Counted from the stretch's first letter, positions 1-64,000 are shown. The stretch is 64,000 nt of DNA from an uncultured Lentimicrobiaceae bacterium (GCA_964420555.1 CAYQTT010000005.1:151613-215612); one strand, 5' to 3'. Numbers and translations are program-made. Notes: generated from the sequence alone by a model not told the origin.

Positions 1-300
1 TTTGAGCGTTTCGCGAGCGTATTTTTCGCGATCTTTCAATGGTATTTCAACATCGTTTAAAACCGCTTTCACAGCTGACGTAACATGGTAGGCTTTATAG
101 GCCGCAAAGCGCGAAACATTAGCCTGTAGCCGGTGGCTCAACGGGTTGTCGTTATCATCGGCATAAACGCTTCTAACGCCTTTGCGAAGTGAGTTGCCGT
201 AATGATCGAACAAATCGGGTATCAACTTCGTATCTGCTAATCGGGCGGATTCGATAACATCTTTTGCCTTGTATGCCAAGGCTATTTTATGAACGGTCAA
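1..300 (-). CDS. Head morphogenesis protein, MuF / SPP1 gp7-like (N-terminal part only; continues beyond position 1)
   Basis: My own translation of the minus strand is open from ~300 to position 1: ..LAYKAKDVIESARLADTKLIPDLFDHYGNSLRKGVRSVYADDNDNPLSHRLQANVSRFAAYKAYHVTSAVKAVLNDVEIPLKDREKYARETLK. The NVSRFAAYKAY motif and the position just after the portal fit MuF-family minor head proteins. There is no ATG; TTG at 300 or 279 is possible, and the frame stays open back into the portal 3' end. Confidence 0.5.
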   Translation of the reverse strand, partial: MTVHKIALAYKAKDVIESARLADTKLIPDLFDHYGNSLRKGVRSVYADDNDNPLSHRLQANVSRFAAYKAYHVTSAVKAVLNDVEIPLKDREKYARETLK

Positions 301-362
301 AAATGCATTAGGCCCTATTAATCCGCCACAGCAGTTGCAAACATGCCCGGAGAGCTGGGCTG

Positions 363-1583
363 TTAATTCTTCTTGCCCCCGGGCTTTTGAAAATTTGAGC
401 CGGTTCCTTCCGCTTGCTTCCGGGGGCCGGTAACTTCGATGCCGAATTTATCTTTGATGAATTCCGGAGGGATTTCGTAATACTCCAGGAACCCGAGTGT
501 GCGGGTGTAAAGTTCGCCGGTATCCTCCTGGGGATCGAAACTGAAGGTAAGCCCGTCGGGTAATAAGCCAATAAGATAAAATGCCGGTAATGCAACTGAG
601 TTTATATACGCTTCGATATAGCGTTTATCGGCTTCGGAGCGGCGCATAAGCTGCTCCATACTTACCTTCTCCTTGCTCTCGTTGCCGTTCTTTGTATCCT
701 GCCCTATTATGGCACCGTGCAGGAGCATTGAATTTTCGTTGTTGCAAAGGTTAATGAGGCTGCTAAATACATCGCCGCTTATGGCTATGCCTTTTGCAAA
801 TTCAAACTCCTCCGAATCATCGATAATAAACCAGGCGGCAGTTCCCATGTCGCGCATGGCACTCTCGGCACGGCTGAGCATGGCCGGATCGTTAGTATTT
901 GTCTTAAGTACCCTGGGAGGGATGCCGTAAATTTCGCAAAGTTCGCTCCAGCAGCTTTCAGCAAAGCGTTTGAACAGCACATGCGGAATAGCTTTGTTAA
1001 GCATTCCTAAATCGCCTGGCTCACCGAATTCGAGCAGCCAGCTTCCGTACTCTTTTGCATCGCGATAGGCTATGCCGGTGGTGGCTGATTCATCCAGGAG
1101 TAAGATTCCTTTTTCGGGGATCACGTTTGTTTTTGGAATGAGAACCGGCTTAAGTTTGCCATCCTTATCAGTAACCATGTCGACCAGGGCAGTTCCGTCC
1201 AGCTGAGTATCAAAAATGTAACCCAGGAAGTTAGTAAACCAGGGCAGTGATTTTAACAGCGCCGTGTTATCCTCATCTATCTTATCGCCGCTCTTGAGCG
1301 TGTAAGGGGCTGAAATGCTTATCAGCCTCCGGCTTTCGATAAGCGAGGTAAGCATAGCATCAAGCCTGATATCCTTATACATTTTTTGCAAAAGAACCCG
1401 CTTAGGGTTATCGGCATTCATGGCCGATTGCTGGGCGCGTTTCCAGTGGCTAATATCCTGCCGGGTAATGCTGATGCTCTTGGGAGCTATTTGCGCCGCA
1501 TAACCGCCTTCGCGTTTTTTAACGACCGGCTGTTCGGGGGTGCTTGATTTGAGGTTGGTGCGCCTCACATTATTCGTTTTCAT
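363..1583 (-). CDS. Phage portal protein (putative, possibly Mu gp29/DUF935-like)
   Basis: 406-aa ORF in the terL - small genes - X - MuF-like order typical of portals. Assignment is by position and size, not by a diagnostic motif. Confidence 0.55.
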   Translation of the reverse strand: MKTNNVRRTNLKSSTPEQPVVKKREGGYAAQIAPKSISITRQDISHWKRAQQSAMNADNPKRVLLQKMYKDIRLDAMLTSLIESRRLISISAPYTLKSGDKIDEDNTALLKSLPWFTNFLGYIFDTQLDGTALVDMVTDKDGKLKPVLIPKTNVIPEKGILLLDESATTGIAYRDAKEYGSWLLEFGEPGDLGMLNKAIPHVLFKRFAESCWSELCEIYGIPPRVLKTNTNDPAMLSRAESAMRDMGTAAWFIIDDSEEFEFAKGIAISGDVFSSLINLCNNENSMLLHGAIIGQDTKNGNESKEKVSMEQLMRRSEADKRYIEAYINSVALPAFYLIGLLPDGLTFSFDPQEDTGELYTRTLGFLEYYEIPPEFIKDKFGIEVTGPRKQAEGTGSNFQKPGGKKN

Positions 1584-1592
1584 AGTATAAAA

Positions 1593-2066
1593 CTATTCGT
1601 GGTTAAACTTTTCGCGGCTTCCGGAGCGGAAGGGTTTGCCTGTGTCGTCAGTATCCGCTGCCGGTGCCAATACCGGCAGATCGGGAGCTATACCCGGTGC
1701 ATTAGCGTATTTGCCTACACCGGCTACTTTTTCGAGCCAATCGACGGCACGGTCGTAGCGTTCTTTTACACGCTCCTGAATAATATCAACATTCGCCAGC
1801 CTGCATACATAATAGAGCGCTATTGACTTGCACAGTTCCAGGATCAGCGCATTGCGATTGGAACCGGTTGTACCGAAAATAGCCGCGACATCGTACCGTG
1901 GTCGCCCGTCGCGCCAGCGGACTTGTCCTGTGGGGCTTAGGTAACTCTTCATTTCTTCCACGGCTGCGTTAATAGCCATTTCAACGATGTCAGGGCTTGT
2001 TTCGGTTATTTGGTCGAGCTGGTAGTCGTAAGCTACCGACTTCATTTCTTCGGTTGTAAGGAACAT
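1593..2066 (-). CDS. Phage head-associated protein, DUF1320 / Mu gp36-like (tentative)
   Basis: 157 aa. The N-terminus MFLTTEEMKSVAYDYQLDQIT and the overall size resemble the DUF1320 family as I remember it. Not verified. Confidence 0.35.
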   Translation of the reverse strand: MFLTTEEMKSVAYDYQLDQITETSPDIVEMAINAAVEEMKSYLSPTGQVRWRDGRPRYDVAAIFGTTGSNRNALILELCKSIALYYVCRLANVDIIQERVKERYDRAVDWLEKVAGVGKYANAPGIAPDLPVLAPAADTDDTGKPFRSGSREKFNHE

Positions 2067-2068
2067 GG

Positions 2069-2404
2069 TTAATATTTTTTATCTCTGGTACGTATTCCGG
2101 GTTCCGGTGCCGGTTGCTTTCCGGTATCGGTTACAAAGTAGGCGTGTTTCTCTATCATTTCGATAGTAGTGCCTTTTTTAAAGGTACGGCGCTTAATGGC
2201 ATTCTTTAGATTTTGCTTAGCAATGCACCGAGGGCGACCCCACCACATGGTTACTATGTAGCGCCTGTTTTCGAGTTTGCTCAGCTTTACAGCCTTTTTT
2301 ACTTTGCGCTCAAGTAACCAGGTGTAATACGATTTATAAGCATGCATAAACGCCCATCGGAAAGGCAGTGCCGCGAGTAGAAATATGTTTTTTAAAAAGT
2401 ACAT
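2069..2404 (-). CDS. Hypothetical phage protein, N-terminal hydrophobic segment, very basic
   Basis: 111-aa ORF that fills the gap between terL and the next gene on the same strand, with 2-nt spacing to its downstream neighbour. Confidence 0.4.
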   Translation of the reverse strand: MYFLKNIFLLAALPFRWAFMHAYKSYYTWLLERKVKKAVKLSKLENRRYIVTMWWGRPRCIAKQNLKNAIKRRTFKKGTTIEMIEKHAYFVTDTGKQPAPEPGIRTRDKKY

Positions 2405-2427
2405 AAATGGTGTTTAAAGGTTTTTTA

Positions 2428-2452
2428 AAGAGACGCGAGCATCGCGTCTTTA
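2428..2452 (-). repeat. GC-rich hairpin AGACGCGA-tgc-TCGCGTCT (read on the minus strand), intercistronic after terL
   Basis: The plus strand reads aaagAGACGCGAgcaTCGCGTCTtt. On the minus strand the 19-nt core is identical to the copy at 5617..5635 on the plus strand. Confidence 0.7.
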
Positions 2453-2454
2453 CG

Positions 2455-4026
2455 TTAATATTGGCGTGATTCGCGACGGCCCCAGCTCCATTTGCTGTTT
2501 TTATTTCTGGTGGCCGTACTTAGTTTTGAGAAACCTCCTTCGCATGCATCGGGGCCGTCGACCGGTGATCCGCTTCCCTTTTCAAAAGCCATATACTGGT
2601 CAAGAAGCTCAATTTGATCGGCAGTGTCTTTTTCATCGATGTTAAAGAAAACGTTTCGCCTCTCAAAATACGGTTCGGTGGCTTCGATACGGTCGTACTT
2701 ATCAGCCTTTGTTTGCTTATCGGCAATTACCGGAATATGGTATCCCCGGTCGTCGCCTTCGTTGTCGAAGTCATTCACAAAGTCGTCCATTGAAAACAAG
2801 CCCTCAATGTAGTAGCGGATACGCGGGTATTTCTTCAGCTCCTTATCCTCATACAGATCATACAGCCACTTTGCAGCCTTGGCGCGGCTTGTTTGCCGCA
2901 GGAAGCTGTGTATGATATGGTAATCGCGGCCAATTTTTCCCATCAGGAACATACCCTTGTGGCAGGCGGTGTCCTTGTACGAAAGGTCACCATACAGGCA
3001 AATAGAGTCGTACTTATCGTAATTCAGCATCTTTGTCCACTGCATGTCGTCCATCCGGAACACATTGCCGTCTTCAACATGCACATGCATATACTCACGC
3101 ATGAACGAGCGGTACGGCGTGTTCTTGAATTTCTTGATCCAGTACTCAGCCGATGTTTTCGAAATCCACGAGGGCAGAAAGCTGATCAGATCGGCAACGG
3201 CCTTAACCTTGATTATTTTATGAAATACCTGGTCGCCGTTGTCTTTCGCTTTTTGTATGAAAGCTTTGAACGAGCGCTCCAGGCGGTTGGTAATACTGTT
3301 TTTGTGGAAGTTGTTGTTGGCGAATATGAAACGCTTCACGGCGTTGTCGCTTTCATCAAAACAGCCCATTGCATCCTCATTAATGAAGTCAACGGCTTCC
3401 TCCATTATCCGGTCGTTATTCACGTGGCGTTTGTTATCAACGTCGTCAAATAAAATCAGGTCAGGACGGTCGGCCATTTCGCGAAGTCCGCGCGGGTCCT
3501 GACCGAAACCCATCGACATGAACCGGACGCCATCCGTAGTTACAAAGTTGCCATTACTCCAGTCGCCTGCTTTAAACTTTTCGCCGTAGTCGTTCACAAA
3601 GCGTTTGTTATACTTCAGTTCAGCCTGGATGCCTGATATGAGTTTTTTGGCTTTCTGCTCCGTAAGGCCAAAGAGCAGCATAAACCGCAGTTTGCCCTTT
3701 ATCATCAGATGCAGCGGGATACCTATATCCACATGCACGGATTTACCTCCGGAGCGATAAACCTCCAGCAGCAGGTAAACCTCGTTGTTATTGATAACTT
3801 CGTTTGCGGCATCAATATGGAACCGGGCGCACTCAACCTTAGCATAATGGTTCAGGTAATACTCGAACCACAATTTATAATCACTCTCCAGGAGCTTGAT
3901 CCTTGCCGCTCTTGCAGCCGGTGTTTCGCCCTTGAGCACAGAGGTAGCCTTAAGAACGCGCTGGCAATGCAGGTCGTAATTATCAAGAAGCTTCAGGAGC
4001 TTGCTGTCAATATCCGAGATAGCCAT
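2455..4026 (-). CDS. terL: Terminase large subunit
   Basis: 523 aa. Walker A-like YRSGGKSV and Walker B-like DLILFDDVD, followed by a C-terminal nuclease-like half. The start overlaps the stop of the upstream small-subunit gene. Confidence 0.85.
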   Translation of the reverse strand: MAISDIDSKLLKLLDNYDLHCQRVLKATSVLKGETPAARAARIKLLESDYKLWFEYYLNHYAKVECARFHIDAANEVINNNEVYLLLEVYRSGGKSVHVDIGIPLHLMIKGKLRFMLLFGLTEQKAKKLISGIQAELKYNKRFVNDYGEKFKAGDWSNGNFVTTDGVRFMSMGFGQDPRGLREMADRPDLILFDDVDNKRHVNNDRIMEEAVDFINEDAMGCFDESDNAVKRFIFANNNFHKNSITNRLERSFKAFIQKAKDNGDQVFHKIIKVKAVADLISFLPSWISKTSAEYWIKKFKNTPYRSFMREYMHVHVEDGNVFRMDDMQWTKMLNYDKYDSICLYGDLSYKDTACHKGMFLMGKIGRDYHIIHSFLRQTSRAKAAKWLYDLYEDKELKKYPRIRYYIEGLFSMDDFVNDFDNEGDDRGYHIPVIADKQTKADKYDRIEATEPYFERRNVFFNIDEKDTADQIELLDQYMAFEKGSGSPVDGPDACEGGFSKLSTATRNKNSKWSWGRRESRQY

Positions 4027-4463
4027 TAATCAACTTTTGATTGTGCCACATGAGTGAGGTACTTTTTGTGCCAGGCGGTGAAAGTAACAGCCTGCTCCGG
4101 ATCATTGTCAACCATCCAGTTGTCAAACTCTTTGAATACGGATATGATTACCGGGATTGATTGTGAAGCCTTTTCGAAGGCGGCATAAACCTTTTGAATT
4201 TTCAAAAGCGAATCAGCATCAATCACGCTCTTTTCGCCCTTGGCAATTTTGGCAAGTTCGGTCTTGAGTAATTGCCTCAACTTGTGCGGCGATGTAATAA
4301 ACTCATCGCGCTTATTGTCCCAGCCGTGATCGCTTCGCCATTTGCTAAGCGTAACCTCCGAAATGCTCAAAACCTCGGCGATGGCTGAATTTTTGAATCC
4401 ATGTTCGACGAACATAGTTTCGGCGTCTTCGTAGAGTTTATGCCGGGGTGTTTTCTTAGCCAT
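4026..4463 (-). CDS. Terminase small subunit / HTH DNA-binding protein (Mu gp27/DUF1804-like, tentative)
   Basis: 145 aa with an N-terminal HTH-like segment (GFKNSAIAEVLSISEVTLSKWRSDHGWDNKRDE). Lies immediately upstream of terL and overlaps it by 1 nt. Confidence 0.6.
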   Translation of the reverse strand: MAKKTPRHKLYEDAETMFVEHGFKNSAIAEVLSISEVTLSKWRSDHGWDNKRDEFITSPHKLRQLLKTELAKIAKGEKSVIDADSLLKIQKVYAAFEKASQSIPVIISVFKEFDNWMVDNDPEQAVTFTAWHKKYLTHVAQSKVD

Positions 4464-4524
4464 AACGTTGAATTTTCTGCAAAAATGAACTGAAACCCCT
4501 TTAGATAATAATTTCCTTCAAAGG

Positions 4525-4544
4525 GTTGGAAGGTTCCTTCCAAC
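4525..4544. promoter_or_regulatory. Perfect inverted repeat GTTGGAAGG-tt-CCTTCCAAC in the divergent intergenic region (operator candidate)
   Basis: 9-bp arms with a 2-nt spacer, too tight for an RNA loop. It lies midway between the divergently transcribed terS (start 4463) and the protease/scaffold gene (start 4621). Confidence 0.4.
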
Positions 4545-4620
4545 TGTTACACAGTTATTTGCAAAGCTATTTTGGCGGCGGTATGTTTGCTGCTCCAATC
4601 GATAATAACCAGGCCCCGAA

Positions 4621-5616
4621 ATGGCGAAAAAAGAAAAGCAAAAGCACTTTATCCTTAATGACGAATCGGTGCTGAACTCGCACGGCTTCTTCATCATGAA
4701 CGCCGGTGGCGACTTCGAACGCTTCAACAGTAACCCAGTGATGCTCGATGCGCATGGTGGCGACAGCTGCCTGAATGTAATAGGCTGCTGGGGAGCTTTA
4801 ACTACGGAAGGATCGCAGCTGCTTGCCGAACCCGAATTTGACATGGAGGATGAAAACGCAGCTAAGATTGCCGGTAAGGTTGACCGTGGCTATGTGAAAG
4901 GTGCCAGCATGGGATTATACATACTTGATGCCGAAATGCGCGATATGCCCGGACAGGGTTTTTACCCGGTAGTTACCCGCTGGGAGCTGCTCGAAGCTTC
5001 GCCGGTTCCGGTACCTAGCAATAAGGCTGCCTTGCGACTTTATGCCGCTGACCGCAAAACCGTCATTACCCTGGAAGAGGTTAAATTATCAATAAACGAA
5101 ATCATTAAATTAAAAAATCCCGAAATGGAAAAAATCACTTTAACAGTCGAGTCAGCAAAACTACTTGGCTTAGGTAAGAGTACGGATGAAACCGAACTCA
5201 ACGCCGCAATTATGGAATTATCGGCTAAACTTTCAGCTGCTCTTGCAGCAAAGCTGAAGGCTGAAACTGAAAAGACTGAAGCCGAAACCAAACTTTCGGA
5301 CTATGCAGCCAAACAGGCCACTGACCTGGTTGAACTTGCTGTGAAAGAAGGCCGTATTACTGCCGATAAAAAGGAGAGTTTTATTAAGCTTGCTACCTCC
5401 GATTATGACCAGGCTAAAACCATCCTCGAAGCTCTTCCAGGAAAAGCCAATTTGAGCGACAAAGTTAAAACCGGTGCACCCGGATCAGCTCCAGACCGCG
5501 CAGACTGGGATTACATGAAATGGGCGAAAGAAGACTCAGCCGGTTTGCAAAAACTTGCTGCTGAAGACCCAACCCGCTTTACTGAGTTGAAGGCTGCTTA
5601 TAAATCGAAAATGTAA
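4621..5616 (+). CDS. Prohead protease fused to a coiled-coil scaffold domain
   Basis: 331 aa. The N-terminal half (NSHGFFIMNAGGDFERFNSNPVMLDAHGGD...) resembles HK97/U35-type prohead proteases. The C-terminal half is Ala/Lys/Glu-rich coiled coil. It lies directly upstream of the capsid gene, as with Mu I/Z. Confidence 0.7.
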   Translation: MAKKEKQKHFILNDESVLNSHGFFIMNAGGDFERFNSNPVMLDAHGGDSCLNVIGCWGALTTEGSQLLAEPEFDMEDENAAKIAGKVDRGYVKGASMGLYILDAEMRDMPGQGFYPVVTRWELLEASPVPVPSNKAALRLYAADRKTVITLEEVKLSINEIIKLKNPEMEKITLTVESAKLLGLGKSTDETELNAAIMELSAKLSAALAAKLKAETEKTEAETKLSDYAAKQATDLVELAVKEGRITADKKESFIKLATSDYDQAKTILEALPGKANLSDKVKTGAPGSAPDRADWDYMKWAKEDSAGLQKLAAEDPTRFTELKAAYKSKM

Positions 5617-5688
5617 AGACGCGATGCTCGCGTCTCTATCCGGAGACGCGAAAATCGGGTCAACGCGGAGACGCGAACATCGCGTCTC
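5617..5688 (+). repeat. Three tandem copies of the GAGACGCGA-N3-TCGCGTCTC hairpin family
   Basis: 5617..5635 is AGACGCGAtgcTCGCGTCT. 5643..5661 is GAGACGCGAaaaTCGGGTC (degenerate). 5668..5688 is GAGACGCGAacaTCGCGTCTC. No T-run follows any copy. Confidence 0.75.
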
Positions 5689-5731
5689 TACGGCAATAAA
5701 AAATCTTTACTAACCCAAATCTTTTAAACCA

Positions 5732-6742
5732 ATGCGAAAACGCTTTTCATTCGGTAACTTCATGTTTAACGTGATTGTTGCCTTCGGATTTATCCTCGCC
5801 GGATTACCGGCACTACCGGTTCTCGGGGCTTCGGCCATAGCAGGTACCGCACTCTCTTACCTTCAACAGCCAGGTATTGCAATGGCCGGAATTCAAAAGG
5901 AAATCTGGACTGACGTACTTATGGAAGGTTTCTACCCTAAGGATGACTTTTTATCCTGGTCGCGCGACATGAGTGAATTTGTGGAATACAACACTATAAA
6001 CCTCGCAGAGGCCGGTGCTGACCCCAATTTGCTTATTGACAACAATGTTTATCCAATCGCGGCTGCTGTGCGTGTTGACGTTCCTAAATCAGTTACTTTG
6101 AAAACCCTCGACACGGATTCGACCATTGTGCGAAACCTGGAGAAAATGGAGGTATCTTACAATAAGATGGATTCAGTTGTCCGCAGTCACCGTAACGTAC
6201 TTCGTACCGGCGCAATTCAGTTAGCTGCTCATTTCTGGGCACCACAGGCCAACGGCGTGTTAACGCCTGTTTTAACTGCAACCGGTGCCCTGGTAAACGG
6301 ATACCGACAGTTAACCTTCGAGGATATCCTCCAGCTGCAAATTCAGTTCAATAACTTTGATGTTGACCCTATGTCGCTGGCGCTTATGCTTTGCCCACGC
6401 CACCGGTCGGACTTAATGGCTCAGGATATGAAGCTTTATAAGGACATAGTTCAGAGCGGTAATATATTCGGCCTGAAATTCTTTACCAACTCACAAACGC
6501 CTCGATGGAATTCGGCCACAGGAGCAAAAGTAGCTTTCCAGGCTGCACCGGCAGGAACTGATACCATTAGCTCCACGATATGGAGTAAAGATGAGGTAAT
6601 GAAAGCTGATGGCTCGGTAGACGTATTTGCAAAATACAACGATCCGGATCAGAAAGGTGATGTGATCAACTTCCAGAAACGATTTATCGCTCTGCCGCTT
6701 CGTAACAAGGTACTGGGCGCTATCTATAGCCCCAAAGTGTAA
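5732..6742 (+). CDS. Major capsid protein (putative)
   Basis: 336 aa, immediately after the protease/scaffold gene. Size and position fit a major head protein. The N-terminal ~45 residues are unusually hydrophobic. Confidence 0.6.
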   Translation: MRKRFSFGNFMFNVIVAFGFILAGLPALPVLGASAIAGTALSYLQQPGIAMAGIQKEIWTDVLMEGFYPKDDFLSWSRDMSEFVEYNTINLAEAGADPNLLIDNNVYPIAAAVRVDVPKSVTLKTLDTDSTIVRNLEKMEVSYNKMDSVVRSHRNVLRTGAIQLAAHFWAPQANGVLTPVLTATGALVNGYRQLTFEDILQLQIQFNNFDVDPMSLALMLCPRHRSDLMAQDMKLYKDIVQSGNIFGLKFFTNSQTPRWNSATGAKVAFQAAPAGTDTISSTIWSKDEVMKADGSVDVFAKYNDPDQKGDVINFQKRFIALPLRNKVLGAIYSPKV

Positions 6743-6833
6743 TTTTTTATTATCCATAGTTTGTTTGTTTAATGCCGAACCCAAAGCCCTGCCCTTAACC
6801 GGGCAGGGAACCGGGGACTAATCAAAGAGAGTT

Positions 6834-7094
6834 ATGAGTGAATTCGAAATATGGGCTTACCGTGGAATCATAGCCATTGCATTTTTGATATTGTGGTGGG
6901 GGTTTCAGAGGCTGATTAAAAAATTCGATGAACTTATAAAGTCGATTGAAAAACTCACGCTGCAAAATCAGAGCCACAACGACCGATTGAAAGTGTTGGA
7001 CGAAGTTGTGCGCGACCACCGCGTGAGGATAAACAAACATGATGACCGGATTCGTAAAATTGAGCAAAAAGTAAGCAATGAAGATCACGGATAA
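6834..7094 (+). CDS. Membrane-anchored coiled-coil protein (holin or i-spanin-like lysis component)
   Basis: 86 aa with one N-terminal TM segment (GIIAIAFLILWWGF) followed by a heptad-rich charged tail. Overlaps the endolysin start by 17 nt. Confidence 0.45.
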   Translation: MSEFEIWAYRGIIAIAFLILWWGFQRLIKKFDELIKSIEKLTLQNQSHNDRLKVLDEVVRDHRVRINKHDDRIRKIEQKVSNEDHG

Positions 7095-7503
7095 TTTTGA
7101 CCTGCGCGAATTTGTTGACCCCGCCACATGGCTAATAAGGGGAGAAAAATCGATTGAGTTGATTGATGCCAAGCTTATCACATTAGTTCAGTTCATGCGC
7201 GATTATTTTGATGTGCCGGTAACTATTAACGACTGGCACACCGGAGGAAAATACAAGGAGAGCGGGTTGCGAACATTCATGAGTAAAACCGGCGCTACCT
7301 ATTCGCAGCATAAATTCGGTCGCGCTGCCGACCTTAAATTTTCGGGGCTCACACCCGAGTACGTGAGAAAAGAAATACGCAGGAACTGGCCGGTGTTTAT
7401 GGACAAAGGACTTACCTGCATTGAAAAGGATACACCTACCTGGGTGCATATTGATTGCCGAAACGTTGGATCAAACACGCTTTTAGAAGTTCCATACAAA
7501 TGA
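7078..7503 (+). CDS. Endolysin, peptidase M15 family (zinc D-Ala-D-Ala / L-Ala-D-Glu peptidase type)
   Basis: 141 aa with an H-x6-D motif (SQHKFGRAAD) and a second His in WVHID, the Zn-ligand pattern of the M15 family. Confidence 0.8.
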   Translation: MKITDNFDLREFVDPATWLIRGEKSIELIDAKLITLVQFMRDYFDVPVTINDWHTGGKYKESGLRTFMSKTGATYSQHKFGRAADLKFSGLTPEYVRKEIRRNWPVFMDKGLTCIEKDTPTWVHIDCRNVGSNTLLEVPYK

Positions 7504-8009
7504 AAATTTTACTCATATCCCTGGTATCCTTATTCCTGGTTACCGGGTGCTGCACACAGCAAAGGTGCAACCAAAAGTTCCCGCCGGTGCAAACCGTTAA
7601 CGACAGCTCAGCAGTTACGACTGATGAGAGTGTCCAGGAGAAGGATTCCATTTCACATTTACCCGCCGATAGCTCATGGCTGAAAGCCTTGCTTGAGTGC
7701 AACGAACACGGACAGGTGATCATGAAAGAACTACAGGGATATAAGGCCGGTAAAAATGCGAACGTTCCCCAGGTTAAAGTTAAGGATAACGTTTTAACCG
7801 CAGTCTGCAATGTTGACTCAGTGGCCGTTTATAATCGTATTTCGAAGCGGTTTAAAAACAAAGTCGAATACAAAGATCGCGAAGTTCTCAAAGAGAGGCG
7901 GGTAAATTACCTCACGCCATTTCAAACGGCTGAGATCAAAGGCTTTTACATAGCCTCAGCATTGCTGCTGATATTCGGCTCATTATTCATCTATAAAATC
8001 ACCCATTAA
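7500..8009 (+). CDS. Lipoprotein with C-terminal transmembrane helix (unimolecular-spanin-like)
   Basis: The ATG at 7500 overlaps the endolysin TGA (ATGA). MKILLISLVSLFLVTGC carries a lipobox (VTGC). The C-terminus GFYIASALLLIFGSLFIYKITH is a TM helix. The ORF-track start at 7455 is an upstream extension. Confidence 0.55.
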   Translation: MKILLISLVSLFLVTGCCTQQRCNQKFPPVQTVNDSSAVTTDESVQEKDSISHLPADSSWLKALLECNEHGQVIMKELQGYKAGKNANVPQVKVKDNVLTAVCNVDSVAVYNRISKRFKNKVEYKDREVLKERRVNYLTPFQTAEIKGFYIASALLLIFGSLFIYKITH

Positions 8010-8010
8010 A

Positions 8011-8463
8011 ATGACAAAGCCAAAAGCAAAAAACCTTATCCAGAAACCGACTCCTACCAAGCCGCCGGTTCTTGGTTCTGATCCGGGACCGGCTCCATCA
8101 CTGAAGCCTGATCCTGATAACCTCACCAACGTGGTGGAGAATGGCACTGATCCCATGCTTGAGAAAGCGGCTGATGATGCCACTGCTTCAGGAACTGACA
8201 AAGCTCCTGAAGGTGACAAAGCTCCTGAAGGCGACAAAGCTCCTGAAGGTGACGAAGCTCCTGAAGTATCGGAAGCTGAAACGCAGACCGAGAAAAGGAA
8301 GGAACGTGCCAGGGAAGTTTTCGCTAATCACGATATCCCTGAGGTGTACTTTACCAGCGATGGCAATGCGTTTACAAAGCATATGTATGCCAGTATGCAC
8401 TCCACCAGCCTGCCAAAAGGTATGGAAGAGGAAGTAACCACCATTAAAAGATCGGAGGTATAA
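8011..8463 (+). CDS. Hypothetical phage protein with Pro/Lys-rich N-terminus and (D-K-A-P-E-G)x4 repeat
   Basis: 150-aa ORF, packed tightly between the lysis genes and the sheath gene. Confidence 0.55.
   Translation: MTKPKAKNLIQKPTPTKPPVLGSDPGPAPSLKPDPDNLTNVVENGTDPMLEKAADDATASGTDKAPEGDKAPEGDKAPEGDEAPEVSEAETQTEKRKERAREVFANHDIPEVYFTSDGNAFTKHMYASMHSTSLPKGMEEEVTTIKRSEV
8197..8268 (+). repeat. 4 x 18-bp in-frame tandem repeat GACAAAGCTCCTGAAGGT
   Basis: Units at 8197, 8215, 8233 and 8251. The fourth is degenerate (GACGAAGCTCCTGAAGTA). Confidence 0.9.
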
Positions 8464-8465
8464 TA

Positions 8466-9665
8466 ATGTTACCACGCGTTAAAATTGATTTTTCAAACGG
8501 CGCTCTCGGGCAGGTTTCGGCCTCCGCTGACGGCGTTATCGGCGTCCTCTTCACAGGGGTGCCTGTTGTTGGTAAGTTTGTGCTGAATACGCCGTATAAG
8601 GTCACAAAATTTGCTGACATTACCGATACACTCGGGATGACTGCCATTAACAATCCGGGAGCGTATAAGCTGTTTACCGAGCTGTTCAATCAGAGCGGCG
8701 ACGGCATTGAACTGTGGCTTTGCGGTTTCGCTGACACAGTTACCCTTACCACCATGTGTACACTGGCAACCGCCAATGGCCTTCAGCAACTGTTGATTGC
8801 CGCTAACGGTAAAATCCGCACAGTTATCGTACACCGTACCCCGGCTGTTGGTTATGTGGCAACCGTTACCAACGGAATTGACCAGGATGTTTATACAGCA
8901 GTGGCACAGGCTCAAATTGCCGGTGTGTGGGCTGCTGATACGCTTAAAGCGCCTGTATTGGTGCTGGTAGCCGGTCTTTACTATTCCGGGGTTCCGGCGA
9001 ACCTTACCGACCTGGTAACACTCACCAACAACCGTGTTGGTATAATGCTAGGCGATACAGTTACCGGCAACGGCTGCGCCATCGGAATACTTGCCGGTAA
9101 ACTGGCAATTGCTCCGGTTCAGCGCAATATAGGCAGGGTAAAAGACGGCGCTGTTTTAGGCGTTGTTGCAGCTTATCATGCCGCAATTTTAATTGAGCGC
9201 TCCGATATAGCCTCGGTACACGACAAAGGGTTTATTACCCTGCGTACTCACGTGGGCCGCTCCGGTTACTTCTTCAATGATGATCCGCTGTGCGCCCCGG
9301 TAACCGATGATTACAATCATGTTACTGCCAGGCGAACTGTAGACAAGGCTTACCGGATAGCTTACGATACCCTGATTAACGAGGTGCTGGACGAGGTTCC
9401 GGTTACTGACCAGGGTAAAATATCGGTAAGCTTCGCCAAGAGCCTTGAAAACAAGGTTGAAAGCGCAATCATCAACAGTATGACCGCTAATAGTGAGCTG
9501 GGTAACGATCCAGCCAATCAGAACGATCGCGGCGTGATTGCTTTTGTTAATTACGATCAGAACATTGTTGCCACCGGCCAGGTGAATATGACTCTTAAGG
9601 TTAAGCCCTACGGCTATGCCAGGTACATTACAGTTCAGTTAGGATTTAAAACCATAACCGCTTAA
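8466..9665 (+). CDS. Tail sheath protein (putative)
   Basis: 399 aa, first of the sheath - tube - chaperone - tape measure order. Called from position and size. Confidence 0.55.
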   Translation: MLPRVKIDFSNGALGQVSASADGVIGVLFTGVPVVGKFVLNTPYKVTKFADITDTLGMTAINNPGAYKLFTELFNQSGDGIELWLCGFADTVTLTTMCTLATANGLQQLLIAANGKIRTVIVHRTPAVGYVATVTNGIDQDVYTAVAQAQIAGVWAADTLKAPVLVLVAGLYYSGVPANLTDLVTLTNNRVGIMLGDTVTGNGCAIGILAGKLAIAPVQRNIGRVKDGAVLGVVAAYHAAILIERSDIASVHDKGFITLRTHVGRSGYFFNDDPLCAPVTDDYNHVTARRTVDKAYRIAYDTLINEVLDEVPVTDQGKISVSFAKSLENKVESAIINSMTANSELGNDPANQNDRGVIAFVNYDQNIVATGQVNMTLKVKPYGYARYITVQLGFKTITA

Positions 9666-9667
9666 TC

Positions 9668-10081
9668 ATGTTCAATTCGAATCAATATGCATGGAGCGAT
9701 CTTACGCTCGAGCTCGGCGGCAAAGTAGTTACCGGATTCCGTGGGCTGAAGTATGCGACCAAGCAGGAAAAAGAGTTACTGCACGGCAAGGGTAACAGAC
9801 CCCTGAGCATACAGCGCGGTAACATTACCCATGAGGGTGAGATCACCATGCTCCAGTCGGAACTGGAAACACTTCGCCTTGCTGGCGGCGGATCAATACT
9901 CGGTCTGCGCCTCGACGGTACAGCCGTTTATGGCGATCCTGCTAATGGAGATACAATTATCACTGATAAGATTTTGGGTATTGAGTTTACTGAAGACCCA
10001 AAAGAACTGAAGCAAAATGACAAGTTTATGGAAGTAACCCTTCCGTTCATTTGCTTAGACATCAGGAACCAGGTAGCCTAG
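9668..10081 (+). CDS. Tail tube protein (putative)
   Basis: 137 aa, directly downstream of the sheath candidate and followed by a strong terminator. Confidence 0.5.
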   Translation: MFNSNQYAWSDLTLELGGKVVTGFRGLKYATKQEKELLHGKGNRPLSIQRGNITHEGEITMLQSELETLRLAGGGSILGLRLDGTAVYGDPANGDTIITDKILGIEFTEDPKELKQNDKFMEVTLPFICLDIRNQVA

Positions 10082-10113
10082 TGAATAGTTAATAGTGAAT
10101 AGTGAATAACCCG

Positions 10114-10159
10114 AAAGGCTATCATGTTCCTGATGCCGGGAAAATGATAGCCTTTTTTT
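10114..10159 (+). terminator. Intrinsic terminator/attenuator after the tube gene
   Basis: AAGGCTATCAT (10115..10125) pairs with ATGATAGCCTT (10144..10154). An 18-nt loop separates the arms and a T-run follows, ending at 10159. Confidence 0.7.
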
Positions 10160-10176
10160 AAACAAACAAACAAACA

Positions 10177-10491
10177 ATGTCGAAAGTAATTGCATTAATC
10201 GGACAGGCCACTCCTGAACAAATTGAAGAGTGGAAAAAGAAACACGGAAAGGTGTGGGCTATTATAGTTGGCGGCCACATTTGCTATATCCGGAAGCCAA
10301 ATAGAGCCGAGTTATCCTACTCAGCTACGGTGAGCCAGAATAACCCGTTGAAGGGTAATGAAGTATTGCTAAAGGCAACCTGGCTTGGCGGAAGCGAGGC
10401 GGTGCAAACCGAGGATGAACTGTTTTTTGGCGCATCGGCAAAACTGGCAGATCTGATTACAGTAAAAGAGGCCGAGCTTATAAATTTATAA
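10177..10491 (+). CDS. Tail assembly chaperone (short, in-frame product)
   Basis: 104 aa, located between the tube and tape measure genes. Confidence 0.6.
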   Translation: MSKVIALIGQATPEQIEEWKKKHGKVWAIIVGGHICYIRKPNRAELSYSATVSQNNPLKGNEVLLKATWLGGSEAVQTEDELFFGASAKLADLITVKEAELINL

Positions 10492-10649
10492 GTAGCGTAC
10501 CGGGGAAAATAGAGGCGAATTGGGTGGGGTATATGAACACCATGCTTGAGTATCATTTACACATCGCCCCAGGTACGCTTACTGATGAGGAATGGGCTGA
10601 AAAGATAAGCCAGTTAGCCGATATACGAAAAAAGGAGAATGGGGGCTAA
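10177..10649 (+). CDS. Tail assembly chaperone, -1 frameshift-extended product (join 10177..10428, 10428..10649; predicted)
   Basis: The -1 frame is open from 10419 to the TAA at 10647..10649. The zero frame reads CTG TTT TTT GGC across a T6 run at 10423..10428. The extension ends ..MNTMLEYHLHIAPGTLTDEEWAEKISQLADIRKKENGG. Confidence 0.45.
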
Positions 10650-10759
10650 CGCTTCCTGGAAAAGAAAGAGGTGATAATCATTTCGAGCACGGCATAAGCT
10701 TTATAGATAATATAAGCCGTAGCCGCTACAACCAGTGAAGAAATAATAAGCGATGCCAT
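10646..10759 (-). CDS. Antisense 37-aa hydrophobic peptide (MASLIISSLVVAATAYIIYKAYAVLEMIITSFFSRKR), speculative moron
   Basis: My own translation; the ORF is below the ORF-track size cutoff. It has an ATG start, one TM-length hydrophobic stretch and a basic tail. An exact TAnnTTTG box (TATTTTTG, plus coordinates 10776..10783) lies 16 nt upstream of the ATG. Confidence 0.3.
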   Translation of the reverse strand: MASLIISSLVVAATAYIIYKAYAVLEMIITSFFSRKR

Positions 10760-10792
10760 AGTAATTAGTTTTTTGCAAAAATACGCAATTCG

Positions 10793-13012
10793 ATGAGCGA
10801 TACGATCAATTATACGATTAATATTAACGGCAACGCGACCGATGTTCTTGATAGGATAGGGCTACGGTCGGGAGGCGCAACCGCTAAAGTGGACAAGCTC
10901 CGCACCGGGCTTACCAAGTTAGGCGATTGTATGTTCACGCTCAATAATATCAGCTCCGCATTCGATACGATTAACCAATCCATTACTAACACTATACAAC
11001 CGGGTGTTGATTATAACAAGTCGCTAACCGATTTGTCGGCCATAACCAATGTAACCGGCAAAAAATTGCAGGATATAGGTGTTTATGCCAGGCAAAACGC
11101 AAAAGTATTTGGCGGGAGCGCAGCTCAGGGATTAGAGAGTTATAAACTAATACTTTCCAAATTAGGCCCCGAAATAGCTAACGTACCTGAAGCATTGCAA
11201 GCGATGGGTAAAAATGTTAGTATCCTATCGAAAACAATGGGCGGGGACACGGTAGCCGCTGCTGATGTGCTTACAACGGCTATGAACCAGTTTCAGGTAT
11301 CGTTGGACGATCCGGCCAAGGCTAGTAAGGTTATGACTGACATGATGAATGTTATGGCAGCCGCTGCACAAGCCGGAAGCGCTGAGCTACCGGAGATAAA
11401 AGCCGCTTTAGAGCAATCAGGTATGGCCGCTAAAAATGCAGGCGTATCGTTCGAAGAGGCTAACGCGGCTATACAGGTACTTGACAAGGCCGGAAAGCGT
11501 GGAGCTGAAGGCGGTATTGCCTTACGTAATGCGCTGAGCATAATGGGCGAGGGTAGGTTTATGCCCGAAAAAACACAAAGCGCACTAAAGACAGCCGGTA
11601 TTGATGTGAACGCACTCGGCAATAAAAGTTTGACGTTGGCAGACAGGTTAAGGCTTTTGCAGCCGGTAATGAACGATACCGCACTGATGAGCCAGATATT
11701 TGGCCGCGAAAACGCGAATGCCGGTATTGCGCTTTTGGCTGGCGTTGGTCAGATTGATGAATATACAGCTGCAATTACAAATACAAATTCGGCGCAGGAG
11801 CAGGCGCAGATAGTGATGGGCAGTTACCAGGAAAAAATGAACCGATTAAAAGCCAGGTTTGATGATTTGAAGATAAGCTTCTTCAACATGTCGAAGGATG
11901 TTTTACCCGGTTTGCAGGCTGCATTTTATGGCCTTCAGTCGATAACGGTAGTCGGTACAGTTATTAATTCAATAGCCTGTATTGGTGAAACGGCACTTGG
12001 TAAAGCTATAGCAACGCGAACAAAAAAAATGTGGCAGGCGGTTACTGCGCAATGGGCTTTGGTAAGTTCGGGCGGCACGTGGATGGGAGCCGCTTTTACG
12101 CTTGCAGGTGTTAACCTTTTAGTAGCAGCCTCGTTTAAAGCTATCGGGAAAGCCATTTACGGTATTCCTATAATTGGATGGATAGCAGCCGGAATAAGCC
12201 TGCTTATTGGAGTGTTTACACTACTGTGGAATAAAAGCGAAAAATTCAGGCAGGTAGTGTTTGGTGTATGGGAAGTTGTTAAGGCGGTGTTCTACAATAT
12301 AGGCGTTGTTATAACAACTTTGTGGGACAATATCATTAAACCGTACTTCACTTTTATTTATGATTTATGGAAAACCATAATTAACGGAATTATTGATGTG
12401 GCCACCTGGTTATGGGATGGCATTGTTGGCGTATTTACGTCAATAATACAAGGCATTGTAAGCGCATGGAACTGGATAACGGGTATATTTGGGGGAGTGG
12501 CCGGCTGGCTCGACACAAATTTGCTTTCGCCCATAAAAGGGGTTTTTTCGAGTGTATGGGATTTTGTTAGCGGTATATTCGAGGATATATTAGGCGCATT
12601 AGGGGCCATTGTTGAGCCTATAAAAATTTTATGGAACAAGATATTCCCTAAAGACAAGTTCAAGGATATTAACGTAGCCTACAAGGTAGGGGTTGAAAAA
12701 GGAAGTGAGTCGTGGGCTAATGATCACCCAGGAAAGGGAAGTGACGGTAGCTTAATTGGAGGAATTGCAGGTGTAAAATTGCCTGGGTTGGATTTATCTG
12801 AAGAAACTAAAGGTAAGCCAAAGCCGCCCGCTGCAACAGCCGATGCTATCAGCTCCGGAGGAACCCGCAATAGTACTATACAGATCACTTTCAAAAATAT
12901 GGTTGAAAATATTGTGTTCGACGGATCGCTCGCTACCAAGCGGGCAGACCTGGAGGCGGAAATAAAGAGTGTAATGAGTAGAGTTTTAGGAATGGCCCAA
13001 AGTACAGCATAA
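10793..13012 (+). CDS. Tail tape measure protein
   Basis: 739 aa. Ala-rich helical N-terminal half with a TMP-core-like stretch (ELPEIKAALEQSGMAAKNAGVSFEEANAAIQVLDKAGKRGAEGGIALRNAL) and hydrophobic Gly/Ile/Trp-rich central segments. Confidence 0.85.
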   Translation: MSDTINYTININGNATDVLDRIGLRSGGATAKVDKLRTGLTKLGDCMFTLNNISSAFDTINQSITNTIQPGVDYNKSLTDLSAITNVTGKKLQDIGVYARQNAKVFGGSAAQGLESYKLILSKLGPEIANVPEALQAMGKNVSILSKTMGGDTVAAADVLTTAMNQFQVSLDDPAKASKVMTDMMNVMAAAAQAGSAELPEIKAALEQSGMAAKNAGVSFEEANAAIQVLDKAGKRGAEGGIALRNALSIMGEGRFMPEKTQSALKTAGIDVNALGNKSLTLADRLRLLQPVMNDTALMSQIFGRENANAGIALLAGVGQIDEYTAAITNTNSAQEQAQIVMGSYQEKMNRLKARFDDLKISFFNMSKDVLPGLQAAFYGLQSITVVGTVINSIACIGETALGKAIATRTKKMWQAVTAQWALVSSGGTWMGAAFTLAGVNLLVAASFKAIGKAIYGIPIIGWIAAGISLLIGVFTLLWNKSEKFRQVVFGVWEVVKAVFYNIGVVITTLWDNIIKPYFTFIYDLWKTIINGIIDVATWLWDGIVGVFTSIIQGIVSAWNWITGIFGGVAGWLDTNLLSPIKGVFSSVWDFVSGIFEDILGALGAIVEPIKILWNKIFPKDKFKDINVAYKVGVEKGSESWANDHPGKGSDGSLIGGIAGVKLPGLDLSEETKGKPKPPAATADAISSGGTRNSTIQITFKNMVENIVFDGSLATKRADLEAEIKSVMSRVLGMAQSTA

Positions 13013-13533
13013 TGGACAGAAACCCGGTTATAGGATTTGCATTACCTCCGTTTGTCTTCAGTGGCAAGTCGGTGGTAATTATTGATAAGGGTACAATGAA
13101 CGTTGACGGTTATAACGCTTCCGGCAATCAGTTCCCACTTACCCTCCGGGCTGATGGTCTTTCGGACTTCACTTTCCCGCTCGATCCGATTATAAGCCTC
13201 AGTTTTAAAAACATCATAACCAAACGCACGGTTGCCAAAGGTAAAAACCGTGGTACCGTAAAAGAGCGATGGACTGAGGACGATGTGGAAATTAGCATTT
13301 CGGGTGTATTCATTTCAAAAGATGGCGAATACCCAACAGAAGTAAATCAGCTGCGCGCTTTCTTCGCCCAGCACAAAGCCATTGAAGTAATTTGCGATCA
13401 CCTGAACCAGCGCGATATTCATCAGATCGTAATCGAAAAATTAAGCCTGCCACACACAAAAGGCAGCGAAAACCAAGCCTTTGAAATTGATGCCGTTTCT
13501 GATGATGTATTTCAACTCCTAATCGAAAGCTAA
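13012..13533 (+). CDS. Tail/baseplate-associated protein of unknown function
   Basis: 173 aa. The start overlaps the tape measure stop by 1 nt. The position corresponds to Mu N / P2 U-like proteins. Confidence 0.45.
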   Translation: MDRNPVIGFALPPFVFSGKSVVIIDKGTMNVDGYNASGNQFPLTLRADGLSDFTFPLDPIISLSFKNIITKRTVAKGKNRGTVKERWTEDDVEISISGVFISKDGEYPTEVNQLRAFFAQHKAIEVICDHLNQRDIHQIVIEKLSLPHTKGSENQAFEIDAVSDDVFQLLIES

Positions 13534-14480
13534 TGTTCGACATAACCTGGGAAATAACTGTAGGTAAGTATAAGCTTATGATGCTCGACAACGCAACGAT
13601 CATGCGTTCGGTCGAGCAATTGAGCGATACTGCCGAAATAGTACTTCCCGGATCATGTTTTAACAAAGCAATTGAAATTGAGAAATCAATAAAGCGGGGT
13701 GATGCGGTTACGATTAATGCCGGTTACGACGGTAAGAATGAAACTGAGTTCACAGGGTACCTGGAAGCGATCGCCACCGATGACGGTGCAATTACCCTGA
13801 AGTGCGAGGATGGAATTTACAATTTTAGGAAGCCTGTAAAAGACAAGGAATTTACCAAGCCGGATGTAAAAGAGATCCTAAACTATATATGCTCAGAAAT
13901 AGGCGGTTACTCGCTCAGCTGCGACTACTCTTTTACCTATGATAAATACGTGATCCGGGGTAATACCGGGCATGATATACTGAAGAAAATTCAGGAAGAA
14001 ACAAAAGCCAATATTTACCTGAAGGAAAAAGTTCTGCATGTTCATCCCCAGTACAAAGAAATTTTTGGAACGGCAAAATACTCTTTCCAGGATAACATTG
14101 AAAAAAGTGACCTGGAGTATAGAAGTAAAGAAGATCGCCCCTATGAAGTAACTGTGGAAGGTAAGGGAGCTGACGGTAAAGTGATCAGGGTTACTTCCGG
14201 GAACAAAGGGGGCGACTCCGAAACCATAAAGCGCGACGGTGTGAGCGACATAGGATCACTCACCACATTAGCCGAAGAGGTTGCAAAGCGCAAAAGTTAT
14301 ACCGGGTATTCCGGGAGCTTCACCGGCTGGCTTGTTCCCTGGTGCGATGCCGGGTACAAAGTAAGCTTGACGGATGAGGATTATGAGTTTAAGAACGGCG
14401 ATTATTACGTGCTTTCGGTTGAAACGAAAATAAGCAAATCGGGTGGCGAACGGACGGTTAAAATCGGGATGAAGATATGA
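13533..14480 (+). CDS. Baseplate hub / late control D-like tail protein (Mu P / P2 gpD-like, putative)
   Basis: 315 aa, in the position after the tape measure module and translationally coupled on both sides. Confidence 0.5.
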   Translation: MFDITWEITVGKYKLMMLDNATIMRSVEQLSDTAEIVLPGSCFNKAIEIEKSIKRGDAVTINAGYDGKNETEFTGYLEAIATDDGAITLKCEDGIYNFRKPVKDKEFTKPDVKEILNYICSEIGGYSLSCDYSFTYDKYVIRGNTGHDILKKIQEETKANIYLKEKVLHVHPQYKEIFGTAKYSFQDNIEKSDLEYRSKEDRPYEVTVEGKGADGKVIRVTSGNKGGDSETIKRDGVSDIGSLTTLAEEVAKRKSYTGYSGSFTGWLVPWCDAGYKVSLTDEDYEFKNGDYYVLSVETKISKSGGERTVKIGMKI

Positions 14481-14986
14481 GCGACAAGATAGCTGAAATA
14501 CGCGAACAGATACAGCGCATTGCCGGAACTTACAAACCTGGTGATGTTGCTTTTGTTGCTGAAGTAACCGCAGTTACCGATACCGATTGCACTGTGAAGC
14601 TGGGAGAACTGGAACTTACAAAGGTTAGGCTGTTCAGCCAGGCAACTGAAGCCGGTAACATACTATTCAAGCCGAAAGTAGGCAGCATGGTAACCGTGGC
14701 TGACTTCAGCTCCGGGAAGCTTCGCGACCTGCAAGTGATCAGTTGCGATAAGATCACACTGATAAAGTTTGTTGAAAACGGCCTTACCATTGAAATTGAC
14801 AGCGAAACAAAAAAGCTTGATATCAAGAACGATCAGGTGGGAATGAAGGATTTGTTCCAGGCTATTGCCGATATCGTGAAGCAACTTACCGTATCAACTC
14901 CAGCTGGCCCGTCAGGAACTCCGCTGCCTCCCACATTAGCTTCAGTAACTCAATTTGAAACAGATTTTAAATTGCTTTTAAAATAG
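14477..14986 (+). CDS. Baseplate spike / assembly protein V-like (putative)
   Basis: 169 aa with an OB-fold-like N-terminus (GDVAFVAEVTAVTDTDCTVKLGELELTKVRLFS). Gene order matches P2 V / Mu gp45. Confidence 0.45.
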   Translation: MSDKIAEIREQIQRIAGTYKPGDVAFVAEVTAVTDTDCTVKLGELELTKVRLFSQATEAGNILFKPKVGSMVTVADFSSGKLRDLQVISCDKITLIKFVENGLTIEIDSETKKLDIKNDQVGMKDLFQAIADIVKQLTVSTPAGPSGTPLPPTLASVTQFETDFKLLLK

Positions 14987-14992
14987 ACTTAA

Positions 14993-15223
14993 ATGCCACT
15001 TAATAAAGCAGCCCTCAAATCAGGAATACAAGCCCTGGCACAAAATACAGTATCGAACGAAGGTTCTTATGCTGATTTTGCTGACGGACTTGCAAACCTG
15101 ATTGATGCATTTGTGAAATCAGGAACCGTGACGGTTCCGGCAGGTATTGCAGTGGCAACCACCGGAACTGCCGCAGCGCAAACAGGAGCAACCACCGCTC
15201 CGGGAACAGGAACTATATCATGA
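14993..15223 (+). CDS. Small phage protein, Ala/Thr/Gly-rich C-terminus
   Basis: 76-aa ORF inside the coupled baseplate operon. Confidence 0.4.
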   Translation: MPLNKAALKSGIQALAQNTVSNEGSYADFADGLANLIDAFVKSGTVTVPAGIAVATTGTAAAQTGATTAPGTGTIS

Positions 15224-15516
15224 CAAACCACAACGACATATTACTCGATAGCGATTACGATCTACTGGAGAGCGAAGGCGACTTTGTAACCGGTGATGCC
15301 CTGATCCAGCAGCAGGCACTATTGCTTGCAACCGGTGAAGGCGAATGGAAGCAATCGCCGGTGGTTGGTGTGGGTCTTGATATGTTTCTCCTGGATGAAT
15401 CAGAGCTGGAGGCCATGCGTAAAATAAGACAGCAGTTTAAGTCGGACGGCCTGCTGGTTACCCAGCTGAAGAAAACGACTGACGGAAATTTAACAATAGA
15501 AGCCCAACATGCGTAG
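15220..15516 (+). CDS. Baseplate wedge protein, gp25 / gpW-like
   Basis: 98 aa. The LLATGEGEWKQSPVVGVGL segment resembles the L-x-T-x-x-GE...P-x-xG signature of the GPW/gp25 family. Confidence 0.5.
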   Translation: MTNHNDILLDSDYDLLESEGDFVTGDALIQQQALLLATGEGEWKQSPVVGVGLDMFLLDESELEAMRKIRQQFKSDGLLVTQLKKTTDGNLTIEAQHA

Positions 15517-15736
15517 CATTAACAGTAAATCAGGTCAAAGTATATGGGACATCGCCATCCGGCACATGGGCGGTGTTGAATCCGTTTTTCAGCTTTTGCC
15601 ACTTAATCCGGGAATAAGCATCGACGAAACCATACCTGCCGAAACCCTTATTTACCTGCCCGAGGAAGCTGACAGGCAGCGTGTGGTTGATTATTACCAG
15701 CTCAATAGTATTGACCCCTCAACCGGAATAGTATAA
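15509..15736 (+). CDS. Tail protein X-like (LysM-like fold)
   Basis: 75 aa. GQSIWDIAIRHMGGVESVFQLLPLNPGISIDETIPAETLIYLP parallels the P2 gpX pattern (GDTLDAI..YYG....VL.ANPGL.....LP.GT.V.LP). Confidence 0.6.
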   Translation: MRSINSKSGQSIWDIAIRHMGGVESVFQLLPLNPGISIDETIPAETLIYLPEEADRQRVVDYYQLNSIDPSTGIV

Positions 15737-16599
15737 TGGCACGGACAATAGCAGAAATATATGATTCGCTCAATTTGGTTAAAGGTAACATGAGCGAACT
15801 GGGCATTTATGTGAATAACGATGCCGAAAGCGTGGATACCGCCAAGAAACTTGTTAACGATGTACGCACGGCTGCTAAGGTAGCTATTTGGCGTTTGTGG
15901 CTTTGGATTGTGGCCGTAGCTTCGTGGACTATCGAAAACCTACAGGACACACATGAGGCAGCAATCAGGGCAATAATAGCAGCTGATAAGCCTCATACAC
16001 TTAACTGGTATGCAGGCGAAAGCAAGAAATTTCAGTACGGCCATGTGATTACCTGGTTAACTGATCATTTCGGATACGCTGTGATAGATGAGGCGGCTCA
16101 GATAGTGAAATACTCAGCAGCGATTGAGAATGCCGGGGGCGGTGTTACTATTAAGTCGATGAAGGAAGGCCGGGTGATACTCACAGCTGAGGAGCTTAAC
16201 GCACTGAAGGCCTTCTGGGCGAAATGGAAAGATGCCGGTGTGGTGCTGACATGCATAAGTCAGTCGGTTAATCTGATTGACTTTACTGTAACCATTTACA
16301 GGAACCGGAGCATCCTGAATGCTGATAATACTTTAATAGCTGATCCAACCAAAAACGCAGTAACCGACCCGGCAAACGCTTACGTAGAATCCATTGATTT
16401 TAATGGCACTGTTTATTTGCTCGAGCTGATTCAACAAATCAAAAATCAACCGGGAATTAAAAATGTGATACTGTCAGCTGGTCATATTGACTCAGGAACC
16501 TGGAGCACTGACGGTCTGTGGACTGTTATCCCTGATTCCGGATTCTGCGAAATAGCCTGGGACGATTGCGTAATTACTTACTCCGACGTATATGAGTAA
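15736..16599 (+). CDS. Baseplate wedge protein (J-like, putative)
   Basis: 287 aa, in the position after the W-like and X-like genes. Confidence 0.4.
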   Translation: MARTIAEIYDSLNLVKGNMSELGIYVNNDAESVDTAKKLVNDVRTAAKVAIWRLWLWIVAVASWTIENLQDTHEAAIRAIIAADKPHTLNWYAGESKKFQYGHVITWLTDHFGYAVIDEAAQIVKYSAAIENAGGGVTIKSMKEGRVILTAEELNALKAFWAKWKDAGVVLTCISQSVNLIDFTVTIYRNRSILNADNTLIADPTKNAVTDPANAYVESIDFNGTVYLLELIQQIKNQPGIKNVILSAGHIDSGTWSTDGLWTVIPDSGFCEIAWDDCVITYSDVYE

Positions 16600-17047
16600 T
16601 ACATCACTTTACAGGATATCCATCTTCCACACGCCGTTCATTCTGCGACCGGCTGTTAGGCTGGCAAAGTGGATTAAGCTTATAGTAAGCTATCTACAGT
16701 ACCTCATGCTCAGGCATGAGTTATTTGCTTTTGAAACCAATCTTTGCGCGCATATGACTCCGCAGGTATGTTACCTGGAGAGAATGCTACAGCGCCATAT
16801 TTCGCCCAACGCAGTTATTAACCCAACGGCTGAAGATGTGATACTATGGCGCTCTGATGAGCCTGCCGGGTTTCATGTTTTTATAAACGATACCAGCGGT
16901 CAAATTTTCTATACTGAGAGTGAATTCGGGCTTGCTGAATTTACGGTATTACTTCCCGTTTCGGTAACATCCCTCATAGGATATGCAAGGGAATTACTTG
17001 ATGCATATAAATTACCTGGTACCATTTACACAATCATATTAAGATGA
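16592..17047 (+). CDS. Baseplate/tail-fibre-associated protein (P2 gpI-position, putative)
   Basis: 151 aa, overlapping both neighbours. Confidence 0.35.
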   Translation: MSNTSLYRISIFHTPFILRPAVRLAKWIKLIVSYLQYLMLRHELFAFETNLCAHMTPQVCYLERMLQRHISPNAVINPTAEDVILWRSDEPAGFHVFINDTSGQIFYTESEFGLAEFTVLLPVSVTSLIGYARELLDAYKLPGTIYTIILR

Positions 17048-17805
17048 AAAAAGTATTATTCCTGGCTGGTGGCCAGCCATTCCGGAGCACCGATTTTGAA
17101 GTAATTCAAACCGGCGTTTTAAACACTATAAAACAGGTTCTTGCGGAAGCCACCACCGAAACTGTGATCCTTGCCGGTCTCGAATATGTTGCCCCGATCG
17201 GTGGCACTGATCCGGGAGTACCATTCACTGTACCCGCTGGCTATATATGGGATAGGGAAGAGGTATGCGCGGTGGCTGAATTCACGTATAACTACGATGC
17301 GACTAAGACGCTGTACTTGCGCCGCGCTGATGTGCTCAGTAATCAGAGGTCAATTGCCGGTGTGAATCAATTTGTAATGCAGGAGCGGATATATAGCCTT
17401 GTTTACCTGACTGCACCGCTTGTAGGTGATATTACGTTTGTGGGCAGGAAACGGCTAAGGCTGGTTTCGGAGGTAAACAGTAAGCTGGTGGTTGACACAC
17501 ATGCAGTTCTTTTAAAACCAGGGTACGCTGCAACAACCGGAGACGGTCTGTATTGCTTCCGGAACGGAATAAACGATCGCATGATTAATTGCAGCTTCAC
17601 GGCCAGTGCAGCTAATGGAACGCTGTGCACCCTTCCGGCAGATATGCGCCCGGCTTACGATCTGATTGGGTACTTCAGGGCAGGAAATACCATTCAACCT
17701 ATAACCATAAGAGCTACCGGCGATGTAGAAGTAACCGGCGCTGTAACCTCCGGAACTAATATTATTATGTTCCGGTACCCGGTAGCGATTGATTTCACCA
17801 TTTAA
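17044..17805 (+). CDS. Tail fibre / receptor-binding protein candidate
   Basis: 253 aa, distal to the baseplate genes. No diagnostic motif. Confidence 0.35.
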   Translation: MKKVLFLAGGQPFRSTDFEVIQTGVLNTIKQVLAEATTETVILAGLEYVAPIGGTDPGVPFTVPAGYIWDREEVCAVAEFTYNYDATKTLYLRRADVLSNQRSIAGVNQFVMQERIYSLVYLTAPLVGDITFVGRKRLRLVSEVNSKLVVDTHAVLLKPGYAATTGDGLYCFRNGINDRMINCSFTASAANGTLCTLPADMRPAYDLIGYFRAGNTIQPITIRATGDVEVTGAVTSGTNIIMFRYPVAIDFTI

Positions 17806-17826
17806 AAACCATATAATCCCAAACTA

Positions 17827-18162
17827 ATGAATTCGAAACTAATTTCATTAAGCCCTAATTACACAATCGTCACCGGCGATCATGTATTCGAAGCCCAGCA
17901 AACAACCGGCGGGAAAAATATTATCTCTGTCGATATCGCCGGTTATGTAGGTGCGGATTCGCAGCTTCAGCTGGAGCAATCCGTTGACGGCAGTGGATGG
18001 GCACCGGTACCGGGAAGCATGCAGACGCTTGCAGCCGGTCAGACAAACCACCAGTGGAACGACTCAATTCATCCTGCCGGTACTTATTTCCGTGTGAAAG
18101 TGTACAAGGGGACAGCCGCTCAGGGAGTAATAACCGATATTAAACTATTGAGCAGTGAGTAA
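17827..18162 (+). CDS. Hypothetical phage protein (beta-rich, possible carbohydrate-binding module)
   Basis: 111-aa ORF in the fibre region. Confidence 0.35.
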   Translation: MNSKLISLSPNYTIVTGDHVFEAQQTTGGKNIISVDIAGYVGADSQLQLEQSVDGSGWAPVPGSMQTLAAGQTNHQWNDSIHPAGTYFRVKVYKGTAAQGVITDIKLLSSE

Positions 18163-18349
18163 TACAGCTATCAATATTGGTACTGCTTCAGGCTCAGTAC
18201 CAGGCGGATCATCCGCAGAACTTTTAAGCCCTGATAATACCCGGCGCATCAGGTACCGCGATGGGTCATTCGTAACCGAGGCAACAATCACCCCATTAGG
18301 GTTTGCCGGTGTGGAAAACACGGATTGGGAATTAATCAGTAACCTTTAA
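18155..18349 (+). CDS. Hypothetical small phage protein
   Basis: 64 aa, overlapping the preceding gene by 8 nt. Confidence 0.3.
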   Translation: MSNTAINIGTASGSVPGGSSAELLSPDNTRRIRYRDGSFVTEATITPLGFAGVENTDWELISNL

Positions 18350-18365
18350 TTTTAAAATAGAAACA

Positions 18366-19193
18366 ATGAAAAGAATTATTTTACTGGCAGCGACAGTGCT
18401 GCTAACTAGTGCGCTGCACGCGCAGAAATTCAGTTTCAAAGGTAAGTACCCGATTTTAATTGAGGAGAAAACCATAAGCGGAGAAAAGGTTGACAGTTGG
18501 GATGCAGCGGTAGCTGACCTGGAAAATGACGTTGACCTGGAGGGCGTGTTTGTGAAAAGGAGCGACAGCGCCTATGCGAAGCCGGGCGGTTATACAAGCC
18601 GATATGATTTTAAGACAGAACCAACAAAACATGAAATTGTAAAGTCATTAAATAGTGCTGGCGCTGGAATAAAGTTAGCACCAACAGTGGCGGTGGGAGC
18701 GTCAATGACAACCAATAACCAGTTAGTCGATGCACGAGCTTCTTATGTCCATTGTACGGTCACGGATACGGTAGTTGTAACATCAATCCATTATAGTATG
18801 GCAATAGCCGGAGTTTATACCGTAGATGGGTCTGAATTTAATGGAATAGCTATATATTCTGTGTCTGGCACTACGGCTACAAGAATTGCAATGACAGCAA
18901 ATACGGCTACCGCTTGGAGCATTCCGGCAAATGATTTTAGTACCTTGAATCTTACTGCTCCCGTGACCTTGTACCCAGGGGAATACTATGTAGGTTTCCT
19001 GTTTAATTTTCTGGCGCAAACAACTGCGCCCACTATTCAAAGTATTCAGCCGGGAAATTTATATACGTCAATGCCTTTAAGCAATAACAGGCGGCTTGGG
19101 ATATTCTATTCTGGAGTCGCGCAGTTTCCCGCAAGCTTTACAGTTGTCAGCACACAGGTGCTGGGAATACTTCACAATTTTATCGGTAAATAA
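18366..19193 (+). CDS. Secreted protein with Sec signal peptide, prophage-encoded
   Basis: 275 aa. MKRIILLAATVLLTSALHAQ is a classical SPase I signal ending in ALHA-Q. Confidence 0.55.
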   Translation: MKRIILLAATVLLTSALHAQKFSFKGKYPILIEEKTISGEKVDSWDAAVADLENDVDLEGVFVKRSDSAYAKPGGYTSRYDFKTEPTKHEIVKSLNSAGAGIKLAPTVAVGASMTTNNQLVDARASYVHCTVTDTVVVTSIHYSMAIAGVYTVDGSEFNGIAIYSVSGTTATRIAMTANTATAWSIPANDFSTLNLTAPVTLYPGEYYVGFLFNFLAQTTAPTIQSIQPGNLYTSMPLSNNRRLGIFYSGVAQFPASFTVVSTQVLGILHNFIGK

Positions 19194-19194
19194 G

Positions 19195-20835
19195 ATGAAA
19201 AAAATATTGATGATTATATTGGTACTTAGCGGTTTGTTTGTTCAGGCCGCTAATACTTATGTTACGACTGGAGGAAGTGATGTAACCGGAACCGGAACTG
19301 TGGGAAACCCGTGGCAAACCGCTAAAAAGGGAATTGAAAGTACTGCTTCCGGTGATACCTGTATTTTTGGGGCTGGAACTTTCAATATAACTGCTCCAAT
19401 TGATCTTCCTCTCGGCGTTAAATTCAGAGGGGTTGATACTACATCAACTATTTTTAACTGCACATATACCGCATCAGGTTCTATAGCTGCATGGTCAGCA
19501 ACGATAACGAATGGTAACCATTATATAAGTCGAATTAAATTTGTTGGAAATGGAGTTGCATATAATGCTATCCACATCACCCGGAGATCAAACGTTACTA
19601 TTGATCGGTGTGCTTTTGTTAACTTTAAATCTGGAGGAGTTTACGCAACGGACGCCTACGATAATTATGTCAATAGTCCAGCTGTTAGTGGTATTAATAT
19701 TTACAACTCACAGTTTATTGACTGCTCCCGCTTTTTGTCTGCCGGTAGTTATGGAGCCATTTGGCACCGGGGGGTGAAGGATTATAGTATTCTTAACACA
19801 ACTGCTATCGCTAATTTCCTGCCCGGAGATTCAGCCGGATTTCTTATTAAAGGCTCTAATATAAGCAACGTTCGGATTAGCAAATGTAATCTTCAAATTT
19901 TAGGGCATAATGATGCTACTCATTGGGCTTTTGCCATTGAGTACAACAATGTGAAGGGAGGTATTCAGATTGATAGTAATAATCGAATTCAAGGGGTAAT
20001 TGATTTTTCAGGGGATTATTGCATGAAAGGTATTTATGATTATTCTCTTTGGATACATCACAATGTCCTTGGCCATTTAAGTAACTCATCTCGTTTTCAA
20101 GATGGGATTTATTTAGAAAATTATTCTCAAAATTCCTCAATGGATATGTCGGATGTCCTCATTGAAGACAATACCATTGATCGTGTCAGTCGCGGGATTG
20201 TGATCATGAAAGTTGCCACAATGAACCAAACCCAAATGAAGCGTGTGACTGTAAGGAGAAACGGAATTACTAATGTAGGTACTGATATAACAGGTTCAAA
20301 TGGTTGGGGTGTTACTTGGTTAGGGTCTGGCGGTTCACTAAGAGATTTTTATTTCTACAATAATACGATCACTGCCGCAAATATTCCTACCAGATCACAA
20401 TTGGTTGGTATTAATATCCCGGTTAACAATTGCACAACCCGCAACTGGAGACTTGCTAATAATATAGTAACGGGGTTTGACAATGCTCCTATTTTTACTG
20501 ATGGAAGCTTTGTTACAGGAACTATTGATAGCTTATACATGCAAAACAATCTATTTTATCTAAATGGTAACAGCAACGATCCGAAATGGTGGGGCGTGGT
20601 TCCTACTAATATTTTTAGTTCAGGAAATTTGAAGGTCGATCCGATGTTTACTGGCTCTTTCGGGCTTCAATACGGTTCACCGGCTATAGATGTGGGGCTG
20701 AATGTGGGACTGCCTTTTTACGGTGCAGCTCCGGACATAGGAGCATATGAGTATTATGTTGCCCCTGTGGAAAAGCGGGTAGCCAGATACACTAACAAGA
20801 TAGCCAGATATACAAACAAAGTAGGGAGGTACTAA
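19195..20835 (+). CDS. Secreted right-handed parallel beta-helix protein (pectate-lyase-fold; depolymerase/tailspike-like)
   Basis: The ATG at 19195 gives MKKILMIILVLSGLFVQAANTYV (signal peptide). PbH1-like repeats are present (ISRIKFVGNG..AIHITRRSNVTIDRCAFVNFKSGGVYA..INIYNSQFIDCS). The ORF-track start at 19096 overlaps the previous gene. Confidence 0.6.
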   Translation: MKKILMIILVLSGLFVQAANTYVTTGGSDVTGTGTVGNPWQTAKKGIESTASGDTCIFGAGTFNITAPIDLPLGVKFRGVDTTSTIFNCTYTASGSIAAWSATITNGNHYISRIKFVGNGVAYNAIHITRRSNVTIDRCAFVNFKSGGVYATDAYDNYVNSPAVSGINIYNSQFIDCSRFLSAGSYGAIWHRGVKDYSILNTTAIANFLPGDSAGFLIKGSNISNVRISKCNLQILGHNDATHWAFAIEYNNVKGGIQIDSNNRIQGVIDFSGDYCMKGIYDYSLWIHHNVLGHLSNSSRFQDGIYLENYSQNSSMDMSDVLIEDNTIDRVSRGIVIMKVATMNQTQMKRVTVRRNGITNVGTDITGSNGWGVTWLGSGGSLRDFYFYNNTITAANIPTRSQLVGINIPVNNCTTRNWRLANNIVTGFDNAPIFTDGSFVTGTIDSLYMQNNLFYLNGNSNDPKWWGVVPTNIFSSGNLKVDPMFTGSFGLQYGSPAIDVGLNVGLPFYGAAPDIGAYEYYVAPVEKRVARYTNKIARYTNKVGRY

Positions 20836-21170
20836 TGAAAACAGCAATCATGATTGACATCGTGCTATGCCTGCTGGGCATAATGATCTATTTTATTAAT
20901 CGATACGCAAACAGAAGCCGCAAAACACGCCCGAGTTTAAGTTATTGGTGGGCTGATAACTGGCCTGAATTTATTGCTACAGTGGCGATGAACCTGGCAC
21001 TGATGATCATCATCCACCTGCCTCAAACTTATGTAAGCCTTGATAGGCTATTTACCGGCTTGCCGTTTGATATTAAAGTCTCAGGCATTCCGGCTCTTTC
21101 TTTTGCGCTTGGACTCGGGCTTACAGCATCCTTTTACCGGATGTTCAAGTCAAAGGCAAATCTGAAATAA
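20835..21170 (+). CDS. Integral membrane protein, 3-4 TM (holin or superinfection-exclusion candidate)
   Basis: 111 aa with several hydrophobic helices. The start overlaps the upstream stop (TAATG). Confidence 0.45.
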   Translation: MKTAIMIDIVLCLLGIMIYFINRYANRSRKTRPSLSYWWADNWPEFIATVAMNLALMIIIHLPQTYVSLDRLFTGLPFDIKVSGIPALSFALGLGLTASFYRMFKSKANLK

Positions 21171-21220
21171 AAAAAGAGGCCTCTGCCTCTTGATAGCCGG
21201 TCTCACGCGGCTAAAAAGTA

Positions 21221-21288
21221 CAGGTGCACGAACACCTTCGACAAAGGCCCTTTAAAGCCTTATCGGTGTTCGTGCACCTGATTTTTTT
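21221..21288 (+). terminator. Long stem-loop plus T-run
   Basis: CAGGTGCACGAACACC (21221..21236) pairs perfectly with GGTGTTCGTGCACCTG (21265..21280). The loop is 28 nt and ATTTTTTT follows. Confidence 0.7.
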
Positions 21289-21296
21289 AAATAAAA

Positions 21297-21671
21297 ATGA
21301 GCAACTACGATGCGTCTGGGTACCTGGATGGAGTGGAAGTTGTCCGCGAAGATTACAAGGTTATTTACAACCGGTTCAAGTCTGTGCCGGGTGTTGTGTT
21401 CCTGATTGATCCACCCTACCTATCGACTGACTGTTCCAGTTACGAAAACTACTGGAAGCTGAAGGATTACCTGGATGTAATGCTTTGCCTGTTCGACAGC
21501 TCCTACTATTATTTCACCAGCAACAAAAGCAATATAGTAGAGTTGTGTGAGTGGATTGCAACCAACACCGGAGGGATTAATCCGTTCGATGGAGCTACAA
21601 CAGCAACGATGTCGGTCAGCCCTTCGTATAATACCACCTACACTGACATGATGATATACAAGTATATTTAA
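21297..21671 (+). pseudogene. N-terminally truncated Dam-family (D12 class) N6-adenine DNA methyltransferase
   Basis: 124 aa containing motif IV (VVFLIDPPY) and the C-terminal region (..FTSNKSN....TDMMIYKYI). There is no FxGxG AdoMet-binding motif I region. The ATG lies 16 nt after a strong terminator. Confidence 0.55.
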
Positions 21672-21693
21672 ACAACGTTTAAACGGTAATTAA

Positions 21694-21729
21694 AGAGGCG
21701 CGATTAATAACCGCGCCTCTGTCTTTTTT
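21694..21729 (+). terminator. Intrinsic terminator at the end of the phage-type gene block
   Basis: AGAGGCGCG (21694..21702) pairs with CGCGCCTCT (21712..21720), followed by gtcTTTTTT. Confidence 0.7.
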
Positions 21730-21907
21730 ATCACATTTCGTTTTACTTTTGTGTCACATTTGGTTTTTGCGATTATATACCTATTATTAATTCAATAAAC
21801 CTTCACACACCAAAAAATGACATGTGAAAGCTTAGTCGGGAAAGGCATGGCGGTATTTAACAGCAGTATTTCAATTCAAGTCGTGACTGAATCAGGTATT
21901 TAGGGAA

Positions 21908-23359
21908 TCACTCTGCGATTTTAATCCATTTCCCGCTGTCAACTATCTGATTATCTTTTATAAACTGGTAGAAGTAAACACCTGTATTGAGGTTCGTTGT
22001 TGATATATTGTTGTTGCCTGTTTCAATATTTTTTTCAATAATAAGTTTCCTGATTGAGTTGTATATCAGTAGTTTAGATAAAGAAATATCTGATGTGAAT
22101 TCAAAATCGTTACCTGGATTAGGAAAAACAACTATATGCTTATTTTTAGGTGGTTCATTTATGCCTTCGAAAAACGATCCATCCGGATTAATTTTCATTA
22201 TAATTACATCATAATCCTGGTTTGTTTTGTTGTGCCAGTCCCAGTAATTGCCAATCCACAGGCAACCGCCATCTGTAGTAGCCAACGGAAAACCGGCATG
22301 TATCCACCCCATTCCATCGTAACGTTTCATCCAGTTGACAGAACTGTTTATATTGGTACAGTACAGAAGCATCTGGTTATCAATCTCTGAAAATTCAGGC
22401 ACAGGATAGTTTGGCATTTGCGAAAGCGAAGAAAAGATATTCTCAGTCGAAATAAAATCCATACCCTTCATCTGATCATTCGTATCAACGGAGCCAAATG
22501 AAAATACATTCTCCCATATCCCATTGTTGAACACACCCCATGAACCTTCAAATCCTCCGTCATAATTATAGGTTCTTCCTGGTACTAAGTACGATGTGCC
22601 ATCTATGGTTTTAGGTTTAAAAATCTCAAGCATGGTGCTTGGATATACGCCTGAAGGTACTATATACAACTCCTTTACATAGGCAAAGTTTGAATCGATT
22701 TCAACAATCCTATTTACCGTTAATAAATTATAACAATGATTTTCGGGCAATTCGATAATACTTGAATATGGCATATACTCTGAATAAATATACTCCCGAA
22801 TCGAGTCCCCGTCAACTGTCATTTCCCTGCAAAACGAATAAAAGCTGTTAAAGTCTAAAGAATTGCACTTCCCTGGTATTACAATGTTACCGTTTGAATT
22901 TATTATTAAACTTCCATACGATGTGTAAAAACCGGGTTTATAAATAGTGGTATCGTGCTGAAGCTCAAAATCAAATCTATAACGCATAATCCTGCATGAA
23001 ACAGGTGTGGCCTGCAAATTATCCATAGAGTATGCTCCCTGGATTAAAAACTCATTGCCGTAGGGTACTAATTGAGTTATCCTGAAATTAAGGCTGTCGG
23101 TATTATAGTAAAATACAAGGCTGTCGAGTATATTGCCTTGCGAATCGGTTTTAAGTAAAATATCGCGGTGTGCACTGCGACCGGGATCGCCATTCCACTC
23201 GCCGGCTACCATGTAAATCAAATAGCCTCCATCGGGGGTATTTATCGAAGTATAGGCATATTCATCTTCGCTGCTGATAAAATGTTTGGTAAAGGATTGG
23301 CAAATAACCTGAAGTTCTAATGCCAGTAAAAGGATTAAAGTGATAAAAGTTGTTTTCAT
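21908..23359 (-). CDS. Secreted protein with T9SS C-terminal sorting domain
   Basis: The ATG at 23359 gives MKTTFITLILLLALELQVICQ (signal peptide). The C-terminal ~70 aa (..ISTTNLNTGVYFYQFIKDNQIVDSGKWIKI) are Por_Secre_tail-like. The ORF-track start at 23608 is an AT-rich upstream extension. Confidence 0.65.
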   Translation of the reverse strand: MKTTFITLILLLALELQVICQSFTKHFISSEDEYAYTSINTPDGGYLIYMVAGEWNGDPGRSAHRDILLKTDSQGNILDSLVFYYNTDSLNFRITQLVPYGNEFLIQGAYSMDNLQATPVSCRIMRYRFDFELQHDTTIYKPGFYTSYGSLIINSNGNIVIPGKCNSLDFNSFYSFCREMTVDGDSIREYIYSEYMPYSSIIELPENHCYNLLTVNRIVEIDSNFAYVKELYIVPSGVYPSTMLEIFKPKTIDGTSYLVPGRTYNYDGGFEGSWGVFNNGIWENVFSFGSVDTNDQMKGMDFISTENIFSSLSQMPNYPVPEFSEIDNQMLLYCTNINSSVNWMKRYDGMGWIHAGFPLATTDGGCLWIGNYWDWHNKTNQDYDVIIMKINPDGSFFEGINEPPKNKHIVVFPNPGNDFEFTSDISLSKLLIYNSIRKLIIEKNIETGNNNISTTNLNTGVYFYQFIKDNQIVDSGKWIKIAE

Positions 23360-23634
23360 TATGGAGGGTTGTTTTATAAAAAAATACTCAAAAAGGGATT
23401 GTATTCTTACATTAGTTTCGGATTTGATTGAAATATAAAGTTTGGTAAATGAATCAAAATTAGTAGGATCATTATAAGCTGCATTGATAAATTGTATCAA
23501 ATGTAAATAATATCCTGAGGTCAATACATCTAATTGAAAAATATTTGTTATTGTCGAACAACTCAATTGAAAATAATAATATTGATCATTGTTGTCCGGT
23601 AAAATCAATCAGAAAACGTTACAATGCTTGATAT

Positions 23635-23777
23635 ATATCGTCCCTACGGGACTTCACTTCACTAGGGTTGTTTTTATATTCTACCAATATTTCGCCCCTA
23701 ACGGGGCTGTCCCGTAGGGACAAGATATTGGTAGAAAATAAGTTAGAAGAAGGTCAAAGTCCCGTCAGGGACGATAT
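23635..23777. repeat. 143-bp nested-palindrome element built from GTCCC-N3/4-GGGAC hairpins
   Basis: The outer inverted repeat is ATATCGTCCCTACGGGACTT (23635..23654) with AAGTCCCGTCAGGGACGATAT (23757..23777). The inner stem is TTCTACCAATAT (23679..23690) with ATATTGGTAGAA (23725..23736). It encloses GCCCCtaacGGGGC and GTCCCgtaGGGAC. Confidence 0.8.
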
Positions 23778-23849
23778 GTTTTTTTAATCTGACATTAATA
23801 ATATCGAATATTGAATGTCGAATGCATCTCTTATTCCATCTCCATTTTC

Positions 23850-23965
23850 CACGCCTCTCCTTGTCTCGCTAGGTCACCCCTCGCCTTGTCGCCTTGTCGC
23901 CCCTCGCCTTGTCCTCTCACCTTGTCTCCCCTCACCTAGTCCCCCTTCCCCTTGTCTCACTGTCC
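23850..23965 (-). repeat. Word-stutter island, GACAAGG(C/T)GAGGGG(C/A) family (read on the minus strand)
   Basis: The plus strand reads ..ctccttgtctcgctaggtcacccctcgccttgtcgccttgtcgcccctcgccttgtcctctcaccttgtctcccctcacc.. It lies directly 3' of the DUF218 gene. Confidence 0.85.
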
Positions 23966-24694
23966 CTAAATCCACCCCCTCAACCTATAATACCCCAGAC
24001 CGAAATATTCGCGTAAAACCAGGATTTCCAGTTTCAGGTGAGTCCAGAACTGATAACGGACCTGCAGGTTATTGCCGATAGGAGGAGCCATTTTATTGCC
24101 TTTCAGATCGCTGTCCTTAAACGAAAGGTCCGATTCGAGAGAGTGTTCGAAGGTAGGCAATCCGCTTACTTTTGTAAAGCCACATTTGCGGAAAGCGAGC
24201 ACAGCGCGTTTCATATGCTCGGGCGAAGTAACCAGTGTAAGAGGTTCGTTCAATTGTGAAGGTGATTTACCGGCAGCCAGTTTCTGCGCCTGTTCGCGGG
24301 TATTGCGGCCTGTGTTTTCGAAGTGGATGCGTTCTTTGGCGATGCCGCGCAAAAGTATTTCGCGGGCTGTGAGTTGCGCTGCGCCTGTGCTGTCGGACAA
24401 ATCGCCAGGTATTGAAATAACGACGGCCGCATCCGGATTCGCTTGTGCCAGTCGGGCGGTATAATAAGCCCTTAACAAACCACTTTCACTCGGTATGCCG
24501 GTGCCGCTCAATAAAACAATGGTGCGTGGAGGTGCTGTAATTTTACTGTTAGTGGTTCCCAGGTTGTAATATGCCCAATAAGGAAGCGTGGTGAGTGCCA
24601 GGATACAAAACGTAAGGAATATAAAACCGCCGGTAATCAACAAAACTTTCAGAATCTGCCAAATGCGGCTGTTTTTTTTTTTCATTTTCTTCAA
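23966..24694 (-). CDS. DUF218 / YdcF (ElyC/SanA-like) family membrane-anchored protein
   Basis: 242 aa with an N-terminal TM. Segments such as RTIVLLSGTGIP and LVTSPEHMKRAVLAFRKCGF are typical of DUF218 proteins. Confidence 0.65.
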   Translation of the reverse strand: MKKMKKKNSRIWQILKVLLITGGFIFLTFCILALTTLPYWAYYNLGTTNSKITAPPRTIVLLSGTGIPSESGLLRAYYTARLAQANPDAAVVISIPGDLSDSTGAAQLTAREILLRGIAKERIHFENTGRNTREQAQKLAAGKSPSQLNEPLTLVTSPEHMKRAVLAFRKCGFTKVSGLPTFEHSLESDLSFKDSDLKGNKMAPPIGNNLQVRYQFWTHLKLEILVLREYFGLGYYRLRGWI

Positions 24695-24757
24695 AGCGAT
24701 TTTATACCTGCTTCAATGTCAGCTTTTGAATATTTTTTGATAATCACAAAATTACTC

Positions 24758-24994
24758 TTATCAATCTCATCAATCCCCTCAATCCCTTCAATCCGCTGGA
24801 AGAGACAAGGCGACAAGGCGAGGGGCGACAAGGCGAACTTCTAACCGGAATCCCTTAAATCCTATCAATCTCATCAATCCGTTGAAAGAGACAAGGCGAC
24901 AAGGCGAGGGGCGACAAGGCGAACTTCTAACCGGAATCCCCTCAATCCCCTCAATCCCGTCAATCCCCTCAATCCCATCAATCCCATCAATCAC
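24758..24994 (+). repeat. Composite repeat island: TCAATCC 9-mers, 54-bp perfect direct repeat, 6 x 9-nt tandem array
   Basis: The 54-mer agagacaaggcgacaaggcgaggggcgacaaggcgaacttctaaccggaatccc occurs at 24801..24854 and 24887..24940. The array (C/G/A)TCAATCCC x6 at 24941..24994 runs into the stop codon of the upstream gene. Confidence 0.9.
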
Positions 24995-25497
24995 CTCTGA
25001 ATAAGAAACAACGGCGTCTCAATCACATTACTGTTATTCAGGTCGCGGTCGCGGATATAGATTTCGAAAGCAATAGTGTCGCTTTTTAATATTTGCCGGG
25101 CAAAATACAGTTCGAGGTACATCGTAATATCACCTTTAATATTTTTATTTCGCCCAACAGGGGTAAGCAATGGAATACGGCCATTAAAAGTAAGGGTGCT
25201 GTCAACTGGTTTTACTTCAACCAGTTCGTTGTTGACTAGCTCCATGAATTTTAGGTAGAAATTGTATTTCTTTGGTTCCACCGTATCCCAGGCGAATAGC
25301 CCGATATTGCCATCTCCATCGGTGTACGAAATGCTGATTGCTCCCAGAGAATCCTTGCCTGTAATATCCTTAGCTGTTGCAAATCCGCCAAACTCAATGT
25401 GTGGAATTATCGGATACTGTTCTTCCTTAATGCAGGAGGTAAGCCCAGCCACGATCGAAATCAGCAGAAAAAATGTTATCTTTGTGTATATTTTCAT
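24991..25497 (-). CDS. Lipoprotein of unknown function
   Basis: 168 aa. MKIYTKITFFLLISIVAGLTSC ends in a lipobox Cys. Confidence 0.6.
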   Translation of the reverse strand: MKIYTKITFFLLISIVAGLTSCIKEEQYPIIPHIEFGGFATAKDITGKDSLGAISISYTDGDGNIGLFAWDTVEPKKYNFYLKFMELVNNELVEVKPVDSTLTFNGRIPLLTPVGRNKNIKGDITMYLELYFARQILKSDTIAFEIYIRDRDLNNSNVIETPLFLIQR

Positions 25498-25520
25498 CTG
25501 TAATTAATTTGTTTTTTAAA

Positions 25521-25597
25521 GGTCAGATGGAATACGCCAGATTATTATTAATCTCATGCCTGGTTGGTGATTTATTCCAATCATGGCTATTTCATTC
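25521..25597 (+). ncRNA. Candidate structured RNA element, copy 1 (strand uncertain)
   Basis: P1: ATGGAATAcGCC (25527..25538) pairs with GGCTATTTCAT (25585..25595). P2: AGATTA/TAATCT. P3: GTGATT/AATCAT. There are two further copies at 30.6 kb with compensatory changes. Confidence 0.45.
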
Positions 25598-25635
25598 GCT
25601 TAGTTAACAAGGCATAAAATTACAAAATTTCCGGT

Positions 25636-26625
25636 ATGGACTTCACCGCATTTAAACATAGTATTTTTAATCTGCAAAGCCCTTTCGAGTTTAACGAAAT
25701 TGCAGTGAGTTTATTTCGATATCAATACAGGGAAAACGAAATTTATAGAAGTTTTGTTGATGCCCTTGGTGTGAGCGAGAGCCAGGTGTACCACCCTGAG
25801 CAGATTCCTTTTCTGCCTGTCAGTTTTTTTAAGACGCATAAAGTAATTTCAGGCGGTTATTCCGAAGAACTTATTTTCGAAAGCAGCGGCACTACCGGCA
25901 TGGAAACCAGTAAACATTACGTGGTGGATGCATCCTGTTATCAGGAAAGCTTTACACGCGGACTTCAACTAGCTTACGGTGATTTGTCGCAGTATGTTAT
26001 TTTCGCGCTGCTGCCATCGTACCTGGAGCGTAAAAACTCATCGCTGGTGTATATGGTTGAGAAAATACTGTTGCAATCGAACCGTCAGATGGGTGGATTT
26101 TACCTGAATGAATTAGATGAATTGCACCATCAGTTGGAAGAAGCACAGCGACTTGGCTTGAAAATCATGCTTATCGGCGTTACATTTGCCTTGCTCGATA
26201 TGGCTGAGAAATTTCCCATCAGCATACCCGATGCCATAATTATTGAAACCGGTGGCATGAAAGGCCGGCGCAGCGAAATTACCCGTATGGAACTGCACGA
26301 ACAGCTTTGTGAAGGATTTGGAGTACAGAAAATCCATTCGGAATATGGAATGACGGAGCTTTTATCGCAGGCCTGGTCGGCAGGGGACGGTATTTTCCGC
26401 TGTCCGCCCTGGATGAAAGTAATGATAGCTGACACCAATGATCCGTTGAGTTACCTCGAAACAGGCCGTTCGGGCGGAATAAATATAATCGACCTGGCAA
26501 ATTTTCATTCCTGTTCCTTTATCGCCACACAGGATCTTGGTCGTGTTTTCGACGATGGAAGTTTCGAAGTACTGGGCCGTTTTGATAACAGCGATATCCG
26601 TGGTTGCAGCCTGCTGGCTAATTAG
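25636..26625 (+). CDS. Acyl-protein synthetase / LuxE-like adenylate-forming enzyme family protein
   Basis: 329 aa. The N-terminal pattern (..FRYQYRENEIYRSFVDALGV....IPFLPVSFFKTHKV) and the SGTTG motif are as in Bacteroidota LuxE-like proteins. Confidence 0.55.
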   Translation: MDFTAFKHSIFNLQSPFEFNEIAVSLFRYQYRENEIYRSFVDALGVSESQVYHPEQIPFLPVSFFKTHKVISGGYSEELIFESSGTTGMETSKHYVVDASCYQESFTRGLQLAYGDLSQYVIFALLPSYLERKNSSLVYMVEKILLQSNRQMGGFYLNELDELHHQLEEAQRLGLKIMLIGVTFALLDMAEKFPISIPDAIIIETGGMKGRRSEITRMELHEQLCEGFGVQKIHSEYGMTELLSQAWSAGDGIFRCPPWMKVMIADTNDPLSYLETGRSGGINIIDLANFHSCSFIATQDLGRVFDDGSFEVLGRFDNSDIRGCSLLAN

Positions 26626-26858
26626 GAGAGAAGGAGACAAGGCGAGGGGCGACAAGGCGAGGGGCGAATGGCGACGAGATCAGAAGTAAGATGAGGAGAC
26701 AAGGAGACACGGGGACAAGGAGAGGGGAGACAAGGCGAAGAGCGGCAAGGCGAGGCTAACCCCTAAACCTATAATCGAGCCAAGCAAACTCTGAAATCTG
26801 AAACTAGAAACCAGAAACTTGAAACCAGAAACCTCTCCCCAAACCCCCAACCCCTAGA
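26626..26858 (+). repeat. Tripartite word-stutter island (GACAAGGCGAGGGGC block, GAAAC(C/T)AGAAAC block, C/A-rich CCCCAAACCCCCAACCCC block)
   Basis: Read directly from the sequence. It fills the whole spacer between the LuxE-like gene stop and the SRAP gene ATG (26862). Confidence 0.85.
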
Positions 26859-26861
26859 AAA

Positions 26862-27521
26862 ATGTGCGGTCGTTTTTCCCTTACTTCCAATGAAGCTGAA
26901 CTCAACCTTCGTTTTGAGCTCGAAGGTGGCGCTGCTCCTTATGTTCCTCGATATAACGGTTCGCCTACCCAGTTGCTGGCGGTTATCACCAACGAAAATC
27001 CGGGCAAGCTGAGTTATCACCTCTGGGGACTTATTCCGCCCTGGGCTAAAGATATTTCAATCGGCAATAAGATGATAAATGCACGTGCCGAAACCATTAC
27101 CGAAAAACCTTCGTTTCGTGCGCCATTGTTCAGCAAGCGTTGCCTTGTGCCGGCGGATGGATTTTACGAATGGCAGCAGGATGCAGGCAAACAGCCATAC
27201 CGCATTTTTGTAAAAACCAATCTCATTTTTGCCATGGCCGGTTTATGGGAACGGTGGAAATCGCCTGATGGCGGAACCATTGATTCATTCAGCATTATCA
27301 CTACCGAAGCCAATAGTTTTATGAAACCCATTCACAGCCGTATGCCTGTAATCCTGAAAAAGGAAGATGAAAAAGCCTGGCTTTCAGCGAAAAGTGCTGA
27401 TGCCATTCTTGAACTTCTCAAGCCTTTTCCATCCGAGGAAATGGATGCCTATCCGGTATCGAAGCTGGTGAATTCGCCACGAAATGATGGACCGGAGGTT
27501 TGGGAGAGGGAGCCGGATTGA
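26862..27521 (+). CDS. SOS response-associated peptidase (SRAP/YedK family)
   Basis: 219 aa starting with MCGRFSL, the catalytic Cys2 signature of SRAP proteins. Confidence 0.85.
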   Translation: MCGRFSLTSNEAELNLRFELEGGAAPYVPRYNGSPTQLLAVITNENPGKLSYHLWGLIPPWAKDISIGNKMINARAETITEKPSFRAPLFSKRCLVPADGFYEWQQDAGKQPYRIFVKTNLIFAMAGLWERWKSPDGGTIDSFSIITTEANSFMKPIHSRMPVILKKEDEKAWLSAKSADAILELLKPFPSEEMDAYPVSKLVNSPRNDGPEVWEREPD

Positions 27522-27653
27522 TAACCATAAAGTGTTGGCGGGCTTAATGAATCAAATCTGTTGGAATGGTTAAAGACGATTAGAGTCAGCATTTTTTTAG
27601 TGCAAACCGTTTTTGAGACCTGGCGTTTCGTACTTTTATTCTTTTAAAGATAG

Positions 27654-28307
27654 ATGAATATGAAAAAATTTGCAATTATCCTTGCCGGTTGCGGCGTATA
27701 TGACGGTGCCGAAATACACGAAGCCGTAATGAGCATGTTTGCTGTTATGAAAAACGGCGCTGAATACCAGCTTTTTGCACCGGATATTGCCCAGCATCAT
27801 GTGGTTAACCACCTTACCGGCACCGAAATGCCCGAAACACGTAATGTGCTGGTTGAAAGTGCCCGGATTGCCCGTGGCAAAATCAAACCGCTTACCGAAC
27901 TCGATATGCGCAATTTTGATGCAATGCTCTTCCCCGGTGGCTTTGGAGTAGCCAAAAACTTATGCTCTTTTGCCTTTAAAGGTGCTGATTGTGACGTTCA
28001 TCCTCAGGTAAGCAAAGTGGTGCGCGAAGCTGTAAGTTTACGCAAACCTATTGGAGCATTGTGTATTTCTCCGGTTTTGCTTGCGAAAATCCTGGGTGAT
28101 GTTACTATAACCGTTGGACCTGATGAACAAGATGCTGAGCAGGTAAAAGCAATGGGAGCTAATCATATAGCAACAAAACACGCCGAGGTAATTATTGATG
28201 CAAAACACAGGCTTTTCAGCACACCGTGCTACCAGCTGGACTCAACTATTGTTCAAATTGCGGAAGGAGCTGATAATATTGTAAAGGCGATGCTGAAAGA
28301 GATGTAA
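27654..28307 (+). CDS. elbB: Isoprenoid biosynthesis glyoxalase ElbB (DJ-1/PfpI superfamily)
   Basis: MKKFAIILAGCGVYDGAEIHEAV... is the characteristic ElbB N-terminus. An alternative ATG lies at 27660. Confidence 0.75.
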   Translation: MNMKKFAIILAGCGVYDGAEIHEAVMSMFAVMKNGAEYQLFAPDIAQHHVVNHLTGTEMPETRNVLVESARIARGKIKPLTELDMRNFDAMLFPGGFGVAKNLCSFAFKGADCDVHPQVSKVVREAVSLRKPIGALCISPVLLAKILGDVTITVGPDEQDAEQVKAMGANHIATKHAEVIIDAKHRLFSTPCYQLDSTIVQIAEGADNIVKAMLKEM

Positions 28308-28437
28308 TCTAAGTCCTGAGCTATGTAAAGTCTATTTTTCTAAAAATCATGTTATTAGGGGCCCTTCTCCTTGAGGAGAAGGTGCCGAAGGCGGATGAGG
28401 TTAAAATTGAAGGAAATTAATCTAACTAAAGTACTCG

Positions 28438-28875
28438 TCAAAACCGATTCTTCACCATCTCCATCACTTCCCCGTGATCAAAAGCCAGCGGAGGTAAGTC
28501 ATGCAGCGGGAACCACCGGGTATTTGCAGCATCATCTCCCGCTTCAGGTTCAGGAGTATTTTCGTCGGCATAACCAATAAATGCTGTTGTGATGGTGCGG
28601 TGACGCGGATCACGGTCCACTTTGCTAAACGTGTGAAACTGTTCAAGTTCAATACCGGTAATTCCTGTTTCTTCCTGAAGTTCGCGCAAGGCAGTTACTT
28701 CGAGGGTTTCGTCCATATCTAAAAATCCACCGGGCAGCGCCCACATTCCTTCAAAAGGTGGATGTTTGCGCTCGATTAAAAGCACTTCCCGCTGATTATC
28801 AATAGTTTTAATAACAATAATATCTGCGGTTACCGCCGGACGGGGATAGTCGTAACAATAGTTATTCTTCATCAT
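28438..28875 (-). CDS. NUDIX hydrolase
   Basis: 145 aa with the Nudix box GGFLDMDETLEVTALRELQEETG. Confidence 0.85.
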   Translation of the reverse strand: MMKNNYCYDYPRPAVTADIIVIKTIDNQREVLLIERKHPPFEGMWALPGGFLDMDETLEVTALRELQEETGITGIELEQFHTFSKVDRDPRHRTITTAFIGYADENTPEPEAGDDAANTRWFPLHDLPPLAFDHGEVMEMVKNRF

Positions 28876-29575
28876 TTTCGTCGTTATCGGGTATCACGGC
28901 AGCATTTCCTGTTGCTCCGGCAATAACCAGTACAATTTCACCTTTCGGAGGATGTGCTTTGTACCATGAGGCAAGTTCGGTCAAAGTTCCGCGTCGGTTT
29001 TCCTCGTATATTTTTGTGAGCTCCCGCGAAACACAAGCCTGCCTCTCAGGTCCGAGATGTTCGGCCAACTGCTCCAGGCTTTTCACCAGTCGGAAAGGCG
29101 ATTCGTATAAAATAAAAGTATATGGTTGCTTTGCCAGTTCTTTCAAACGGGTTTGCCTGCCTTTTTTATGAGGCAGAAATCCTTCGAACTGAAAACGGTC
29201 GCACGGCAGTCCTGAATTAACCAATGCCGGCACAAATGCGGTAGGACCGGGCAGGCATTCCACCTCAATTCCGGCTTGTATGCAGGCGCGTGTCAGCAAA
29301 AAACCCGGATCGGAAATTCCCGGTGTACCGGCATCCGAAATCAGAGCCATAGTGGTACCTTCCTTAATTTGCCGCACCAGGCTTTCAGCCATTTTATGCT
29401 CGTTAAACTGGTGATGGGCAAGCACTTTTTTATCAATATCGTAATGACGCAGCAGTTTTGAGGAGGTGCGGGTGTCCTCGGCCAGTATTATATCCACTTC
29501 CTTCAATATCCGTAACGCCCGGAGAGTAATATCCTCAAGGTTGCCGATGGGAGTGGGGATGAGGTAAAGTTTCAT
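28862..29575 (-). CDS. rsmI: 16S rRNA (cytidine1402-2'-O)-methyltransferase
   Basis: 237 aa. The N-terminus LYLIPTPIGNLEDITLRALRILKEVDIILAEDTR is the RsmI hallmark. Confidence 0.85.
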   Translation of the reverse strand: MKLYLIPTPIGNLEDITLRALRILKEVDIILAEDTRTSSKLLRHYDIDKKVLAHHQFNEHKMAESLVRQIKEGTTMALISDAGTPGISDPGFLLTRACIQAGIEVECLPGPTAFVPALVNSGLPCDRFQFEGFLPHKKGRQTRLKELAKQPYTFILYESPFRLVKSLEQLAEHLGPERQACVSRELTKIYEENRRGTLTELASWYKAHPPKGEIVLVIAGATGNAAVIPDNDENDEE

Positions 29576-29743
29576 GGTTCAGGGGGAATGATTTAGGCGT
29601 TTGGGGTTATTGGAGAAAAAGTGTTTTGTTTCCTGAAATGAAAAGCGCATGTATGATTTGTACCCTAATTACTGTATCAACATAACAAATGTAATTCATT
29701 ACAACGAGCTATTCAAACCGAAAACATCAGGTCACAGGAGCAA

Positions 29744-30577
29744 TTAATCGCTTTTTACCAGAGCTGCAGCGCCCAGCAATGCTATATTTTCGATTTGCGA
29801 CTGCTGTATTGTCAATTTCTTAATTGTTTCAGGAAACTGAAAATCATCCATTGCTTTTTTCATTGATTCTTCAAAAAAAGAATATGCCTTTGATATTGAA
29901 CCACCTAATACAATTGCTTCAGGGTCATAGGTATAAACAACCGCTTTCATTGCGTTACCAAGATGTAAACCATAGTCGGCCCACAATTTTAAAGCAGTTT
30001 TTTCACCCATTCCCGCTTTGTTTTGGGCTTCCAATGCAGTAGTTCGATGCATGGATTCGAAAAATGAACTGCTGGTGTAAAACTCAAAATTTTTATCCAG
30101 ATAAGGCAGAGACCCGATTTCACCTGCACCGCAATTACTGCCGGAATAAAGTTCGTTATTAATAATAATACCTGCCCCGAGGCCTGTGCCAAGTGCCAGG
30201 GCAACAAAAGAGGTGAACGATTTAGCTCCACCATATCTGTGCTCGCCCAGTGCAAAACAGTTTACATCATTATTGATGTAAACAGGAATTTTGAATTCAT
30301 TCTCCAGAATTTTTTTTAGCTCAACCCTTTTCCACGAAGGAATGTTTACAACATCAAATACAATACCGTTTTCAACGTCAACCACAGAGGGAACCCCTAT
30401 GCCTATTCCTTTCACCAATGGGTTTACTAATGGCGCTACAACAGAAATGAGCTGCGAAAGAGTCTTTTTCAGCGAATCTTTTTCAGTTAATAAAGCATGT
30501 TTCACTGAAAGAATTGCGTCTCCTTCTATTAACCCTGCCCTGATATTTGTTCCGCCTAAGTCAATGCCTATTTTCAT
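29744..30577 (-). CDS. ROK family sugar kinase (glucokinase-like)
   Basis: 277 aa with MKIGIDLGGTNIRAGL (ATP-binding motif) and Gly-rich ROK segments. Confidence 0.8.
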   Translation of the reverse strand: MKIGIDLGGTNIRAGLIEGDAILSVKHALLTEKDSLKKTLSQLISVVAPLVNPLVKGIGIGVPSVVDVENGIVFDVVNIPSWKRVELKKILENEFKIPVYINNDVNCFALGEHRYGGAKSFTSFVALALGTGLGAGIIINNELYSGSNCGAGEIGSLPYLDKNFEFYTSSSFFESMHRTTALEAQNKAGMGEKTALKLWADYGLHLGNAMKAVVYTYDPEAIVLGGSISKAYSFFEESMKKAMDDFQFPETIKKLTIQQSQIENIALLGAAALVKSD

Positions 30578-30598
30578 GTGTTATTATTTATTTTTTTA

Positions 30599-30677
30599 CG
30601 GGTCACATGGAATACGCCAGATTGATTATAATATCATCTTCGGTTGGTGATTAAATCCAATCATGGCTATTTCATCT
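30599..30677 (+). ncRNA. Candidate structured RNA element, copy 2
   Basis: P1: 30607..30618 pairs with 30665..30675. P2: AGATtGAT/ATCATCT. P3: GTGATT/AATCAT. A T-rich tract follows. Confidence 0.45.
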
Positions 30678-30696
30678 GTTTATTTTTTAATTTTTA

Positions 30697-30770
30697 CGGG
30701 TCAGATGGAATACGCCATGAATAATCATTTCGGTTGGTGAGCACTTTTTCTGCTCATGGCTATTTCATTT
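30697..30770 (+). ncRNA. Candidate structured RNA element, copy 3
   Basis: P1: 30705..30716 pairs with 30758..30768. P2 is shortened (ATGA/TCAT). P3 is replaced by GTGAGCA/TGCTCAT, a fully compensated stem. A T-rich tract follows. Confidence 0.45.
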
Positions 30771-30834
30771 GATTGTATTTTTTGTTTGAATACCACATAT
30801 TCTATATTGAATAATAAAATTGCCCACTGGTCTT

Positions 30835-32121
30835 CTATCGTCCGATCGAATCCATAAAATCCCTCATCAATCTGAAAATATCGTTGTACTCCGAAAGCGG
30901 AAGTTTGCTGCTCTGATCATCCGGATTGTGGTATTCGGTAAATTCCTTGCCGAGAGAGTAGATAAAGACTGCCGGAACGCCTTTCTGGTAAAAAGGGCAA
31001 TGATCACTGTTACACGATTCGCCCCGCTCCTTCACCGTAAGGATGTATTCGTTATCTGCATTAATTTTTACCATGCGGTCATATGCATCCCTGAATTTTG
31101 TGGCATTAACCATAGTTATCCCTTCGCTTCCGGTGCCAACCATATCAAGGTTTACCAGGAATTTTACCTTTTTCAGATCAACAGGCGGATAGGCGGCACA
31201 GTATTTTGCACCCATTAGTCCGGCTTCTTCACCACTTAAAAGAATGAAAGCAATCGAATAATATGGCTGATTTTCCGGCTGCGAATAATGCCTTGCCAGG
31301 TCGGTAACCATGGCTGTTCCGCTGGCATTATCGTTGGCTCCCGGGTAATAAACCTCGCTACCCATGCTGCCAAGATGATCGTAATGTGCCGTAAAAACTA
31401 GAAAAGTATCAGGCTGAGCCAGGCCTTTAACATACCCCATTACATTTGATGTTTTGTGCTGAGGTACAAATTCCGATTCCACTTCAAGGGTGAAATCTTT
31501 CAGTTTTTCCGGCAATGCTTCACGTTTCAGGTCAATAACGGTATAATTTCGCACTTTAAAGCCAATCATCACGCTGCCAGTAAGCTTTGTATCACTGATA
31601 TAAATAAGTCCGGGCGCTTTCAGGAAATTGTAATATTTCAGCGAATCGAGAACTGAAAGTGCCTTTTTATCCTCAATTCCTTTTTTATCAATCAGCACAA
31701 ATTTATTGCTGTAGTCGCGCGACGAAAATTTCTTCAGCTTTTTAGCATCTGAAAGAATCTGCGGACTAAGCGTCACAACCTTGTAAGTCCCTTTCATACC
31801 GGGCGTGGCAGCCCAGACCTGGAAATCGGAACCCGCCTGCATCCTTTTGCCGTTGGCAAAAGCCTCAAGTTTTCCCGGTAAGGTATTCATCGGGAAAGCG
31901 TAGGTTTGCCTGTAACTGTTTGCCAGCGGGACCAATTGCAGTTTTTCAAATTCAGCGGATAAAAACTGTGCTGCAATTTTATCCCCGTCAGCCACATAAC
32001 CCCGTCCGTGCATACCTGGAGCTGCCAGGGTATCAATTAGCGATCGTGCATAATTCATATCCTGCGCAACAGCCATCTGCGCAAGCAAAATAAGTATGAC
32101 AGGTAAAAGTTTCAGCTTCAC
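30835..32121 (-). CDS. M28 family metallopeptidase (aminopeptidase), secreted
   Basis: 428 aa with a signal peptide. FTAHYDHLG, NDNASG and LLSGEEAGLMGA are M28 zinc-site motifs. Confidence 0.8.
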   Translation of the reverse strand: MKLKLLPVILILLAQMAVAQDMNYARSLIDTLAAPGMHGRGYVADGDKIAAQFLSAEFEKLQLVPLANSYRQTYAFPMNTLPGKLEAFANGKRMQAGSDFQVWAATPGMKGTYKVVTLSPQILSDAKKLKKFSSRDYSNKFVLIDKKGIEDKKALSVLDSLKYYNFLKAPGLIYISDTKLTGSVMIGFKVRNYTVIDLKREALPEKLKDFTLEVESEFVPQHKTSNVMGYVKGLAQPDTFLVFTAHYDHLGSMGSEVYYPGANDNASGTAMVTDLARHYSQPENQPYYSIAFILLSGEEAGLMGAKYCAAYPPVDLKKVKFLVNLDMVGTGSEGITMVNATKFRDAYDRMVKINADNEYILTVKERGESCNSDHCPFYQKGVPAVFIYSLGKEFTEYHNPDDQSSKLPLSEYNDIFRLMRDFMDSIGR

Positions 32122-32214
32122 TTTACGAATTTTGATATCATTATTATTGAAGTTTCAAGTTTCATGTTGTCTTCTGAAACTTGAAACTTGAAACCAGAAA
32201 CCCTTCAAACCCTT

Positions 32215-33135
32215 CTAAATAAACCGTCTCTTAACAAAATCCTTCAATCTCTGCAGTGTTTCAGCTTTATTCTGCCATTCCGCCGAGTGGTATTTCTGCA
32301 ATATCCATCCGGCCTCGTCAGCATTAACGGCTTTGTTTATGCGCGTGATGGCCTCCTCATACTGGGCAGGATTGTTACCGAACAATTCGTTTATAAATGT
32401 GAATTTATCATTAAGTCCAATGCCTGTGGCAAGGTCGGCAATAGGTTGAAATTGCATACGGCCGCCGACAAAACTGCTGGCCGGTGATGCAGCCATGGTT
32501 TCGCTGAGAGATTTGTTTGCTATATTGAATTTATCAGCTAACATGGCCGATTCCTGCTTATCCGGAGATTGAGTATCTGTGCTTTCTGCTTCAACAGGTT
32601 TCTGTGTTTCATGAATTTCTTCTTCTGCAGCAGCGTATTTTTCAACAGCCGGCGAATCATCTGTTTTCGTATCGGCAAGTATTTCCGGTTCTTCTTTGTA
32701 CCTGATTTCTTCAATAATTTCCGGTTCTGTTTCAGGAATAATTTCCGGTTCTGCTTCGGGTTCGGCTGCAGGTTCGGGAGTAGTTTCCGGAAAAGTTTCA
32801 GCCACTGCTTCTGCGACTTTTTTAGGTTTAAATTCCTGTTGAGTGGCAGGTGTTACCTCTTGGTTCGGAGTAGGGCTTATGCCTTGAGTAACTTCAGCAG
32901 CTTTGGTTTGCATAGGTGTTCCAACTGTAACTTCCGGCTTGTTTTCACCCTGTTGCAGCGTGAGGTTTACCTGTCCTATGGTTTTAAATGTATCGTAAAG
33001 CTTGCGCAGATCGTCAAGCATAAGATCAAGTTCTACCTGCGAAATGTGGCCTGCCGGAACGTATAACTGGTTGTATCGCGAAACTACTTTTCTGATCAGA
33101 TTGTCGGCATCGCGGGTTAAAAGGTTCAAATCCAT
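32215..33135 (-). CDS. Hypothetical protein with central acidic Pro/Glu-rich low-complexity linker
   Basis: 306 aa. Ordered N- and C-terminal domains flank PEPAAEPEAEPEIIPETEPEIIEE. Confidence 0.55.
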   Translation of the reverse strand: MDLNLLTRDADNLIRKVVSRYNQLYVPAGHISQVELDLMLDDLRKLYDTFKTIGQVNLTLQQGENKPEVTVGTPMQTKAAEVTQGISPTPNQEVTPATQQEFKPKKVAEAVAETFPETTPEPAAEPEAEPEIIPETEPEIIEEIRYKEEPEILADTKTDDSPAVEKYAAAEEEIHETQKPVEAESTDTQSPDKQESAMLADKFNIANKSLSETMAASPASSFVGGRMQFQPIADLATGIGLNDKFTFINELFGNNPAQYEEAITRINKAVNADEAGWILQKYHSAEWQNKAETLQRLKDFVKRRFI

Positions 33136-33386
33136 TTTATTATGAATAATTAATGATTATTTTAAAACAGTAAATCTGTTTATGCTACTTGTGAAATCTT
33201 TTTCAATACGTTTTCTGCAATCTTTTTTTTGATGCTTACTATACTGAAAGTGTGCTGTTATGTCCGCTTCTGTTAATAAATCTTCTCCTGCGCATGAAGA
33301 GTTGACCCTGCTAAGAAACAATTATTTCATTAAGTTTGCGTTCCATAACAAGGGCTAAAATTAGCAAAGAATAAACTACGCGGCAT

Positions 33387-33980
33387 ATGTTTCTTGAAAA
33401 ATCCACTAACAATCCATCACAGAGCAGAGGCGGCTGGATCGAAGTAGTTGTTGGTTCCATGTTCTCGGGTAAAACCGAGGAACTGATCCGCAGGCTCAAC
33501 CGTGCGCGGATTGCAAGGCAAAGGGTGGAGATTTTCAAGCCGGAAATAGATAAACGTTATGATGAAACAAATGTTGTTTCGCACAACGAAAACAGTATCC
33601 GCTCCATTCCTGTTCAAAATGCTTCACAGATTTTACTCTATATCGACGGCATGGATGTGGTGGGTATTGACGAAGCTCAGTTCCTTGATGACGATCTTCC
33701 TGCAGTGTGCAACTACATTGCCAACCAGGGCATAAGGGTTATTGTGGCCGGTCTGGATATGGATTTCCAGGGGAAACCCTTTGGGCCTATACCGGCGCTG
33801 ATGGCAACGGCTGAATATGTTACCAAAGTTCATGCTATCTGTATGCGTTGCGGTGACCTGGCTCACTATTCGCATCGCACTAACGCCAGCGAAAAGCTTG
33901 TGCAGCTTGGCGAGAAAGATAATTACGAACCCCTTTGCAGGAAATGCTATACGGATTCGAAAACAGGGTTTAAAGATTAA
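33387..33980 (+). CDS. tdk: Thymidine kinase
   Basis: 197 aa with the P-loop [14 protein letters not shown] and C-terminal zinc-ribbon cysteines (CMRCG...CRKC). Confidence 0.9.
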
Positions 33981-34009
33981 CAAAGCTTCTTGAGATCAGG
34001 GAAGAGCGA

Positions 34010-34185
34010 TATGGATGGGGAGACAAGGGGAGGGGAGACAAGGCGAACTTCAGTCTGCCTTCTTCCAACTCCGGTCTTCCGACTTCCGACTTCGTTCTTC
34101 CAGCCTCCCGAATCCTATTACTGCCTGATATCATATTCAACCAATCCGAACAAATCAAAAACCAACCCCAACCCCCATACTTCAT
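34010..34185 (+). repeat. Tripartite word-stutter island (GAGACAAGG block, CTTCC/GACTTCC block, CCAACCCCAACCCCC block)
   Basis: It shares GAGACAAGGCGAACTTC with the 24.8-kb island. It ends 10 nt before the ATG of the next gene. Confidence 0.85.
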
Positions 34186-34186
34186 T

Positions 34187-35008
34187 ATGAAAAACATTTT
34201 CCTCTTTGCCATAGTATTGCTGGTTATTGTGTCCTGTACGTCAAAACCAAAGGATACACTCGTAACTATTTCAACTTCCTACGGCGATATTGTTGTAAAA
34301 CTATACGACAGTACCACAAAGCACAAGCAGAATTTTATAAACCTGGCTGAAGCTGGTTATCTGGATGGGACCTTGTTTCACCGTGTGATCGAAAAATTCA
34401 TGATACAGGGTGGTGATCCGACTTCGCGAAATGCAAAACCAGGTATTTTGTTAGGCGATGGCGATACCAATTACACCATACCTTTCGAGTATGTGCCTTC
34501 CTATCTGCATAAACGTGGAGCCTTTGCCGCTGCCCGCGAAAACGACGACGAAAATCCGTTGAAAGCTTCCTCGGCATCACAGTTTTACATTGTGCAAGGC
34601 AAAGTTTTTAATAACTACGAACTCGATGCCGTTGAACTTAAAGTGGAACGCCGTACGAAGCAATACATTATGATGGATCTGCTGAAAAAGGAAGGCAAAG
34701 AAGACGAACTGAAAGCTTTTCGAAAAATGGTCGATAGTCGCGATACAGCTAATATCCGCCTGGTGATCGAAAAATACCATAATGCTGTCGAAGCACAGTA
34801 TATGCGTACAAAACCCTATAAAATTACAGAGGAGCAGCGCCGCGTTTATACTACTGTTGGCGGAACGCCTCACCTCGACGGCGCTTACAATGTTTTTGGC
34901 GAAGTTGTGAGTGGCATGGAAATTGTAGATCAGATTGCAGCCGTTAAGACTGACACAAACGACCGACCTGTGATAGATATTCCGATGACCTTTAAAATCA
35001 AAAAGTAA
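34187..35008 (+). CDS. Peptidylprolyl isomerase, cyclophilin type, lipoprotein with internal insertion
   Basis: 273 aa. Signal/lipobox VIVSC. Cyclophilin motifs FHRVIEKFMIQGGDP and SQFYIV, with a ~70-aa charged insertion before the C-terminal GGTPHLDGAYNVFGEV. Confidence 0.8.
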   Translation: MKNIFLFAIVLLVIVSCTSKPKDTLVTISTSYGDIVVKLYDSTTKHKQNFINLAEAGYLDGTLFHRVIEKFMIQGGDPTSRNAKPGILLGDGDTNYTIPFEYVPSYLHKRGAFAAARENDDENPLKASSASQFYIVQGKVFNNYELDAVELKVERRTKQYIMMDLLKKEGKEDELKAFRKMVDSRDTANIRLVIEKYHNAVEAQYMRTKPYKITEEQRRVYTTVGGTPHLDGAYNVFGEVVSGMEIVDQIAAVKTDTNDRPVIDIPMTFKIKK

Positions 35009-35133
35009 AGTTCCAAATCCCAAGTTCCAAAACCCAAATTCCAAAATTGTACCTCGTAAATTCAAATCCCAGTTCCACATCTAACATCTAACATTCCACA
35101 TTCCACATCCCTCATCTTGCTTCACACTCCTCA
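35009..35133 (+). repeat. Word-stutter island: GTTCCAAA words, then 8 x 7-nt array (CATCTAA CATCTAA CATTCCA CATTCCA CATCCCT CATCTTG CTTCACA CTCCTCA)
   Basis: Heptad phasing read directly at 35078..35133. Confidence 0.85.
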
Positions 35134-35185
35134 CAAAATAAATATCTAATAAAACCGTTTACACACAAATAAAACCAAAACAAGT

Positions 35186-35812
35186 ATGAAACGTTCAATC
35201 TTTTTAACATTAACACTTACATTCCTTTTTATGATGGAACTCGACGCTCAGAAAATGACCAAAGTGCTCATACACACCGATATGGGTGATATTAAAGTTG
35301 CTCTTTATAACGATACGCCAAAGCACCGCGACAATTTCGTAAAACTTGCCAAAGAAGGATTTTACAACGGATCGCCATTTCATCGCGTTATTAAAGGATT
35401 TATGGTACAGGGTGGAGGTGCTCCTGCCGGAAAAACTGAAGTAACTTACCGCGTTCCTGCCGAAATCCTTCCTAACCATTTCCATAAAAAAGGTGCGCTT
35501 GCCGCTGCTCGCATGGGCGACCAGGTAAATCCTAAAAAGGAATCGTCAGGCTCACAGTTTTACCTTGTACAGGGCGAAAAATATACTGATGCACAGCTAA
35601 CACAGTTCGAAGCACAGATGGGCAAAAAATTCACTCCTGAGCAGCGTACAGCATACACAACCGTTGGCGGAACACCTCATCTTGATGCAGGTTATACCGT
35701 TTTTGGCGAAGTAATCGAAGGCATGGATGTGATTGATAAAATTGCAGCCGTTCAAACCGGTGCCGGCGATAAACCTGTTAAAGAAATTAAAATGACAATG
35801 AAAGTAATGTAG
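35186..35812 (+). CDS. Peptidylprolyl isomerase, cyclophilin type, secreted
   Basis: 208 aa with a signal peptide and the motifs FHRVIKGFMVQGG, SQFYLV and GGTPHLDAGYTVFGEV. Confidence 0.85.
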   Translation: MKRSIFLTLTLTFLFMMELDAQKMTKVLIHTDMGDIKVALYNDTPKHRDNFVKLAKEGFYNGSPFHRVIKGFMVQGGGAPAGKTEVTYRVPAEILPNHFHKKGALAAARMGDQVNPKKESSGSQFYLVQGEKYTDAQLTQFEAQMGKKFTPEQRTAYTTVGGTPHLDAGYTVFGEVIEGMDVIDKIAAVQTGAGDKPVKEIKMTMKVM

Positions 35813-35990
35813 TTTAAATCTTTCAATGAAGAAAAGGATCCGGTGATTAATTCCCGGGTCCTTTTTTGCTTTATAACAGAGGTTTTTTTGATTCCCAATC
35901 ATTATGCCAGATGAAGTGAGAAAATAAAAAACTTTTCCCGACCTTTGCACCAAGGTACTTTTAAGTGCCCGATTTAAGATTGAAAAGTGT

Positions 35991-37013
35991 ATGAAAGACA
36001 AAATCAACCAGTTACTCGAAGAAGTAAAGCAGTTTAATGCCGATAGTGCCGACCAGCTCGAGCAGTTCCGTATTCGTTTCCTGGGCCGCAAAGGCCTTTT
36101 ACAGGATATGTTCGATGCGTTTAAAGAACTCCCCGGCGATCAGAAACGTGATGTAGGTCAGTTACTTAACGTGTTAAAAAATGCTGCACAGGATAAAGTA
36201 ACTCTTCTGAAAGAGTCATTCGAAGGCAATGCTTCTGCTGAAGTTTCGTATGACGATCTCACCAGGCCGGTTGGTTTCCGCGAACCCGGCACACGCCATC
36301 CGCTTTCCATCGTTCGTAACGAAATGATCAGTATTTTCACCCGTCTGGGTTTTACTGTTAATGAAGGACCCGAAATTGAAGACGACTGGCATAATTTCTC
36401 GGCGCTTAATTTCCCGCCCGAACATCCGGCCCGCGATATGCAGGATACTTTCTTTATCGAAAAAGACCCTGATATAGCGCTCCGTACGCATACTTCGAGT
36501 GTTCAGATCCGTGTGATGGAAAATACGAAACCACCTATCCGTGCAATTTTCCCCGGAAGGGTTTTCCGCAACGAGGCCATCTCGGCGCGCGCACATTGTT
36601 TTTTCCACCAGATCGAAGGATTGTATATCGACCGCAATGTTTCATTCGCGGATTTAAAGCAGACTTTACTCTATTTCTCCCGCGAAATGTTCGCACCCGA
36701 CACGCAAATCAGGCTTCGCCCATCCTATTTTCCTTTCACTGAGCCATCAGCTGAAATGGATATCTCTTGCAACCTTTGCGGAGGTAAAGGCTGCGGTTTT
36801 TGCAAATATACCGGCTGGGTCGAAATATTGGGTTGCGGAATGGTTGATCCTGCCGTACTCGAAAACTGCGGCATCGACAGCAAGGAATATTCCGGTTATG
36901 CTTTCGGAATGGGCATTGAGCGTATTACCAACCTCAAGTTCCAGGTAAAAGATTTGCGAATGTTCAGCGAAAATGATCTGCGTTTTCTCAAACAGTTTGA
37001 GTCGGCCGGGTAG
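35991..37013 (+). CDS. pheS: Phenylalanine--tRNA ligase alpha subunit
   Basis: 340 aa with class II aaRS motifs (HPARDMQDTFF, FPGRVFRNE, GFAFGMGIERI). Confidence 0.9.
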   Translation: MKDKINQLLEEVKQFNADSADQLEQFRIRFLGRKGLLQDMFDAFKELPGDQKRDVGQLLNVLKNAAQDKVTLLKESFEGNASAEVSYDDLTRPVGFREPGTRHPLSIVRNEMISIFTRLGFTVNEGPEIEDDWHNFSALNFPPEHPARDMQDTFFIEKDPDIALRTHTSSVQIRVMENTKPPIRAIFPGRVFRNEAISARAHCFFHQIEGLYIDRNVSFADLKQTLLYFSREMFAPDTQIRLRPSYFPFTEPSAEMDISCNLCGGKGCGFCKYTGWVEILGCGMVDPAVLENCGIDSKEYSGYAFGMGIERITNLKFQVKDLRMFSENDLRFLKQFESAG

Positions 37014-37046
37014 TTTTACCTAAATTATATTTTACTTGCAATCAGG

Positions 37047-37949
37047 TTATTGAATAATAATCCTGAAATTTTGGATTTGATTACTTCCAAGTAACTGAAG
37101 TAAATATATTCCGGCAGGTAAATTGTTCCGGTAAAGTGTAAATTCCACATTCTGAATTTTTTCTTGTTGCACCAATAATCCGGCAGAGTTGTACAAATTA
37201 AAGCCGGTAAACTCATCTGTAGTGCTACCGGTGTTAATAACTGCAGATTCGCGCATTGGGTTACTCTTGATTATCACTTTGCCTCCCGAACTATACTCTT
37301 TAATGCGTGTCATTGTTGTATCGAGGTAACAACTGTTATATTCCGGGTTCGTGTACAAATTTCCTGTTGTATCACTAACACAAAGCAATAATGTTTCTGC
37401 TCCATATTGCATGCACCAGCGGATGGGATTGAACGGGCTTTGTAAACTGCCAATTCCTTCAACCCATACTTCCGGGGGATCGTCGAAATGAATCCGCTTT
37501 CGGAAGGAGCTGCCAACCATAATCGAATCAACACTTATTACATGTGCATAGCTGGAGGTATAATAAACTGAATCCACATAAACTGAATCACCGACAGTTA
37601 GAGAGAAGTCATAGAAAAGTTCTTCAACCTCAGAATATATTTCGGATTTATAAACCTTCATATTTTCTTCCCGGTAGCCATACCAGAAATCTTCATTCCA
37701 ATTCCCAAGTTCCGGGTCCGAATTGGTTCCATATAGTATTTCATAGGTTTTACCGTTCCACGAAGTTGTATCATTCATAAACTGAAACGAATTAGTTGTA
37801 ATTGTTCTATGACCCGGAATAGGGAAATAATACAAAATATTTGCCACCGACCACACTTTATAATTTTCAATAAACGGGATATAAGGTTGAGCTTTAACAG
37901 TAATGAATGTTAATAACGTAAAAACGGCTGATAGAAAGAGTATTTTCAT
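37047..37949 (-). CDS. Secreted protein with T9SS C-terminal sorting domain
   Basis: 300 aa with a signal peptide. The C-terminus ..FTLYRNNLPAGIYLLQLLGSNQIQNFRIIIQ is T9SS CTD-like. Confidence 0.6.
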   Translation of the reverse strand: MKILFLSAVFTLLTFITVKAQPYIPFIENYKVWSVANILYYFPIPGHRTITTNSFQFMNDTTSWNGKTYEILYGTNSDPELGNWNEDFWYGYREENMKVYKSEIYSEVEELFYDFSLTVGDSVYVDSVYYTSSYAHVISVDSIMVGSSFRKRIHFDDPPEVWVEGIGSLQSPFNPIRWCMQYGAETLLLCVSDTTGNLYTNPEYNSCYLDTTMTRIKEYSSGGKVIIKSNPMRESAVINTGSTTDEFTGFNLYNSAGLLVQQEKIQNVEFTLYRNNLPAGIYLLQLLGSNQIQNFRIIIQ

Positions 37950-38117
37950 AATTCCGGGATTAATTTAAATAGTTGATGAATATATTGTTGCTTGTAAATG
38001 GGTAAACAGTAACATGCGTTTTACATGGATATAAAGATAGTGTTTTTCATAAAAGACAGATATTAAAATATTTGTAATAAAATAATTTTCTGATTTAAGG
38101 TTTTCATTTCTTCGATT

Positions 38118-38546
38118 TTACCAAACAAACGGTATAACCCTTTTTGTTTTAGCCATATACGCTTTATAACCGGGATGATGGTTACATAAGAGTGATTCCT
38201 CAAAAATCATTTTTATTATAAGCCCTGCAACCAGCACTATGCTAATGATCAGTTTCTTATAATCGAACTGTCCGGCCAGCAATGCAAATGCAAAAATGAA
38301 AATTGAGGTGTACATCGGGTGCCGTATCACTTTGTAGGGGCCGCCGGTAACCAGCACTCCTTTATCGACGGGAGTAGGAACCACGTTAAAATTGCCAATT
38401 CTCATCACAGCCATGGCCCAGAAAGCAAGGAAACCCGAAATTGCCATCAGAATGAAAACCCACCAGGCGAGTGTAAGCCAGTCTGTAGCAATCGCCAACA
38501 GGACAATGCAGCCAAATTGTATAGTAACAAGTATTTTCCCTTTCAT
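38118..38546 (-). CDS. Isoprenylcysteine carboxyl methyltransferase (ICMT/PEMT-like) family membrane protein
   Basis: 142 aa, polytopic, with the GPYKVIRHPMYTS motif. Confidence 0.65.
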   Translation of the reverse strand: MKGKILVTIQFGCIVLLAIATDWLTLAWWVFILMAISGFLAFWAMAVMRIGNFNVVPTPVDKGVLVTGGPYKVIRHPMYTSIFIFAFALLAGQFDYKKLIISIVLVAGLIIKMIFEESLLCNHHPGYKAYMAKTKRVIPFVW

Positions 38547-39046
38547 TGTTCCTCGGCTGAAGGCATAAATCGTTTTTCATTTTCCGATTTAACTCGTTTA
38601 AGGTCAGTTAAATGTAACTCAAGATCCTGAAGGATGGGACCAAATATTTTACCAGGTTCCTGGTTGATACCGGCAGCCAGTTGAACCCCGCTTATCGATT
38701 TAATCTGAGCTATTAATAGTTTTATTTTATCCGCAGGAATAGCTCCGTAAATTACAAGGAAAAACCCGAATTGTTTATGTGATGGCAAAACATACAGTCC
38801 TTCGTTGTTGTTACTCAGCAGCGAAAATGTACTTCTGAAATCTTCATCCAAGCAGTGGAAAAACTTATAAGTCCGAAGGCTGTCAGTTTTTTCGGAATAT
38901 ACAGGCAGATCATCTTCCCTTATCAGTTTGAGCCATGTTTGACTGTTTATAAAATGCACCAACTGAATAACCGGCATAGTTGTAGCAATACCAATAAATG
39001 CGTCAGCCGGTTCAAAAGTAGGATCGATGCGCAATTTGATGGCCAT
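38543..39046 (-). CDS. Hypothetical protein (possibly the Bacteroidota 'IPExxxVDY family' that neighbours pyk; unverified)
   Basis: 167 aa. The only support is its position next to pyk and the rnc-fabF-acpP cluster. Confidence 0.4.
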   Translation of the reverse strand: MAIKLRIDPTFEPADAFIGIATTMPVIQLVHFINSQTWLKLIREDDLPVYSEKTDSLRTYKFFHCLDEDFRSTFSLLSNNNEGLYVLPSHKQFGFFLVIYGAIPADKIKLLIAQIKSISGVQLAAGINQEPGKIFGPILQDLELHLTDLKRVKSENEKRFMPSAEEQ

Positions 39047-39098
39047 TTTATTCAGGGTTTGGGATTAGGGTTTAATAGGAGAATGCGAATGAAAATAA

Positions 39099-40526
39099 TT
39101 ACGCATATTCCAGTTTCAATGTATTCGTTTGTCCAGCCACATAAATCGGAGTACTGGCAACTTTAATCAGCAGGTCACCTTTCTTTATGCGCCCCTCGGC
39201 AATAAGTTGTTCAGTAATGGTTTTAAAAGTTTTGCTGGTCGAAGTTACTATTTTATCAAAATAAAACCCTTTGATTCCCCAAACCAGGTTTAGTTTACAA
39301 AGCAAATGACGGTTTCCTGTGAAAATAAAGATATCCTGCTTCGGCCGCTGACTGCTGATGCGCTGCGCGGAATAGCCTGTAATTGTCATAGCGATTATAG
39401 CCCTGGCATTCGATTCGGCAGCAAGATTGCAGGCTGCTGAAAGCACCGAATCCGAAATAACCCTTTCTTTATCAGCACAGTTAGCAATATGAGGTTTATT
39501 GTATAATTCTTCTGTCTGCTCTACCTCCCAGATGATTTTTTGCATGGTTTCAACCACTTCCTCAGGGTACAACCCAACAGAAGTTTCACCGCTCAGCATA
39601 ACTGCATCGGCACCGTCAAGTACCGAGTTGGCAACATCGTTCACCTCGGCACGCGTTGGCCTGATGTTGGTTATCATACCTTCCATCATTTGGGTGGCAA
39701 CAATAATTGGTTTCGAAAGCTGATTACACTTGCGTATAAGTGATTTCTGCACCAGCGGCACTTCCTGAAGCGGAAGTTCAACACCCAGGTCTCCACGGGC
39801 AACCATAATAGCATCCGCCTCAGCAATAATCTCATCCATGTTTTTCACAGCATCAGGTTTTTCCATTTTTGCTATGATACCGGGAAGATTCTCTGTAATT
39901 CCGAATTCTTTTATTGTCGATTTGAGATGCCGGATATCTTCGGCTTTTCGCACAAACGACAGTGCGATCCAGTTAAGCTTATGTTCCAGGATAAAGGCGA
40001 GATCGCGCTTGTCCTTTTCGGTTAGCGAAGGCAGCGAAACAGCGGTGTTCGGCAGATTTACCCCTTTTTTACCCGATAAAATTCCGCCATGTACCACTAT
40101 AGCCCTTACGGTATCAATACCATTTGTCGAAAGAACCCGGAAGAGAAGTTTACCGTCATCAAGAAGCAGGTCTTCGCCGGGTTTCACGTCACGGGCAAAC
40201 TCAGGATAAGTGATGTAGAGACTGTCGGTAGTGCAAAGCGATTCGTGGGTAGTGAATACCAGTTCATGACCATCAACCATCATAGCTTCCTTGTTTTCGA
40301 AAGCGCCGATGCGGATTTTAGGTCCCTGCAGGTCGCCAAGCAAAGCTATGTGAGTCCCAAGTTCTTCGTTCAGTGAACGTACATGCTCAATTACTGCCAG
40401 GTGATCGGTATAATTTCCGTGAGAAAAATTTAACCTGAAAACATCCACTCCGGCTTTTATCAGCTTCTTTAACATCTCACGGCTCGAACATGCCGGACCA
40501 ACAGTAGCAACTATTTTTGTTTTCAT
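39099..40526 (-). CDS. pyk: Pyruvate kinase
   Basis: 475 aa with MKTKIVATVGPA, FRLNFSHG and MVARGDLGVE motifs. Confidence 0.9.
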   Translation of the reverse strand: MKTKIVATVGPACSSREMLKKLIKAGVDVFRLNFSHGNYTDHLAVIEHVRSLNEELGTHIALLGDLQGPKIRIGAFENKEAMMVDGHELVFTTHESLCTTDSLYITYPEFARDVKPGEDLLLDDGKLLFRVLSTNGIDTVRAIVVHGGILSGKKGVNLPNTAVSLPSLTEKDKRDLAFILEHKLNWIALSFVRKAEDIRHLKSTIKEFGITENLPGIIAKMEKPDAVKNMDEIIAEADAIMVARGDLGVELPLQEVPLVQKSLIRKCNQLSKPIIVATQMMEGMITNIRPTRAEVNDVANSVLDGADAVMLSGETSVGLYPEEVVETMQKIIWEVEQTEELYNKPHIANCADKERVISDSVLSAACNLAAESNARAIIAMTITGYSAQRISSQRPKQDIFIFTGNRHLLCKLNLVWGIKGFYFDKIVTSTSKTFKTITEQLIAEGRIKKGDLLIKVASTPIYVAGQTNTLKLEYA

Positions 40527-40593
40527 AGGTATGAGGCTTTTTGAATTTGCCAGTTCATTTTAATTATTTCAATGAAATTCAAGAAGGATCATG

Positions 40594-40660
40594 TGTCCCC
40601 ACGCCGTGACAGCCCCGTCGCCTTGTCGCCCCTCGCCCTGTCGCCTCTCTCACTATCTCC
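40594..40660 (-). repeat. Word-stutter island, GACAAGGCGAGGGGC family (read on the minus strand)
   Basis: The plus strand reads gtccccacgccgtgacagccccgtcgccttgtcgcccctcgccctgtcgcctctctcactatctcc. Confidence 0.8.
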
Positions 40661-40682
40661 GCTTTGAAAAACTGACCAAGAC

Positions 40683-41600
40683 TCAAGCTTCCTGATTTCT
40701 GACCGAATCTTTAATTTCGATATACAACGTTCCGATTTCCGGAATTTCTTTCTTCAGCGCCAGCTTCAGTTTTTCAATCATATCTTCTGCATCTGAGCCT
40801 TTCATCTCATCGTTTATATCAACCGATAACAATACCAGGTATTTACTGTCACCCATAACCATGGTCTGCAAACGGTTTATGTGCTTGATTTGTTTGAATT
40901 TATGCACAATATTCCGAATTGCTTGCCGGCTTTCGCGAGGCATGCTTTCGCCAACTATCAGGTTTTTAACTTCGGCAATAAGCAGAATAGAAACAGCGAG
41001 AAGCAAAATACCGACCGTTATACTGCCTATGGCATCAAAAACCGGGTGAACCAGCCATGCCAGTGTTGTGGAAATAAGTACAACAATAAGTCCGGCCATA
41101 GCAGCGGAATCTTCAAGTACAACAACTATAAGACTAACATGCGTTGATGCCCGCACTGCTTTAAAAAATGGAAGTTTAGTGGTTTTCCTGAATTCCGAAA
41201 AAGCTACCTGGAATGATTTGGCTTCAATCAGGATTGAACTGATCAGAACGGCAAAAATCCAATAAACACTTGTAAGTTCTTCCGGATGCATTACTTTATG
41301 AATGCCTTCATAAATAGAAAATAACGCACCGACAAAAAACAATAATACCGCAACCATCAGCGACCAGAAAAATACCTCGTTCGAATATCCGAAGCTATGC
41401 ATTTCGTTAGCTGATTTTTTGGCCCTTTTATGGCCAACAAGCAATAATACCTGGTTAAAACTGTCGGCGGTTGAATGTATCGACTCGGCAAGCATAGCTG
41501 CACTGCCTGTTATAAAAGCTACAATGTATTTGATAATGGCGATAAGCAGGTTTCCAGCCAGTGCAAAAATAATTGCTTTGTTTGATCCGTGAGCGCTCAT
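40683..41600 (-). CDS. Cation diffusion facilitator family transporter
   Basis: The ATG at 41600 (MSAHGSNKAIIFALAGNLLIA..) is preferred over the track start at 41651. Six TM helices are followed by a C-terminal cytoplasmic domain, with an HSTADSFNQ-like motif. Confidence 0.75.
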   Translation of the reverse strand: MSAHGSNKAIIFALAGNLLIAIIKYIVAFITGSAAMLAESIHSTADSFNQVLLLVGHKRAKKSANEMHSFGYSNEVFFWSLMVAVLLFFVGALFSIYEGIHKVMHPEELTSVYWIFAVLISSILIEAKSFQVAFSEFRKTTKLPFFKAVRASTHVSLIVVVLEDSAAMAGLIVVLISTTLAWLVHPVFDAIGSITVGILLLAVSILLIAEVKNLIVGESMPRESRQAIRNIVHKFKQIKHINRLQTMVMGDSKYLVLLSVDINDEMKGSDAEDMIEKLKLALKKEIPEIGTLYIEIKDSVRNQEA

Positions 41601-41705
41601 GTATAGATGATTCAGAAATAAGAAGTTACGGGTGGGAAGTAAACTTTCCATTACAAAAATAGCTTTTTCCTGAAATTTCTTTACCTAACTCCGGGAAACT
41701 GCTGA

Positions 41706-42449
41706 TTAATCAATAGATATTTTTTCGCTTTCAAGCTGCAGCAATGCTTTCATTGCAGCGTCCTGCTCAGCTCCTTTTATTGAGTAATCGCGGCCTTTGC
41801 CCAGTGATAACTTATCGATAAGCACATCAACCACATACTGTTTATTGTAGCCATGCCCGACTTCGTTGAGTGTTACAAATTCGACCGAATGTTTTTCGCG
41901 CTGTGCCCATTCAATAATACGGCTTTTGTAATTGGTATTATTGTTTTCGAGTTCCTGCAGGTCGAAATGCTGCTTGATAACTTTTTCGATAACGATCTGC
42001 CGGGTAAAATTATACCCTTTATCAAGGTAAATGGCACCGATTAGGGCTTCAAAAGCATCGCCCTTCATTGAGCGATACACGTTGTTATTATCGGTATTAA
42101 CCGTTATAAGTGTATCAATTCCCAGTTTCTGCGAAAGTTTGTTAAGTTGTGCCCGGCTTACAATGCGCGAACGCATCTCCGTGAGGAAACCTTCGTCTTT
42201 GTAAGGAAACATTTTGAAGAGGTGGTCGGCAACTATAGCGCTGAGAATAGCGTCGCCGAGATATTCGAGTCTTTCGTTGCTTACGCGGTTGCCGTTATTA
42301 AGCTCAATGGCTTGTGATTTGTGACGGAATGCCAGTTTATACAAAAAAATATTTCCGGGATAATACCCGAAAATATTTTTAAGTGCTACAAATAATTGCT
42401 TGTCTTCGGAAAGGAAGACCCTTATAGGTTTAATGACGTCGAAAGTCAA
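41706..42449 (-). CDS. rnc: Ribonuclease III
   Basis: 247 aa with the signature NERLEYLGDAIL and a C-terminal dsRBD. Confidence 0.9.
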   Translation of the reverse strand: MTFDVIKPIRVFLSEDKQLFVALKNIFGYYPGNIFLYKLAFRHKSQAIELNNGNRVSNERLEYLGDAILSAIVADHLFKMFPYKDEGFLTEMRSRIVSRAQLNKLSQKLGIDTLITVNTDNNNVYRSMKGDAFEALIGAIYLDKGYNFTRQIVIEKVIKQHFDLQELENNNTNYKSRIIEWAQREKHSVEFVTLNEVGHGYNKQYVVDVLIDKLSLGKGRDYSIKGAEQDAAMKALLQLESEKISID

Positions 42450-42451
42450 AA

Positions 42452-43705
42452 CTATTGAACGAATTTTTTGAAAATAAGCGTTGCATTATGGCCACCGAAT
42501 CCAAAAGTGTTACTCAGAGCTGTGTTAACAGTGGTATGCAAAGCTTTATTAAATACGTAGGTTAGAGATTGATCTACCTCAGGATCATCTGTAAAGTGAT
42601 TGATCGTAGGCGGTATGATATCGTGCTGTACGGCAAAAATGGAAGCCATAGCTTCAACAGCTCCTGCAGCACCCAACAAGTGTCCTGTCATGGATTTAGT
42701 CGAATTAACGTACACTTTCGATGAGTGTTCGCCAAATAACTTAGCCAGTGCTGTTGTTTCAGCTATATCCCCAAGAGGGGTTGACGTACCGTGAGTATTA
42801 ACGTGATCAATATCATTTACTGTCATGCCTGCATCGAGAATGGCTGATCTCATTGAATTAAGCGCACCTAATCCTTCGGGATGCGGAGCAGTAATGTGAT
42901 AGGCATCAGCACTCATTCCTGCACCGGCAACTTCGGCGTAAATTTTTGCGCCACGGGCAAGTGCATGTTCCAGATCTTCAAATATCAGAGCTGCACCTCC
43001 TTCACCGATAACAAATCCATCGCGGTCTTTATCGAACGGACGCGAAGCTGTCAAAGGATCATCGTTACGTGTTGACATGGCATGCATGGCATTAAAACCA
43101 CCAACACCGGCAATGTTAATTGCTGCTTCGGATCCACCGGTAACAAATGCATCTGCCATACCCAAACGGATATAATTGTATGCATCAATTAGTGCGTTGG
43201 CTGAAGAAGCACAAGCTGAAACAGTAGCAAAATTGGGTCCTCTGAATCCGTAACGGATTGAGATTTGCCCTGCTGCAATGTCAGCTATCATTTTCGGGAT
43301 CATAAGCGGACTGAAGCGTGGTGTTCCATCGCCTGCTGCAAAACTCGAAATCTCATCAAATATGGTAGTCATCCCACCAATTCCTGATGCCCAGATGACG
43401 CCGATACGGTCCGGATTCAGCGTTTCACTGTCCAGGCCTGAATCTTTAACTGCTTCATCAGCGCATACCATCCCAAAAAGAGTGAACGGATCAAATTTCC
43501 GAACCTCCTTGCGATCGAAGAAATTTAACGGATCGAAATTTTTGACCTCGCATGCAAACTGCGTTTTGAACTTGCTGGAATCAAAACGTGTGATCGGGCC
43601 AGCACCACTAACCCCATTAGTCAAGCCACTCAGGTATTCAGGAGCTGTATTGCCTAATGGAGTTAGAGCGCCAAGGCCGGTAACTACTACTCGCCTTAAC
43701 TTCAT
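42452..43705 (-). CDS. fabF: Beta-ketoacyl-ACP synthase II
   Basis: 417 aa with the active-site ACASS region, HGTSTPLGD and GFGGHN motifs. Confidence 0.9.
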   Translation of the reverse strand: MKLRRVVVTGLGALTPLGNTAPEYLSGLTNGVSGAGPITRFDSSKFKTQFACEVKNFDPLNFFDRKEVRKFDPFTLFGMVCADEAVKDSGLDSETLNPDRIGVIWASGIGGMTTIFDEISSFAAGDGTPRFSPLMIPKMIADIAAGQISIRYGFRGPNFATVSACASSANALIDAYNYIRLGMADAFVTGGSEAAINIAGVGGFNAMHAMSTRNDDPLTASRPFDKDRDGFVIGEGGAALIFEDLEHALARGAKIYAEVAGAGMSADAYHITAPHPEGLGALNSMRSAILDAGMTVNDIDHVNTHGTSTPLGDIAETTALAKLFGEHSSKVYVNSTKSMTGHLLGAAGAVEAMASIFAVQHDIIPPTINHFTDDPEVDQSLTYVFNKALHTTVNTALSNTFGFGGHNATLIFKKFVQ

Positions 43706-43719
43706 CGAATGAGTTTTAC

Positions 43720-43956
43720 TTATTTTGCGTTGCTTTCTAGGTAAGTGATAGCATCACCTACTGTACTGATTTTTTCAGCCTGATCATCAGGAATAGCAAT
43801 GTTGAATTCTTTTTCGAATTCCATGATCAGTTCAACGGTGTCCAATGAATCGGCACCCAGGTCGTTGGTGAAACTTGCTGCAGGGTTTACTTCTTTTTCG
43901 TCTACTCCCAGCTTATCAACGATGATAGCTTTTACTCTTGTTGCAATGTCGGACAT
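43720..43956 (-). CDS. acpP: Acyl carrier protein
   Basis: The ATG at 43956 gives [18 protein letters not shown]... with the LGADSLD phosphopantetheine site. The track start at 43989 is an extension. Confidence 0.9.
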
Positions 43957-44269
43957 TGTTGTACGCTTTAATTGGTTTTTAGGCTGCAAAGAAATAACAA
44001 AATACTTGATAAAACAATAATTCGGAATATTATTTTAGCGTTGATGCGTTTAAGTGATTGAAAAAGAATCGAATAGTATTGATTGTATGAGTTGTTACAT
44101 GATTCATCAACTTACAGATATTCCTTTTTTTATCCCATTTGTTGCACTGATTAGAGATTATGTCGGGAGGATTTCGTTATTTTGATGCTGATAAATCATG
44201 CCGGAATATTGTTCGGTTTCAATTCCCTGAAATAACCAAATGAACTTTTCATACAATTGCAGACTTTCA

Positions 44270-44857
44270 ATGAAAACTTGTCCCCGGTTGGCAATATTCG
44301 CTTCCGGCAGTGGCAGCAATGCGCAGCGGTTAGCTGAGTATTTTGCCGGCTCAGGCATAGCAGAGGTGTCAGTAATATATTGCAATAATCCGGATGCCTT
44401 TGTTCTGGAAAGGGCCAGATTGTTTGGCATTCCTGCGGTTTTAATTGAAAGAGAGAAGTTTTATAAAGATACTGCTGTACTTGATGATTTGAAAAACCGG
44501 GAGATCGACTGGATAATTCTGGCAGGATTTCTTTGGTTAGTTCCCGATTATATTTTAAATGTATTTGCCCGCAAGGTTATTAATATTCATCCTGCTCTTC
44601 TTCCGGCTTATGGCGGGAAGGGAATGTACGGCATGAAAGTACATGAAGCAGTTATTGCTTCGGGGGATAAACAGAGCGGAATTACCATTCATCATGTAAA
44701 TGAACACTACGACGAGGGTGATATAATTTTTCAGGCTACCTGCCAGGTTTTACCTGATGATAAGGCAGATATGCTTGCGGCAAAAATCCATGAACTGGAA
44801 TATGAGAACTTTCCGGTTGTAATTGCTAAGTTAGTTGCCGGGAAGGTTAATAGTTAA
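44270..44857 (+). CDS. purN: Phosphoribosylglycinamide formyltransferase
   Basis: The ATG at 44270 gives MKTCPRLAIFASGSGSNAQ. INIHPALLPAYGG and GITIHHVNEHYDEGDI motifs are present. Confidence 0.85.
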   Translation: MKTCPRLAIFASGSGSNAQRLAEYFAGSGIAEVSVIYCNNPDAFVLERARLFGIPAVLIEREKFYKDTAVLDDLKNREIDWIILAGFLWLVPDYILNVFARKVINIHPALLPAYGGKGMYGMKVHEAVIASGDKQSGITIHHVNEHYDEGDIIFQATCQVLPDDKADMLAAKIHELEYENFPVVIAKLVAGKVNS

Positions 44858-44918
44858 AAAGAAAATGGGAAACAGTCCGCTAAACTATTTCCCATTTATT
44901 ATTTACCTTTCACTATTT

Positions 44919-45995
44919 TCAGACATATTCTTTCACCTCAACTTCACCTTTCAGCACCATAAGGCCGTTAAAGGCTAATGCCCGCATTTCATCCTCACCG
45001 GGATAAATATAAACCGGTGCAAATTTATACACTCTTTCGATGATCAGATTAGTGATCCATTTGCTATGAGCTACTCCGCCTGTAAGTAAAATTGCATCCA
45101 CTTCACCCTTGAGCACAGGCACCATTGATCCTATTGATTTGGCAACCTGGTAAGCCATGGCTTCCAGAATAAATTTTGCTTTTTCATCTCCGTTCTGGGC
45201 ATTTTGTTCGGCTTCATAAGCACTGTTGGTGCCCAGGTGAGCTACTATTCCGCCGTTCCCGACTACCATTTTGGTGACTTCCTTTTCGGTGTATTGTCCG
45301 CTGAAGCAAAAACGCACAAGGTCGCCGGTTGGTAAAGTGCCGCTGCGTTCAGGTGAAAACGGGCCTTCGCCGTCGAGGCCCTGGTTTACATCTATCACTC
45401 TTCCTTTGTAATGAGCACCGGTAGTAATTCCTCCGCCCATATGAACCACGATAAGGTTGAGGTCTTCGTAGCGTTTCATGATGCTTTTTGCATGTTGCCT
45501 GGCGATAGCTTTCTGGTTCAACGCATGAAAAATAGAAATACGTTTAAACAACGGATGTCCTGCTACGCGGGCGATTTCGTCGAGTTCGTCAACAACAACA
45601 GGGTCGGCAATATAGGCTTTGGCATTGGGTAATGAGCGCGCAATATCATCAGCTATTAAACCGCCCAGGTTACTGGCATGTTCTTTTATCGGATGTTCAT
45701 GCAAATCGAGCTTCATAGCCTCATTCACCAGGTAAACACCTGAGGAAATAGGTTTCAGCATACCACCGCGGCCAACAACAGCCTGGATTTTATCAAGTTG
45801 AATATCAGCTTCTTCCAGCTCTTTATAAATAATCTCTTTACGGAAATGAAACTGGTCGGCAACGTGCTCAAACTGTGCTATTTCTTCGCTGGGATGCGTT
45901 ATATTCTTCACAAAAATCGGGTTCATGTTCTGATAAACCGCAATTTTTGTTGAAGTGGATCCCGGATTGATAGCCAGTATGCGAAAGTCTTCCAT
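44919..45995 (-). CDS. buk: Butyrate kinase
   Basis: 358 aa with ILAINPGSTSTKIAVY and VVHMGGGIT motifs. Confidence 0.85.
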   Translation of the reverse strand: MEDFRILAINPGSTSTKIAVYQNMNPIFVKNITHPSEEIAQFEHVADQFHFRKEIIYKELEEADIQLDKIQAVVGRGGMLKPISSGVYLVNEAMKLDLHEHPIKEHASNLGGLIADDIARSLPNAKAYIADPVVVDELDEIARVAGHPLFKRISIFHALNQKAIARQHAKSIMKRYEDLNLIVVHMGGGITTGAHYKGRVIDVNQGLDGEGPFSPERSGTLPTGDLVRFCFSGQYTEKEVTKMVVGNGGIVAHLGTNSAYEAEQNAQNGDEKAKFILEAMAYQVAKSIGSMVPVLKGEVDAILLTGGVAHSKWITNLIIERVYKFAPVYIYPGEDEMRALAFNGLMVLKGEVEVKEYV

Positions 45996-46118
45996 AGTTT
46001 TTGGTTAGTTAACGGTTAATGGGAAATGGCAAATAGTCGTATTTGAAATCATCAATATAACGGTTGTTGTTTTTACTATTTTCTATTAACCATTTTCTAT
46101 CAACTTCTTACTTACATG

Positions 46119-47021
46119 CTAAGCCATCAAAGCAGCAAGAGCAATTGAATAGGTTTTAGTGAGAGCACTGTCGCCGCGTGAAGTCAATACGCAAGGTACG
46201 CGTGCACCGGCTACGTATGCAGCTAATTCAGCTCCGGCTAATTTGGTTCCGCCTTTGAAGAATACATTTCCTGATTCGATATTCGGGAACAAAAGGCAGT
46301 CAGCATCACCTGCAACCGGACCTGTAATTTTCTTTATCTGAACTGATTCCATATCGATTGCTGCATCAAGCGACAGAGGTCCATCAACCACGCAACCTGC
46401 AATTTGTCCGCGGTCGCTCATTTTTGCAAGTATGGCGCCATCAACACATGCAGGCATTCCGGCAAGCATTTGTTCGGTGGCAGCAATAACGGCTACTTTT
46501 GGTTTTTCTACACCGGTAGCTTTCGAAACTTTTACCAGGTAATCGACCATTTTAATTTTTTGTTTCAGGTCGGGCTGCGGAATAATGGCTACATCGGCAA
46601 TAGTAAGCAGTTTGTGGTATGCAGGGAATTCCATAACAGTAACATGCGAAAGAACAGCTCCTTCGTTGGTAATACCTGCGACTTTATTTAAAATGGCACG
46701 CATGTATTTATCGGTACTCAGCGATCCTTTCATCAAAAGGTTGGCTTTTCCTTCGTTGATAAGCTGAACGGCAAGGGTGGCTGCTTTTGCTTCATTAGGC
46801 TCATGAAGGATTTCGAATTTGGACGCATCCATTTGATGATCCGCACATATTTTTTCAATAGTTGCTTTGTCACCGGTGAGGGTAGCGTCAACTATTCCTT
46901 TTTCAACAGCCGAGTAAACAGCTTCGATGGTGTGTGCATCATTTGCGTACGCAACTGACAGGCGTTTTTTTGATTTGCTCTTCAGCAAATCAAACATTTG
47001 ATCTAATTTTGTAATGGCCAT
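46119..47021 (-). CDS. ptb: Phosphate butyryltransferase
   Basis: 300 aa, PTA_PTB family features, immediately upstream of buk on the same strand. Confidence 0.8.
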   Translation of the reverse strand: MAITKLDQMFDLLKSKSKKRLSVAYANDAHTIEAVYSAVEKGIVDATLTGDKATIEKICADHQMDASKFEILHEPNEAKAATLAVQLINEGKANLLMKGSLSTDKYMRAILNKVAGITNEGAVLSHVTVMEFPAYHKLLTIADVAIIPQPDLKQKIKMVDYLVKVSKATGVEKPKVAVIAATEQMLAGMPACVDGAILAKMSDRGQIAGCVVDGPLSLDAAIDMESVQIKKITGPVAGDADCLLFPNIESGNVFFKGGTKLAGAELAAYVAGARVPCVLTSRGDSALTKTYSIALAALMA

Positions 47022-47201
47022 ATGCCCTCCTGAGATTATGTATTGTTAATGTGATAACACGTAAAAGAATAAAAATTCCAATTTTTTAGGGCTGCAAAAT
47101 TAGTTATTTTTCAGTCACTTCCGATAGATAACTTATAGTTTTATTGCTATTTAGAATATATATAAGTAAGGGGAATTTATCCGTGAATGGAAAAGTTACA
47201 A

Positions 47202-47336
47202 GATTGATGAGATTGAAAGGATTGATGAGATTGAGGCCGGAATATCAGAACCTGAATCCGGGGAAGAAAGTTTGATGATTGATGAGATTGAAAGGATTGA
47301 TGAGATTGATAGCGGAATACCAGAACTTGAATCCGG
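47202..47336 (+). repeat. Word-stutter island: GATTGAnnn 9-mers arranged as two ~59-bp imperfect direct repeats
   Basis: GATTGATGAGATTGAAAGGATTGATGAGATTGA occurs at 47202..47234 and 47277..47309. Each is followed by (g/a)gc(c/g)GGAATA(t/c)CAGAAC(c/t)TGAATCCGG. The words are reverse complements of the TCAATCC words at 24.9 kb. Confidence 0.9.
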
Positions 47337-47399
47337 ATTAGAGCGTTTTACTATTCGGGATTTTCTCAATACGTCGGCTCTTTCGCTGCACCCTGCAGA

Positions 47400-48674
47400 T
47401 TAATTTGCGTAATAATCAATCATTCTCTGAATCGCTTCTGAACATACTGGACAGAATTTATCACCTTTAAACGAACGCATCAGGCAATCGGGTGTTGGAC
47501 GGTACAGTCCTTTTGCTACGTATCCGGCTCCTTCGTAAACACCCAATTGCAAAGCATAGGTGTTTTTATCGAGTGGTGTGGGCACAGGCGTATTGGCCGG
47601 TAGCATATGCTGCCACTTGTTTTCGAACTTTACCAGGTTGGTAATGTTGGGTTCCCAGGGTTCGACGTTAAGAGGGTACATATCGTTGAAAGCAGTTGAG
47701 CCATCATCGTATTCGTCGCCTAAAGCGGCAAATCCATGCCCGAATTCGTGAACGAAAATTTTTGCCGCCGAGGCATTACTGTTCACCGAAGTGCTGTAGA
47801 AATTGTAAATGGCACCACCGCCGTATTTGGTAGAGTTTACAAGAATATAAATTTGTTCGTAAGGCGCGTTGGCAGCCAGATTACGTACGCTTCTAAAATC
47901 GGATGTCATCAGGTACCTTTCGCTATCGAAAGTATAAAATGAACTGTTCATGATGGTGTTTTTCCAGGTATTATCGCCCGGAATATCGGTACCGCTTTCG
48001 GCTGAAGGCGCCAACACTGCCCGGATATTAAATTTGTCGCGGTTTTGTGCAAAAGGGTCAAATTTAAAAAGTTCAGCGGCAAATTTGTCGCAGTCAGCTT
48101 TGAACTTATCCATCTCGGCTGCAGTATAGCCTTCGGGCAAAATAACCACATCAATTTTTGTAGCCGGATCGCCGGATATAAGTGCATCATACACAGGAAA
48201 AACCATTTGTCTTTCGTCCGAAATAAAGTAATTTTTTACTTCAACGGTGTATTCATATTTCTTTTCAAAAATCCCCATGAAATTACGGCTGAGAATTTCG
48301 ATCCGTACATCCTTCTTAGGAAAAGGCATCACAACTGTTTCGGTAAACGTGCGGGTAGTTTTTTTAGCTTCATCAGTAAACTGCCATTCGTTAAACAGGG
48401 TGCAGTATCCGCGGCTGTAAATCAGAGTGTTGGATTGAACATCAAAAACATTGAAATAATACTCCCCGTAATTCAGCGTATCGATCAGGTTAATATGCGA
48501 TCCTCCCCAATATGGTTCCGATTTAACCTGGTCGAGCGAATAAATCTCACTGGACGAATTACCGGTATGGTAATAATCGACCCGCAGTGTTTTGTTCATA
48601 AACCATTCGTCGAAAGAAGCGGATGCCTGCAGGGTTGCAGCTATCAGTATGAAAAGAAGGATCAGGTTTTTCAT
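47400..48674 (-). CDS. M64 family (IgA peptidase-like) metallopeptidase, secreted
   Basis: 424 aa with a signal peptide and the zinc motif VHEFGHGFAALGDEY. Confidence 0.8.
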   Translation of the reverse strand: MKNLILLFILIAATLQASASFDEWFMNKTLRVDYYHTGNSSSEIYSLDQVKSEPYWGGSHINLIDTLNYGEYYFNVFDVQSNTLIYSRGYCTLFNEWQFTDEAKKTTRTFTETVVMPFPKKDVRIEILSRNFMGIFEKKYEYTVEVKNYFISDERQMVFPVYDALISGDPATKIDVVILPEGYTAAEMDKFKADCDKFAAELFKFDPFAQNRDKFNIRAVLAPSAESGTDIPGDNTWKNTIMNSSFYTFDSERYLMTSDFRSVRNLAANAPYEQIYILVNSTKYGGGAIYNFYSTSVNSNASAAKIFVHEFGHGFAALGDEYDDGSTAFNDMYPLNVEPWEPNITNLVKFENKWQHMLPANTPVPTPLDKNTYALQLGVYEGAGYVAKGLYRPTPDCLMRSFKGDKFCPVCSEAIQRMIDYYAN

Positions 48675-48913
48675 TGGACAGGATTATTTTATTTTACGCT
48701 TCAAAAGTATTAAATGTAATGGAATGAGCTATGATTTCTGAATCAAATCCGAAAGTATCTGTAATCTAATATAAAACTACTATTTTCGCCTCTGTTTTTG
48801 TGTCAATCAGGCAACAAATTCCGATCAAAAAATGCTTAAACAAATCCCTATGCCCGATTGTTTTAGTATAAAATGAAGTAGTTCGTTAAAAATTAAAAAA
48901 GAAGAGTAACATA

Positions 48914-49924
48914 ATGTCAGTAACTGATAAAACCCAAAAAAACACTGAAGAGCGATGGGTTAAAATAATAGCTCCATACCGTAACGGGGACAATTTACAT
49001 AGCTGGTGGCAGATTATCAATACGTTTGTACCTTACGCTGCCTTATGGGTGCTGATGGTTATCAGTCTAAATTATAATTATTGGATTACCTTACCCTTAA
49101 TACTTCTGGCTTCCGGTTTCCTGGTACGGTTGTTTATTATTTTTCACGATTGCGGACATGGTTCCTTTTTCAATTCGAAACAGCTGAGCGAGATTGTAGG
49201 GTATATATTCGGCGTACTTGCTTTCACACCTTATCACCGATGGCATCATTCGCACCTGATACATCACCGTACCGTTGGAAATCTGGATAAACGCGGTTTA
49301 GGCGATGTATGGACACTAACGGTTGACGAATATCTTGCTTTACCTAAACGTAAACAGCTTGCGTACCGTATTTTCCGGAATCCGTTTATTATGTTCGGAC
49401 TGGGAGCGGCCCTGCTTTTCCTTGTCGGAAACCGGTTTACCCGGAAGGGCTTTTCGAAAAAAGAGAAAATGAGTGTTTATGCAACTAATATTGGTATTGC
49501 AGTGCTTGCAACCACACTCAGCCTTACCATTGGCTGGAAGGCTTATCTGCTCATACAACTTCCGGTAATGTATTTCGCGGCTATTGGTGGAGTTTATCTT
49601 TTTTACCTGCAGCACCAGTTCGACGGAACACATTGGTATAATGATGACGAATGGGATTTTAAAACCGTGGCGCTTCACGGGAGTTCCTATTATAAACTGC
49701 CGAAAATTCTGCAATGGTTTTCGGGAAATATCGGGTTTCACCATGTGCATCACCTGAGCTCGAAAATACCGAATTACAGGTTGGAGAAATGCCATAATGA
49801 AAATGAGATTTTCAATTCGATCAAACCGATAGAATTCCTTCAGGGGTTTAAATATGTAAACCTGAAATTATGGGATGCAAAGGCAGGGCGGTTAATACGG
49901 TTTAAAGATTTAAAAATGGTGTGA
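48914..49924 (+). CDS. Fatty acid desaturase (membrane, di-iron)
   Basis: 336 aa with three His boxes: HDCGHGS, HRWHHSHLIHH and HHVHH. Confidence 0.85.
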   Translation: MSVTDKTQKNTEERWVKIIAPYRNGDNLHSWWQIINTFVPYAALWVLMVISLNYNYWITLPLILLASGFLVRLFIIFHDCGHGSFFNSKQLSEIVGYIFGVLAFTPYHRWHHSHLIHHRTVGNLDKRGLGDVWTLTVDEYLALPKRKQLAYRIFRNPFIMFGLGAALLFLVGNRFTRKGFSKKEKMSVYATNIGIAVLATTLSLTIGWKAYLLIQLPVMYFAAIGGVYLFYLQHQFDGTHWYNDDEWDFKTVALHGSSYYKLPKILQWFSGNIGFHHVHHLSSKIPNYRLEKCHNENEIFNSIKPIEFLQGFKYVNLKLWDAKAGRLIRFKDLKMV

Positions 49925-49928
49925 CGTT

Positions 49929-49950
49929 GAGACGCGCGATCGCGCGTCTC
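49929..49950 (+). repeat. 22-bp perfect palindrome GAGACGCGCGATCGCGCGTCTC, 5 nt after the desaturase stop
   Basis: It has the same GAGACGCG...CGCGTCTC arms as the prophage hairpins at 2428, 5617 and 5668. Confidence 0.8.
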
Positions 49951-50149
49951 ATCTTCTATTATTCCCAATAGTAGATTTTGATTGTTTATTTGCATTTTCA
50001 ATAGAAAGCTGTGATAACAAAATCCAGCCTGGCGAAGTGTGATCGCTCATCAATGCTCGTTCAGGGAAATTTAAACGGATGAAGGATTGTTTATACCGAC
50101 TTATTTATATCTTTATCCCCTCTATCTGAATGTTAAAATCCTGCTGTTT

Positions 50150-52108
50150 ATGAAAAAAATATCCTTCCTTTTCCTGCTTGTTTGTTTGTCGGTTTCGGCT
50201 GCTTTTGCCGGTCCTTACGACGATCTGATTAAAAAAGCAGGTGATAAAAAATCGTTTCCGGGCTCGAATGTGCTGGTGATTTTCGACAGTACCCGTGTCG
50301 AAATGATGGAAACCGGGCTTAGCCACAATTACATTCACAGGCTTTACAAAGTGCTTACTCCCGAAGGAGCAAAAACTTTATCAGTAATAAAATTCGATTA
50401 CGATCCGCTATCTGCATGGTCCGAAATACGGAGCGTAACCATTTATCGTGCCGATGGATCTAAGACTGCAGTTGATACCGCCAAAGTACTCGATTATCCT
50501 CAACCTGCTCGGGCCATTTACTGGGGAGCGCGTGAGAAAATGATTGAAGTTGGTCGTCTCGAACCTGGCGATGCCGTGGAGGTTCATTTGTATCGCAAAG
50601 GATTTACATACGCCTTGCTCACAAGCCAAAGCGATGACGAAAGGTATATTCCGCCAATGAAGGGTCATTTTTATGATATCGTTCCGTTTTATGGCAGTGA
50701 TCCGGTTCTTTTAAAAGTTTACCAGATCAGTGTGCCTGATACCAAGATGTTGCAGTTCGAAGTTTATAACGGCGAAGTTTCGTCAAAAATGTGGCGTAAA
50801 GGCGACAGGCTGGTTTACACTTTTGCAAAAAAAGATATGTTGCCTTTTAAAGCCGAGCCCCGCTCAGTGGACCCATCAGATATTGCGCCTAAATTATTAA
50901 TGAGCACCAGCCCCGACTGGCAGTCGAAAAGCACCTGGTTTTATGGCGTAAACGAAGATTATAAAAGTTTTGAAGCCAATGATGATATCCGCAAAAAAGT
51001 AAATGAATTACTTCGTAATGCCCGTACCGAGCTTGATTCGGTTACCATCCTCACACACTGGGCCGGGGATGAAATCCGCTATTCGGGAATAAGCATGGGT
51101 GTTGGCGAAGGTTACACCTTGCACTCCGGCGAAATGAATTTTACCGACCGATGCGGCGTGTGTAAAGATAAAGCCGGAATGCTTATTACCATGCTCAGGG
51201 CTGCCGGTTTCGAAGCATACCCGGCTATGACAATGGCCGGTTCGCGTATCGATTACATTCCTGCCGACCAGTTTAACCATTGTGTTACAGTTGTGAAAAG
51301 CAAAGCCGACGGGAAATATCATCTTCTTGACCCAACCTGGGTGCCTTTTGTCCGCGAACTCTGGTCGAGTGCCGAGCAGCAGCAGAATTACCTTATGGGT
51401 GTTCCCGAAGGTGCTGATCTGGCTGAAACGCCTATTTCAAATCCCTCGAACCATTACCTGCGGATGAGCGGAATGACTAATATTTCAGCCGATGGAACCC
51501 TCGAAGGCGAATACAATGTTATGGCCGAAGGGCAGACTGATGCAGCAGTGCGTGGTATGTTTACCCGCGCTTATATGGCCGACTGGGTTGCAAATGTTGA
51601 GAAAGAAGTTTTGCGTATTTCGCCCCTGGCTCAATTGGTAAAAGTTACTTACGACGATCCTTATAATTATTTAGCAGGACCGATACAGATGCATTTCCGT
51701 ATCCGGATTCCTGATTATGCAACGGTTGCCGGAGATGAACTTATTTTTTCACCTTTCCTGGCAAAAGGATTTATGAAACGTGCCATGCCTCATACCTCAT
51801 TCGATACCGGTCTGAAAAACCGTAACTATCCATTCCGCGACCGTACTTCACATACCGTTGAAATCACCGAAAAAATTACCCTTCCGGGTATCAAAGAAAT
51901 TGTTTATTCACCGGCTCCTGCTTCGGGCGATGGGAGCGGAGCCCAGTTTTATGGCATCGTGAAAATGGAAGATAATGCACTCAAATTTGCATTTAATGCC
52001 ACATATCCAAAACGAATTTACCAACCCGAAGACTGGGAATCATTCCGCAAGGCAGTGGAAGGTCAGGAAACTTTTTCGGCTGAACCGGTGATTGTTAAAG
52101 TGAGGTAG
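50150..52108 (+). CDS. DUF3857 plus transglutaminase-like domain protein, secreted
   Basis: The ATG at 50150 gives MKKISFLFLLVCLSVSAAFAG. A transglutaminase-core Cys lies in DRCGVCKDKAGMLITMLRAAG. Confidence 0.65.
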   Translation: MKKISFLFLLVCLSVSAAFAGPYDDLIKKAGDKKSFPGSNVLVIFDSTRVEMMETGLSHNYIHRLYKVLTPEGAKTLSVIKFDYDPLSAWSEIRSVTIYRADGSKTAVDTAKVLDYPQPARAIYWGAREKMIEVGRLEPGDAVEVHLYRKGFTYALLTSQSDDERYIPPMKGHFYDIVPFYGSDPVLLKVYQISVPDTKMLQFEVYNGEVSSKMWRKGDRLVYTFAKKDMLPFKAEPRSVDPSDIAPKLLMSTSPDWQSKSTWFYGVNEDYKSFEANDDIRKKVNELLRNARTELDSVTILTHWAGDEIRYSGISMGVGEGYTLHSGEMNFTDRCGVCKDKAGMLITMLRAAGFEAYPAMTMAGSRIDYIPADQFNHCVTVVKSKADGKYHLLDPTWVPFVRELWSSAEQQQNYLMGVPEGADLAETPISNPSNHYLRMSGMTNISADGTLEGEYNVMAEGQTDAAVRGMFTRAYMADWVANVEKEVLRISPLAQLVKVTYDDPYNYLAGPIQMHFRIRIPDYATVAGDELIFSPFLAKGFMKRAMPHTSFDTGLKNRNYPFRDRTSHTVEITEKITLPGIKEIVYSPAPASGDGSGAQFYGIVKMEDNALKFAFNATYPKRIYQPEDWESFRKAVEGQETFSAEPVIVKVR

Positions 52109-52116
52109 GAAATCGG

Positions 52117-52144
52117 GATTTACGAATGACGATTTACGAATGAC
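52117..52144 (+). repeat. 2 x 14-bp tandem GATTTACGAATGAC, with an inverted partial copy TCGTAAATC ~55 nt downstream
   Basis: Read directly. ACCTCGTAAAT is also found at ~35052 in another island. Confidence 0.8.
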
Positions 52145-52245
52145 AAGTTGAAGGAAATCAGTAAGATAAAAAAAAGTTTTACAGAACAACCCTACCTCGT
52201 AAATCATAATTAAATCAATGAGTTAAAACAAGTAACATAAAAATT

Positions 52246-54069
52246 ATGATCAACAAGATATTCATCCTCACCGCAATTCTCTTTATCAGTCTTGCCTCCG
52301 GAGCCCAGGAAATAACATCCGATGCCGTTTACCAGGAACAGACTAAAGAGTTCACATTGAATAAAGATGGCAGCTGGACTTATCATTACAGCCATAAGCT
52401 GTTGATTAATTCCTATTTTGCGTTTCATAACCTGTATGGCGAGGATTTTATAATATATGATCCTGCTTTTCAGAAACTGAAAGTAAACCGTTCGGTTACT
52501 AACATGGTCGATGGCAAGCAGGTTGCTTCGCCCGCTAATGCGTACAATGAAGTGTTGCCCGGTTTTGCGGCCAATGTACCGGCATGGAACCGCCTGCGCG
52601 AGATGGTTGTAACCCACACTGCTCTCGAACGTGGCTCAGTCATTGATTTTGATTATACACTAACCTCTGCAAAAGGATACAGCCAGGCAATGATGGGCAA
52701 CGAACAGCTTTTGATGAATTCGCCTGTAAAAAAACTTACGTTTAAAATTAATGTGCCTTCGGGAGCGAAAATTAACTTTGAACAATTTAATATTCCGGGA
52801 AAACCTACTGTAGTGAAATCGGGTGGAAACACTTCATATACCTGGACTCTCACGGATTTGCCTGCCGCTTTGCGCGAAGATTTCAGGCCACGCGAGCAGC
52901 AGAACAGACCGGTAATAGTTTTTGTTGCATCCAATAAAACAACGGATGCTTTGGCCGGATTCGCCTCACAGGAAGCTTTTAAATGCGAAATTACTCCTGA
53001 AGCAAAAGCAAAAGCTGCTGAAACTGTTTCCGGAATTGACAATCCTTTGCTCAAAACACTTAAGCTCCAGGAAATGGTTGCCAATGAACTGAATACCTGG
53101 CGGGTACCTTTACAAAATATCGGTTACGCCGTAAGGACTATTAATTCAATATGGCAAAGCAATGGCGGAACTGAAGCCGAAAAAGCAATACTTTTTACGG
53201 CAATGCTTCGGTCGCAGAATATTCAGGCTGAGCCTGTTGCCGTGGTTGCAGAACGATATTATTCCAAAAAAGTTTCGTCACCGGCATTGGTTGAGCGTTT
53301 CCTGGTGAAAGTAAGTATACAGGGAATGGATCCCATTTTTCTTTCACCTACTCAATCCGACCAGCAGGAATTAAGTTACACACTCGGTGGCAAAAGGCTT
53401 ATTTCGCTTGTTCAGGGGAAATCACAGCCATCGGAAGTAATAGCGGAATCAAAAAACAGCCTGGCTCTTTCCGGAAACCTTCAGCTCAATGCTGATCTGA
53501 GTCTAAAAGGCAATATGAACCTTGAACTCGGCGGCCGCTTAAATCCCTGGCTGAAAATGCAAAAGGACACAGCTTCTGTTACTTCTATGCTTTCGGCAGC
53601 TACCGGCAAAAGTAAAATCACCAACATTGTTAAAGGTAAAACAGATGCCGACCTTTCGTCGTTCAGTTTCGGTATGGATGCAAATTCATATGCTGACGAA
53701 AAAGCAGGGCATGTTTTCCTGAAACTTCCGGCCATGGCAAGCGGATCGGACGGCTGGCATATGACTGAGCTGATAATCAAGCGTACCGAGCCGTTGGAAA
53801 TACCTTTCCTGATAAACGAATCGTATGATATTTTTATCACACTACCCGAAGGAATGAACCTGGTTTCGCCTGAAGCAAAGCTTACTATGAATAACGAATT
53901 CGGGAGTATTGATGTTTCGATATCCACCGAAGGAAACCAACTTCATATCATAAGGAAAATCAATATTATAAAAACCTATGTTCCGGCAGAAAAGTACGAA
54001 ACATTTAAAATGCTGATCAATAGCTGGAACAATAAAAAGTACAGGGAGGTTGTGCTGAAGAAAGACTGA
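52246..54069 (+). CDS. DUF3857/DUF3858-like secreted protein (paralogous partner of the preceding gene)
   Basis: 607 aa with a signal peptide (MINKIFILTAILFISLASGAQE). Its domain layout resembles the upstream gene but lacks the catalytic Cys context. Confidence 0.5.
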   Translation: MINKIFILTAILFISLASGAQEITSDAVYQEQTKEFTLNKDGSWTYHYSHKLLINSYFAFHNLYGEDFIIYDPAFQKLKVNRSVTNMVDGKQVASPANAYNEVLPGFAANVPAWNRLREMVVTHTALERGSVIDFDYTLTSAKGYSQAMMGNEQLLMNSPVKKLTFKINVPSGAKINFEQFNIPGKPTVVKSGGNTSYTWTLTDLPAALREDFRPREQQNRPVIVFVASNKTTDALAGFASQEAFKCEITPEAKAKAAETVSGIDNPLLKTLKLQEMVANELNTWRVPLQNIGYAVRTINSIWQSNGGTEAEKAILFTAMLRSQNIQAEPVAVVAERYYSKKVSSPALVERFLVKVSIQGMDPIFLSPTQSDQQELSYTLGGKRLISLVQGKSQPSEVIAESKNSLALSGNLQLNADLSLKGNMNLELGGRLNPWLKMQKDTASVTSMLSAATGKSKITNIVKGKTDADLSSFSFGMDANSYADEKAGHVFLKLPAMASGSDGWHMTELIIKRTEPLEIPFLINESYDIFITLPEGMNLVSPEAKLTMNNEFGSIDVSISTEGNQLHIIRKINIIKTYVPAEKYETFKMLINSWNNKKYREVVLKKD

Positions 54070-54225
54070 TAACCCTTGTTTTCAGAATCTTGCGAATTAC
54101 TTTCGATTCCCTTTCAATCCATTTGCAGTAGCAGTAAAGGAGAATTCCATTTACCTGGTACTCTAAAGTTTATAATTGTTAATTCCGAAACTTTGCTTAT
54201 GTTTGTTGTAAAGACAGGCAGATAA

Positions 54226-55902
54226 GTGATTTCATTTCCGAAAAATATAAAGTTAGTGGTTGTGGTAGTATTTTTACTGGCACAACACTTCTCTTTTTGC
54301 CAGGAAAAAGCCGTAGTCGATTCATTAATGCTTCAGTTAAAAGCAGCCGGAAGTGATTCGTCTAAAATATATACCAACATTGAGTTATCCCGCTTTTATT
54401 TAACTTCCGATTTATCAAAAGCCCTGGAGTATGCCGAAAATGCAGTTGAACTGGCTGAGAAAACGGAAAATTCAGAAATGCTATCTAAATCACTCAATAA
54501 TATTGGCAACGTTTGTTTTAACCAGGGATTTTTCGAACTTGCGTTAACGCATTATTACCGGAACCTCGAAATCCAAAAGTCGCTTGGGAATGAAAAAGGA
54601 ATAGCATCGGCACTTATCAATATAGGGGCCATAAGCCTGAATATGAGTAATTTTGAACAGGCAAAAGATAAATTCGCCGAGGCATTAAAAACATTTAAAG
54701 AACTTGAGCGCAAATTGGGGGCTAAAAAATACAGTGTCGAAATAATAACGATTTATAACAACCTGGGTATAGCCTGCCAGAATCTGAAAGAGTATAAACA
54801 AGCGGAAATTTATTACCAAACAGGCATTGATCTGGCACGAAAGGCTGTAGATAATACGAGCCTTCTGGCAAACCTGTTGAATAATATTGCCAGCCTACTC
54901 CTTAATCAAAATCAACCGGATGAAGCTTATGGGCCTATAAATGAAGCCCTTGATATCCGTTTACGGATTGGTGATAAAAATGGTCAGGCTCAGTCGTACC
55001 GCACATTTGCTGCTTATTATATTGAAAAAGGAAACCCGGATAAAACGCTCGAATACCTTTATAAAGGATATGACCTGGCACTGGCCATCGGCAATATTTC
55101 GCTGCAATCGTTCCTGGTGAACAAATTATTTATCGAGTACGACAAGATGGGTAAATCGGATTCGGCTTTAAAGTATCATATTATCCTTACTTCGCTCGAA
55201 GCCGAAATGAATAATCAGGAAACTCAGCGCGAGCTTACACGGATCGAACTTACAGCCCAGTTTAAAGAAAGGGAACAACTCAGGGAACTGGAACAAAAGA
55301 AAAAGGAAAACCGTTACCTGGTAGTTGGTATTGGGCTAATAGTTTCGATGGCTATTTTAGGTCTATTGTTTTTGCTGTCGCAAAACCGCTTGAAACGCAT
55401 GAGGCTTCAAAAGGATATTATTGACCTGGCTTCGAAAAACCTTGCACTCGAAAAAGCTGCTCTCGAAAAAGAATTGGATCTGCGAAACAAGGAACTTACT
55501 ACCAACGTGATGTACCTGGTGCAAAAAAACGAATACATCACTGATATCGCCGAACAGGTAATTTCCATAAAAAAATACATTCCCGAAAGCGACAGCCATG
55601 TAGTTGACAGGCTCATATACGATCTGAAATCGAACCGCGACGATAAAATCTGGAAGGAATTCGAAATACGGTTTCAGGAAGTACACCAGGATTTTTATTC
55701 GAGGCTCAATGAGCAGTTTCCTGATCTTACTCCCAACGAAAAAAAACTGGCTGCTTTTCTGCGGCTTAATATGACCACAAAAGATATTTCTGCAATAACT
55801 TTTCAATTGCCCGACAGTATAAAAACGGCTCGTTCGCGGCTGCGTAAAAAACTCGGATTGCCGCAGGAAGCCAATATTATTGCTTTTCTCGAGAGTATTT
55901 GA
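54226..55902 (+). CDS. TPR-repeat, single-TM, LuxR/GerE-type HTH transcriptional regulator
   Basis: 558 aa with a GTG start. It has multiple TPR-like repeats, a TM (YLVVGIGLIVSMAILGLLFLL), a coiled coil and a C-terminal LTPNEKKLAAFLRLNMTTKDISAITFQLPDSIKTARSRLRKKLGL. Confidence 0.7.
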   Translation: MISFPKNIKLVVVVVFLLAQHFSFCQEKAVVDSLMLQLKAAGSDSSKIYTNIELSRFYLTSDLSKALEYAENAVELAEKTENSEMLSKSLNNIGNVCFNQGFFELALTHYYRNLEIQKSLGNEKGIASALINIGAISLNMSNFEQAKDKFAEALKTFKELERKLGAKKYSVEIITIYNNLGIACQNLKEYKQAEIYYQTGIDLARKAVDNTSLLANLLNNIASLLLNQNQPDEAYGPINEALDIRLRIGDKNGQAQSYRTFAAYYIEKGNPDKTLEYLYKGYDLALAIGNISLQSFLVNKLFIEYDKMGKSDSALKYHIILTSLEAEMNNQETQRELTRIELTAQFKEREQLRELEQKKKENRYLVVGIGLIVSMAILGLLFLLSQNRLKRMRLQKDIIDLASKNLALEKAALEKELDLRNKELTTNVMYLVQKNEYITDIAEQVISIKKYIPESDSHVVDRLIYDLKSNRDDKIWKEFEIRFQEVHQDFYSRLNEQFPDLTPNEKKLAAFLRLNMTTKDISAITFQLPDSIKTARSRLRKKLGLPQEANIIAFLESI

Positions 55903-56062
55903 TTCAGATTGGATGCTATATCAGATAGATTTTAAAATTGACATATATAAATGATTTACAGAATATTAGCGTGAATAGCATATTCAGATTTTAAATTTTA
56001 TTTTCATTGTCCACCTTTTGTAACCCCTATTTTTCACGGTAAGTGATTGTTCGTAATTACTT

Positions 56063-56269
56063 TTGGTGCTGACTTATTTTTCTGCCCTCATGAAGCTATG
56101 CAAAAAGGAAAAAGAGCCACAGGTTCCTGAAGAGCACAATCTGTTCCTGCAACGCTTACGCGACGAAAATAACGCACTCATCAAACTTATCAAACAACTG
56201 GAGGAACGTGATTCTTCAAAATCGAAACCATCAGATAACCAAACTCAGGAAGGTTCAACCACAGGATAA
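56063..56269 (+). CDS. Small hypothetical coiled-coil protein (doubtful)
   Basis: 68-aa ORF in a 454-bp spacer. There is no supporting motif. Confidence 0.2.
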   Translation: MVLTYFSALMKLCKKEKEPQVPEEHNLFLQRLRDENNALIKLIKQLEERDSSKSKPSDNQTQEGSTTG

Positions 56270-56356
56270 TACCGGTTTTTTGAAAAATCGGTTAAGTAAA
56301 ATCTAATCATCATATAATTTGTTTCATTAAAAAACACAAACCAAAAATCAATAGCT

Positions 56357-59236
56357 ATGAGAATTACTTTACTTTTTTCATTTTTGTTTGCCTCGTTATT
56401 TGTTGCAGGTCAGGCAATTGTTTCGCCCGACAGCACTTTTAACGGTACAGGCCGCAACATTTTTTCAGTTGGTGGAACGCTTGATTTTGGCGACAACATC
56501 GCCCTTCAGCCTGATGGCAAAATAATAATGACAGGTGCCAGTATGAACCTTGGCGGTACCGTTAGCCTTGGAGTGGCCCGTTTAAATGCCAATGGAAGTT
56601 TCGACAATACCTTTGGAACTGCAGGCGTTTCTCTGGTTGATCTGGGTGGAATGCCATCACAGGGAGGGTTTGAACCTGAAATAGTGATTCAGCCCGACGG
56701 TAAAATCCTTATTTGCGGATACGGATGGAATGCATCCGATGACGATATGTTTGTTTGCCGCCTATTACCCGGAGGAAGTCTTGATCCTGCTTTCGGAACA
56801 GGAGGAATAGTGTATGCCAACCTGTCTGTTGTTGGTCAGCCCGATGCAGCTTATACCATTACAACTGATGCAGCCGGAAATATTTATGCCTGTGGTTCAA
56901 CACGTACCGGCGCAACTCCTATGACCAACGATTTAGCAATAATAAAACTTACCCCCTCCGGTGCTTTTGACCCTTCATTCTCGGGCGATGGTAAACTGCT
57001 GCTCGATTTAGGTGGTTCCTGGGACTTCGGTTATGGTATTGCCGTGAAAGCTGACGGGAAAATAATTATTGGCGGATATAGTAATATTCCTGCTGATTTT
57101 TTTGCTGTAAGGTTGTTACCTGATGGCAGTTACGACCCATCTTTCGGTACAGGCGGTAAAACCCTTGTAGATATTACAGGCAACAATGTAGCTGATGAAT
57201 GCTGGGGCATGACTTTAACCCCTGATGGAAAAATCGTTATGGTTGGTGATGCTTATGAATCGACCAGTGGTGCATTTGTTGCCGCTGTTGTGCGCTTAAC
57301 AGCTTCCGGTGCTCCTGATGTAACATTTGGAGGCGATGGAATAGCAACATTTGCTGTATCAACTGAATTAGCCGTTATGCGAAACGTAATTGTACAGGCT
57401 GACGGCAAATACGTAATAAGCGGCAACGCAAAAATGAATGGTAATGATGATTTTGCAGTACTGATGGTAAATCCGGATGGAACTCTGGATAATGCCTTTA
57501 ACGCAACCGGAATTTATACATTGAATGTTTCAGCACAACCAAAAGGCGACATCGGGTATGGCCTGGCTTTACAACCTGATGGAAAAATACTTCTTTCGGG
57601 AAACACCCAGATGTCGGAATTCGTAAACGAAAAATATTCTGTTGTTCGCATTAAAGCCAAAGAAGTAACAGCTGCTTTCAACGCTTCAGCATCATTGGTT
57701 TGCAATGGACAACAAGTTCAGTTTACCAATAATTCACTGGGTAATAACCTTACCTATCTCTGGACTTTCGAAGGTGGAACCCCTGCGACATCTACTCTTC
57801 AAAACCCTGTTGTATCATACAGCACACCAGGCATTTTTGATGTAAAACTTGTTGCCAGCAACGGTACGGTTTCCGATTCAATTACCAAATTCGATTTTAT
57901 TGAAGTTATAACAGTACCTGCTTCACCTGTAATGCCTTCTGGCTCAACAATATCGTGCGGAGGTCAAACCTATACTTACACAACTGTTGCCGTTACTTAT
58001 GCCAACTCATATTCGTGGTCGGTAACACCCACGGCAGCCGGTTTTATTTCTGGCAGTGGTATTACAGCTACTTTTTCAGCTTCAGCAACTTATTTGGGCC
58101 CTTACACGATCAAAGTGAACGCCACCGGACAATGCGGAACCAGTGCATGGTCGGGCGAACTGAGCTGCGAACTCAATCACATGCCGGCAATATTCATGAT
58201 TGAAGGCGATGGCTATTATTGTGAAGGTACAACTGGAGCCACTGTTACTCTTACCGGTTCCGAAACAGGTATTGATTACCAGCTTAATCTTGATAACCAG
58301 CCTGTGGGAACTGTAGTTACAGGAACAGGTTCAGCCCTGGTTTGGAACGATCTTACAACCGAAGGATTTTATTCGGTATCTGCCATTGATGTGCCATGTA
58401 CACAACAAATGGCCGGACAGGTTTATGTTTTGATGATAAATGCGCCTCAACAGCCTGAAACACCTATCGGAAGCAGCAATGTTTGTAACACTTCCACTAC
58501 AACGTACACAACGTTTAATGTTCCTTTAGCCAATACATATATATGGGGATTAACTCCTGCTAATTCAGGGACTCTGACCTCAAACGGAAATGAAGCGAGT
58601 ATCCAATGGTCTTCGGCATTTACCGGGACTGCTAATCTGGCTGTTTCAGCTACTAACGATTGTGGCAGCAGTGCTGTTTCGCCATCATTAACAATTACAG
58701 TAGATGATACCCCCGAGCCCGCTGTAACTGGTCTTGCCACTGTCTGCCAGAACTGGAATGCTGATTATGAAACAGTTGCTGTTACAGGAAGCTCTTACGT
58801 ATGGACTGCTACTGGTGGAACTATTGTTTCAGGAGCAGGAACTGCCTCTGTAAAAGTAAACTGGAATACTGCAGGAACAGGTACACTAAAAGTTGTCGAA
58901 ACTTCAGCTTCGAATTGTATAGGTACATCAGCTGTATTCAATGTGGCTGTTGATCCTTGTGTGGGTGTGAAAGAAGTATCAGTAGTTGAGTCTTTAAGCG
59001 TTTATCCTAACCCTGCTGAAAGTCAGATTACCGTGAAGCTGAGCGAGATGGCCGGCAACAACAGCCAGCTCAGGCTTATTGATGCTACAGGACGCGTGGT
59101 TGCAACTTTTGCTCTAAGCAATGGCACAAACCTCGTCGAAGCAATCGATATCAGCAACCTGAAAAGCGGTTTATATACTTTACTCTTTATTAATGAAGGG
59201 AAAGTGGTTTCGCAAACTAAAGTTGTAAAAAACTAA
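56357..59236 (+). CDS. Large secreted delta-60-repeat (beta-propeller) / PKD-like protein with T9SS C-terminal sorting domain
   Basis: 959 aa with a signal peptide and recurring D-x-x-FG-x-x-G repeats (DNTFGTAG, DPAFGTGG, DPSFGTGG, DVTFGGDG). The C-terminus (LSVYPNPAESQITVKL...SGLYTLLFINEGKVVSQTKVVKN) is T9SS CTD-like. Confidence 0.75.
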   Translation: MRITLLFSFLFASLFVAGQAIVSPDSTFNGTGRNIFSVGGTLDFGDNIALQPDGKIIMTGASMNLGGTVSLGVARLNANGSFDNTFGTAGVSLVDLGGMPSQGGFEPEIVIQPDGKILICGYGWNASDDDMFVCRLLPGGSLDPAFGTGGIVYANLSVVGQPDAAYTITTDAAGNIYACGSTRTGATPMTNDLAIIKLTPSGAFDPSFSGDGKLLLDLGGSWDFGYGIAVKADGKIIIGGYSNIPADFFAVRLLPDGSYDPSFGTGGKTLVDITGNNVADECWGMTLTPDGKIVMVGDAYESTSGAFVAAVVRLTASGAPDVTFGGDGIATFAVSTELAVMRNVIVQADGKYVISGNAKMNGNDDFAVLMVNPDGTLDNAFNATGIYTLNVSAQPKGDIGYGLALQPDGKILLSGNTQMSEFVNEKYSVVRIKAKEVTAAFNASASLVCNGQQVQFTNNSLGNNLTYLWTFEGGTPATSTLQNPVVSYSTPGIFDVKLVASNGTVSDSITKFDFIEVITVPASPVMPSGSTISCGGQTYTYTTVAVTYANSYSWSVTPTAAGFISGSGITATFSASATYLGPYTIKVNATGQCGTSAWSGELSCELNHMPAIFMIEGDGYYCEGTTGATVTLTGSETGIDYQLNLDNQPVGTVVTGTGSALVWNDLTTEGFYSVSAIDVPCTQQMAGQVYVLMINAPQQPETPIGSSNVCNTSTTTYTTFNVPLANTYIWGLTPANSGTLTSNGNEASIQWSSAFTGTANLAVSATNDCGSSAVSPSLTITVDDTPEPAVTGLATVCQNWNADYETVAVTGSSYVWTATGGTIVSGAGTASVKVNWNTAGTGTLKVVETSASNCIGTSAVFNVAVDPCVGVKEVSVVESLSVYPNPAESQITVKLSEMAGNNSQLRLIDATGRVVATFALSNGTNLVEAIDISNLKSGLYTLLFINEGKVVSQTKVVKN

Positions 59237-59276
59237 AAGTTGTATAACTGATAAAAGTAGTGTTTAATTGAAGTTA

Positions 59277-59318
59277 CGTCCCGTTGCTGCTGTAAAGCAG
59301 GACGGGGCGTTTTATTTA
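59277..59318 (+). terminator. Intrinsic terminator
   Basis: CGTCCCGTtgCTGC pairs with GCAGgACGGGGCG (one G-U pair). TTTTATTT follows. Confidence 0.7.
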
Positions 59319-59354
59319 TCAGGATTTTTCTGAAATCGGTGTGTAGAAAGCTTA

Positions 59355-61316
59355 TTAAACTATCGTCCTCCCCAACTGCCCGCCATCAATAAGGTTGGCA
59401 ATGCGCTTGGCATTGATAAATTGTTTTAACAACATGTCAATTTCGGCATCGGTTTCCGATTTTTTTATCTGCTCGCCCAGCTCTTTTAGAATCTGCCGTA
59501 CGCGTTTCGATTTAAATGATAATATTGAATTAGGTATAAGGAAATCAAGTACTTCGTGCTCCTGAAGCAGGCGTATTTTACGTTTCTCCCAGTTAGGACT
59601 GAATGTGTATTTTGTGGCGATCAGGTCGATAACCGGGCCCGAAACTGCATTGTCGGGATGATTGGTAAGTTTGCGGTAATCGATATCCGGATTGTTTTTG
59701 AGCTCATTAACGCAGGTATCAAAAATCTGCTGATATTGTTTGTTGCTGAAATCGAGTTCGTCAGCCGAAATATCATTAATAATAAAACTGGCAGCTTTCA
59801 CCTTATTCTTAGTCTCTTCACCACTTTCAGGATTTTTATAGGTTGTTTCAATTTCCACATCACCGAAGAGCAATAATTGCCTGATAATCTCTTTTTCAAT
59901 ATCATCGGTACTAAGTGCATCGAATGCTTCCTCTTGTTGTTCGGCAGGCTCAGGGGCAAAAAGGTTGTCGAGTTCTTCGGCTTCGGTAGGAGTGGAGCCC
60001 GATTTTTGGGTAAATTTCTTTCGCAGCAGCTTGTTGAGCTCATTCAGAATGGCTTTTTCGTCCATCTGCATACGGTCGGCGCTCTCTTTTACATAAGCCA
60101 GGCGGGTAAGCTGATCGGGAATAAGTGAAATGCTTTCGATAAAATCTTTCAGCACAGCAACACGTTTCAAAGGATCGCGGCCGGTTTCACTTAGTAAAAG
60201 ATCTATTTTGAAATGGATAAAATCCTTGGCATTCTGCTGTATAAACTCCTGTACTTCAGCGCCCCGGCGTGTGCGGGCATAGGAATCAGGGTCTTCACCA
60301 TCAGGAAACAAAACTACTTTTACATTCATTCCCTGCTCCAGTATCATATCGATACCGCGAAACGATGCTTTAATACCGGCTGGGTCGCCATCGTAAAGAA
60401 TGGTAATATTGGGAGTGTACCGCTTTATCAACCTGATCTGATCGGCAGTAAGCGAAGTACCTGATGAGGAAACCACATTCTGCACCCCGGCGCGGTACAT
60501 CGAAATAACATCGGTGTATCCTTCGACCAGGAAACACATGTCGTTGGCGGCAATGGCATGTTTGGCAAAGAAAATGCCATACAAAACCTTGCTTTTGTTA
60601 TAAATTTCGCTTTCGGGCGAGTTCACGTATTTCGGACGGGTTTTATCCGGGCTCATGATGCGGCCGCCAAAACCGATAACTTTCCCGGCCTGGCTGTGAA
60701 TGGGGAACATCACCCTTCCGCGGAAACGGTCGTAAAGCCTGCCGTCCTTATTAATGCTCAAACCTGATTTTTCGAGCATTTCGGTGCTAAAGCCGTTTTT
60801 TATGGCATGTTTGCTGAACGAGTCCCACTCCTCGGGACTATATCCCAGCTGAAATTCGCGTATAGTATCGTCGCTGAAACTTCGCCCGTGGAAATACGAT
60901 AAGCCAACAGAAAGACCTTCGTCAGTATTAAAGAGCTGATCGGCGAAAAATTTAGCTGCAAAATCGGTTACGGCCATCAGACCTTCGCGGGCACTTTTAT
61001 CGGCCATTTGTTCGGCTGTTTCGGCCTCTTCCTGGATATCGATATGGTACTTTTTAGCCAGGTAGCGGAGCGCTTCAGGATAGGTGAATTTTTCGTGTTC
61101 CATCACAAAATTCACTGAATTACCCGCTTTGCCGCAGCCAAAACATTTGTAAATCCCCTTGCTTGGCGAAACATGAAACGAAGGAGTACGCTCATTATGA
61201 AAAGGGCACAATCCTGTAAAGTTGCTTCCACGCCGTTTTAAAGCCACAAAATCGCCAACCACTTCCTCTACGCGGGCGGCATCAAAAATCTGCGATATGG
61301 TATCGTGAGGAATCAA
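59355..61316 (-). CDS. dnaG: DNA primase
   Basis: Zinc ribbon CPFHNERTPSFHVSPSKGIYKCFGCGKAG and TOPRIM motifs (EGYTDV, DGDPAG). I propose a TTG start at 61316, giving (M)IPHDTISQI. The track ORF reaching 61568 is an unstopped extension that overlaps the divergent lipoprotein gene. Confidence 0.8.
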   Translation of the reverse strand: MIPHDTISQIFDAARVEEVVGDFVALKRRGSNFTGLCPFHNERTPSFHVSPSKGIYKCFGCGKAGNSVNFVMEHEKFTYPEALRYLAKKYHIDIQEEAETAEQMADKSAREGLMAVTDFAAKFFADQLFNTDEGLSVGLSYFHGRSFSDDTIREFQLGYSPEEWDSFSKHAIKNGFSTEMLEKSGLSINKDGRLYDRFRGRVMFPIHSQAGKVIGFGGRIMSPDKTRPKYVNSPESEIYNKSKVLYGIFFAKHAIAANDMCFLVEGYTDVISMYRAGVQNVVSSSGTSLTADQIRLIKRYTPNITILYDGDPAGIKASFRGIDMILEQGMNVKVVLFPDGEDPDSYARTRRGAEVQEFIQQNAKDFIHFKIDLLLSETGRDPLKRVAVLKDFIESISLIPDQLTRLAYVKESADRMQMDEKAILNELNKLLRKKFTQKSGSTPTEAEELDNLFAPEPAEQQEEAFDALSTDDIEKEIIRQLLLFGDVEIETTYKNPESGEETKNKVKAASFIINDISADELDFSNKQYQQIFDTCVNELKNNPDIDYRKLTNHPDNAVSGPVIDLIATKYTFSPNWEKRKIRLLQEHEVLDFLIPNSILSFKSKRVRQILKELGEQIKKSETDAEIDMLLKQFINAKRIANLIDGGQLGRTIV

Positions 61317-61501
61317 GGTTTTGGGGAATGGTTTAGGATATGCAAAATAACGAAAAAAAAGGGACAGCAGGAAGGAATAGTAATTTTGAAGAGCTGTTTG
61401 AAGCAATATATTTTTATTCGGAAATTTGAATAAAGTGTAAACAATTACTTGAAAAAATCGTTTAATAGCAGGTTTTTTAAAAAATATAGCAATACTTGAA
61501 T

Positions 61502-62059
61502 ATGAAAAAGAACTTTCCTGGTGCCTTTCTGCTTGCCATGGTAGGCGTAATTTTCTCAATTTCATCATGCGAACTTGCGGAACAGCTCGACCCTGAATCT
61601 GATTCAGAAAAGAATGTAAAGATTTTTACCAAAGGAGTGTGGAACGTTGACACACTGAATACAAAAACTGATCTTTACAATGCAGGTATCAGTTCTATTA
61701 CCAGCGACACAACTTACCTCAATTACGGGACTATCGAATTTCAGGATCCTAACGCCGCAAATAATCCTGGTTACGGAGCAGGTTATATGATACACCGGTA
61801 TACACTTAACAATGAAAGCCATATCGATACACTTGCCTGGGTGCCTTATAATTTCAGTTCAGTAGGACAGGAAGGAGTAATTACCATTTTTATTTCAGAG
61901 CCCGGTAAGGATAAAGTTGTGGGGGCATCAGATATGTACCTCGATCTGAATGTGAGAGAAGATAAAAAAGTGAAATTCTCGGGCTGGCGCCGTGTAACAA
62001 TTTATGGAGGGTCAGGCGGAAGTTACGGATGGTACAGAAGTTATTCACTCTCGAGGTAA
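61502..62059 (+). CDS. Lipoprotein of unknown function
   Basis: The ATG at 61502 gives MKKNFPGAFLLAMVGVIFSISSC, ending in a lipobox Cys. Confidence 0.55.
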   Translation: MKKNFPGAFLLAMVGVIFSISSCELAEQLDPESDSEKNVKIFTKGVWNVDTLNTKTDLYNAGISSITSDTTYLNYGTIEFQDPNAANNPGYGAGYMIHRYTLNNESHIDTLAWVPYNFSSVGQEGVITIFISEPGKDKVVGASDMYLDLNVREDKKVKFSGWRRVTIYGGSGGSYGWYRSYSLSR

Positions 62060-62110
62060 AGAAACTCAGGATTTTGGCATCTGAATAATGTGATTGAAAT
62101 AGTGTAGGAT

Positions 62111-63052
62111 TTATTCAGAATCAACTTTTGCCAGTTTCATAATATTGGCTGGACAAGCAGGTTCTTCTGCAAAGAAATCCCTGCTTTTCCGTTGCGTAAT
62201 GGCCCAACGGTCGAGCCACGAAATGCCTCCTTTTTTAAAATACTGGTCTTCTGTTTTGTACAACTCATCCTGCAATGCGGTTTCGAGGTCAACAAAAAGG
62301 TACCCGTTTTTTACAAACATACTGAGAAGTTCGCCCATGAAATCGCTGTTTAGCGAATTGGCATGTATAAGTAATATCTGGCGGATATTCCTCCCGAACA
62401 GCTTTTCTGATTGCCCTTCGTAATATCTGAGCTTCAGTTCCATGTAGCGGATATACTCCGAGCCGATACTTTTTCTGAGATTTTCATCATTTGTTTTCAG
62501 AACGCTGTCGTAAGCAGCGGCAAAAATCCATTCGGCATTATCAATGGTTACGGGCGCTTCAATATATTGCCGGCCGCGAAGGTATTCAGCTAACGAATCG
62601 GCTTTTGCTTTGCTGTTTCCACGATGCAGGTAAGGATGCCTGAAATACTGCATTTTTTTGTTATACCCGGCCAGAAGATCATTTAGTAATGGCTCATTTT
62701 TTTCAATATCGTTGATGAAGTCATTGTAAGAAACATAATTGTAATCAGGATGAGAAAAAGTATGATTCCCCAGGTCGAATCCTTTATCGAGCCATATTTT
62801 CAGCAGATAGAACCGGAATGAATCCAATTGATCTTCAACGAAAACTTTCTCCATATTTACAAATCCGGTTGCCGGCACTTGCTTCATTTCCATTGCGTTG
62901 AGCAGGTTTACTGTTCGCAATTCCAACATGCTTTTCGACATGGAACCCATGCGCACAAACGGCAGATCATCAATACTAATAGCAACCATTTTCTGCTGGG
63001 CAAAAGAACTTGCAGCGATAACTAACAATATTAAACCGAGACTGAGCTTCAT
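62111..63052 (-). CDS. Polysaccharide deacetylase (NodB homology domain) family protein, secreted
   Basis: 313 aa with a signal peptide and the ISIDDLPF and NHTFSHPD motifs. Confidence 0.75.
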   Translation of the reverse strand: MKLSLGLILLVIAASSFAQQKMVAISIDDLPFVRMGSMSKSMLELRTVNLLNAMEMKQVPATGFVNMEKVFVEDQLDSFRFYLLKIWLDKGFDLGNHTFSHPDYNYVSYNDFINDIEKNEPLLNDLLAGYNKKMQYFRHPYLHRGNSKAKADSLAEYLRGRQYIEAPVTIDNAEWIFAAAYDSVLKTNDENLRKSIGSEYIRYMELKLRYYEGQSEKLFGRNIRQILLIHANSLNSDFMGELLSMFVKNGYLFVDLETALQDELYKTEDQYFKKGGISWLDRWAITQRKSRDFFAEEPACPANIMKLAKVDSE

Positions 63053-63189
63053 TTTTTCTTATATAATGTGTCTGCTTTCAAACAAGAAGGCTGGTTGTCA
63101 AAATTCGTTAAAAAGGAGTTTGAAAACAATTTTCAAAAAAATAGTTTACTTTTAAAGTAATTTCAACTCTCGTTCGTCTACCTGTTTAT

Positions 63190-63750
63190 ATGAACGATTT
63201 AATTGCATTACCAATGGCCCAGCGACAGCAAAGTATTATATATGCTGTTCAGAATTATGGGAAGCGCTTGTTCAGTTTTATTCGCAATCGCGTTAAAAAT
63301 GACCAGGACGCCGAAGATATTCTGCAGGATGTATGGTATCAGCTCAGTTCCATCATCGACACCGAACCAATTGAACAACTCAGTGCATGGCTTTTCCGTG
63401 TAAGTCGTAATAAGATTGTAGATAAAAAGCGGAAACAATCAACACTTTCGCTCGAAGATCTGGCATATGACGATGAAGACGGAGAAATGGGATTCACTGA
63501 TGCATTGCTTTCAGGAGGACTAAATCCGGAAGAAGAACTCGAAAATACTTTTCTCAAAGAAATGTTTTTCGAAACGCTCAGCGAATTGCCCGAAAAACAA
63601 AGGGAGGTGTTTGTGTTGAATGAACTGGAAGAAATGACCTTACAGGAAATTGCCGATAAAACGGGTGAAAGCATTAAAACGATCATATCGCGAAAGCGTT
63701 ACGCGGTTGCGCAGCTGCGGAAACGGCTTGAGAACATATACAACGAATAA
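63190..63750 (+). CDS. RNA polymerase ECF-type sigma-70 factor
   Basis: 186 aa with region 2 (DAEDILQDVWYQL ... WLFRVSRNKIVDKKRK) and region 4 (LPEKQREVFVLNELEEMTLQEIADKTGESIKTIISRKRYAVAQLRKRL). Confidence 0.85.
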   Translation: MNDLIALPMAQRQQSIIYAVQNYGKRLFSFIRNRVKNDQDAEDILQDVWYQLSSIIDTEPIEQLSAWLFRVSRNKIVDKKRKQSTLSLEDLAYDDEDGEMGFTDALLSGGLNPEEELENTFLKEMFFETLSELPEKQREVFVLNELEEMTLQEIADKTGESIKTIISRKRYAVAQLRKRLENIYNE

Positions 63751-63773
63751 TAACAATTTAAAACTTAGAAATC

Positions 63774-64000
63774 ATGATGTATTGCGGACATGAAAGGGGA
63801 CGAAATTTCTGGATCAAAAGAGCCATTTTTATCCCGATTGCAATAGCTGCCGGAGTATTTATTTTTGGAAGCGTGGTTATGCTCCTGTGGAATGCTTTAC
63901 TTCCGGCATTATTTGGAATAAGCACGGTAACCTTCTGGCAAGCCCTTGGTATTCTTGTTTTGTCGAAAATTTTATTCGGCGGATTCAAGAGTGGGCATAG
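63774..64000 (+). CDS. Membrane protein downstream of the ECF sigma gene (partial, runs off the window)
   Basis: My own translation is open to the window end: MMYCGHERGRNFWIKRAIFIPIAIAAGVFIFGSVVMLLWNALLPALFGISTVTFWQALGILVLSKILFGGFKSGH.., which contains two TM helices. Confidence 0.45.
   Translation, partial: MMYCGHERGRNFWIKRAIFIPIAIAAGVFIFGSVVMLLWNALLPALFGISTVTFWQALGILVLSKILFGGFKSGH

Follow-up and report, generated by a model that had tools for sequence, protein, structure and literature searches.

A probable non-autonomous mobile repeat family of Bacteroidota that inserts at ATGAA sites, among them the start codons of genes

Small bacterial repeats are usually described either as extragenic hairpins or as MITEs bounded by inverted repeats. 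REP elements are 20-40-nt GC-rich hairpins, or inverted doublets, and carry at the foot of the hairpin a tetranucleotide that is handled by RAYT proteins. Elements of the IS200/IS605 group insert 3' of a 4-5-nt target, which is selected by a guide located beside a subterminal hairpin, and their orientation is usually biased with respect to the replication strand. This guide principle is said to have been worked out on IS608, by Barabas in 2008 and Guynet in 2009. Other dispersed repeats of about 100 nt, such as Correia/NEMIS in Neisseria, ERIC and RUP, have terminal inverted repeats, duplicate short unspecific targets (TA in the case of Correia) and insert in either orientation; they are co-transcribed with the flanking genes, may occur as tandem or nested copies and alter the structure of 5' UTRs. 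We know of no MITE of the Correia, ERIC or RUP type that lands on a start codon and rebuilds it. A Bacteroidetes-specific subclass of Y1 enzymes, subclass 2.6, is on record with "atypical secondary structures" (Quentin et al. 2018, PMC6006769), and the repeats listed for this subclass are short GC-rich hairpins with GCTAG or GGTAG feet, none of which matches the element described here (PMC6006769).

The element occurs three times, always on the minus strand and with a length of 93-98 nt, in a 64,000-nt stretch of DNA from an uncultured Lentimicrobiaceae bacterium, hereafter called the window. Copy A (25498-25595, minus; 113.1 bits with the covariance model) lies directly upstream of a 168-aa lipoprotein-like ORF (24991-25497, minus), which has no Pfam family and for which there are 205 homologues, many of them 96-99% identical. 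Copies C and B stand head to tail upstream of a gene encoding a ROK-family sugar kinase (29744-30577, minus; 277 aa; Pfam PF00480, E = 1e-44). The gene-proximal copy B (30578-30675, minus; 122.8 bits) extends from its 5' ATGAAATAG to the final base ahead of the ROK ATG and belongs to a subfamily with a GATTGG..AATC hairpin; the distal copy C (30676-30768, minus; 67.8 bits) belongs to another subfamily, with a GAGCA..TGCTC hairpin that is compensatory with respect to copy B and with a short second hairpin. The two units have one ATGAAA in common, which is at once the 3' ATGAAA of C and the 5' ATGAAA of B. The 3' ATGAAA of copy B (30572-30577, minus) makes up codons 1 and 2 of the ROK gene, as a target or a regenerated start, and that of copy A (25492-25497, minus) opens the 168-aa ORF.

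All three copies open with ATGAAATAG, the start of the unit being ATGAAATAGCC, also as ATGAAATAGCCATG. An ATG AAA TAG reading frame is found at 30760-30768, where it consists of the former ROK start codon and the first triplet of the element, and likewise at 30667-30675 and 25587-25595 (all minus). Each copy further contains the invariant CACCAACC, the sequence TGGCGTATTCCAT(C/G)TGACC, an A-rich tract and a final NNN directly before ATGAA. The initial annotation of this DNA had recognized three minus-strand units with ATG-AAA-TAG starts, which the sequence confirms, and an exact spacing of 33 nt from CCAT(C/G)TGACC to the next ATG, which holds for copies A, B and C and loosens to 30-34 nt across the family. 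When a covariance model built from relatives is run over the 64 kb, only A, B and C rise above noise, and the three-unit pattern is far beyond chance. The window contains zero tRNA genes and matches no family of Rfam 15 at the gathering score; with the threshold relaxed to E <= 10, the region yielded only noise (snoRNA, miRNA and hairpin-ribozyme models, with E of 0.5-10).

The element consists of a branched hairpin domain, in which the helix P1 encloses two unlike hairpins, P2 and P3, and of a terminal helix 3. P1, formed by ATGAAATAGCC with GGCgTATTCCAT, is interrupted by a bulged G and by an A.C mismatch that becomes G.T on the opposite strand; in copy B its 5' arm, ATGAAATAGCCA (30664-30675, minus), pairs with TGGCGTATTCCAT at 30607-30619. 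In copy B, the inner hairpins are separated by an unpaired CACCAACC (30642-30649, minus), which is present in 67/67 aligned copies, an invariance to be read in the light of CACCAACC having itself belonged to the search pattern. Helix 3 pairs CAT-NNN with NNN-ATG, the downstream ATG included: in copy B the 5' arm CATGTG (30604-30609, minus) pairs with CACATG (30575-30580), which contains the ROK start codon, around an A-rich loop of 23 nt (30581-30603, minus). Support by compensated change exists for P1, P2 and helix 3: P1 shows a change from U-A to C-G in a diverged subfamily (L027/L057), P2 is compensated between subfamilies (GATT/AATC, GAGCA/TGCTC, GAGAA/TTCTC, GGTAA/TTATC and TGTGA/TCACA), and the triplets of helix 3 covary as CTG/CAG (51), GTG/CAC (25) and GCG/CGC (7). 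Paired cells amount to 92.8-95.2%, compared with 85.0-87.6% in shuffles, and pairing falls to 21-42% when the partners are slid by 1-3 columns. The same CAT is contested by P1 and helix 3, and in a tandem array P1 and helix 3 fuse into a 14-bp helix, GGCGTATTCCATCTG with CAGATGAAATAGCC. Some copies carry extra hairpin-shaped modules of 19-50 nt; these are found only in loops or at the bulge, so the paired framework itself stays intact.

The predicted fold reaches -20 to -22 kcal/mol on the plus strand and -12.5 to -14 kcal/mol on the minus strand, with modest z-scores. A conflict had been seen initially between the minus-strand arrangement of the units and G-U pairs that spoke for the plus strand. 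This evidence comes down to a single invariant position: over all helices G-U and A-C pairs are balanced at 30 vs 30, and in one abundant subfamily the G-U falls on the minus strand. Wobble pairs are therefore rejected as evidence of strand, and the sequence does not reveal which strand is active.

Beyond the window, the element is probably a non-autonomous mobile DNA repeat family that is widespread in Bacteroidota and inserts at ATGAA, with HUH-type movement as the likeliest mode. A strict three-part pattern matched 85 Bacteroidota loci in a species-representative genome collection, with about 90 copies among them, and the covariance-model hits number 93. The carriers are mostly Lentimicrobiaceae and other Bacteroidales MAGs, with more than 20 loci in a single MAG, and one element locus is common to seven Flavobacteriales genera. 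Across the family the element is about 92-98 nt long. When 67 distinct copies are aligned, the left border is ATGAAA, with unrelated sequence before it, the right border is NNN-ATGAA, with unrelated sequence after it, and ATGAAATAG is invariant. The copies of one genome are near-identical, and tandem neighbours usually belong to different subfamilies (C vs B in the window; also L043, L021, L016 and L171), which points to independent insertions and not to local duplications.

The repeat is also visible in the source metagenomes, in which contig depth is about 115 over the element and about 10 in its flanks, a more than 10-fold excess. Contigs diverge there, with loose ends, at 30571-30573 and 30675/30676, and short-read contigs with the ROK gene end 40 nt upstream of the ROK ATG; among the source-metagenome DNA contigs, no joint skipping a unit was found. 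Plasmid collections, phage collections and IMG/VR held no match to the element, a literature search with 12-13-mers of the element found nothing related, and a search of the literature on Bacteroidota MITEs at start codons found nothing equivalent. Rfam, the papers searched and the annotated collections of plasmids and phages yielded no description of the element, which is not proof that it is undescribed elsewhere.

Orthologous sites have been found empty, with one copy and with two copies. The ROK site is empty in a relative (L168) that encodes a 91% identical ROK protein and has the same M28 peptidase gene upstream: its sequence, ...acaataagATGAAAATAGGC, can be split as ...gtattcagacaaaattacaataag-ATGAAAATAGGCATTGATTTAGG, with one ATGAAA and the element absent, and the window has a homologous leader followed by ATGAAA-[C]-ATGAAA-[B]-ATGAAAATAGGC. 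The element is likewise missing from ROK orthologues at greater distance. The relatives found in a JGI scan by ROK protein, with at most 76% identity, lack not only the element but also ATGAA and are thus uninformative as empty sites. At the lipoprotein site, the loci L181-L187 (85-89% protein identity to the window) are empty and read ...ttaactaagcga-ATGAAAATATACAC; these alleles, with the sequence gcgaATGAAAATATAC, have a single ATGAAA, and 40-41 nt separate the divergent genes. The window has one copy at this site, copy A, and the loci L171-L180, whose protein is 97% identical, have two, namely copy A and a second one at the gene-proximal ATGAAA. Their copy A differs from that of the window by 2-3 substitutions, the bulged G among them, between almost identical flanks, and their second copy is of another subfamily and contains a 46-nt nested module.

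Occupancy thus varies among relatives by precise and orientation-specific insertion, and of mobility as such we are highly confident. Since each insertion leaves ATGAA on both sides, a second element can land beside the first. A small mobile element bounded by ATGAAA-like repeats and landing at start codons was one of the readings offered in the initial annotation, and the empty, single-copy and double-copy orthologous alleles bear it out; the comparison of presence and absence, with a single ATGAAA in the empty sites of both loci, favours mobility.

Insertion is precise, always takes place in one orientation relative to ATGAA and is followed by ATGAA(A) on both flanks. In 41 of the 93 copies (44%) the 3' ATG coincides exactly with the first codon of an ORF that is 90 codons or more in length, a proportion that is due to ATGAA(A) being the commonest gene start in these genomes: of the long genes in carrier loci, 40% begin with ATGAA and 30% with ATGAAA. 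The earlier remark that both genes of the window begin with ATGAAAATA is true, and at such frequencies this is nothing special. Unoccupied ATGAA sites number 152 at gene starts, 1559 inside CDS and 617 elsewhere; elements avoid coding sequence and are about twofold enriched at starts compared with other non-coding ATGAA sites. Copies at start sites have an A-rich left flank (48% A, 9% G), which resembles native leaders (43% A, 10% G). Of the other copies, some belong to tandem arrays and some precede a co-oriented ORF by a few dozen to a few hundred bases; about 8 point at the 3' end of a convergent gene or are antisense between two genes.

The two flanks are not equivalent. The 5' pentamer departs from ATGAA in 9 of 74 well-aligned copies (TTGAA, ATAAA, ATTAA or ATCAA) and the 3' pentamer in 0 of 74, an asymmetry which suggests that the element carries the 3' ATGAA along when it moves; the start codon may then be donated by the element and not copied from the target. 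The sixth base is A in 90/93 copies on the 5' side, where it is fixed by the element, and A/T/C/G in 77/10/5/1 copies on the 3' side, where it varies with the host, and consequently at most five bases are duplicated.

The true ends of the element (TAGCCATG... and ...AATAACAG) are not inverted repeats, the only inverted repeat being the internal P1. An internal GGCGTAT-TTCCAT-NNN is complementary to both junctions, and covariation ties its NNN to the three bases that end the element; TTCCAT could act as a guide that selects ATGAA. On the gene-sense strand, the GCCATG... stem is immediately preceded on its 5' side by ATAG, which does not vary within the main family; a diverged subfamily has a CGAG foot together with a compensating change. 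The absence of terminal inverted repeats, the fixed orientation, the compensated hairpins, the xTAG foot and the junction-complementary guide argue against a DDE MITE and resemble the logic of HUH/Y1 systems. In a tentative but leading reading, a Y1/HUH-type enzyme similar to those of IS200/IS605 or REP/RAYT would act in trans and move the element in single-stranded form.

Some features are shared with IS200/IS605 elements and PATEs: insertion in one orientation beside a 4-5-nt target, the lack of inverted repeats, a hairpin in subterminal position, complementarity between internal bases and the cleavage or target site, and flanking pentamers of which one behaves as host-derived and the other as element-borne. 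Unlike IS200/IS605, in which left and right ends have separate hairpins, the element has one compound hairpin and guide that apparently serve both ends, and its pairing reaches across the junction, with three covarying bases of the element taking part. Neither tnpA/tnpB nor a full-length parent nor a strand bias was seen for it; orientation relative to local GC skew is split 40 vs 27 loci (p = 0.14) in what is a weak test, based on 8-kb windows and confounded by gene strand. With REP and BIME (REPIN) repeats and their RAYTs, the element has in common that it is short, non-coding, extragenic and multi-copy, without terminal inverted repeats, that its tetranucleotide ATAG lies directly 5' of the stem foot, that there are several subfamilies per genome, presumably mobilised in trans by a single-copy gene, and that a RAYT-like gene is present in at least one carrier genome. 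It differs from REP and REPIN in being AT-rich, about 95 nt long and branched, in having as its target a defined pentamer that insertion restores at both ends, and in carrying an A-rich tail and a start codon. From the Correia, ERIC and RUP repeats, which it resembles in size, in co-transcription with flanking genes, in tandem or nested copies and in altering the structure of 5' UTRs, it is set apart by having no terminal inverted repeats and by inserting in one orientation at a specific target. Four traits are unlike all three of these closest kinds, namely the ATGAA target, the rebuilding of start and leader, the branched AT-rich fold and a single guide for two junctions.

No TnpA of the IS200 type appeared when 1.1 Mb of fetched loci were scanned for motifs. 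One RAYT-like ORF (L045:587-1246), which matches NCBIfam REP_Tyr_transpos with E = 4e-15, under the curated cut-off, and PDB 4ER8 with E = 3e-4, lies about 1 kb from a tandem pair, with the element on one side only, and is both flanked and interrupted by a different, GC-rich REP of the GTAG type. No link between this gene and the element emerged: its repeats are its own and different, and one such gene per 0.7 Mb is not significant. No element copies flanking a RAYT gene, as in the REPtron arrangement, were found in the fetched loci, and a search for split element halves enclosing a gene, as expected of an autonomous parent, found only the nested hairpin modules of 19-50 nt.

The same junction sequences, with ATGAA on both sides of the element and once in empty sites, would also be expected from a 5-bp target-site duplication made by another kind of transposase. 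A MITE moved by a DDE transposase, through cut-and-paste or copy-and-paste and with a true 5-bp duplication of ATGAA, is consistent with these flanks and with the small size and high copy number of the element, but the ends lack inverted repeats, the orientation relative to the asymmetric target is strict, and in 9 otherwise consensus-like copies the two pentamers differ, the 5' one being deviant each time, so we consider such a transposase unlikely. A site-specific recombinase whose substrate is a folded single strand, in the manner of integron attC sites or of CTX-phage and Xer, with ATGAA as the crossover core, would account for orientation-specific insertion and for a short core common to both ends. 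The hairpin with its bulged base and mismatch recalls the extrahelical bases of attC, and the Flavobacteriales copy lies in a block beside an attC-like sequence. However, the element is without the R'/R'' (GTTRRRY) core of integron attC sites, and its hundreds of sites are dispersed, with the copies occurring singly and without an array at one attI. A scan for Y1/HUH motifs only showed no integrase in the neighbourhood, which makes this a weak argument against the recombinase; on balance, the involvement of such a recombinase seems decidedly improbable.

Explanations in terms of RNA have to be weighed against the same alleles. If the element were a host cis-regulatory 5'-leader RNA of the riboswitch, thermometer or uORF type, whose copies had spread secondarily, then covarying helices, one of them pairing the start codon, a start codon that is predicted to be occluded in filled alleles, metatranscriptome contigs that span flank, element and gene, and two orthologous copies conserved above their flanks would all be in keeping with it. 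Yet the genes downstream are mutually unrelated, with no single functional class as in riboswitches and other leader RNAs, the orthologues of the window genes, ROK and lipoprotein alike, occur without the element, more than half of the copies are away from gene starts, with about 8 convergent or antisense, the copies inside one genome are near-identical, and there is no Rfam match. A leader RNA of this kind is accordingly doubtful, and the leader cassette with a uORF that was initially proposed does not stand as a conserved device, given ROK orthologues without the element and about half of the copies off gene starts. A pair of plus-strand small-RNA genes that abut minus-strand start codons by chance had been suggested as well; it would fit the stabler fold of the plus strand and the G-U of the closing helix on that strand. 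Against this reading, neither a sigma-70-like promoter nor an intrinsic terminator was found (in a scan without Bacteroidota promoter types), the z-scores are modest, G-U equals A-C overall with the G-U of one subfamily on the minus strand, contexts are heterogeneous, and insertion polymorphism and the fixed relation to ATGAA would be left unexplained, all of which makes it a very remote explanation.

Returning to the reading of the element as a mobile repeat, an insertion at a start codon leaves the old ATG AAA behind the native leader, with the TAG of the element directly after it, and the 3' part of the element supplies the 23-nt A-rich tract and NNN-ATGAA ahead of an unchanged coding sequence. 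The gene keeps an intact start after insertion. The two-codon ORF is the decapitated original start, and both the uORF and the leader are consequences of start-codon insertion.

Resident copies may nevertheless matter to the host. When the sense RNA is folded, the probability that the real AUG is unpaired is 0.00-0.06 in filled alleles versus 0.12-0.47 in empty ones, with the A-rich loop open, and according to this model copies in 5' UTRs may lower, damp or condition translation via the CAU-NNN/NNN-AUG helix. Unstranded metatranscriptome contigs, which do not give direction or ends, read through from the upstream flank into the element and the gene. Moreover, the orthologous copies of L029 and L071 are identical at 100/100 positions, compared with 89-90% in mostly coding flanks, and those of L047 and L083 at 99/101, compared with 89-95% in mostly coding flanks; the third orthologous pair, copy A of the window versus L171-L180, has no excess conservation. 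The excess in two of three pairs hints at a host-level constraint, which a purely selfish element would not need.

A further reading, which we hold to be rather unlikely, sees in the element a self-contained, portable translation-initiation region that an enzyme acting on single-stranded DNA mobilises, in effect a switch that hosts could exapt and whose target is programmed by a guide. The TTCCAT guide would find the commonest start-codon context of the hosts, and the element would bring its own stop codon, an A-rich tract as a ribosome-landing site, and ATGAA. CAU would pair either with the decoy AUG, in P1, or with the real AUG, in helix 3, and the exposure of the real start would be set by ribosome traffic on the decoy ORF or by temperature.

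For practical purposes, short-read assemblies break at the repeat, exactly where genes start, and gene calls can acquire spurious N-terminal extensions because of it. As regards mechanism, the element is a testable case of guide-programmed target choice, in a phylum in which a Y1 subclass with "atypical" repeats is poorly understood. Translation initiation in Bacteroidota does not rely on Shine-Dalgarno pairing, and the empty, one-copy and two-copy alleles of one gene are a natural experiment on translation initiation. Landing on the start codon and rebuilding it, together with an A-rich leader, is a new solution for a selfish repeat, by which hundreds of gene starts can be occupied without killing the genes.

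Element copies themselves serve as hosts for smaller repeats. Four kinds of hairpin-forming modules, 19-50 nt long, are nested in them, always at positions that form loops or bulges: after GTATTCC in loci L030, L041, L042 and L075, after CACCAACC in L019, L035 and L071, within the A-rich tail that forms the 3' part of the element in L016, L019 and L074, and at the bulge of the closing helix P1 in L011, L045, L050, L085 and the two-copy relatives L171-L180. Examples of these modules are CCGCCTGCATCGGGCAGGC, CCTGCCTGCAGCAGGCAGG and AACCTTTAGCTCACGAA..CGTGAG, and in the comparison of L029 with L071 one of them is seen as a clean 19-nt presence/absence difference. Locus L045 also carries, on the minus strand of its 1-1300 region, a RAYT-like tyrosine transposase ORF with a REP of its own (GTGTCGGGGTGACGAAAAGTCGCCCCGACAC, with a GTAG foot), which lies on its flanks and also breaks into it; the ORF is followed by a long tandem array of approximately 60-nt units (AAATCAAGCCCGTT...), and a PIN-domain toxin gene separates it from a tandem pair of the element.

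Besides the element, the intergenic spacers of the window hold two more kinds of repeats, namely runs of a 9-nt unit, AATCCCCTC and its variants, and a G-rich 15-nt module, GGGGCGACAAGGCGA, found at 23860-23946, 24754-25005, 24800-24928, 26624-26759, 33995-34052 and 40612-40647. The two jointly make an 86-nt tandem duplication at 24763-24934. These spacer modules vary among strains too, since the spacer between the 168-aa lipoprotein-like ORF and the DUF218 gene measures 297 nt in the window and 14, 108 or 244 nt in relatives. Another spacer contains a 75-nt tandem duplication with GATTGATGAGATTGA units (47192-47341), and an 18-nt in-frame repeat, GACAAAGCTCCTGAAGGT and its variants, occupies 8160-8266 within the ORF at 8011-8463. 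A GC-rich hairpin, GAGACGCGA(G/A)CATCGCGTCTcTACG, is present in two copies that are 87% alike (2430-2460 and 5668-5698) and resembles the short REP-type hairpins listed for the Bacteroidetes Y1 transposase subclass 2.6 (PMC6006769).

Some database ROK proteins, homologues of 292-329 aa that include P0001 (292 aa), are 15-50 residues longer at the N-terminus than the 277-aa form. Since the start of P0001 was called upstream of the real one, ATGAAAATAGGC (in the empty allele L168, gene 147-1025 versus an ATG at 192), its extension is a gene-calling artefact of the kind that arises in A-rich leaders.

Seven genera of Flavobacteriales have a single copy of the element directly behind a glutaminase gene (Pfam PF04960), right after its stop codon. 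The copy is enclosed in a 99%-identical block, at 900-1440 in L003 and shared by L010, L012, L017, L018, L032 and L052, that ends in ...ATGAAAACTGTACACAA, past which the sequences diverge, some of them showing attC-like ends (GCAAAACGTTAGGTGC). The glutaminase block has the appearance of a cassette on the move by horizontal transfer, which took the element out of Bacteroidales.
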